From Paraspadella gotoi (lineage: Eukaryota; Animalia; Chaetognatha): DNA of 64,000 nucleotides. Made by a program: the position numbers and the translations under genes. This document shows, piece by piece, positions 1 through 64,000 of the stretch (its first letter is position 1; every line of letters starts with the position of its first letter). The stretch covers positions 15,974,105 through 16,038,104 of the forward strand of contig CM119267.1 of the NCBI GenBank assembly GCA_051294375.1, read 5' to 3'. A model generated the notes under the pieces. It did not search any database and was not told where the DNA came from. It saw only the letters and a program-made list of their open reading frames with translations.

Positions 1-3000
1 GGAATGTTTTCTCCGACTGGAGGAGACGCTTTCGTCCGCAACAAAAGTATTCTCACCGATATGGCGGACATTCGTCGCGAAATGGGAATCTGCCCGCAAC
101 ACGACGTCCTGTTTGACGACCTGACCGTCCGCGAACACCTCATATTTTTTGGCCGACTTAAGAATTGTTCTCCCGACGTTTTGGACTCTGAGATTGACTC
201 GCTGTTAGGAGATCTACTCCTTGAGCCTAAAAAATTCGAATTGGCTAAAACATTGTCGGGCGGGCAAAAGAGAAAACTCTCGGTGGCAATCGCTTTAATC
301 GGGCAGTCAAAGGTTGGACGCTAAAACTGCATTCCTATTTGGTTTCTGTTACAAGTATGTATTTTTATTTATAATTATTTGTATCAAGGTGGTTCTACTC
401 GACGAACCGACGAGCGGTATGGACCCTTCCGCGCGTCGATTGACTTGGAATGTTTTGAAGAAGTACAACGCGGGTCGAACGATGCTATTGACTACTCATT
501 TTATGGACGAAGCCGACGTTTTGGGTCACGTGATAGCCATCATGGCTTCCGGAAAAGTCGTTTGCACTGGAAGTCCACTCTTTCTCAAAACAAAATTAGG
601 TATTTTTCAGATGAACGTCTATATTTTTGTTATTAAAAAAAATATAATCCTGAATTACATTCTTATATTCTAGTGAAATTTTATAATTTCTGACTTTCTC
701 GAAGTCGGTTTGATACAATCCTATTACAATGTACATACTTAATCCAATAAACTAATAAAAATAAATTTTAAACAGGCGCTGGCTATCATTTGGTGATTGT
801 GAAAGCTTCCAAATATGATCACCGATCCACTGACACCCTGGTCAAAACTCACGTTCCTGAAGCTGTCGTGGAGCGAAACATTCTGGCTGAAGTTGCCTTC
901 GTTCTTCCCAAGGAGCGCGTCCACTGCTTTTCAGATCTTTTTAGGTCTCTTGAGTTCAGCAAGGCCGATCTGGGTATCTCAAGCTTTGGGTGCGCCGTTA
1001 CTTCTATCGAAGAGGTTTTCCTTCGAGTTGGCGATGATGAAACTGCCATGTCGAAACTGATGTCTGCCGCTGAGTCTGCCGACCAATCTACCGTAGAACA
1101 AGAATTCGCTGCCGACCCGACACAAGCTTCAAATGTGAACGAAAAGAGCCCCGTAGAAGAAAATGGCGAGGTCGATCGCAACAAAGGGTTTACGCTTGCC
1201 TGTCAACAGTTTTACGCGATGCTCGTAAAACGAATGCTGCATACTTGGCGGAATCGACTGGTCACCGTGTCGCAGCTCCTTGTGCCCAACCTTTTTACTC
1301 TGCTCATCCTCTTCATCATCCAAATCTCCCCAGACATGAAAGATTCGCCGCCGTTAAACTTGAATCTTCGAGGTTTTGGGCCAACTCTTTCTCCGGTCTT
1401 GTCTAAACCTGGGAGTTTGATGACGAATCACTTGACGCAAACTTATCAAAGTTATTTTGATGATAATAAAGACGAAGTGGTTGATGTTAGAGGAATAAAC
1501 GTACCAGCCTTCCAAAATCTAAGCGATATCGACCAGTTCGCACTAAAATTCTCAACGAAAAGTTTACGAAAATATACGGATGAGATCTTAATAGGGGCTC
1601 ATTTCGGCAGTATCGACGAGTCTTGCTTCCGAGGTGTCGGTCGCTCAGTTTCTGATTATTTGCAAACGATGGCTGCCGAATCTACGGAGAAGGAAAGGAA
1701 GCAGCTCAACGATGCCATCGTACAAAGATTTAAAGGGTCGCGGTTCTCATCCGCCTATGGCGGATTGGTGTGTCAGACTTACGCTAAAGAAATCGAATTG
1801 GAAGCCAACAGAACGAATATTTCCCTCGAAGAATTGCACGATACTAAGGGGGGTCAGCATTTTGTGGAAGGATATTTTAACGACAATCCCTTTCATACGC
1901 CGGCCATTTCTTTACACGCCTTATCTCACGCCATGATGCGAACTGTTTCCAACGTCTCCCTGTATTCCTACAACCATCCTCTGCCACGCACAGTCAACGA
2001 TAAGCTCGACGACACTCTCACGTTAAATTTTCGTTTTTCCGGATCCTTCAATTTCGGTTTTTTGTATGGAATGTCTTTTCTCGGAGCCTCTTTCATCGTG
2101 TTTTTGATCAAAGAAAGAGTTTCCAAATCTAAACACATTCAAATCTTATCCGGCGTTCATTACTTCAATTTTTGGTTAGCTACCTTCGTTTGGGACTACG
2201 TCAACTTTCTCGTTCCTTGCTTCATTACAGTCCTTTTGTTCTACCCTTTCCAAATCGAAGCCTTTATCAACTCGGGAATACACAACTCCATTATCCTAAT
2301 GCTCTGCTTTGGTCTCGGTCAGCTTCCTTTCATTTATTGCATCTCTTTGCTTTTCCAAGAGTCGACGGCCGGTTTTGTTTACACGTCCGTTCTCAACATC
2401 TTCGTCGGTCTCTTCCTCATGATCGCCATCGGAATCCTCAAGGCCTTCGACCTGGACGAACTCGCCGATTCCATCCAGAGCATCGCGCTTCTCATCTCGC
2501 CGCCCTTCGTCATCGGCAACGCCATGCAGAATCTCTACGTCAATTATTGGAACTTTCGCATGTGCGAGCTCGACCTGCCAACCACGAGAGATCTTTTTAA
2601 GTCTTTCATACCGGCCGACGCGCTCCAGAGCTCCGGCATGAATTGGTTCGGTCCACTCGACGAAGACGAGCTGCTTGACTGGTTCGAAGACGAGAAGATC
2701 TTTGAAAAAAGCTCCGGCATTAATCTGACACTGGGCGAGATTCTGGCCAAACCGGCCAAAGAGGCGTTGTGCCTCATCGTTGAGCAGGCCAACGTGTCTT
2801 ATCCTTGTTGCCCAAACAGCGATTGCGAGGACACAATCGTCGGTTGCGCTGTCCACGTACCTTACCTCAGTTTGGAATTTCCCGGTGTAGGACGTCACCT
2901 TCTATATTTTTTCGCTCATTTCGTCATCTTCTTCTTAATTCTCTTCGTTTATGAATCTGAAATTCTGAGGGCGCCTTTCTACGCACTCTGTGCCCGTTGG

Positions 3001-4340
3001 CGGTTTTTTCGTTCCCGATTCGGTCAAAAGTCGCGCTCTTCTTTGGTCAAAGCCGGGGCTGACGTGGAAATGGCGGAGGGGTTCGTCAACGGGGTGCCCG
3101 ATGGCGAGGAAGACGCCGATGTCGAGGCGGAGCGGCGGAAAATAAGAGAGTTCCGGAACAAAATGCGAAAAGAGAAAACTAACGAAGTGCCTTTGCTGAT
3201 GTTGGACGAACTGAAAAAGATTTACACTTCGAGCCAAGTCACCGCCGTCGATGGCATCTCAGTCGGAATCCCTCGCGGGGAATTATTCGGATTATTGGGA
3301 CTGAACGGGGCAGGTGGGCGAATCGTTTTTTGTTTTTTTTTGTATAAAATTGTTAGCCTTGTCAGTTTTAAATATGCAAATTGCAATATTTTTAGGTAAG
3401 ACGACAACATTCAAGATGTTAACTGGCGACGAGACAGTGACCGAAGGCAACGCCATCCTGTCCGGAGTCTTTGACGTCCGCTCGAACCTGCGCCAAATGC
3501 AACAGCGTATGGGCTATTGCCCTCAGTCCGATGCGCTAATCGACCAGATGACGGGAAGGGAGACTTTGCGAATGTACGCTCGACTTCGCGGCATTTTCGA
3601 GTCTCGCATCGAAGCCATGATAGAAGAGGTCACCAAAGATTTGCTTCTTGACGATCACATCGACAGGTTGGTCGGAGGTTACAGCGGCGGCAACAAAAGA
3701 AAACTCAGCACCGCGATAGCCCTCATTGGTGATCCCCAGTTGGTGAGTCGAATTTCATCACCTGATGATGGATTTTTTTATTGTATGTAATTTCTTTCTT
3801 CAGGTCTTGCTCGATGAACCGACGACCGGCATGGATCCCGTGGCTCGACGACTTCTCTGGGACGCCCTCATTCGCATACGGGACAAGTCGCGTCAAAGCA
3901 TCGTCCTCACTTCCCATTCCATGGAAGAGTGCGACACTCTCTGCACGCGATTGGCCATCATGGTCAACGGACGGTTCACCTGCCTCGGATCCCCGCAGTA
4001 TTTAAAGGGAAAATTCGGCGAAGGATTTCATCTCGTCGTGCGGCTTCGCATTGACGACGACGACGACGACGAGAGCGGCGAGCGAGCTTACGAAGAAGCG
4101 GCGAGGTTTGTCCGCTCCCAATTTCCGGATGCGCGGTTGGAAGATTTTACGTCGACGGCGAGAGGCTCGTTAGTGTGTCAGATCCCGGAAACGGCCACGC
4201 TTTCATGGTCAGAGGTTTTTCGAGTCATGGAGACGGCGAAGGAAGAGCTTTGCGTCGACGATTACTCTTTGTCTCAGACTACTTTGGAAAAGGTGTTTCT
4301 CAATTTTGCCAAGAGTCAGCGATCTGAGGATGGGAACTGA
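1..4340 (+). CDS. ABCA3-like: ABC transporter subfamily A (ABCA3-like), 5'-truncated; exons <1-312, 389-599, 776-3313, 3396-3742, 3804-4340
   Basis: NBD1 ([42 protein letters not shown]), regulatory segment ([17 protein letters not shown]), TMD2 ([12 protein letters not shown]) and NBD2 (GLNGAG|[46 protein letters not shown]). Four GT-AG introns join the ORF pieces in frame. Confidence 0.95.
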
Positions 4341-4930
4341 TGGAGCGAATTTACCACCTGAAATTACCTTTTTTTATTCTCTCTCTTTTGTTTGAATGAT
4401 CTGATAGAGAATATCAATATGGTTGAAACAATCAAATCTGATTCTATTCCTTATTTTTTCATTTGTAACCAAAACCCAAGGCTCAAATTTTTTTGCGAAG
4501 TTTTATTTATTTTTGGGTTGCTTATTTAATTTTATCATTTTATTACTTATTTGATGCAACTCAAAAAAATATTTTGTCTCTTCGTAAATTCTGGCCTTTT
4601 TACCTTTAATATTTTCGTGATTTCTGTTGTTGCTTATTCTTAATCCAGTGATAATGGTTTTTTGACCATAATAACTAAGTTTTGGTATGCTGCATGCAGC
4701 ATCGTACAGCATTTTACATTAGAACTAATTGCGCTATAATTGTCGTTTTCACGTTGACACCTGATATTTTTTTTTCCGGGATGGGTAGTTATATTTATTA
4801 ACCTTGTTACAAATCGCATGTATACTGGTCAGTCGTTTATTAATTTATTTTAATAGTAGTATAATTATAAGTTAATTACAACTCCTGATTTATTTTTTGG
4901 CTCAACTTCTCGTCTTGCTATTTTCAGAAA

Positions 4931-6019
4931 ATGGCGACTCCCGAGGCGCTCTGGCGTCTAATGGAACAATTGAAAAACATGGAACATGCGTTGACGGAAA
5001 TTCTCATGGAATCTTTGCTGAAAATCGCTTCCGTGACTTCGACGACCGTTTTTCTCTTGGTGGAGGAGAGCGTTGGCGGCGTTCGACGCATTGCCGCTTC
5101 TCCTCGTTTCGCCGACGCCTTCAAGAACGGCGTCCTGGTCCCAACCGGGGAAGAGGTGGAGATCTCGCTCGTTCAGGACGGCGGATCTGTTTCTGTGGTG
5201 CACAATCCGTTCGTCGTTGAACCGGAGTCGTCTTTGGTTGCAAACCCCGCTCTTTCCCGGCGCCGAGGCCAAAAACGTATTTTTGACGTGTTGGGGGGCG
5301 AAAGTAGCGGCCGTTCGAAGCATTTCAAGCGGACCGCCAAGCCAAGCTCCGCTCCAACTACTTCGTCGTCTTCGTTGGATGTAGTCGTCTTGAAAAGCGA
5401 AGTGGAGGACATAGTTGAGTCGGAATCTTCACGAGACGTCCTCTCCGTTCAGCCAGTGGACACGAACAGCTTGACCAAACCCGAGGTTGACGACGACTCC
5501 CCTGTATATCTTCCAACCTCGATCCCCGCTATTCCTCTTTTCGCTTCGGACGTCGACGGCTTTGTCCCCGAGCGTTCAAACCCCGATCGTAACGGTTTTC
5601 CGGATGCCTGGCATCCCCCGGAGCTGTCGGCTAAGACAACACCGGAACTCTATGGATTTGATGTTGAGAAATATTTGCTCGAGAACGAGAAGTACCGGAC
5701 AGTTGCCAACATCAAGGACATCGCCATCATGGAAAAATCGCACACGTACAATAAGCTCCTCACGTCTTTCTTGTACGACATATCCAAAATGGTGGTTTTA
5801 CACAGCCCGTTTCGCGAAAATAAAAACAAACAAAACGCCGAGTATTTTAATAAAGTTTTCGAAATAGTTTGGGAGCATTTTCCTTATTTAAACGAGCTCA
5901 ATGAAATGCGTTTGAAATTTAATGGAAAGAGTCCAAGATATTTTGTCAGGCACACTATGCAAGCTTATTGCATCGTTCTCATGTCTAAGTGTGTCGCCCA
6001 GACGAAAGATATGGGCTAG
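4931..6019 (+). CDS. Uncharacterised family paralogue 1 (MADS-like N-terminal module + conserved helical C-terminal domain), 362 aa, intronless CDS
   Basis: Long ORF clearly homologous at both ends to ORFs 9603 and 10955 (LKIASVTSTTVFLLVE; TSFLYDISK...RYFVRHTMQ). Has a basic patch RRRGQKR and a SUMO-like motif LKSE. Confidence 0.85.
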   Translation: MATPEALWRLMEQLKNMEHALTEILMESLLKIASVTSTTVFLLVEESVGGVRRIAASPRFADAFKNGVLVPTGEEVEISLVQDGGSVSVVHNPFVVEPESSLVANPALSRRRGQKRIFDVLGGESSGRSKHFKRTAKPSSAPTTSSSSLDVVVLKSEVEDIVESESSRDVLSVQPVDTNSLTKPEVDDDSPVYLPTSIPAIPLFASDVDGFVPERSNPDRNGFPDAWHPPELSAKTTPELYGFDVEKYLLENEKYRTVANIKDIAIMEKSHTYNKLLTSFLYDISKMVVLHSPFRENKNKQNAEYFNKVFEIVWEHFPYLNELNEMRLKFNGKSPRYFVRHTMQAYCIVLMSKCVAQTKDMG

Positions 6020-6350
6020 CGAGACTCAGTTTTATACGGAATTACGGATTGATTTGTCATAAGTAGACACACCATTTGGAATAAGAGCCTATTTAAAAAA
6101 TTAACAAAGAGTACCACTACTTTAGTTTTTCTTAGTCATTTCTTACTAGATCGTTTAAAAACGAAAAGATTGTTTTTCCAAATCTATCCTAAATTTATAA
6201 TTAACATTTTCTCTGTATTAATATATGAAACGAATATTAACGGCGCCATTGCTTGAAAGTGGTGTTTTTTTCCGATAGATTTTTAAATGGCAAGGCTTTG
6301 CCATTTTAGCCTATGAAAAGACAGTAATTAATGATAAATGTTAGTGACAG

Positions 6351-6550
6351 AACCGTTCAATATAAGCAGTCCCTGAGCTTTGGATCAGGCTGTAACACCA
6401 TGTTACAGGCGGGTTAACCGCCCCGTCCCTCTTAACTGCTAGGCGACCACCGGGCTAGAACCCCGGACCTTTGGGTTGGGAGGCGAATGACTTGCCTCCG
6501 GCACCAATGGCCGCTGATGAACGGTTGGTGGATTTTAGTCCACCATAGCT
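6351..6550. mobile_element. Short non-autonomous element containing a tRNA-like segment (tRNA-derived SINE or Helentron/HINE-like)
   Basis: Inverted 9-mers AACCGTTCA (6351) and TGAACGGTT (6518), a terminal hairpin TGGTGGA-ttttag-TCCACCA (6526-6545), internal hairpins, and GC-rich sequence within an AT-rich spacer. Confidence 0.5.
6442..6514 (-). pseudogene. tRNA-Gly(CCC)-like pseudo-tRNA / SINE head
   Basis: Acceptor stem GCGGCCA/TGGTCGC, T-arm CCGGG-GTTCTAG-CCCGG (B-box-like) and anticodon loop CTCCCAA. The anticodon stem has two mismatches and the D-arm is poor, so it is unlikely to be a functional tRNA. Confidence 0.55.
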
Positions 6551-6720
6551 ACATATCGAGTGAGAAGTTTACAATTTTATATGAACGACTTTTTTTACTT
6601 AGTTCACATATCTTACGAGACATTTAATAGTTGTCATTGCAATCTGGTCATATAAAAATCGATTTTTACTATGTTTTTATAGTCACCCAGTCAGTTGTCC
6701 GGAAGCCCTAGGCATCATCA

Positions 6721-8395
6721 ATGGCGGCAATGGTTCCACAGTGGAAGTCCCTCGACGTTCCCCTGATCGAAGCCATGTCGGAATTGGTTCTTCGGCTTTC
6801 TCCTCTTTGTTCCACTACACAAACTCTCCTGTTGATCGAGGTACTGCGATCTTTTAGCCAACCGATTGTTTTCGACGTCGTCCACAATGTATACAATTGC
6901 CGCGGTGAGATTTTTGCATTTAAAAAAAAAATTTTAGGGACCCCACGGACGTCGGGCCTTCGGATCTGAATCACTAATTGATAAATATTATCACGGAGCC
7001 TTAATCCCTTCGAATAAAGAGCGAAAAATCTATGTTGACGAAACCAAATCGGGGAACAGAGTCGGGCCACTTTCTTCGAACGATCTCGATTCGTTATTCT
7101 CTAAAAAACCAGAGGGACAGGAAAAGAGGAACCATGCTACATTGGCTTATCCACCCCCCAAAATTCAAAGAAATCGACTGTTGGTTAATGGCGTCGAAAA
7201 GGAACATGACAACTGCGTTGGGAACGATACAAGGTTCCCTCCGTATATTCCTCGAGTTGGAGTGACCAATTGCCGTCCTGCTTCTTCTTCTTCTCAAAAT
7301 TCTCCGACTAAGAAAAAAAATGTGCCAAAAGGAAAATCATCTCAAACAAGCTGTCATTGGCATTTGCCAAGGACGCAGCGTGCCCTTAGAACACCAACAG
7401 ATTTTGAAAAGTTGAAACAAAGTCCTGTTATTTCTACCCATGTAAGCCCTTCGCCAGCAGCCTCCAAACGGGGATCGGACAACGCCGCGGACGACCGTTT
7501 GGAACCGAAACGGCGTCTGCTCGAGATGCATCTTCTACCCGATTTGAACGAACCGAGGGAAGAAGCCGTGTCCCTCCCTGAAATGCCCAAAGATATCAAT
7601 CAAGAAAAAGACATATTAACTGCCTTAGCCATATTGCCGTCACATCCATTGTCTAACGCCCCTTCTTCCAATCCTCCATCTTCCAATCCATCGTCAAGGC
7701 TTCAATGCTACAGGTATTAAGTACAAATTAGGTCAGTGATCCATCGGTTCGGTAACTAACGTAAAATTCAGACGTATGCTTTGCGTTATTATAAATTAAT
7801 TAATAAATTAATAATAAATTAATAATTAAATTAATTAATCGTTGCTACCACTCCAGTATTTTATGTAAACAGGGACGAGCCAGCCGTTGATGTAAAATTG
7901 GAACCAGCCGAAGACGACCAGAACGAAGATCCGAATACTGAGACTGAACAATCGCCTGTTCTCCCCAAGACAGAGACCTCGGATGTGACGTTCGAAGGTC
8001 ATTTCGATTTCCCCAGCCTGTCATCCTTCCTCGACGACTCCGCCGAGTTTCTGAACGAATCCCTTTATTCTCAAGGAGAAGCTTCGGAAGAAGCGACGAA
8101 CCTGTTGTGCCCTCAACCGAGTCTTCCTTTCATCGGCAGCGAAACGTTGCTCAAGCCTTTGCTTCTGTTCGGATGGACTCGTGAGATCGTCTTTCGCTCC
8201 AGCGGAAAAAGCAGCGACACGTACTACTGGTCGCCGAGTGGAAAGAAATATCGATCCATGCGCGAAGTGGAGGATTATTTGACTAAAACAAACAACAAAG
8301 ATTTATCTGTCGACAATTTCATATTTTTAGCCGGGCTCGTTGGGGGCGGTGAAAGAGAAAAGACTAGGGTGTGTCGTCCTAAGGTTTCATCATAA
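6721..8395 (+). CDS. Family paralogue 2: MADS-like N-terminal module + C-terminal methyl-CpG-binding domain (MBD); exons 6721-6840, 6938-7713, 7873-8395
   Basis: GT-AG introns at 6841-6937 (phase 0) and 7714-7872 (phase 2) give one open frame. The spliced N-terminus ELVLRLSPLCSTTQTLLLIE|GPHGRRAFGSESLIDKYYHGAL matches the paralogues. The C-terminus PLLLFGWTREIVFRSSGKSSDTYYWSPSGKKYRSMREVEDYL...DNFIF is an MBD. Confidence 0.85.
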
Positions 8396-9602
8396 ATTAA
8401 TTCGATTCAAACAATAAAAAAACTATTTTGGACCAATTCGTACGAGTCAGTTAATTTTATTGTCAAATATATTTTTAAATGTGATGGATAGCTTATTTAT
8501 TAAATGAATGGATATTGGATAATTTTTATATTGGTTGTACCAATTTCATATAAATACTTCTAAAAAAGGTTGTTTCTAACTGTTTTTACTTTTTTTAATC
8601 AAGAGGATTAATACTATTATTATTATTAATATTATATTTTTAACATAATATTTTTTATTAGAAAATTAGAAATGAGAAAATTATACAATGTCTAGTTTTG
8701 AGGAAAAAAAAAGGTCCTTGGCAAGCAGTGAAAAAGATTGATCCACTATAAAGTAAACAAGGTTAGTTATTGTTTCATAATATGATGATGAATTGTTTTT
8801 TACTAATTAAAAAATTATAAATAAAAATGATAATTTTGTTCATAAAAATGTTACCCGGAGCTTTATAACTTTTATTAATATTTTACAATATAAAAAGAAT
8901 ATTCTGGATTATTTACAGCATTAATATATTTTTAATACCGCTTTAATTTTGACATATGAATTAAGATTTATCCCTAAATCTTTCTTAATGGAGATAATAC
9001 AATAACCATTTAACATGAGATTAAGAAAAGAGATTTTTAATAATAATGGTTTAACTCAAAAAGTAATAAAAAAGAACCGGAAATTAATAAAATTATAAAG
9101 TGTAAATATAAAAAAGATAAAAAAGAAGCATTTTTAGGACAACTCATTTTCTTTTGCATAGAACTTTGGTATTTTTTGTTGTACATAAATGAGATACAGC
9201 TCATATGAATCACAAAAGGCTAAAGTTTTAAAGTGTTAAATTTTATTTTTTATTCATACATTAAAATGCCTAAAAATAGCTGGAAATTTACCGCGACAAT
9301 TTTTTTTCATCATGGTAAAACTGAATAAGTAATTAGAAATTACAACCAAGCTGGTTTCAAGATGATATTGATTGCAATTTCGGTTCGCCCCTAATTCTGT
9401 TTGAAATTTTTGTATAATTAACAAATTCTAATTAAATTAAATTATTGTAAGTATTCTGTGGTTCAAAGGTTATTTTTTTCCTCTTTAATGTTGCTCAATA
9501 CGAACTGTTTCATGAGAAATTTTAGCAAAAATTTTCGACGAATTACATTTCTAATTATTCTTAATTGTTAATTTTTTTGTTAGCTTTAAGTTTAGTATCA
9601 CC

Positions 9603-10646
9603 ATGGCAACGGCGGAAAACGTATTCAACTTGGCCGAGCAGCTTCAGCACTTCGAGACTTCCCTGACGAACATCATGTTCGAAGTTTCTCTCAAACTCTC
9701 CTCCCTCACGAACAGTCGAGTCTTTCTCCTTGTCGACAATGGTGTCTGCCGGAAATTGGCAGGAGATTCTAACTTGTGTCAAGCCTATTCTACGGTAGGC
9801 CTTAAGTCGGCTGGCAACGACTTTCGCGTGGAACTCGAACAACCTTTCAATGGATTAAAACAATCCGCGTCGCCGTCCTGTCTGCCGCCTCCTCCGCCGA
9901 CGTCTATGCACTTTGCTTATGACACGCCTAACGACGTCGGTGCCGCCCTCGCAGAATCCGGAGCTTCGATCGCCCACAAGCGAAGTCACGAAAATATCCG
10001 TGACGCGCCACCGACGATACCGAAGCGTCAACGTCTTTCGCTGTCCTCTTTGAACGTTGATTTTCATCCATCCAATCCGGATCCGATCGTGGACGGAAGG
10101 GGGGGCGAGGACGACGACGTCATCATCGAGGAAAACGAAACTAAGATGGAGTCGTTGCAGATTCGTCCCTTTTTCGACGCTGATCTGATGGAGCGCTCCT
10201 TCGACCAGACTGTTAAAAACCACCACGGCGACCTGGCCGTGACTATCGCCTCCGACGACGTCAACGCTTATTTGCTTGAGAATTCCAAAGTGGCCGCCTT
10301 TCGCCAGATGTCTCTGGACGTCAACGACTCGGAACTCGACGTCGCCTCTCCCGTCTTCAAGATCATGACGTCCGTCCTTTACGACGTTTCAAAAACTGCA
10401 GCGTTGACGGCGCCCGCGCGAGACAAGCGTCACCCTAACGCCAGGGCACACTTCGAAGCTACCTTCGAGAGAATCCTTCTCGAATTTCCACACATTCAGA
10501 CTCTCAACGACAGGGGGATCAAGGTCAAGGGAATGAGACTGAGAAACTTTGTAAGAAACACGATGCAAAAGACTTATGGGAAATTGTTAGACAAAAGTCT
10601 CGCCAATCGCCTCGTGGAAACGAATTTGCTTGAGACCATATCTTGA
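9603..10646 (+). CDS. Uncharacterised family paralogue 3, 347 aa, intronless CDS
   Basis: Good Kozak context ACCATGG. N-terminal IMFEVSLKLSSLTNSRVFLLVDN, NLS-like PKRQR, C-terminal TSVLYDVSK...RNFVRNTMQKTYGKLLDK. Confidence 0.87.
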   Translation: MATAENVFNLAEQLQHFETSLTNIMFEVSLKLSSLTNSRVFLLVDNGVCRKLAGDSNLCQAYSTVGLKSAGNDFRVELEQPFNGLKQSASPSCLPPPPPTSMHFAYDTPNDVGAALAESGASIAHKRSHENIRDAPPTIPKRQRLSLSSLNVDFHPSNPDPIVDGRGGEDDDVIIEENETKMESLQIRPFFDADLMERSFDQTVKNHHGDLAVTIASDDVNAYLLENSKVAAFRQMSLDVNDSELDVASPVFKIMTSVLYDVSKTAALTAPARDKRHPNARAHFEATFERILLEFPHIQTLNDRGIKVKGMRLRNFVRNTMQKTYGKLLDKSLANRLVETNLLETIS

Positions 10647-10954
10647 ATCTTAACTAAATTCTTATTTAACGAGTTATAATTTCAATAATTATAGTTGATG
10701 TATACCGAGTATGTGCTTTTGTTTTTTAAATTATTAGTTTTAAATTGGGTATTTATTAACTTAGGGATTTGTTCTTGATTTTCATAATAAAAAAATGTCT
10801 CAGACAATTCGTCATTGGTTTGAAAATTAGTTCATAGTTAACAATCCGTTTGCCTGGGTTATCTTTAAATTTTCAAGTTTATACCCTTGTATCCGCATCG
10901 CTCATATCATAATTTAAATTGATGTTCGTATTGTTGTAGCCTTCCTCGCTTAAC

Positions 10955-12088
10955 ATGGACGCCTCAAACACTCTGGTGGGTTTGATTACCCAGATGCAGC
11001 AACTCGAGAATTCCATTGCCTCCATCGTGTTCGAATTGGTCCTCAAACTGTCCTCCTTGACCGACGCCAACATGTTTCTATTGGTAGAGAATGCAGAGGG
11101 TCGCAGGTTCGCGGGAAAACAGCAGATGTGCGACGCTTATCTCCAGGGAGCGCTAATGTCGTTGGGTGGGGAGACAGAAGTGACGCTAAGTCCCGTGGCG
11201 CAGTCGTTGTGCTTCCGCCGCGTCGACAACGTTGACCGCGGCGCCGATAGCGTTCTCCACAGGACCGCCAGATCTGTCGGCGTAAATGAACGCGCTCCTT
11301 CGACCTCCTCTTCGTTTCAACCCCGCGGTGGCAGCGCGATCCTCGGCGAGACCTTCCATCCCCATGTCACCGACTCTTTCCACGTTGGCAACAATTCTTT
11401 TGCTAGAAAACGAAACTTTGTGGAGGAAAACTCGTTCGATTTTCCTCAGACAAAGCAGCAGAAGACTTCGTTGATGAACGATGGTGTTACGATCTCTGAG
11501 CGGCCAGAAGACCTTTCTAAAGTCGAGATCCCTAAGCGGGAGGTCGACGAAGACGGAGACGTCGTGGTGGAGGACGGCATCGGAGCCTCCGAGCGAGATC
11601 TGGCAGTCGTCTGCCTCCCATCCGCCAACGACTCCCTCGAGTCTGTCTCCTTCAACGACGAGGCTCGACCCGACCCAGTGTCTTTCGCCCACGGGGTGGA
11701 GGAGTTGGACCAGTACTTCGCCGTCAGCGACAAGGTGCTCGCCGTCAAGTCCATACCTCTGGAGAAGTTCAAGGCGCTCGACTCTCAGTCACAATCGTTC
11801 GAGTACAAGTTGTTTACCTCCACCCTCTACGACATATCTAAGCTGGCCGCCAAATGCTCCCCGTCGTACGACAAAAAGAACCCCACCTCGAAAGCCCATT
11901 TTCACAACGTCTTCGAACGAGTCTGGAGCGAGTTCTCTTTCCTCGAACTCTTGGCCCAATTGGGCGTTCAGCCCAAAAACGGCTTCAGCATGCGAAACTT
12001 TGTCAGGGCGACTATGCAGAAGACTTACGGACACATATTAGACAAGTTGCTCTCCAACAGCATCAAATCGAGAGAGAGCGTTATGTAA
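10955..12088 (+). CDS. Uncharacterised family paralogue 4, 377 aa, intronless CDS
   Basis: N-terminal IVFELVLKLSSLTDANMFLLVENAEGRRFAG, basic patch RKR, C-terminal TSTLYDISK...RNFVRATMQKTYGHILDK. Confidence 0.87.
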   Translation: MDASNTLVGLITQMQQLENSIASIVFELVLKLSSLTDANMFLLVENAEGRRFAGKQQMCDAYLQGALMSLGGETEVTLSPVAQSLCFRRVDNVDRGADSVLHRTARSVGVNERAPSTSSSFQPRGGSAILGETFHPHVTDSFHVGNNSFARKRNFVEENSFDFPQTKQQKTSLMNDGVTISERPEDLSKVEIPKREVDEDGDVVVEDGIGASERDLAVVCLPSANDSLESVSFNDEARPDPVSFAHGVEELDQYFAVSDKVLAVKSIPLEKFKALDSQSQSFEYKLFTSTLYDISKLAAKCSPSYDKKNPTSKAHFHNVFERVWSEFSFLELLAQLGVQPKNGFSMRNFVRATMQKTYGHILDKLLSNSIKSRESVM

Positions 12089-12410
12089 ACGATAATCAAT
12101 GACGTCGGAATTCGATTTAATTTCTTTTGTCATATTGTCGGTTTTTTGTTTTTTTGGTTTTTTTTTGTAAAAATTGATTCCATTCGCCGATTTTTTAAAT
12201 TTTTTTTATCGAGAACCTTATTTCTTCTTTTCATCGCATCTGTTACTGTTATAAATTAGCATATTCTATTCTTTGGTTGGATTGCCAAAGCAATCTACGA
12301 ATTCGAGATTATCAATAACCCAGATTCCAAAAAGCCCATGTTACAATTTCATTTCTGTTTCACTGTATCGAATAATAATAATAATTCTTTTGTTAAGTGT
12401 TTTTTAAAAT

Positions 12411-13007
12411 ATGACTTCAAGACTCCTCCCTGGCGTTTTGGCCCCGTTTGTACATGCCACCGTGAGGGGCCGGTTCGTCGGTCTTCCTGTGCCAAGTCGG
12501 AGATTTTCTCGCTCTCTCCCATTATTCGTTGAATCCTCTCCGAATCTTCCGCCAGAGCCATCTTTCTACTCTCTCCTCCGAAACTCGAATTTCGTCAAAA
12601 TCGGCAATCTCCGTCAATGCCCGAAGACGGTCCGCGCCAGGATCGTTCACGTCATCGACGACGATCTCTACCTCGACTTTGGCGGAAAATTTAAAGCCGT
12701 GTGCCGGCGCCCTCGATCCAAAGCCGCTCGATATGTCCACGGAGCGGAGGTGACGGTGGCGCTGCACGACTTGGAAATGACGTCGCGATTTCTTGGCGCA
12801 GTACGAGACACGACGCTTCTCGAAGCCGACGCGACCATTCTCGGTTTAGCCGACGTTCCAACTGTCGAGAAGGAGGCGGAGACGGTGGACTTGACGGCCA
12901 CGTTGTCCTACTCGGGTTTGGAGGATCTGTTCGAAGCTGAAAACGAAAATGTGGTCGAAACCGAACATCAAACTTTGGACGGAGTCGATTCGCAAAATGA
13001 AAAATAA
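12411..13007 (+). CDS. MRPS28: Mitochondrial ribosomal protein S28 (bS1m)
   Basis: Arg-rich presequence followed by SFYSLLRNSNFVKIG...IVHVIDDDLYLDFGGKFKAVCRRP...DLEMTSRFLGAVRDTTLLEADA, the characteristic MRPS28 motifs. Confidence 0.93.
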   Translation: MTSRLLPGVLAPFVHATVRGRFVGLPVPSRRFSRSLPLFVESSPNLPPEPSFYSLLRNSNFVKIGNLRQCPKTVRARIVHVIDDDLYLDFGGKFKAVCRRPRSKAARYVHGAEVTVALHDLEMTSRFLGAVRDTTLLEADATILGLADVPTVEKEAETVDLTATLSYSGLEDLFEAENENVVETEHQTLDGVDSQNEK

Positions 13008-13044
13008 TTCGATATGAGTCTTATGAAATTGGTGTTCGAAGTTA

Positions 13045-13075
13045 TTTATGTTTATTTCTCCTTTTTTTTTCGTAG
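13045..13075 (+). promoter_or_regulatory. Strong 3' splice acceptor (candidate trans-splice site) upstream of NATD1
   Basis: TTTATTTCTCCTTTTTTTTTCGTAG ends 12 nt before the ATG, inside an 80-nt spacer with no strong GT donor. Confidence 0.6.
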
Positions 13076-13087
13076 ACTTTCACGATA

Positions 13088-13477
13088 ATGACATTTAACT
13101 TTTTGGGCAAATCAGCTTCAAAATGTAGCCTCAATTATCGAGCCTTTATCCCTCGAATGGCGCTCAATCGATTCTGCGACGCTTCCAACGTGAAAGTCAT
13201 CCACGACGCCGACGCTGAAGAATTCTACATTCCTTCCGACGAAGATGAGACCGTCAGGGCTTTTCTGAAGTACGAATTCGTGGACAAGGATCACATTTGC
13301 ATGCACCATACTGAAGTCCCAGAAGAATTTCGAGGCCGGGGCATCGCCAAGCAGCTCGCCATCGCCGCCTTTGACTTCGCCGTCGAGGAAAATCTCTCCG
13401 TAACACCCACCTGCTCGTACGTTCTCAAGTTCGTCACGGAAACTGAGAATCAGGACTACAAAAACAGAATCGTGTGA
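13088..13477 (+). CDS. NATD1: NATD1-like GNAT acetyltransferase (Acetyltransf_CG)
   Basis: MHHTEVPEEFRGRGIAKQLA...PTCSYV motif, with a presequence-like N-terminus. Confidence 0.88.
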   Translation: MTFNFLGKSASKCSLNYRAFIPRMALNRFCDASNVKVIHDADAEEFYIPSDEDETVRAFLKYEFVDKDHICMHHTEVPEEFRGRGIAKQLAIAAFDFAVEENLSVTPTCSYVLKFVTETENQDYKNRIV

Positions 13478-13501
13478 AAAAGGCACAATTTTAAAGGCAC
13501 G

Positions 13502-14515
13502 ATGGCCATGAATTTTTTTCAACTGGGCATGTCTATTTTTTGGGGAATCATCGTGACTTTTTACATTCTTTACAAATTCCTTCGTCATCCCGTAAAATCT
13601 TGGCGCACAGTCCGACGCGGGGCGCCCCCTGTCGACCTTCAAGACTCTGTTTTCGGGGTTCATCGTCACGCCTTTCTCCCGGAGCGGGGCCTGACGCTGC
13701 ATTACGTGGAAAAGGGTCCCGCGGACGCCGACGTACTCCTCTTCGTTCACGGCTTCCCCGAATTTTGGTATTCGTGGCGCCACCAGATTCTCGAGTTCTC
13801 GCGTCAGTTTCGCGTCGTAGCCGTCGACATGCGCGGCTATGGTGACTCCGACAAGCCGGAAGGGATCGCCGCCTATGCCGTCGACCATCTCGTGGAGGAC
13901 ATTCGGAGCCTGATCCTTCATCTCGGCGCGAAGAAGACACATCTGATCTCTCACGATTGGGGCGGCGCCGTCGCCTGGAATCTAACATCTCGCTATCCAC
14001 ACCTCGTCGACAGATTTATCGTGTGCAACTGTCCCATTCCCGGCGTCGCCGCGAAATTTATAAGGGAAAACCTGGGACAGCTTTGGATGTCGTGGTACAT
14101 GTTCTTCTTTCAAATCCCGTTCTTGCCCGAAATTTTGTTCCATTTGTGCGATTACGAAATTTTTGAAATGGGCTTTTGGCAATATCCATCCATGGGGTTC
14201 AAACAACCGGAGGCGTTTACTTCGAAAGACATGGAAACGTGGAAATACGTATTCGCCAAACACGGATTGACCGGCCCAATTAATTATTACCGAGCGGCGA
14301 TGCGGGTCCCAAAAATCAAATTCGAACCTTTTTCCAATAAATCTTTAATCATTTGGGGGAGTGAAGATGGGTTTTTGCACAAAGAATTGGCCCAAAGGTC
14401 AGCAACAAAAATTCCAAATGCAACTCTTAAATTTGTTGACGGCGCTTCTCATTGGGTGCAGCAAGATAATCCTACTGAGGTGAACAGAATTATTTGGGAA
14501 TTTTTAGAAAATTAA
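13502..14515 (+). CDS. EPHX4-like: Epoxide hydrolase 3/4-like alpha/beta hydrolase
   Basis: N-terminal membrane anchor, HGFPEFWYSWRHQ, DMRGYGDSDKP, nucleophile motif SHDWGG, SWYMFFFQ, GPINYYRA and catalytic His in ASHWVQQD. Confidence 0.93.
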   Translation: MAMNFFQLGMSIFWGIIVTFYILYKFLRHPVKSWRTVRRGAPPVDLQDSVFGVHRHAFLPERGLTLHYVEKGPADADVLLFVHGFPEFWYSWRHQILEFSRQFRVVAVDMRGYGDSDKPEGIAAYAVDHLVEDIRSLILHLGAKKTHLISHDWGGAVAWNLTSRYPHLVDRFIVCNCPIPGVAAKFIRENLGQLWMSWYMFFFQIPFLPEILFHLCDYEIFEMGFWQYPSMGFKQPEAFTSKDMETWKYVFAKHGLTGPINYYRAAMRVPKIKFEPFSNKSLIIWGSEDGFLHKELAQRSATKIPNATLKFVDGASHWVQQDNPTEVNRIIWEFLEN

Positions 14516-14772
14516 TACGATGAATTAACTGATCCACATCCTTTAATTTTTATTAAAAAAATTATCCATTTGTCAGTCATGACGCAAAAGCTAAAAGTTA
14601 TTGTTTTTTAAATATGTTGTGTTTTAAATTTTTATTCCATTTTTTCTAATTATAATTTTGCGAAATAAAAAGATTTTTTTCTTTAAAATTCATTAGTGAG
14701 CTTGAAAATGTTAAATGAATGAGACAGAATGATCTTTTTTTAATTACAAGTTTTGAGAATAAAAAAAACTAA

Positions 14773-17700
14773 TTATTTATCTTGGCTCTCATCTCGAAAA
14801 GGCATGATAGTTTTCAGAAGAGTTTGGAGTTTGTTGTAAAAGATAATAACGGACAATATAATAGCTGCCAAAACAATCAGAGCACCTAAAGAAATATTTG
14901 GGGTAAATTAAATATAAAGTTATTCTATTAGTCATAAGAATTGATCAGGGTGGTTCTTTTACCTGCCATCAATGGTATGTTGTTAACATCATTCATTAGC
15001 CTGACCAAAGGTGGCACAGTGAGGATGACAATTCCTGCTCCGAACTGACTGAATCCAGCCACTTTGCTCAAGTTCTCTGCCCCAAACACATCGGATTGCA
15101 CAGACCATGTGTTGACGGCCCATGTTCCACGACATATTCCAAGGAATATGCTAAATTTAAAAATCGTACCAATTTTTATTTGTTTATCGCAGTCACTTTG
15201 GCTTATTACATACTATAGTCTATATTATTAGACTATAGTTCCCCTTAGAATTCCTTTTTGGGTTACTTTTACTTTCGCAGACCGGGGTTAGGTTTAAAGG
15301 TGGTTTAGGGTTAGTGGTGGTTAGGGTTAAAAAGGTAAGTATTTTTAAGTGGTTTTTCAAAATCCGCCAAAACGCGGTCGGCGAAAGTAAAATTTAGCCC
15401 TAAAATATTGAGAAAATTGATCTTAAACCACTCGACCTTGAAAAAAATAGAAATTTTAGCTTTAACTGACATGAAAAAGTAGTTTCAATTTATCTCATTA
15501 TAAGAAAGCGTTTTATAAAATAATGGTCAGTTCGGTCTGGTTTAAGTAAGTAATTTTAATGGTCGAAAAAGGAAATTCGTTTTAAAAGAATTTTTATTAT
15601 ACTATTTTTTGGGGGAAAAAAATTCATTTACGACGAATATAAAAAATCACGAAGAAACCAGAATAAGTGGGATTTAACTTCGATGTACTTATCAAAATTC
15701 CTTAAATTTTTAGACGAAGTGGGATTTTTTTTTCCTAAGATCGGACGTTGTACAACATAATAAAACATACTGGCCTATATTAAATACTGGCTATAATAAA
15801 TTTGTGAATGCCATGTTTACCATCTCTTACCTCATAACCATCTGAGTAGTGTAGGCTCCCTCTGGTATTAATGAATAAGAGAACAATATGACAAATATGA
15901 GGTATTCGGCGATGAGAAAGAGATATATAGAAAATGTTGCTAATTTTTTGTTTGACGCCGCCAAACTGAACAAAATTCTCGCAGCAAGGTCTCCTCCGGC
16001 CATGGCCGCGGCAATATTCGCTGATTCTGGCGCATTAAGGATTTGTAGTATTTTTTTAAAAAAACGTTAGAAAATGATATACGCACCAGTTGCCGTTAAT
16101 TTCTTAGCCTCCTGGATGTAGGGAACGTGCAAAATTAAGATTGTAAGCATTCCACCAGCATGCACGCAAACGTAAAATATATAGAGTAAAAATTTTAAGT
16201 CTTTCAGAACGGTAAAGTCGAATCTTGTAGTCTTCTTGATCTCCTTCAAGTCTTCTTCCATCGGTTCTAATTCTAATATAAGATGGAAATGAGAATTTGC
16301 GATAGGAAAGTAATCAAAATCCACTGGGCCGTGCCTTCTTCTGGAAGTTCCTCGATAGTTTCTTCTACAATAGTAGTCATGGAATTGCCAGCTATAGACT
16401 TTCGAAACCCCTTGTTGGTATATCCACTCAAGCTGCTTCGTCGTGTTTTCGTGCTAAAATAAAATTACGCGTGATTTGTTAGTCTCTTTGTGTCACGACC
16501 TCCGTTCCTATTATGGAGACTCACGATTTGAAAGATACTTCTGGATTCAACGACGTTCTTCGCCTGGTGGGAGTTTCCTGATCCCTTTTGGCCGCAGAAA
16601 TTAAAAAGGATTGACGCCGCTCATCCGTCCATGAGGCATATCTAGTTCTCTGACCAAGTGGCACGGCCGCCATTGATAACAACATCCGCTAATGACATTT
16701 GTCAAAAAGATATACATTTTACATGAATGCGATTTTGATTAGCATTCGGGGAAAAGATTATCGAAAGGTTGAAACCAAAAAAAAATAGTTTTCTAAAATT
16801 TATTATAAAATATAGGTTAAAGCATAAACTGAGTATTCAAACCTCAACGTCGGCGGCATCCTCTTTCCTGAAGATTTGGTTCGAAAATTTTCTCCACATA
16901 TTTTTCTCTTGTTCTTCATCGATTGTCTTGTCTGCACTGCGCATGAAGAGACCGCAAAATATGATGAAGCAAAACAAGATGGCTAAAAATGGTAGTGATA
17001 AAATGATTTATTATTAGGCTGACGAATAATTATGGGATTGAATAGAACCTATGAGTAAAAGGGGATAAAACGCCGAGCCCAAACTTGGTTCCGATTCGAT
17101 CGTTTTCGTAGAATTGGTCGTGAAGTTAGTAAGCGAATTTTCGTCAGTGTTAACGTATTTGAGGAATTCAAGCAGAGGAAGGAGCGCCATGGGACCCACC
17201 GCCGAACCAGCCTCTACAACGGAATAGCCTAAGGCTCTTCTTCCGCTTTGCATGAAGACCTCGCCAGTGAGAATTACGCCTGAATGAATTATCATTACGC
17301 TATTACTACGTATTATTGGGTTTCTATATTCGCTATTATAATTTTCCGCGTATTCTACATGCTATCACGGAAATTTTTTTCATTTCGATAGAAAATAGAA
17401 AGCCGGATTGTTTGCACAGGGATTAAGTTAGCTGCGCTAAAAGCGGGGGATCATTTTTCTATTCTTCTCATTTCCACAAAAGATTTTCTTACTCGATATA
17501 AAAATTTATTTCATGTTAATTGTTAAGTCTCTTTGCTTTTTTTTTTCATTCGTAGTTTGTAATTCGTTTCGTTTATCGTACCCGGCGTGTAAACCATCGA
17601 CGCTCCGCCGTAACAGATGGCAACCGTGACGAATAAAAGTGCCAAATATTGAGAAAAAGTCATGATAAAAGCGCTTATAGTTGCGATGATGCCACCCACC

Positions 17701-18532
17701 ACAATGACAATTCGATGTGACCAGGCAGCCAGAGCAAATGGCAACAACAAGGATGTCAAATTAATCATGCTGGCTGCTATAGAGGGAATAAACGTCACCG
17801 TCGTTTTGCTGGTGTCCTATTTTGTTTTAAAATTAGTAAATTATATAATACGTAGCTATTAATATTTTTTGAGAACTTGAATACGTACAAACTCGTTTTG
17901 CCAGATGTCCAAGTAGAGAGAAAAACTCTGCATCGCTCCGAAAATTAGAGCGTTACTGAGAAACGAGCATGCCAAAATTACGTAGCACCAGTAATCATTT
18001 AACCAGTCTGGAATTTCGCACCACTTTTTTTCCTTTTCCTTAAAGAAAGTTTACTTTACGATTTGATTTATGAGCCGGGCTATTTTTAGAATAAAACGAT
18101 TACTCTCAGAAAATGAAAGAATAAATTGAACATAACTTTCAATCGTACCTGGGATTTCTTTGCCAAAGTCGGCGTCGGCGTGATTCCCTTGGAGACTTCA
18201 TCGGACGCCTTTCTCGAGTCGGAACCGTTTTTTGTTATCGTAGGAACAGATTTACTTCTGTCTCGTTGCTGTACGACGGTTCCCGTTGTCGAATCTATTG
18301 TCGAATTTATTACGTAATAAAATAAAAAACGGATACGTTGTAACTTACGAAATCATACGGTCGGTTTAGAAGTCGAAGTTTCGTAGTTATCTTCCCTTTA
18401 ATGACATTACGACTTACCTTTATCTTTCAATGACTGGGATCTGACGCGGTCGCGTTCCAAGATCAAAATTGGCGCGAACTTTTTTGCGCCCAACGAAATG
18501 GATCGACGCGAAACCCCGATAGCAGTCTCCAT
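14773..18532 (-). CDS. SLC16-like: SLC16/monocarboxylate transporter-like MFS protein, about 11-12 exons (including 18532-18418, 18294-18149, 18038-17889, 17816-17582, 17279-17049, 16982-16843, 16688-16525, ..., 16026-15831, ~15150-14963, ~14885-14773)
   Basis: The spliced product has TM1 YWCYVILACSFLSNALIFGAMQSFSLY, HRIVIVVGGII, RRALGYSVVEAGSAVG, a large central loop, FDFTVLKDLKF and DVFGAENLSKVAG...TVPPLV. GT-AG junctions are in phase; the junction near 16270-16340 is ambiguous. Confidence 0.85.
15260..15400. mobile_element. MITE with ~25-bp TIRs and internal TTAGGG-like repeats (in an SLC16 intron)
   Basis: Left end GGGTTACTTTTACTTTCGCAGACCG versus reverse complement of the right end GGGCTAAATTTTACTTTCGCCGACCG. 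The interior contains GGTTAGG/TTTAGGGTTAG units. Confidence 0.7.
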
Positions 18533-19069
18533 CACGAAGGGAAAAAATTGAATGGAAAATTGTTAGTTAAAAAAAATTTAAAAAGATTCGCTTATGAAGC
18601 GATTGGGGTTTTTTTCGAGGCCAAATATTCTCCGAGTAAATATAAAAACGGGAGAGGGAATGTCGCGTCTTTTCTTCGTGTCGGCCCAGTGCCGAGAGAG
18701 AGAGAAAGAGAGCAAGAAAGAGAACTATATTAGACAAGCGAGAGGGAGTATTTACAGGTTCACGAGTTCACAAAGTAAGAAGAGAACGAACAGATTTACT
18801 AATGAGATAGTGAAATCTCTGAAATTATGTACTTAGATTTACGAAAGTTTGAGACTTGAGTATTATATTATTTATTATATTAATTAAGGTATTTGATAAT
18901 AAAGTCACGCATAAATTATAACTATCACAGTAATGTAAAATTTAAAAAATGAAAATGAACTATATCAAATTCATACCGAGAAAGGGTTCTTCTTTTTTTC
19001 TTTTTAATTTTTCTTCTTTTTTTATTTTTTTAAAATTTTTCTTCTTTTTTTATTTTTTTCTTTCTAATC

Positions 19070-19580
19070 GGCTAAATTTAACTTTCACGGACCACGGTTT
19101 TGGTGGCTTTACCTAATTACCCTAACACTAAACCCTCTTAACCCTAAACACCCCTCACCAGGGGCGGCGAGAGAAAGGGCGGGCCCCTCCACTGGCCCCC
19201 TGGCCAGGTCCCCCCCCGCTCTCCATATTTTTTTTTAGTTTTCGATTACCGACTTTCTGGCTTGAAAATTAGGGGCACAGGGCCCCATTAAAAGTGAAAT
19301 GGACTATAACCCTGAGACAGTTGGGACATTCCCAATAAAAGGGCCTTGATTTGACTTAAATAGGGGCCCTACTTGACCCCTAAAGTCTAAAGGGGCCCAA
19401 GCATGATCTAAGTTGAATTTGATCAGTTAAACTATCTGCACAGACTTAACCTTTTTTCATAATCATTCAAATCCTTTTTTTTCCTTTTTTCTTTTTTCTT
19501 CTTTTCTTTCCTCCTTCCTTCCTCTCGCCGCCCCTGTCCCCAACCCTAAACCACCCCTAAACCACCCTTAACCCTAGCCC
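19070..19580. mobile_element. Second, diverged copy of the telomere-like-repeat MITE, interrupted by another element
   Basis: GGCTAAATTTAACTTTCACGGACCACGGTTTTGGTGG matches the end of the 15260-15400 element. CCCTAA-type repeats occur on both sides of the 19159-19536 insert. Confidence 0.6.
19159..19536. mobile_element. Non-autonomous TIR element (hAT/Harbinger-like MITE)
   Basis: Perfect 15-bp TIR CAGGGGCGGCGAGAG / CTCTCGCCGCCCCTG, with an imperfect 8-bp flank (CCCCTCAC vs TCCCCAAC). Confidence 0.7.
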
Positions 19581-22500
19581 TATCTATCTATCTATCTTTT
19601 TTTTCTGACATTCTCGCTTCTTATTTTTCCTTATGTCTTTTGTTCACTCGTCAACCGGGTCGCTATTAGTCTCTAAATAGGTTCAAAGAACAACAAAAAA
19701 CAAAAGGCCTTTCTGCGTTTTGCGCTCCAGTTTAGGTGACTCCTAATTAATATTTCATTTAAAAAAAAGAAACGAAATTTGATGAGACAAAAAAGAAAAA
19801 GTCAAAGCTACATAATACAATAAATGTCCTCAAGAAAGTAGCCATCGTATTCCTCATGATGATGAAGAGGATGAAAAAAAAAAAATTGGACGTAGAGTAG
19901 GCGGACTCACTCGGTCTCGCCTTCGAAGATGGTAATTGGATACGAAGAGCGGCTAAGAGCCAAAGCCCTCCATTTTTTCGCCGTCCAAATATCATCAACT
20001 TGGTGTAATCCATAGGATTCGTCCTCGCGCGTGCGTGACCGTCGACCGGCGTGGCCGGGTCGGGGTGGGATACCGATCTTTTTCTCAATCACTCCCCGGC
20101 CTCCATATTTTTTCTGTCTCCTGTTCACCACCCTCTCCACCGTTTTCACCACGCGCTTCCTCGACCCCGCTAGAGACTAAATCACCCGCGGCGCGCCCTC
20201 TGCCGTTGGCTCCGCCCGGTCCCGGCGTTCCCCGCAATCTCTGGCGTGAAGTTCGACCCGTTGGCGGCGGCGTTTTCTCTTCTTTTTTTTTTTTCTTTCT
20301 GGCGGAACGAAGACGCAATTAATGGCGGTGATCTTTTCGCCCGCAAAGTAGATGAATGGATTTCTTCTCTCAATCTCTTCCACTCCCGAGCCTCTCGCGG
20401 TCTTTTTTACTCTCTCCCTCCGGCTCTCCCTCCCTCCTTCCCTTTGGGGCCCCTTTTCATCCCGAGATCAAATGGAGATGTAATCAGAACGACGGGAGGC
20501 CGCGTGCCCGTTGGGCTGTCCATCGGATCCTTAGCTTCATTTCGTTCACGTGATCCACTTTCGAAATAAGGTCCGAAAGAAAACCTTTTTTATTCTTGAT
20601 TTCCTCTTCCCTTCGCCCAAAATGTGTTAAAGTCGCCCTCCCCCCTCCCTGTCCATGTTGGCCCTTCCCATTTTCAAGCGTTAAGGTCATCAGCGGGAGA
20701 CTTCACGATATCTTGGTTGGAGTCCGGTTGAGTGATATTAATTAATTAATTTAATAATACCGCTGTTAACAAAAAAAATCAGACTAGTCCAGGCATCATC
20801 ATCGTCCTAAAATACCGCCATCTTTTGTCGACGTCGACTTAAGACTTCTCCACCGCCATCGTCTGAGAGCATCGGCCTTTGACGAAACCTCGGCAAAGAC
20901 AAAAGACACGGATTATGGGTATAAGAAGATTCATGGAAAAGTTGAGCCAAATGAGATGGAAGAAAAGAGCAGACAATCCAAAGACACGAGTCACGGCCCT
21001 AAGAGACTCTCTATATTTTTTTTCGAGGGGGGCGGGTTGTTCGGTATTGTCTCTTTCATCTCTCTCTCTCTCTCTCTCCCTCCCTCTCCCCCTCTCCCTC
21101 TTCTCCCAGTTTCCCGCACTTTCCATTTCCTTCTCGACTCTTCCCTTCTCCGTTGGAAAGACTGATTTGATTTTTGGAAGCAAAAAGTCGGGAGCTGAAA
21201 GAGACACATCTGTGTTTAAGTTGAAAGAACATTAGTGAGTAAAGTCGTTAAAAAAAATATGAAATTGCATTCGAGAGTGGAAAAAAAAAGTCGGGTAGCG
21301 CATTTGCCCGAGAAAGAAAACGACACTATTTTCATAACGGAAACTACGTTTTGACTCACGTCGCTGACAAGAAAATAGTATAAATCGGCATGAAAACGGA
21401 AAAAAAAAACAGAAAAAAGAAAACCATGAGAAAAAAATTCTTTAAAAAAAAAAAAAATCAAAACACACGAGACCGAAAAGAGAGCGCAGATAAAAACAAG
21501 AGAAAAGAGGGCAAACAATGTCTACGAGGGAAAGAGAAAAGAGGACGAGGTCTTGGAAGAGGATTTGTGACGATAATGGAAATGGGCTCGTGCTCATCCT
21601 TTCCCATCCTCGGTGGTCGCTGCCGAAAGCCCGGGGAGAGAGAGAGAGAGAGAGAGAAAGAAGTTGGAGAAGGCAATCTCTTGCGCGCCTCTCTCCGACC
21701 ACTCTGCCTTGACGGCGACGCGTGACTCCCTCAAGATTTTCACGTCGCTTCTCTCCCCCAATTTTTTTTATCTGCGAATCCAACGTCTCGATGGGGACTT
21801 GTATTTAAAATGTATATAAATTACAAGTTATGTTACATATTTTTACCTTCACATATACAAAACTTGATGGCCCGTGTTGCGAGGTTAATTTTTGGACGAA
21901 ATCTTAAGCACCGTCTTCGTTTTACGAAAATTATCAAGAGTGAAAAAGCAGCGATAACACTGCACAGTGCACCCCCAGAATACAGCCGAGAGCCATCGCA
22001 GCCTCCCTAGAAAATGGGGCCTTTACTTGGGGGATGTGGAAGGATTGTGCGGCCTTTGAATCGGACGTCCGCTCAATTGAACTTTGACTCGAAAACGCTG
22101 GATGTTGGGGGGAGATTCGGGGGGAGGGGGAGGTGGGTTGGAAGAGAAGATGAAGTCCAGCTCGGAATTAGATGGTAGAAGGGTTGGGGTGGCCGCGTTG
22201 GGGGAAAGTAAAGAGAAAACTCGGATCTAATTTTGCTGTATTGCCTAATTTACAATTTTTCAATCTCGGGGATGAATTGAGCGGATAAAAGGCGTGACAG
22301 AGAGAGAGAGAGAGAGCAAGTAAACGAAGTTGGGGGGAAAAACTCTGTCAATCTAATTGGAGGGTGAATAAAAGTGACGGAGCCAATCTCCGAAAAGAGG
22401 GCAGTAAAGAAAGATGTCAGCCAGTCTCTGGGTAGGTGAGGGGATGTGACGACTCTTGGGTAAAAGGAGTGCCCGCTTTCGATCGAGTCCTTCGCTCGGG

Positions 22501-23704
22501 TCCTGACCCCTCTTAACTTATATTCGTCTTCAATCAGTCAGAAAAACTTGACGCTCAATTCCATTCGCGGTCTTTCCCAGAGACGGAATCCGGATGGACG
22601 ATGGACAGACAGACAGACAGACAGACACGTTGAAAGATTCACCAAAGCCAGAGTGTTGAAGTGAATAAGAATTTTGTATCTTAATATAGCCCAAAAAATC
22701 GATGCTATTTGCTAATTCTATGGAGTGAGAATTTTTCAATTAATTGTTATTTAAAAGAAAATCAAGCTTTCGACTAAAAATAAACGAACGTTCGAAACTT
22801 TCAGCTGCTGGGCATTAAGTAAAATAAAAAAAAGTTTAAAACATTTCTATCCTGTGAGAAATGGTAAGTATTTTTATCGAGCCTTGACCGGCGAAGCCGG
22901 GTCAGGCTCTATAATGTTTTAGGGTTGCTTCTTTGTGACGTACGTCGTCGTCGTCGTCGTCACGCTGTTTTCATATATAAAACTACTACGCTTTTATAGG
23001 TTTGGCTGTGACTTACCGTTTTTTTTTAAATAAAAATTATTATGAATTATGATAAAGTTTTACAAAAGTGTGCGATCATAGTAAGTTAAAAATTTAGATA
23101 TGGCTTTTCATCTTGAAATAGCTGTGATATTTTCATATTACATTTGGATTTAAGTATTTTTTGTTTGAATTTCCACTTCATTATGATTTACTGCAATATG
23201 CAAATGAGATTAAAGTACTCCTTATAATATCCAAATTAGTATATAGAAATGCTTTAATCTAATTTACATATTGCAGTATATAATATTGAAGATGAAATTC
23301 AAAAATTTGTTTTAAATTTTTAATAAAAATGGGAACTCAAAGGATTTTTTTAATGAGAAGCTATATCTTAATTTTAATACAAATATAAATTAAATCTTTT
23401 ACAAGCTGCGATTGGAAAAAATTGGAAAAATTTCCAATTGTAAACAATTGTAACATATTTTTGCCTTTCTTTTATTTCTTTAAATTATATATAGATTTTC
23501 TTTCCTATATTTGTCAGTTGCTGCTTCTTCTGAACCCTTAAAGTTCAGGTTCTGCAGTGACTGTTCAGCTGGCTTCCAGCTTTCTCTTTCTTTCTGTCTC
23601 TTTGTCTCTCTTTTTCTCTTTCTGTCTCTCTTTCTCTCTCTTTCTGTCTTTCTGTCTCTCTCACTCTGTACGATCGTTCGTTTTTTGAAAAATTCTGATT
23701 ATAT

Positions 23705-23815
23705 TTTCCTTCTCAAAACTTTTATTATCGCCATTTATTCCGCGCTTTTTTTTCAATACAAAATCCCAAATTTATATCTGAGATATAATTGGAAAGAAAT
23801 TCGGTTTTTTTTTTT

Positions 23816-23856
<41 letters not shown>

Positions 23857-24240
23857 ATTTTTTTTAAAAAATGAAGAATAACTTATAATGATATGCATTA
23901 TCACATATAAATCAGCTAATGTAACCTATTATATATGCAGCACTTTCGCCGAATAATATAATTGCATGCATCACATTATAAAAAAAAAAATTTTGTTTTT
24001 ATTTATTATTGCAACTTGGACCGGTTGGCCCACTATTGGCAAATTATATCTAAAATAGGAGTTGATAAGAGAGATATAGTCAAATTAAACATTACTTTTT
24101 TTGTTATTCTGATAATTTGTACTATTATTAAATTTATAAATATTTTTAGTGTATATATTATAAATTAATTAAATATGCAAATATTAAATTTGACCTCGGT
24201 CTGGTTTCTTCCTAAAAAAAGAACAATCTTTTTCTCTCTA

Positions 24241-24287
<47 letters not shown>

Positions 24288-24637
24288 TTTTTTTTCCTTC
24301 TAAAACTTTTATTATCGCCATTTATTCCGAGATTTTCGTGGATTTTTTCCTTCTAAAAACTTTTATTATCGCCATTTATTATTTTATCTCAATACAAAAT
24401 CCCAAAATACAATAACTTACTTAACCTAGATTTCGTGGTCGTTGCGGAGCAACAAGTAAACAATGTCGAGGAACATGACCTAATAACGCGTTACGTGTAT
24501 AAAAAAAAATCAACATAGACCCAATTTCACGACGCCGTTGCGAGGCAACGGATAACCGATATAAACGAGAGTGACCTAATAATGCGTCTCGTTGGTGGGA
24601 AAACTCTCTCTCTCTCTCTCTTTCTCACTCTCCCTCC

Positions 24638-24691
<54 letters not shown>

Positions 24692-24800
24692 TTTTTTTTT
24701 CCTTCTAAAAACTTTTATTATCGCCATTTATTCCGCGCTTTTTTTCTCAATACAAAATCACAAATTTACATCCGAGATTTTTCGTGGATTTTTTTTCTAA
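23705..24800. repeat. Locally reiterated block (TTCCTTCTAAAACTTTTTATTATCGCCATTTATT...), 4 copies interspersed with (CT)n
   Basis: Near-identical copies at about 23705, 24295, 24347 and 24700. Confidence 0.75.
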
Positions 24801-24871
24801 AAATTCTGATTATTCTTTATATAAACGAGAGAGACCTAATAATGCGTTTCGTTGGCGGGAAAACTGTCCAG

Positions 24872-24925
<54 letters not shown>

Positions 24926-24984
24926 ACTCATACACGCATTTGTTTGTTTTATTTACGATGAATGATTCAGCGCGTCAATGAATC

Positions 24985-25190
24985 ACTATCATCGCATCAA
25001 TGAATGACTATCATCGTATCAATGAATGATTATCATCATATCAATGAATGACTATCATCGCATCAATCATTTGATTATCATCAAATCAGTCATTTTGTTA
25101 TCATCGCATCAATTATTGGTTATCATCGCGTCAATATTTGGTTATCATCGCATCAATATTTGGTATCATCGCATCAATATTTGGTTACTA
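24985..25190. repeat. Minisatellite with a ~21-bp unit (TATCATCGCATCAATGAATGA)
   Basis: About 9 visibly degenerating tandem units. Confidence 0.8.
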
Positions 25191-28100
25191 TCGAAAGCGG
25201 CTCGATCTTTATGCTTTTAAGATTTTTTTTGTATCATTCGCGAGTGGACACTGGGGTAGCTTTTATTCCTTTCTTTGCCTTCAAAACGTTGATACCATAG
25301 TCATATCAAAAGTCATAAGACATTTCATGACTTTTTATCGGTTTTCTGTTATTTGTTAACTCGATTAATAACTTTTTATCATACAGGAATTGAACAACTA
25401 TATTTTTATCCATTACGTTATAATTTGCCCTAAAATGTATTGCTGTGTTTTGCTAGATTTAAACAGCAGCTGCGTTTCGCCCTTTCGGCCGTTTTTGTTA
25501 GAACTTTAGAACTTTTCAACTGACGCACTTAGGTACTATCAACTCTGTTCCTAGATAGAAGGCTTCTATCTACTTCTATCTACCAATGGCTCGAATTAAT
25601 TGTCAAAATATTACAAAACACAAAATAGAATGTTTACTTATAAAAATACAAATAGCGTTAAACAATAACATATTTGAAAAAAAAAAATCACAAATATGGC
25701 ACGTGTAAAATGTATGAGAAATAATTTCCCAGAAAAAAAAAAGTTTTGTAACGATCAAAAATGTTTGACTATATTCTACGTAATATCTTTTTGCTATATA
25801 TCTCTATAATCTTTAATATATACTGGCAAAACCCACGACGGATGTGTCAAGGATGAGATTCCTAAGATAAAGAAAGAGTCTATTGCAACGTTGCATATTA
25901 AAACGATCAATGTTGTCATCGATGTTGCCAAAAATTTCGTAATTTTAATCTCGGATCCGTTTTAAGCTCTGCTGACGAGACGTCAATCGTCGAATTTAAA
26001 ACTCATCCATCGTTTTTCACTCGCACAAGAGATTAAGAAAACTTTCATCGTTTAAATACCGAGAAACTTAGAAGTCGGTAACGACGACGACGATTCGAAG
26101 GATCTTTTTCTCANNNNNNNNNNGACGTCATCCGAATTAACTGATGCCGATGGGCTTTCTATATCTGCGAGAGAAGTTAAGCGATAGAGGGGGAGAGAGG
26201 AGAGGGAGAGCGCGAGTGCGCGAGTCGCTCTAAACGGCAATTATTTTCTGAGAAATCGATTTTTCGGCATTTCTCTCTCTCTCTCTCTCTCTCTCTCCTC
26301 TCGTCATCCTCCCTCTCTCTGTTTCACTCTTCCCGTCTCTCCTCTCCTCTCATCTTCTCCTCTCTCGCTTGCCGCGCTCGACTCTGCGCTAACTGCGTGC
26401 AACCCTGTGCACTGAGAGATGGCGTCGTGGGTCGTGGGCGGCGCTGGCTCGCCACGAGTCTCCGCGTGGGAGGGGCGTTGACCCGCGCCTCCATCAATCG
26501 GGCCGAGATGGCGCTGGGCGGTCGAGAGGGGAGGGAAGTGGAGGCGTCGTTGATGGCTGTTGAGACGAGGAGACTTTTGCCGAGACTTCGCTAGCGCTTG
26601 CGGTCATTTGTCCTTCAAATTAATCAGCGAACCATTTTATAAACACTTTCGGCATCTTACCCCACAAAATATAATATAATAGCAGTATATTGCTGAACTT
26701 AAATGCTTAAAAAATAAAAATCCTTCAAAATCATAATCGAAGATATAAACATGTAAAGAAGATACGATTTTAAGTTCCATGGGTTAAAAATTTGAAAAAT
26801 TATAAAATATTAAATCAACTTACATATTTTATTGATTCTTACGCACCTTATTGATAGGTTTTTACCTTATGAAAAAACATTTTCCTTATTTAGAGAAAAA
26901 AAAACTATTTTCTTACCTCCTTGCTCGTTCGTTGAATGGGCGACCGAAGAACTTGAGAAGAAAAAATGGCAAATATTAAAAAGAGAAAACAAATAAATAA
27001 GTTTTTTAGTCACTGCGTTTCTACATGCTGTTAGCGACATTAATCGACACAAAGCTACTGTTCAGCGTCTCTGGTATGAAAACTCTTTTAAGATATTTTG
27101 CGTTTCTTCTAAACATAACAGCACTGCCAACCGCTCAAAAGTAAAAAAAAAAAAAAAGAATAAAAAAAATGTTAAAACAATTCAATGAAATTGGACACAG
27201 CTCATTTCTACACTACCTGACGTTACTGTCTAGTGTCTATAAGGCCGAATTAATGGTTTTAAATTTGATTTCTAAGACTAGCTAAGTATTAAGGCTACTG
27301 AAGCCTTTTCCTTGCATGCATGGCGTTCTGAGTTTACGATAGCAAATGTGAAAATCATTTTTTTTAAATCGCTATGTTTTTTTTTTGTCCCGTGTACCAT
27401 TACGCAAACTGGGAAGACCATGCCTCAAGGCAACCGGCTATGGGATTACATGAGAAACACTGTTATCTTTTACTGCAGCAGAAACTTTTTTTACATTCAG
27501 GAATTGGAATTACTACTATGGATATAATTTAAAAAAAAAAACATTCATGCTGCAATACAAGTTTCTACCAAATCTGGGTTTATACCGTGTTGACTACTTC
27601 GAATAAAATGCTTAGCAAGGATTTTAAACGCTTTACTTAATCATTAAGATAGATCTATTATGAACCAAAATAGGCAAAAATAAAGGAATTCATTAATTAT
27701 CATCAATGTATATCATGAACAAGTCAGCAGAATTGCAAGAACGCTAAAACAGATATACAGATTGTGATTGAGAAGACGTTTGGTAGCAATGCGACGGCAC
27801 CTCTCGCTCTGAATTTTTTTTTTTAAATTGGGAAGAACCAGGCTTTTTTTTTTTTCAATAAATCGAGGAAAGGCGTGATCCGTGGTCACGCGTTAGTCGC
27901 CCGAGGCACGGCGCAAGAAGACAACGTCTCAATAACATCTTCAAAAGTTACATTTCAATATATTTCGACGCAAGTCCCGGTTAGACGCGCCGCGGGCGAC
28001 TCGGCTCTTTCTTTCTTTGATAGTCTCGAACGCTGCACTGGCGTTGCGAATACGTGCAACAGAGAGAATTATAGGAAATAAAAAAAAACAAGTTTTCTCC

Positions 28101-29353
28101 GTGAAGGTTTTACAAAAGTTAATATAATTCTGCCTCCTGTGAAAAATACTAATAATGCTCCTCTGGGTAGTTGGGGAGGGATGGCGAAGAAAAACAAATT
28201 AATAGTTTTTAAAAATATCTTTTGACGTAAATATATATTTATATATATAAAAGCCACGAGGCTGTTAGCGAATCGGTCAGTGTTTTGTTCAAATTAAAAA
28301 AAAAAAGGTGTACAACTTACGGACACGTAACTTTGATAAGACGTTAGAAACTTTTTATATAAAATTTAGTAATGAAAACAGTCTATCGCTGATTTGACGA
28401 ATAGCAACATGCATGGTGAGACAAAACGGATAGTTTCATTTAACTTTTTTTTTTTTATAAAACGTGATAGTTATTTAGTGCTTGAAAATTGTTTAGATCT
28501 CTTCCTTTTTAGGTAGAAATTTACAAATGTTTAAAATCGCCCATCACGCGGATTACATGGTTGATCACATGTTTAAAACAGAAAGAAAAAATTAGGAGTT
28601 GCGCTCAGTCATGGTTTAAAGCTATGAAATCTGAAATTTTACTTGACTATTCGAAATGTAGATGCGATAACTCGCAACTGGGCGCACGCTCCTGGGTGGT
28701 TATTAGTTAACAAGGGAGCAAAATTAGATTTCATACGATATTTCGTCAAGACGAGGGCATTGATCAAAAAATTCGTTGACCCCAAGGATCGAAGAGGTAA
28801 ATTATCCAAGTAAAAAATAGATATTGAGAATATTTTCTTGGAATTTACTAAGCATATGGAAATACAATATGATGGAAAAAAAATAGCGAATCTAATTATG
28901 CCACCTTAGCTTTAGTGTTATATGTTAAGGACAGAGTGAGAGAAAAGTGAAATAGCGATAGAAAAAGGAAAGAAATATATGGAACGAAAAAACGAAACAA
29001 AAAATGAGCTGAGACTTTTTCGGTCAACAATATATAAGCATTGCCCTACTCTTCGATGCTAAAGTAATCAAATCAACAAAGGAACGAAGCAAAATGAGCA
29101 AACTTTATCAGTAACTAGATGTAATTTTTTTTTAACTTGGCAATGATATAAGGCAGGTTTGGTGAACAAACCTCTTTATGAACGCTACATTACTGTAAGA
29201 CTGCTATTTTAAAATAAGACTAGTTTATTTTAATTTTTAAAGCAGCAGTAGGACCTTTACTATTTGGTGGCGCTATAAATATAGAATATCATTTTCATTC
29301 GAATATTTACATAATACTATTTTCCAAACAATTCTAATCTGCATAACAAAATA

Positions 29354-29441
29354 CAGTAGGCTCTCGCCATAACACATTTTTATAAAACTAAAGTAGTTCG
29401 GGATTATATTTTATAATATAAATTATAACGAGAGTCTACTG
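29354..29441. mobile_element. Tc1/mariner (pogo/Tigger-like) MITE
   Basis: TA|CAGTAGGCTCTCGCCATAA ... TTATAACGAGAGTCTACTG|TA: inverted ends with a TA target duplication. Confidence 0.7.
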
Positions 29442-30773
29442 TATACGAAAAAACAGAACAGTTAATAAACCCTTTTGTTTTTTGATTCTATAGCAGGAAA
29501 GATGGCACACATCGACAAAAAACCTATTCTTTCGTATTTACAAACATGCGCACAATAAAACTGTGAGACAACATAGAATCATAGATAAAATTTAGTCAAT
29601 GATTTCTATTTGATGTTTTGATTGCTTATTGGCGGGTCTTAAAAAAACATCTAAAAAAATTTTCGTAGTTGTATTCAGTTAATTTAAAACGAAAAACGGT
29701 TCATAATTCGTGGATATCGTGTTTCTTTCAGGGTAAAGAAATAATTACGTTGTCTCAATACCGAGAGCTAAGTAACAAGAGCTCTATACAACCAGTCTCT
29801 ACAACAATGCTTAGAAGCAACAATCTTTTGCATTCAGTTTCTACAACAACGGGTAAAGGGCGGATCCAGCGGGGCCAGCGGGGGGGGGGGCAGCGGGGGG
29901 CCAGAGGCGGGGGTGACTGAGAAAGGGGAGAATCTTTTTTAGGGACCCTAAGAAGATTGAGGACCTTTTTTTTTGTGGGTCAAAATTGGGCGGTGGTCAT
30001 TGGTCAGAGAAGAGGGAAGATACGACGGAAGCACGAGAATTCTAGACGCAGAGGCACCCAACTGCAATTGTCGCAAACAAAGACTGTTGCGCGGAACCGA
30101 GTGCGTCTATCAAAATTCGCAAGATTCAGTCGATCTCTATAAATTTTAATCGAATCCTTGGTTGATCGTTAATTTTCTTGTTTAGAAAACCAAAATTATC
30201 GGCGCGACAAGAATTTTATTTTAAGTATGTAAAGTTATAGATAAGGATACGAGAGGAAAAAAAAGGATAGTCGGAGATAGGGTGAGAGAGAGAGAGAGAG
30301 CGAGAAAGAGAGAAAACGGGAGAGAGAATTCAGACCAAAAAAAAAAAAAGGATAGATAAATCTCGGAGATAGAGACAGAGTGTGATATGATGACGGTTTA
30401 GAAAAGCGGAAAAGATTTTCGGAAAGGAAAAAAAAAGGAAGTTTATACGGGTTAAATTTGCGTTGTTACTGTAGTCGTTGTCGTTCGTCCTTCACGTAGC
30501 AGGGAAAAGTAAATCTTGTCATGAGAATTTAGTGGTACCTTGGTAGAGAAAGGAAAACGAAAAGAGTGCGATGGTCTTTTGTTTGGTTTTGGTTCATCAT
30601 TTGGAGATGACAGGAACACGGACGAAAATTGTAAATTTCAAGTGTTGCTAATGTAAAAACTGTTTCGGTTCCCGTGGACCCGGAATAAAGATAGGACCGA
30701 GACATGGACCAAGAATGGCCCAGACGCACAAAGACGGGAAGGGAGAGATACTTTGGCTTGTTTGTTTTTAGTC

Positions 30774-30806
<33 letters not shown>

Positions 30807-31421
30807 TTCTAAGGGGAGAAAGAGAGACTCGGGTGAAAGAAAGAGTATTGAAAGAGAATACATATATATCGTTAATGTATATACAATAAGGACAATTTCA
30901 GATCATCCAAGTATATGTAGCTTGGGTGCGCAATCACAATTGTTTTTGATTCTTCACTGTAAACGGAGTGCGTGTCACTAAATTAAACGGATCGGATTTA
31001 AGTAAACGGAAATATTTAAAACAAATAATTTCTTTAGTCGCCAGCCGATCGCTGGCCGGTGGCCGGCCAACTAGCCAAGCTACAAATAAAAAACCAAAGT
31101 CAAAACTATCAAAAGTTTATGTGGCGCTACAGGTTTTTTTCTTTCTTTCTATTAAAAATCTACGGATGAAAAAAAAAAAGGAAAGTATTAATTAATATGA
31201 GTCTTTTTAAGGAAGTCAGTTTTTGGTGCGCGACTGATTTTTAAAAGAAAAAACAAATTAAATCTAAGATAAGGTAAGGGAGAGAGAAAATATGATCATC
31301 TACTTAGGAGAAGGGCATAAAGGGGAATAGGTGTTTAGGAATGAGAAAATAAAATCAAACTGTTGGCGGGTGAAGAGAATTGTCTTACATTTGGTGCGTT
31401 TCTCACGGAAGGGGGGCTAGG

Positions 31422-31513
31422 CAGGGCCTGTAACGAGATGCCTGTCGAAGCGAAGCCTGTCGTGAGGCGAGGCCTGTAAAGAGGCGAGGCCTGTAGAGAG
31501 GCGAGGCCTGTCC
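31422..31513. repeat. ~17-bp tandem repeat (GAGGCGAGGCCTGTARA) downstream of the musashi stop
   Basis: Six GCCTGT-anchored units. Confidence 0.7.
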
Positions 31514-31861
31514 AGTTCGTTGTCGACGACAATTTTTTTGTTGGTCAATCGCCCGCCATGAAGGAGGAGGAGGAGGAGGAGGCGGAGGAACGAGGAAAAG
31601 GGGGGGTGAAGTGGTCTGAACGAGAGAGGGAGAGAAGAGGGGTAAGGAAGAGAAGAGAGGGGAAAGGAAGAGATAGGGGTAAGGAAGAGAAGAGATGGGG
31701 AAAGGAAAGAGAAGAGAAGGGAAGGGCACGAAGCGGCTGTGTATTAGGGAAGGAAAAAGAGATTGGGGGTGGGGGGCGTAAAAAAAAGTCTTTGTGGATG
31801 AAGGGTCGGGCGGGAGGAATGAGGGCAAGGGAGTTTCCTTTTTCTTTCCTTTCTCCTCCTC

Positions 31862-33197
31862 TCAGTGGTTATGATGGTAAATGCTGTGGAAGGCCGTGCC
31901 TATGATCGGCGCCCTCCTCTCCAGCAGCGGTTGCGGAGAGTTGGCCGTGATGTAGCTGATGGGGCCGGGACTGGTGGTGCTGATGGCTCTGGGGCCGGGC
32001 GAGGTGGAGGGACCCATGAGGGCGTGGTGGAGAGTGGGCGAGGTGACGGTGGGCAACGCGGGCGACGTCTCGCTCCTGTTCATGGAGTTGGCGAGGCTGA
32101 CGAGGGCGGCCGTCTGGGCGGCGGCGGTGTTCATGGCGTTATGGTGCGTGATGAGCGGCGAGGCCGCGTGCGCGTAGTCCGTGTAGAGCGCGTTCACTTG
32201 GTTCATGATGTTCCGGTCGGCGGCGGCGGCCTGCTGCGCCTGCTGCAGCAACTGAATTTGCTGCTGCGCCGAGGCGGCGGTGGCGGCGGTGGCGGGAATG
32301 ATGCCCGCCAAGCCCGGGATCCCGGTCGCGTAGGGGAGGTAAGCGGCGTTGGCGGCGGCGGCGGCGTAGGGCGCCCCGGTGGAGCCGGCCCCTCCTCCGC
32401 CGCCCGTCTGATACTGATTGGCGGCGCCGAGGGCGGCGGCGGCGGCGAAGGCACCCGGGTACCCGATCAGCAGATCCCCGTAGACCCCGTTGGGCCGAGC
32501 CAGCACGCCCGAGAGTCCCGACTTGGCCAGGTTGGCCGACAGCATGACCTCCTTGGGCTGGGCCTTCTTGCACTCCACCATCTTCCCGTTGATCTCGTGG
32601 AAGTGGATGTCGCAGACCCTCTCGACGGCCTCTTCCTGCTCGAAGGTGACGAAGCCGAACCCGCGGTGTCGCTGCGTCGTCTTGTCCACCATCAGCATCG
32701 AGTCTTCGATGGCGCCGAATTTGCCGAAGTAGGCGTTGATGTCGTCGACGGTCGTGGCGGCGGAGAGACCGCCCACGAAGATCTTCTTCGTCTTGGTCAC
32801 CATCTTCGGGGTGGCGCGACGCGGGAACGCCACCTTCGGGTCGATGTTCTTTCCGTCGAGCTCGTGGTGCGCCTGCGCGGTGACCTTGTCCACGGCGAGC
32901 GGGTCTTTGAAGGTGACGAAACCGAAGCCGCGACTTCGTTTCGTGTTGGGATCCTTCATGACCATCGTCTCTTTGATCTCGCCGAAGAGGATGAAGTAGT
33001 CGCGAGAGATTCGGGAGTCGTTTGCCAAGGAGAGGTGCCGCCTTATTGAAGGGGGGGAGAAGGGGGGTGGGGTAAGATTTACACATTCTCTCTCTCTCTT
33101 TATGTCCATTCATTCATTCTCACAGTCGGCTTTCCGGTATTTCTCTGTGTTAGGGATCTGAAATCTCTGTCTCTCTCTCTTCTATCTCTCTCCTCTC

Positions 33198-33238
<41 letters not shown>

Positions 33239-33740
33239 GCTCTCTCTGTCTCGTTGCTCTCTCGGTTCTCTCTCTGCTGTCTCTGTCGTGTTCGAATACA
33301 ACAAGTGAACAGAATAAAAAAGTAGTGACAAATGCTACACTAAGGTTCGTACTTTTTAGGTAAATAACGTTATTGAGCTACTTATCGACAAAGTGATTTT
33401 CTGCGTTCACTACGTGACTACTTTGTACGGTACTTCTAAACAACTTATATAGTTTTTCTTTCGTTTTTTCTCCGATTTGGCACTTACTAGTATTTTAGTG
33501 CTTTCTTTCATTCTTTTATTTCTTTCATTCTTTAATATTTTCATTTTTTTCCCTTTCTTTCCTTTTTATTCTTTTCTTTCTTTCTCGCTCATCTTCACGG
33601 ACCCCTTCATTTCTTTCCTCCTTTCACTCACCGATGAACATTTTTCCAGGGTCATTGGGGATTTCTTCCGTGTTGTTGTTGTTGTTGTTGGCAGGGCGCG
33701 TCGTCATCATGGAAGCGGTGGACGTCTCTAACTTCTCCAT
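31862..33740 (-). CDS. msi: Musashi family RNA-binding protein (2 RRMs); exons 33740-33632 and 33041-31862
   Basis: NDPGKMFIG|G...WQTTPESL(R)[29 protein letters not shown]...[28 protein letters not shown]...HRGFGFVTF...[22 protein letters not shown], then an Ala/Gly/Pro-rich tail with TSPGP repeats. There is an apparent frameshift near 33003-33035, probably an assembly error. Confidence 0.93.
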
Positions 33741-35211
33741 CTGAGAATCGAGGGAAGTCGGGAAGGAGAAGGAAAGAAAAGGCAATGCAAAATCAATAAG
33801 GATAATATCAATAATAATTAAGATTATATAAATGAAAATAATAATAATAATAATTGTAATTAAAATAATAATGGTTTCGAATATATTAACTGAGAAGGAA
33901 AAAAACCAGGCAAAAGAAAAAGGGNNNNNNNNNNNNNNNNNNNNNNNNNNNNNNNNNNNNNNNNNNNNNNNNNNNNNNNNNNNNNNNNNNNNNNNNNNNN
34001 NNNNNNNNNNNNNNNNNNNNNNNNNNNNNNNNNNNNNNNNNNNNNNNNNNNNNNNNNNNNNNNNNNNNNNNNNNNNNNNNNNNNNNNNNNNNNNNNNNNN
34101 NNNNNNNNNNNNNNNNNNNNNNNNNNNNNNNNNNNNNNNNNNNNNNNNNNNNNNNNNNNNNNNNNNNNNNNNNNNNNNNNNNNNNNGGGATAGAAACCCG
34201 GAAAAAAAATGATTCATCGTCGATTCTTTTTCGAAGCAATAATGAAAAATGCAAAGCGAGGTTTGTGGTCCCAGAGGTGAAGAAGGAGAAGTGAGGAGGA
34301 AAGGGGAGGAAGAAAAAAGGGGAGGAAGGTAGGAAATGGAGAGAGGTAGGATTAAAAGAAGGAAAATATTAAGGAGAAAAGAGAGGTGGGAGAAAAAAAA
34401 TGAAGACTAAAATATTAGATAGTCTCGGAATAAAACATGGAGAATAATAAAATAGGGATTGACAAGAAACGAGGAAAATCAAAAAAAGATAGAAAAATAA
34501 AATTTAAAGATAGAAGGAGAGAAAAGAGGAAAGAAGCCGAAGGAAAAGGAAAAGGAAAAGGGAAAAGGGAAGAAATAAAGAGAAAGGGAGGAAGACGAAG
34601 AAAATCAAATGGGGAAAAGTGGAATTATGAGGCTTTAAATAGATATTCGTTCCGTTTTCCAGCCAAAAAAATGCGACTAATATTTCAACGGAAAAAAAAA
34701 GGGAAACGAAACAGAAAATAAAAAAGAAACAAAAAAAATATTGTTAAAGGAATAAATAAAGGAATGAAATGGGACGTAAACCGAAAAACAAAATCCACTT
34801 TGTGTCTTTTCTTAAAATTTTCTATACAATGTCCTCTTTATTTTGTGAACAATTTTGTTTATGAATCGTTAATAGATGGCGACGACGGTTAATCGTTACG
34901 ATAAATATTATTTCTTCTTTTTTTTTCCCCGTTAGCCCTTTATTCGGAAATATCTTCTCAAAAATCAAAGGACTTCCCTCTTACATCCGGGATCCAGAGA
35001 TGGTTCTTTATTTTAGTGAAAAATGGCGGCCATTTCGTCTTTCTACTTTAAATTTCGTTAATTAGCAAGAAACGATTTCTTTTCGAGATGATTTACTGCT
35101 GCCTCGCGTTTTCTGCCTCTCTTCCTCCCTTCCCTTTCTCTCTCTCTCTNNNNNNNNNNNNNNNNNNNNNNNNNCGGTCCTGAAGGGATTTCCACCGGCT
35201 CAGCTGCCCGA

Positions 35212-36110
35212 CAGCGCCTTCCATGATGACGACGCGGCCCTGCAAACCAACACACAGCGAACCCTAGGAAGAGAGCCAATTATAAGCTGAAGATAATCGC
35301 ACTACTTTCTCTTAATTGATATTATTTCCCCCTTTTCTTTGTCTTTTTCCTTCCCTTTTTTTTGAAGATTAAAATGTTCCATTCTCGGTGAGTAAATTCT
35401 AACTTAGCTGCTCATCTCTCATCGTGTCTCTCCTCTCTTTCTCTACGTTTCCTCTCTCTCGCTTCTCTCTCCTCGTCTTCACTTCCTTCGTCTCTTCGTC
35501 CAATCCCCCCTTTCTCAGTCTTTCTTGTCTTCCCTCTCTTCCTCTCCCTCTCTCTCTTCTCTCGTCTCCTTCGCTCTCTCTCCATCTCTTCCCTCTCCTC
35601 GAAAGAAATTCGCAGCGGGTCGCGTGATAGAATGAGTCACGAGAAAAAAAAACACATCAACAAAGATCATGAATCAAGAAAATCTGAATAACAAAGGATA
35701 AGAAGCGGAAAAAAATGAAAATATTAAAGAGACACTATTATGAGAATCATCGAAATAAAAGAATGAATAGAATCAGCTCACTATCAACATATCCTCTCAA
35801 AGTAATCTCTCTGCCAAACTCGCAGAAAAAAATGAAAGAAAAACCTTATGATACTTCTACGTTACTCGTTTAGAAGGTACAATCGCCTCCGCCTCTACTC
35901 GTACAAGTAGTCGTGTCCACCGTAAGTGAACGCAGAAAATCACATTTTGTCCCAGATAAGATTAGCTCCACTAACCGTATCGTTTAACCGGAGTAAAAAG
36001 TACGGAACCTAAGTGTAGTGCATTTGTCACTACTTCTTTTTTATTCTTTTCTGTCTCTACATTGTTTGTGTTCGAACGGCTCCTCTAGAGAGAGAGACGA
36101 GAGAGGAGAG
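35212..36110 (+). repeat. Indel-rich inverted copy of the first musashi exon and following intron (~33200-33720)
   Basis: CTTCCATGATGACGACGCG (~35218), AAAATGTTC...CGGTGAGT (35371) and GTGAACGCAGAAAATCAC...GCATTTGTCACTACTT (~35925-36034) match the reverse complement of 33300-33720. Confidence 0.7.
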
Positions 36111-36843
36111 AGAGAGGAGAGGGACGCCTCTAAAGAATGAAATGAGAAGGAAACTACCTAAAAACGTACAAAAAATGAAAGAAAGACCAACAACAAAAGA
36201 CAGAAGAAAAAAAAANNNNNNNNNNNNNNNNNNNNNNNNNNNNNNNNNNNNNNNNNNNNNNNNNNNNNNNNNNNNNNNNNNNNNNNNNNNNNNNNNNNNN
36301 NNNNNNNNNNNNNNNNNNNNNNNNNNNNNNNNNNNNNNNNNNNNNNNNNNNNNNNNNNNNNNNNNNNNNNNNNNNNNNNNNNNNNNNNNNNNNCGTCGGC
36401 GCGCTGCTTCCGGATTTATGAGGCCATATAGAGCGTGAAAAATTGACAAAGATTATCTTTTAGGAGATTAATAATTTATTCGTAGTTTTGTAAGTTCATG
36501 GGAGGCGAGTTGACGACGGCGCCGNNNNNNNNNNNNNNNNNNNNNNNNNNNNNNNNNNNNNNNNNNNNNNNNNNNNNNNNNNNNNNNNNNNNNNNNNNNN
36601 NNNNNNNNNNNNNNNNNNNNNNNNNNNNNNNNNNNNNNNNNNNNNNNNNNNNNNNNNNNNNNNNNNNNNNNNNNNNNNNNNNNNNNNNNNNNNNNNNNNN
36701 NNNNNNNNNNNNNNNNNNNNNNNNNNNNNNNNNNNNNNNNNNNNNNNNNNNNNNNNNNNNNNNNNNNNNNNNNNNNNNNNNNNNNNNNNNNNNNNNNNNN
36801 NNNNNNNNNNNNNNNNNNNNNNNNNNNNNNTTTTTTTGTTTAC

Positions 36844-37075
36844 CTTCTCCTCGATTCGCGGGATTTTTGTTTGCGAGACGTCGAGTTTTTGCTCCGAGCC
36901 TCGTTTGAGGCCAGCGGCGGTGGCGCCCACTCTCAAAAACGGGTTCTCAACAAGTTCGGTCGGAACGCCCACCACCGCCACATTCATATCTAACGGAAGC
37001 CAGGGGTCGCGGGAAGTCATGGGATCGCGGGCGAGGTTGGTCACGCAGTCACCGTTGGGGGTCGCGTCGGGAATA
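36844..37075 (-). CDS. Candidate upstream coding exon of musashi (N-terminal extension)
   Basis: A GC-rich open frame (PDATPNGDCVTNLARDP...KIPRIEEK) ends at a phase-0 donor AAG|GTAAAC, compatible with the phase-0 acceptor CTCAG|ATG at 33740. Its own acceptor AG is not visible. Confidence 0.4.
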
Positions 37076-37899
37076 ATAAATAAAAAAAAAAGGAAAAACA
37101 AAAGACGGGGTTTCGTTAGAATAAATTCGATTTGTTGGGAACGGGATGGAATAACTTATCTCGTGAAAAAAATTTAGAATGTTATGATTAATTGATTGAT
37201 TTAAAATATTACGTTAGTGAATTTTTTTTCTTTTTTGTTGGTTTTAGATTTAAAAACGTTGTGAAAACAAAGAAAAACTTTTATTAACCCAAATATTACA
37301 TTTAAAATTCGAATGTACAAGGAAATATTTAATTCAATTAAGATTAACTAGAAATTTAAAGATAAATCATTCCTTCCCGATAAAACATTGTTATGAAATC
37401 CAAATCGTTTGGGTTAACGAAGCAACGAGAAACAAACAAACAATAAGTGAGAAACAAAATAAAAAAAAGAAATTAATTTTTTTCGAAGTCAAAAGGAAAA
37501 ACGATGGAATTTTTTCGTTGATCCTTCGATCGAAGTTGAGGAAAAAAAAAAGTAGAACCAGTGATAAAAAAAACGAGGGAAAAGCCAAATCGTTCAGGTG
37601 CGGATCGAAAAGGGAAAAATACACACACACACACGAAAAAAAAAAAATTATGGTCGTAAGCAAAAAAAAGTTAGTGCGTGAAAAGAATTTTTTTCGGGTT
37701 TGAAAGTGAAATTTTTTTTTTTTTAAGCCGGAGTCCTCAAGTTCTTCACGCTCTTCTTGCGGTATGACAACCTTTCACCTTAAATCANNNNNNNNNNGAT
37801 TTTCATTTAGTTCTCAGCTTGGAAGCAGAGGGAGTCATAGTCTTTCTGCTTTGTTTGTTCATTCGTTTGATCAGCTTTCGCGGGATGACGCGGCCGATT

Positions 37900-53150
<15,251 letters not shown>

Positions 53151-53964
53151 GAACATCTTGGAATGCACGGTGGGCGCGGCGAAGCCAAGGCTGAGAGGGC
53201 AGTCGTTTCTGGTCCGGAGAGACAATTACAACACCATAAAGAGATCTTTAAAAATGGAAGGAATGTGAAGGGAGAAAGGGAAAAGAGATGAAGGGATAAA
53301 GGGAAAAATGGATCTAGGGAATAGAGAGAAGGAATAAAAAGGGAGTCATGGTTAAAATATATATGTATTAAAAATATATATATAGTGTATAATAAATATA
53401 AAGATTGAAAGATCACTACCATTTACTATTTATGATTAAGCACTCATTCATTATCTTTATCATCTTTTTCAGTTTTTATTAATTCAATTTTTTCCTTTTA
53501 CCCACGAGAACGCCTAACAAGCGCGATGACAAAAGAACCGAGAAAACAAAACAAAACAACAAAACAATAAAAAACAAATTCCGGGACCGAAAAACAAGGA
53601 AACTTAATGAAGCGGAGAATAAAAAAAGGAGAAAAAAAAAGGAGAGAAAGGGAATAATTAGATCTTGACAGAAAAGATGAAAAGAAAGGGGTAAACGAGG
53701 AGGAAGAGGAGGAGGAGGAGGAGCAAGGGGGGGCGTAGAGGACGGTCCTCGACGGTAAACGAAAAAAAGGGGAAGAATAAAAGGAGGGGAAAAAAAAGCG
53801 CATGTCGGTCATTAACTAGTAACTAATTAGGGGATTTGGAAATGTAAGAGGAGGAGAAGGAGGGGGAGAGGAGGAGGAGGAGTAGGCCGGGTCGAGTGGA
53901 ACCGCGAGAGAAGAATGGGGAGTAGTTGTTAGCTACGTGACTTGGAAGAGGTAGGAAAATTAAT

Positions 53965-56900
53965 ATACGAATACCTCTCAGCCGATCAAAGACTCACTCT
54001 TTGTGTTATTTTTTCATTTTATTGCTATGCATGAGCCGAATTATTTTTTAGCAGAGGCTTCGGCCGAAAAAAAGAAAATTCGTTTCCCAGATTTGTTATT
54101 TTTCGGCTTCGGCGATGAATTTGCCCCTATAGGACTGTACCTAACCTGAAATTTCCTGATTAATGATTTTTCAGATTTGAATTTTTTGGGATTATTATTT
54201 TTTGCTGTTTAAGACAATGTTTTTTCTCAGAAACTGTTTTGTTTTTGGTTAGTAAGCATTATTTTAAGAATTTATTTTATTATTTTAAGTGACTGGAAGT
54301 AGGGTTTTTTTAATAAAATATTTAATTTAATTCTATTCTTAACTAATTAGAAGTCTTCGTTTGGCGGATCACGCTGCTCAAGTTGGCTTCGTCGAAGGCT
54401 CTTAATGCCTCGGCGGAGTTTGCGGACTCCACGCGGGAAGAAGAATTGCCACCTGCGGTCGATCTCTAGGTGTCGGAACGAGTCGACGTTTTCCATCAAT
54501 CGAAGGCCCTTGCTAACGCCTTCGAGCGGAACGTAAGGGATCTCGGCGGCGCCCTTCCGGCTCTGTTTTTCATTGGCGATTAGGGATCCTCGACTAGCGA
54601 AGAACGGCCGTCGGGGCGTAATTTTTGGACACGTCGACTGGAATTTGTGCATCGCCGCTGCCCTTCTCGAAACTGGCAGTGAGATTGAGATGTCCGGGTT
54701 TCGAACTTGTTTTAATTTCTTCGTCTTTGGCGTTAGTCGGCTTGCACCGATCTTCCGCGAAGCCTTCCTTCGACTTCAACGCCGTCTTGTTTATGCCATC
54801 CTGCGGGCGACGAATAGGAACGGGAAGAATTAAGCGCGCCAGCAATCAAAAATACGTTCGAGAAGCTGCGAGTGCCGGGAAAAAAAGCCCCCCCCTTTAA
54901 TAGGAACTCCCTTTCGGGCGTCTTTTGTGGTACTTCGCCGCTCGTTGTTTGTAAGACGAGATTCAGCTCCGCGCTAGTGCGGCGAAAGAGGAAGACATCG
55001 ACGAACTTCAAGACGGCCGGTTGATAACCCTCTCCGCAACTTAGCCATCTCGAGATTATCGACAACGGCTTCTTCCAACGCGGATGGCTCAATTCCCGAC
55101 GAGCCAAGCCCTTCAGGAATGCAACGTCTTCCTTTCAGAACCTCAAACGTCCGACGAGGTGGTGGAAGGCTTCAAGCGATTTCGTACGAATGCGCCCAGA
55201 GGCCGCCCCGACGGAAAGAAAACATCGCGGAGGCCAAGCGGATAGATTCACTCTAAAGGCAACTTGTGAAATCATTCGTTCCATCGATGGAAAGAGGTAG
55301 AATGGAATGACGAGGCGTTGGAAGCTTTTGTCCGGGAGCTCACTCGCATGCGTCTGCAGGCAACATCCTGCGGTTGCCGTCAGCTCGATTCGCGGGCCAA
55401 TTTATGTCGACACGTGTTTCATCGGTTGTAAAGCATAGGATCGACAAGACGCCTCCCGTATCCGCCGCAGCTACGGATTAGATGACGAGCAGAAGGAATC
55501 GGACTTGAGCGCCCAACCTGTCTTCAGCTGCAAACCATCCGGACGACGAACTACGCTTGCGTCCAAGCCCGACCATTTACCGTCCCCTCCACGCGACTCT
55601 TGAAGATGACTTCGATCGGCAACGTCCGTCATTTTCCCGTTTGACGCCGTTTTTCGGCGTTGTGACGGATGATGCGGCGCACAACTATCGATCGACGAAG
55701 ATTGTGGATGCGTTAGCCCAGGAGGTGCCAGACCGGGTCTGGCGCTTTGCTCAGAGCATCGCAGTACGGCCCGCTGCGGCAATCTCCAGGGACGGCGTCG
55801 CCAATTACATCTGGATCGACGAGTAGAACAGAGTCTTTCATCAAAACATCAATGCTTGTCGGCCTAACGAAGAATTCCAAATTGGTAAGCTCGATTATGA
55901 TGAAGGCGTCTCGCGTCGGCGTCGATGGAAGTGCGGCAGGATTTTTTGTCCAGTTTGCGAATCTTCATGGAGTCTCGGATAGATTGAGAGAGTTGCGTGA
56001 ATCGGCCGACTACGACGGTGTGTGCGCGCGCGCTGCCGCCGAAAACGCAAAGTAAGGACGAGAATGGAAAAGAATTGAGAGAAGTATGTGATTTGCAGAG
56101 GCGCGGTAATACGAGTTCTAGGCGAAGTGGGAGAGAGACCTGTTTTTCAACGTCATAACGCCTCATCAAACCATCGGTACGGGCCCGGAGTGTGGTCGTG
56201 GGCTCAGTCAATCCTCGCCCCGTCATGAGCCCTCTCTCCACAGCCCTCGTCAACCGACGGTCTTCCAAGCTCCATCTCCGGCGTCGAATGAATTTGACGA
56301 TTCCACAGCCATCGAATCGCCGTCACGTCTAACGAAAGTCGGCCGTCCAATTCGTCGACGACACGTGAACGTCATCCGCGCGGAAACCGGATCCTGGATG
56401 CGAGGAGGCGGTGGGCCGTTGGAACCGAAAGCCGATGTCGTTCCGCACGCCGCTTGAATGCCGCCAAATCCGCAGTTCGTTTCAATGGAGTTTTTTTGCG
56501 CGACGCAATAAGGGAACCTCTTGCAATGATGGAATTGCGTCGTGAAGGCGTCGAGAACGAGGGGAGTGAATCCTCCCCCCAGTTCCACGCCTACCACGCT
56601 GCCGGCGTTTCCTGCCGCTGCGGCGTTGGAACGCCGAAACGCCGGCGTTATTCGAACGGGACGTTTCGCCGACATGATTGCGGTAATGAACGTCTCTGTC
56701 GACTGCAAAGGCATCAAACGGCGTCATCCTCCTGATGCGGCGCCGTTTTCGAGCAGCCCTTGCGTCCGCTCCGCTGCAATGGCGACGGGTTTTTTGGAGA
56801 TTCAAGCTCAAACGCTCGCCTACCAAATGTCTTCAGGCAGCAGCGCCCCAAAGATCAAGGTAGCGACGAGACTTCGTCGCGTTTAAGACTTTGAGCGCCA

Positions 56901-59900
56901 AACTTCGCGATTTTAACGTCAGCGTCTGGCGGCGTTGGTATATTTTTGGGCGCTACGGATGGCAATGAAGTTGAAGGAGGCTTCCCTCACGTGGTTGAAG
57001 GACGGTCTTCCGCCAAGCGTTCCATCGATCGATATCCTATCTCGTTTAGACGCTACCTTGCGGCTGCTTAGTGATGTTTTTCGGCGCTCTTAGAGTAAAG
57101 TGGGGTATGAAGGCGGACGACGGCGGAACGAAATGATTTGAACAGATCCTTCGGCGTCCAGAAAGCTCGATCGAAAGGACTCAGCGGTCATCATGGTCTT
57201 ACTGATCTTTTGCAGGCAGGTGTACGAACCTCGCGAAGGAGACGGACCGACTTCGCAACCTTCGACCAGTGCGGCCGTCATGGCGGATCTGATCTCAACG
57301 GATGCCACACCTTTCAGATAAGTGGGCGAAAAAAGTGGTTATTTTTAGACAGAATCATAATTCGGAACGACGATCTCTCCTTTATTGATTTCTTGTCTTT
57401 TCTTGCATAAACCAAGAAGTTTTTCTCGATTTCAGACCACCGGGCGAAAAAATGGAAAGGATCCCAGCGGCGACGAGCAAAGCGAAGATGGCGGCGTAAA
57501 AAGGGGGGGGGTCAACAGCCGCATCAGCGGTCAAATCATCGAAGAAAAAAGAAGGCTTCGGTGGCCGCCGGCAGCCCCCGTTCCCTGCATCAATCCGGGA
57601 ACGCCGTCTTCAGAGTCGGCGTCGTCGTCCACGCCGGGATCGAAAACTTTAATTCCAATGCTCACGTTTGCAAGCGACGCCACTATTTGCATTAGCTGCG
57701 AAAAGTTTCAACGTCTGTGGCCCGGCAGATCGTCGAAACTGGTGCGTCTCTCAAGCCCGCTGCTTCAACTGCTTGGGAAGGCGGTCATCGTGTCGAAAAC
57801 TGGCCCTACAAGGAGCGCGCTTTTGGTGGACGAAATCATCATGCCGCTTGCTCCACTAGACGGATTGGAGCCGCCGTCGAGATCGCGGGATTTTCGAAAG
57901 TATCTTCAAAGCAATTCGACATCGAAGAGCAGGCGGAAAATTCTAGTCTGACGCCGGCCGGCAGATATAGTCAGGATCGGCGCCGTGCGAAGAAGGCTAC
58001 GTGACTTTGCTGTTTAGTCGTCGAGCAGAGGCGCGTTTCTGCCCTTGCGGCGCCAATGAGCGATCGTCGTCTGAGCAACGTACAGTGTTCAGACTTTTGT
58101 ATTATTTTGGATTAAGGGAGATATTTGCGGTTTATTTGGTTTTTTAAAATATCCATTTTTACAAGTGAATTTGAAAATTTCAGCTTAGTCTCGTTAAATA
58201 TTTTTATCCCTTCGGCTCTGAGTCTAAACACTCCCTAGCCATAGGTGGAAAATTGAGATTTCTTCATGTTGTCGAATGGCGTTCCATGCATGGATATGGA
58301 GGTATGTCCTTCCGGCCGTGCGACGTTCTGCGTGTGGTGACGACGCATTACCGAGCGCGAGAAAGATTTCTCTCTTTTTATTCATCTCGTGGAGTCCGAG
58401 AATCGCTTTGCCGCGGTAGTAAAGTTTCCCTTCTCTACAAAGATGACGGGACCGGTGACGATCCAATCGCGCATGGGTCGTTGAGCGCGCGGAAATTCCA
58501 ATTTGACAACCTGGACTTCGTATGCGATGTCCGACAACGTGCAGCTCAGCCGTGAGTTTCGGGCGACATTTCGACGCCGATATTTTCCGGCGTCCATCAG
58601 CGAAGCGTGTCTTCAAACGTGCAGGGTGGCTTAGCTGTGGAGCGGAATCGGTCGACGATACGTTTTTAACGGGCCGAGGTGAACTGGATGCAGATGTAAT
58701 TTTACCTTCCATCGAGATGTTATCTTGGATCGCGATCAGGCCTACAGAGACGACGCCCGGAGATGATCTTTTCCAGGATGCCTCCGAGATGCCTGCGGCG
58801 TTCGGTTATGTTACGCTCGCGTCAGTTTTAGTCCTTTGAAAGTAAAATTAATTATCCATAAATGTCGCCTAATTCGTCTCACCGTTCGAGATAAGTTATG
58901 TTTTAATTGCGTTTATTTTTCCTGGCGATTTTTCGCTTTTCGGCCAAATATACGTATTCGGGTTAAAAAAAAAAAAAAAAAAAAAAAAATCGCGTTTTTT
59001 CTCGTTTTTCAAATATCGAATTTCATCTAAATTGCATGGATGCGTCTTTGGTGGAGTGAATATTATATATATATATATATATATATACTACACGGGAAAA
59101 TGGTGATATGGAATTAATTCGCAATGATGCGGACTGATTTTCTTTTTGGATATTGGGATCGACGTGGCCATTACGAGCGTCTAGTCTCCATGGTAACCAA
59201 AGAACATCCGGGTCTCGTCGCCGAGTTGTCGCGGGTGGCTCCGTCCTCGTCGATTGTTGTCCCGTTCTCCGCCCATGGTTTTCGCGTTGTCTCGTGGATG
59301 CTGGATCGTCATTTGCTGGATTTCGTTAGCGCGTAGTTATAACTTTTTAGTTTTCAACGTGATCTGCGCAAGAAGCATCTCCTCGAGTCTCCTCGTCGAT
59401 ATTCCAATCGACAGCGAAACGCCTCTTTTTTCGCTAATTGTAAAAATATTTCGGTTTCAAGAATGGAATTTTTTCTCATATTTTAAAATCCGGCTATCAA
59501 CTACAAGATGTGCTGGAGAATCTCTCGGCTCATCGTGTAGTTGTCTCTTCGTCGACTGCGGGGGGAACACGGCTTAACGCTGTCCTCCGAGGCGAAGCAT
59601 GCGCGATCATGAGCGTTCCTCGTCTCGGCCTTCGACCGCCGAGAATTATGCATCCTTTAACGTCAGAACGACATTTATTCCCATTGGATCCAGAGGTCGG
59701 CCTAACTCGCTCTTCTTGTAGACGAAACCAAGTTGACGAGCATGTGGAGGCCACGGCGTTTATCAAGAAAAGGGTGGCCTAGCCAACGACTCGTACGGGC
59801 GGCGCGCGTTCGTGCGGACCTCGAATGAAAAATTTTCGATCGCGATCGATTTAAAAATCATCCGTTTGATATTAGTTTGGGGGAAAGTTGAAATTGAAAT

Positions 59901-60265
59901 ACGAATACCTCACTCCAAAGAACTCAGCTCTTTGTGTTATTATTTTTCATTTTATTGCTATGCAATAAACGCGAAATTATTTTTACAGAGGCTTCGGCCG
60001 AAAAAGAAAATTCGTTTCGCCAGATTTGCTTATTTTTCGCTTCGCGGCGAATGAATTTCCCCCCATGGGGATGTACCTAACGCTGAATTCTGATTAAATG
60101 ATTTTTCAGAATTTGAATTTTTTGATTATTTATTTTTGCTGTTTAAGACATGTTTTATGCTTCAGAAACTGTTTTGTTTGGTTAGTAGCATTATTTTAAG
60201 AATTTTATTTTATTATTTTAGTGGACTGGAAGTAGGGTTTTTAAAAAATTTTAATTTAATTTATT
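53965..60265 (+). mobile_element. BEL/Pao-type LTR-retrotransposon-like element, apparently non-autonomous and heavily frameshifted in this assembly
   Basis: ~370-bp direct repeats at 53965-54335 and 59899-60265 differ mainly by 1-nt indels. A purine tract GGGGGAAAG (59879-59887) lies just before the second repeat, and the interior encodes Gag zinc knuckles. Confidence 0.6.
56650..57860 (+). pseudogene. gag: BEL/Pao Gag-like coding remnant (three zinc knuckles)
   Basis: Correcting single-base indels at 57656-57856 gives CHVCKRRHYLHSCEKF..PADRRNWCVSQARCFNCLGGGHRVENCP...CGRNHHALLH, the BEL/Pao Gag CCHC triplet. Upstream fragments IDILSRLDATLR and DLSFIDFLSFL are also Gag-like. Confidence 0.7.
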
Positions 60266-63200
60266 TATTTTCGATTTTGGTAGTGCACCCCCTACTTCGA
60301 AATTTTTTTTGTTCAGATTTTGACCAGTAAAATGAAATTTTCGAAATTATTCTCATTGTCTAATTTTTTAATGTACGGAATTTCACATTTTATAGTAAAG
60401 CTCAAAATGGGATTTTGGCCGTACAGGTCGTAAATCGTTATGCGATTTTATTCGCGTTTTCGGTTTTTATCGTACGTCATCGCGGGCTTGTTTATTTTGG
60501 AAGATTCGCGATTTTTTGAAATTTTTTTATTGAAAAAGAGAAAAAAATATTTTTTATTTTTAATATTTTTTGCCTCATTTGCATAACGGGTTTTTGCATA
60601 CGGACGTCGCGGTAGTTGTCGCTTCGTTCTTTGTTTTCGCTCCCTTTTTTCGCAGGTTTGGAGAGCCGTCCCTTGTCGAGTTTTCTCCAAGGGTTTCAAG
60701 CGGGAAACAAAACTTTATAAATTTCAAAGCTTCAAGATGCAAGCCCCTCCATGCAATTTGTCAGGTGCCCTGCACGATGACAGCCAGAGCAAAAGTTCCT
60801 GCTCGACAGGCTCCTGCAGGCGTTTCGCGTTGGCGGTCGCCTTCGCGGGATTGCAGGAGACGCAGAGTGCAGAGTGCCCCGGAAGAATCTGTGGGAACTG
60901 CAGGCGATTGTACAGTTCCGAGGCCCCCTGTGGTACTAGCGGACCTGTTAAGTCCGAACCTTGTGGAGGTGGTACAAGGTTTTGCAAGAAGAGCACAAGA
61001 GGCAGTTCTTTCTGCTGCTTCCCGAGGAGGAACCAGGACCTCGAAAGTCTGCGGGCCGGGACTCGCGAGCCCCCGCTTCGGGTGGCCGCGGAGGAGCGTG
61101 CCATCAGAGGGAGGTCCACCGGAGGCATTGTATGACGTCCGTTGAATCATTTCCGGCGTCGGACAGTCGCGCGAAAGGAAGGAGTTTCCTCCCGGGATCA
61201 GGCAGAAAGTATCGTCAAGGGCAGGCGCGGTCCCTTAGTCTGCAGGCTAGTAGGTAGAGAGGGACGTTGTTTGAGTTTCCAATCTCGACGGCTCTCTGTG
61301 TGTTTAGTGGCAGCGCTTGGTGTCCGTGGGGTCCCGGCGGGAGATATTTGAGATTGTTTTAATATTTTTTTTTTGAAGTTGTTTTGCCGGACGGGTTTAG
61401 CATACCAGCCCTAACCTCCCTTCTGGGATATGGGGGCTAAGATTCTTGTTTACAAACAAGCCAACAACTAGAATGCATTGTTTAAAAGGTTTGGGGTTTA
61501 GGAAGCTCCATCCCCTGTTAAAACACTGAGCTGTTTTAAATATTGGTGGTTAGATGTCACGTGATTTACTTATTTATTTGGCGACAGTAAAGTAAGGTAA
61601 TATTGCGGCGCATTGTGTCAGTCTGAGATTTTTTCCAGTGCAGTGCATCCTAAACAATTATTAAATGTGCTTAATGAATAAGATATAAGTCGCAAAAAAA
61701 ATGTACCATTTGATTATAAATTACCTTAGGCTAATTTTTAATCTGCATTTTTCCGCACACTTGTAAATAAATTATAAATATTTATTTTTTATTTGTTTAT
61801 TTTCGTGCCTCTTTTATTAATTTTTTACAGAAGCGCGCAACGGATCTGGTTCGTCGTTCGTCAAAGGGTCAGTGGTTCTCTCCGGATGATTTTCATCTTG
61901 AGCGAAGTTCGCCACGAAGGACGGATTCTATAGTTAGTTTTTACTCTCTTTAGATTTTTCGTTTTTTGTTGTCCGCGTCCGTTTTTAGCGGCCGACAATT
62001 TTTTTTGCTTTTCTGTCTGGCAGTCCGTTCTTAGTACGGCCAGACAATTTATTTATTTTTTCTGTCTGTCATGCGTCCGTAACTGCGGCCAGGAGCAAGT
62101 CCTGCTCCGTTCTAATACGGCCAGACATTTTTTATTTTAAAGAAACGGGGGCGCAGAAAGTTTTTTTCAATTTTTTGTGCGACGGCCGCCGGTGCGCAAA
62201 AGTTAAAAGTTTTTTTTCGTTTTTTTGAAACGCTTACAGCGTTTTTAAAGTAAAAATATTTAGAGAATTTTTTTATAAAATAAACCGAGCGTTTTTAAAC
62301 GGATTTAATTTTTAAATGATGGCTAATTTTTTATATATTTAATTATTCCTTTTCGTTTTTTTGATATAAATTTAATCTCCGTCGAGAGCGCGAGCGCAGC
62401 CTTGGCTCTTTTGTTCGGGTATTTTTTCTCTAAAGGTTAACAGGCCCCCGCGCCTGAAGGCTTAGGCTATTTTTTACTTTATTACGATGGCGCTCTATAG
62501 CTTTCTAAGAAGGCTTTTTTTTCCTTTTTCTGTGAGCTGAAAGCTCGTCTTTATTTATGATTTTAACCTATTTTTTTCATTTTAATTAATAGTTTAATTT
62601 TTTATTTCTTTATTTCCCCGTTTTTCTGGATTTATTCATTCGACCACATGAAAAGGTTGGATTCCTCCTGTGGCGGGAGTAAAGGGTTGGGATGCTCGAA
62701 ATAAGGATCGATTCGCTGTTAAAACGGGCGAAAAACGTTATTTATTAATCATTTTCTTTCAGTCACGTTCACTGATCGGATTTCCTATTTTTTCTGCACT
62801 TAGCAAAACTTTTTCTATGGGAGTGCCCCGCTAAAAAAGCCGTATTTATATTTTAATTTCAAATGTTTGGTTCATTTTTAATTTGCCCTATTTATTTCTT
62901 CGCATTTCTGCACCATGTGACTTGATCGGCATGGGGCGCCTTTGTGGACGGAGTTCTTCTTTGCTTTGCTCGGCTTTGACGTCCGTCTCGGTCAGCAAAG
63001 TATTGGTGGAAGGGTGTTTTTTCATGGCGTGCGGGAGGTTTCGTGGGAGGTTGTCCCGTGCAGCGGAAAAGTCGGCCCGTTTCTAGCCTCTCTTCGTTTT
63101 GAACCAATGTTTTTACTTTGACCTTTTTTTTCAAATCTCGATTTTTTTTTTGCCATTTTTCATGTATCGGTATTTTTTAAGCGTTTTTGTTTATGTAAAA

Positions 63201-64000
63201 GGAATTTTAAGGTTTTGCTTATCCATCGGAATGTTTAGATGTTTTTTCGCTGAGCAATCGGAAATTTCTTTTCTTTTCCGTTGGTATTTAGTAACGCGGC
63301 CATCGATCGTTTCGATGCATCGACGATTGGCCTCGTAAGTTTACAATGACATTGTTTTCGTGTTGTGCTCGTTAACCATCCGGTTTCAGCTGACGATGAA
63401 CATGACTTCCGGTTCGTAGTGGACGCTCGATCGTGACGGACGATTACGGGCTGAGGCTACGAATTTGGAAGTTGCGTTTGTCGTGCTGGGGCTTGATGCA
63501 AGGCGGGCATTTCGGGAAAATAAATTAATTGTATACTTACGCTTTTCTTAACTATTTTTTTATTGTTTAAATGAATATTTTATTTTTTTAGGTAAATATC
63601 GTTATTTGTGTGTTTGGTTTCGCAGGTTAATCTGCGATTTCAATCGATCGTACCGGCCTCGGTTATCTCGGATAAAGTGTTTTTTTTACTATCATTGCCT
63701 TTTTTCCTCAGATCTTCGCGACTTTACGCTCGAGTAGAAATTTGGGATTTTCCCCCGTTTCCCAAACATTACAAATTAACTACGCGTAGTTCTTTTCTTG
63801 TATTTTTGGGCTTAACGATTTTTTTTTGCTAAATGTTTTTTCGAAAAATTTTTCTTTTTTGTACGAACAGGTTCGTTCCCTCTCAGTTCGTGCGGGGGGT
63901 CGGCCATTTTTTGATAATGAAAATTTAGTATTTTTTAGAAAAATATGGTTTTAATAAATACTTTGTTCGTTTTTTTTAGAAAATTGGATATTTTTTCGTT

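Follow-up and report, generated by a model that had tools for sequence, protein, structure and literature searches.

A spliced arrow-worm gene joins a predicted MADS-fold head to an MBD that keeps the methyl-CpG recognition residues

MeCP2 contacts methylated CpG through R111, D121, Y123 and R133. The BTB-zinc-finger readers of methyl-CpG (Kaiso/ZBTB33, ZBTB4 and ZBTB38) are built as an N-terminal pairing module, a linker and an exchangeable DNA reader, as are the fly proteins lola and mod(mdg4). Among MBDs, four rows of Table S3 in PMC6673714 (de Mendoza, Pflueger and Lister 2019), from a beetle, a water flea, an annelid and a centipede, combine BAZ-like flanks with all four recognition residues; one of these is labelled MBD_Fbox and the other three lie adjacent to it, and the same study places MBD-Fbox with BAZ2 and SETDB as outgroup. 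That paper is the only one in the literature searched to use the name MBD-Fbox. The affinity of MBD2 drops 30-fold and 8-fold when either arginine is changed to lysine (PMC8600091), and the divergent MBDs captured by the centipede CopiaMBDs, which carry these residues, bound methylated DNA (PMC6673714). BAZ2A with both arginines restored, on the other hand, gains no mCG specificity, because extra strands tilt its sheet (PMC8600091).

In the arrow worm Paraspadella gotoi, transposons are reported to be methylated and genes unmethylated, and the accompanying search for a methylation toolkit covered DNMT1, DNMT3A, TET1 and UHRF1 (PMC12460157). The main text of that paper (in which the string occurs only inside ‘lambda’) and three of its supplements make no mention of an MBD, and the literature searched yielded nothing on chaetognath MADS proteins. 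Here we describe a gene from a window of this genome (the whole stretch of DNA analysed, 64,000 nucleotides, to which all positions refer) that places an MBD behind a head of predicted MADS fold. A first-pass annotation, made from the letters alone, had proposed that three separate open reading frames are one gene, and indeed introns at 6841-6937 and 7714-7872 give a single frame, 6721-8395, that encodes 472 aa and has its sole stop at the end (exons 6721-6840, 6938-7713 and 7873-8395). The gene is confirmed as real. The account that we favour, tentatively, is a spliced fusion gene whose MBD, likely derived from the MBD-Fbox class, would bind CpG DNA, probably methylated repeats, and whose head would pair with other members of its family. 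Its parts are as follows.

6521-6720, plus strand: 5' transcribed part (UTR or outron), from the start of an X1 contig at 6521
6721-6840, plus strand: coding exon 1 (aa 1-40), which carries the opening half of the head of predicted MADS fold
6841-6937, plus strand: intron 1, GT-AG, 97 nt, phase 0, within the head, GC 0.37, absent from the X1 contig
6938-7713, plus strand: exon 2, with the rest of the head (up to about aa 76, 7045) followed by a basic linker rich in Pro and Ser
7714-7872, plus strand: intron 2, GT-AG, 159 nt, phase 2, GC 0.26, donor placed by the contig
7873-8395, plus strand: coding exon 3, with an acidic stretch followed by the MBD, a short extension at the C terminus and the stop
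8156-8329, plus strand: MBD, aa 394-451, from Pfam PF01429, PDB alignments, a model and fold searches
8195, 8216, 8222, 8252 and 8264, plus strand: MBD residues R407, D414, Y416, R426 and E430, from alignment
8396-8516, plus strand: inferred 3' UTR, from the remaining 643 nt of the contig, with ATTAAA at 8499-8504

The MBD matches PF01429 at E 2.2e-15 (56.5 bits against a cut-off of 21) and is the only domain that Pfam finds in the 472 aa. No DDT, PHD, bromo or SET domain lies beside it; the linker of exon 2 belongs to no Pfam family, and no F-box was matched in the frames of the three exons (E up to 1), nor in P0078, a second protein of the same family that ends in an MBD. Between linker and MBD lies the acidic stretch (aa 300-392), with 23 D/E against 2 K/R. 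As the first-pass annotation had claimed, the residues that recognize mCpG are present: R407, D414, Y416 and R426 align to those of MBD2, as does E430. Its likening of the flanks to BAZ2/SETDB1-type MBDs holds for the flank motifs and the best fold matches, but by eye the invertebrate MBD-Fbox class fits better. Counted by hand with the loop excluded, identities to the four MBD-Fbox-type rows are 28/51, 27/52, 26/53 and 25/53, against hand counts of 23/53 and 24/53 for BAZ2, 22/49 and 20/49 for MBD2/3, 19/53 for MeCP2 and 19/52 for SETDB (rows of PMC6673714). The margin in these hand counts is small, and from sequence comparison we consider derivation from the MBD-Fbox class probable.

The claim that the architecture is new fared better for the whole protein than for its MBD. 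No description of a head joined to an MBD was found in the literature searched, which takes in few subscription journals, and the architecture, of which P0078 is a second case, appears undescribed; the mixture of such flanks with the R/D/Y/R set is already present in the MBD-Fbox rows.

Whether the domain prefers methylated CpG we regard as evenly poised on its sequence features. Both MBD2-type arginines are kept in both fusions of head and MBD. Conservation of residues alone does not establish a methyl preference, because the loop between R407 and D414 has only 6 residues compared with 9 in MBD1-4 and MeCP2, because the Tribolium row of Table S3 has all four recognition residues (PMC6673714) in an animal reported to be without CpG methylation (PMC6220294) or to have mostly non-CpG methylation (PMC5737696), and because of the arginine result in BAZ2A. 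This raises the possibility of the same fusion with an MBD that is blind to methylation, like the TAM domains of BAZ2 and SETDB, binding the backbone of DNA or RNA, or a protein, and acting as a general chromatin adaptor. In its favour, a model of the domain, built from 2 sequences at pLDDT 65, has BAZ2B/BAZ2A TAM as its best Foldseek match, and VIA-align returns BAZ2A, SETDB2 and MBD4 at Z 5.5-6.5, effectively tied. The branching of MBD-Fbox with BAZ2 and SETDB and the short loop, which invertebrate SETDB rows of Table S3 share (PMC6673714), point the same way, as do the outcome of the K-to-R change in BAZ2A (PMC8600091) and the Tribolium row. We nevertheless think a methylation-blind MBD doubtful: both fusions keep all four residues at 40% identity, whereas the tyrosine occurs in 0/10 BAZ2 rows and the Asp and Tyr together in 0/7 of the SETDB rows seen in Table S3 (PMC6673714). 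Moreover, of the two extra strands that give TAM its five-stranded sheet, the low-confidence two-sequence model has a single one, at pLDDT <60, and the protein terminates about 20 residues past the MBD. In favour of methylated repeats as the target, methylation in P. gotoi is reported on transposons and not on genes (PMC12460157), and the genes of the window are not CpG-depleted (CpG o/e 1.12-1.49 in 8/8 coding stretches).

The N-terminal part of the protein belongs to a family that is represented three more times in the window.

4931-6019, plus strand: sibling A, free of introns, a head followed by the unnamed C-terminal domain; covered by a 1440-nt X1 contig whose start lies directly behind an AG
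9603-10646, plus strand: sibling B, free of introns, a head followed by the unnamed C-terminal domain; head clade includes P0078
10955-12088, plus strand: sibling C, free of introns, a head followed by the unnamed C-terminal domain; head used for folding

That the gene is a hidden paralogue of these neighbours, as first supposed, is borne out by its spliced head, which reaches 40.5 bits on a family profile from which the window proteins were excluded (exon 1 alone, 14.5 bits; intron read-through, 12.2; best of 2000 shuffles, 6.9), compared with 104, 87 and 68 bits for the heads of the siblings. By BLAST the spliced N-terminus is 31% identical to sibling C over 71 aa (E 4e-7), with no significant match to siblings A and B. 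The sibling C head matches 235 clusters of an unnamed family at E up to 0.001, the best 150 of which were used; the head profile was drawn from 149 relatives, with six set aside (a repeat protein matched by chance, two proteins with double heads and three with no head). Fourteen relatives carry no annotation beyond ‘hypothetical protein’, and all six window proteins looked for were absent from the protein collection searched. Two relatives, P0007 and P0082, have two heads in tandem, a repeated basic motif and Gly/Tyr-rich ends.

A MADS-like fold, which the first-pass annotation had also suggested, is supported for the family head as a prediction from sibling C. AlphaFold models the sibling C head at pLDDT 91 on a 35-row alignment as a long helix, a hairpin, a helix and two strands, and a structural search of 48,161 chains ranks SRF (Z 7.0), MEF2D (6.1), SEP3 (5.8), MEF2A (5.8) and NRF1 (5.6) ahead of a next match at 4.7. 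The top four are all MADS proteins (rmsd 2.6-3.1, 56-75 residues aligned), and MEF2 and SRF occupy the top rows in Foldseek as well, at E 0.18 or worse. These Z values are moderate, a Z below 8 can reflect a common arrangement, and as the fold was modelled for the sibling C head, the MADS assignment reaches the MBD gene by homology. At the level of sequence, the two fold methods, which agree on MADS, are joined by a faint trace to SEP3 in one relative; Pfam SRF-TF matches 0/3 sibling heads and, below its cut-off, 1/149 listed relatives, profile searches of the PDB with the head and with the whole family returned nothing meaningful, and an Atlas search with the head gave no usable match.

The head lacks what would make it a MADS box. 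Its alignment to SRF begins at residue 150, and over their first 35 columns the heads average 1.6 K/R and a net charge of -1.1. Two lysines of the SEP3 helix align to E and to G/A in the family heads; we take these lysines to be DNA contacts. Without the basic arm and helix of MADS proteins, the head is thus not a MADS box but a putative pairing module, and the models suggest, as a prediction, the DNA-blind pairing half of a MADS domain. The description of these proteins as sequence-specific factors accordingly needs correction: the head is not itself sequence-specific, since a net positive charge, as a basic DNA-binding helix would confer, is found in only 4/141 heads, and the unnamed C-terminal domain of the siblings has no known function by Pfam and PDB profile searches.

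Among the 141 heads, that of the MBD gene is the most degenerate, with the lowest profile score and the longest branch. Of 20 conserved positions it retains 10, and 3 prolines fall within helix columns 12-35, where 135/141 heads have none. Such a head could be a decaying remnant that no longer pairs, leaving a near stand-alone MBD protein that reads CpG by itself. Most of the changes, however, swap like for like (E to D, K to R, F to L, D to E), E27, R50 and G54, all nearly invariant, are retained across an intron, and the head of P0078 is intact, so that we hold a defunct head to be distinctly unlikely.

The joining of head and MBD in one transcript rests on the contigs of run X1, which we tentatively take to be RNA. 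A 1740-nt contig covers 6521-6838 and 6936-7714 and omits 97 nt with GT..AG ends, which is exactly intron 1. The same contig departs from the genome at 7714 with 643 nt remaining, as fits a next exon that starts with G, and an acceptor at 7873 would place its end at 8516, 12 nt past the ATTAAA. There are 51 AG/G sites up to 16000, 18 of them YAG, and 6 of these open at least 40 codons; the one at 7873 is the sole such acceptor before 10445. X1 also contains 0.82 of 194 sampled words from 6600-8450, where splicing of both introns would predict 0.827, retention of intron 2 would predict 0.93 and absence of exon 3 would predict 0.526. Intron 2 is thus well supported, because contig break, leftover length and word share agree, while we infer the junction itself. 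For the junction reads that had been proposed as a check, the contig thus gives intron 1 exactly and, for intron 2, indirect but mutually consistent signals. That exon 3 is a separate MBD gene and the fusion an annotation artefact, a reading left open by the inferred junction and the presumed nature of X1, is hardly credible given the break at 7714 with its 643-nt remainder, the poly(A) signal at the predicted end, the agreement of 0.82 with 0.827, the single suitable acceptor and the identical architecture of P0078. The 5' transcribed part also contains a pyrimidine-rich AG near 6682, possibly an acceptor for trans-splicing.

P0078 couples its intact head to an MBD with the same four recognition residues, 40% identical to that of the window gene. 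With two such proteins in the family, the joining of head and MBD is more than an isolated case. Exon 3 and the P0078 tail are 33% identical over 150 columns, the loop between first Arg and Asp in P0078 has 12 residues, and the likeness upstream of the MBD is marginal (94/5000 shuffles reach it; P0078 ranks 2nd of 118). The P0078 head groups with strong support (100/96) with that of sibling B, the gene that the MBD gene adjoins on its upstream side, and its linker resembles those of sibling-B-type relatives such as P0099, which has the usual tail. More generally, within this group (P0078, P0099, P0093, P0075) a sibling-B-type head and linker can be followed either by an MBD or by the usual tail, and pairs of the P0078/P0099 type might reflect a choice between last exons at a single locus. 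The two MBD-bearing heads are 23% identical to each other, and none of three placements of the window head, beside P0078, in the sibling B clade or in the sibling C clade, is rejected (p-AU 0.53, 0.63 and 0.69, respectively). The head is not placed by these trees, so that a single origin of both fusions is no more than possible. A simple history would have a sibling-B-type gene acquire an MBD last exon, with the window copy then diverging fast.

Searches beyond the family added little. A word-index search for a longer relative of exon 3 gave 0/571 candidates, and one with the P0078 MBD returned only P0078 itself (1/19 candidates); an Atlas search with the tail found generic MBD clusters. Three of 140 candidates (L001-L003) in a metagenome scan with MBD patterns were rejected as chance off-frame matches in bacterial DNA, the contigs in question carrying, by eye, an AlpA-like gene and a methyltransferase-HNH-like frame.

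Family tails vary. The unnamed C-terminal domain, which forms the last 110-140 codons of each sibling, occurs in 80/167 proteins scanned, siblings A-C included, and has no Pfam or PDB sequence match; it is absent from the MBD gene, where the MBD stands in its place. Above cut-off, the 149 listed relatives include one with a homeodomain tail and one with a CENP-B/Tc5 HTH; below it there are one FLYWCH and two faint BED-finger matches. P0078 is the one listed relative with an MBD, and an RFX-like tail suspected in P0153 had no Pfam match. A profile scan of the window found no further head or tail copies beyond the four genes, which argues against a lola-like array of tails there.

The four genes sit in a same-strand row of an ABCA transporter, sibling A, the MBD gene, siblings B and C, a mitochondrial ribosomal protein matching Pfam MRP-S35, a GNAT protein and an alpha/beta hydrolase, with gaps of 590, 701, 1207, 308, 322, 83 and 24 nt between the frames. 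These eight genes (772-14515), several of which have a pyrimidine-rich AG immediately ahead of their ATG, have an operon-like appearance. Their close same-strand spacing, the sibling A contig that begins behind an AG and the lack of CpG depletion in genes suit an arrow worm, but would also suit other animals that have operons. Between sibling A and the MBD gene lies a very high-copy short repeat (6340-6547), with a summed X1 contig depth of up to about 80,000, in which contigs of both genes end or start; it is SINE-like by eye, 208 nt long, with CpG o/e 0.70 and one copy in the window. Rfam and tRNA searches matched nothing in the window, this repeat included. Elsewhere, a minus-strand frame of 415 codons at 31865-33109, in a gene-poor, microsatellite-rich region, has two RRM stretches with no intron inside, and is presumably Musashi-like. 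At 24967-25178 a 22-bp unit is repeated in tandem about 10 times.

Returning to the fusion that we favour, we propose that an MBD has replaced the usual tail in one gene of a lineage-specific family whose heads are predicted to have the MADS fold. The MBD would likely dock the protein on CpG DNA, probably at methylated repeats, and the head would pair with family members; as the head of this gene is eroding, the pairing may be weak or narrowed. By analogy with Kaiso-type and lola-type factors, the head would be a BTB-like, DNA-blind pairing module with swappable DNA-reading tails, a scheme to which the DNA-binding tails elsewhere in the family (homeodomain, CENP-B/Tc5 HTH) lend support. The protein would thus likely bring a lineage-specific regulator family to CpG DNA, possibly to methylated transposons. 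A bolder version, which we consider unlikely as a whole, has a true methyl-CpG reader finding methylated transposons and linked by its MADS-derived head to dimerising factors with homeodomain, CENP-B and FLYWCH tails; such a reader would have arrived at the Kaiso/BTB logic independently, starting from a MADS scaffold. The fusion provides a concrete candidate for a methylation reader in arrow worms, to stand beside the writers and erasers (DNMT1, DNMT3, TET, UHRF1) treated in PMC12460157. It also provides the MBD-Fbox class with a candidate on which binding could first be tested, and represents a predicted reuse of the MADS scaffold as a DNA-blind pairing module.

Set against known systems, the gene resembles the MBD-Fbox family in its BAZ-like flanks and four recognition residues (rows of PMC6673714), but Pfam finds no F-box in it, its head is of predicted MADS fold and its loop is shorter. 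With the BAZ2A/BAZ2B TAM and SETDB MBDs it shares flank motifs and its best fold matches; those domains lack the Asp/Tyr pair and reside within large remodeller or methyltransferase proteins, whereas the window gene has none of the accompanying domains. The predicted head, a long helix, beta-hairpin, helix and strand, is like that of SRF, MEF2 and SEP3 (PDB 1k6o, 7x1n, 1egw, 7nb0) and NRF1 (8k4l), yet in contrast to MADS-box factors the family head has no N-terminal basic arm and its helix is on average negatively charged (-1.1). As in the CopiaMBD retrotransposons of centipede and spiders (PMC6673714), an MBD has been captured into a new context, but the host here is a cellular spliced gene whose exons have no Pfam transposon domain. 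The BTB-zinc-finger readers have the same layout, although the folds are unrelated: a MADS-like head stands in the place of BTB, and an MBD in the place of zinc fingers.
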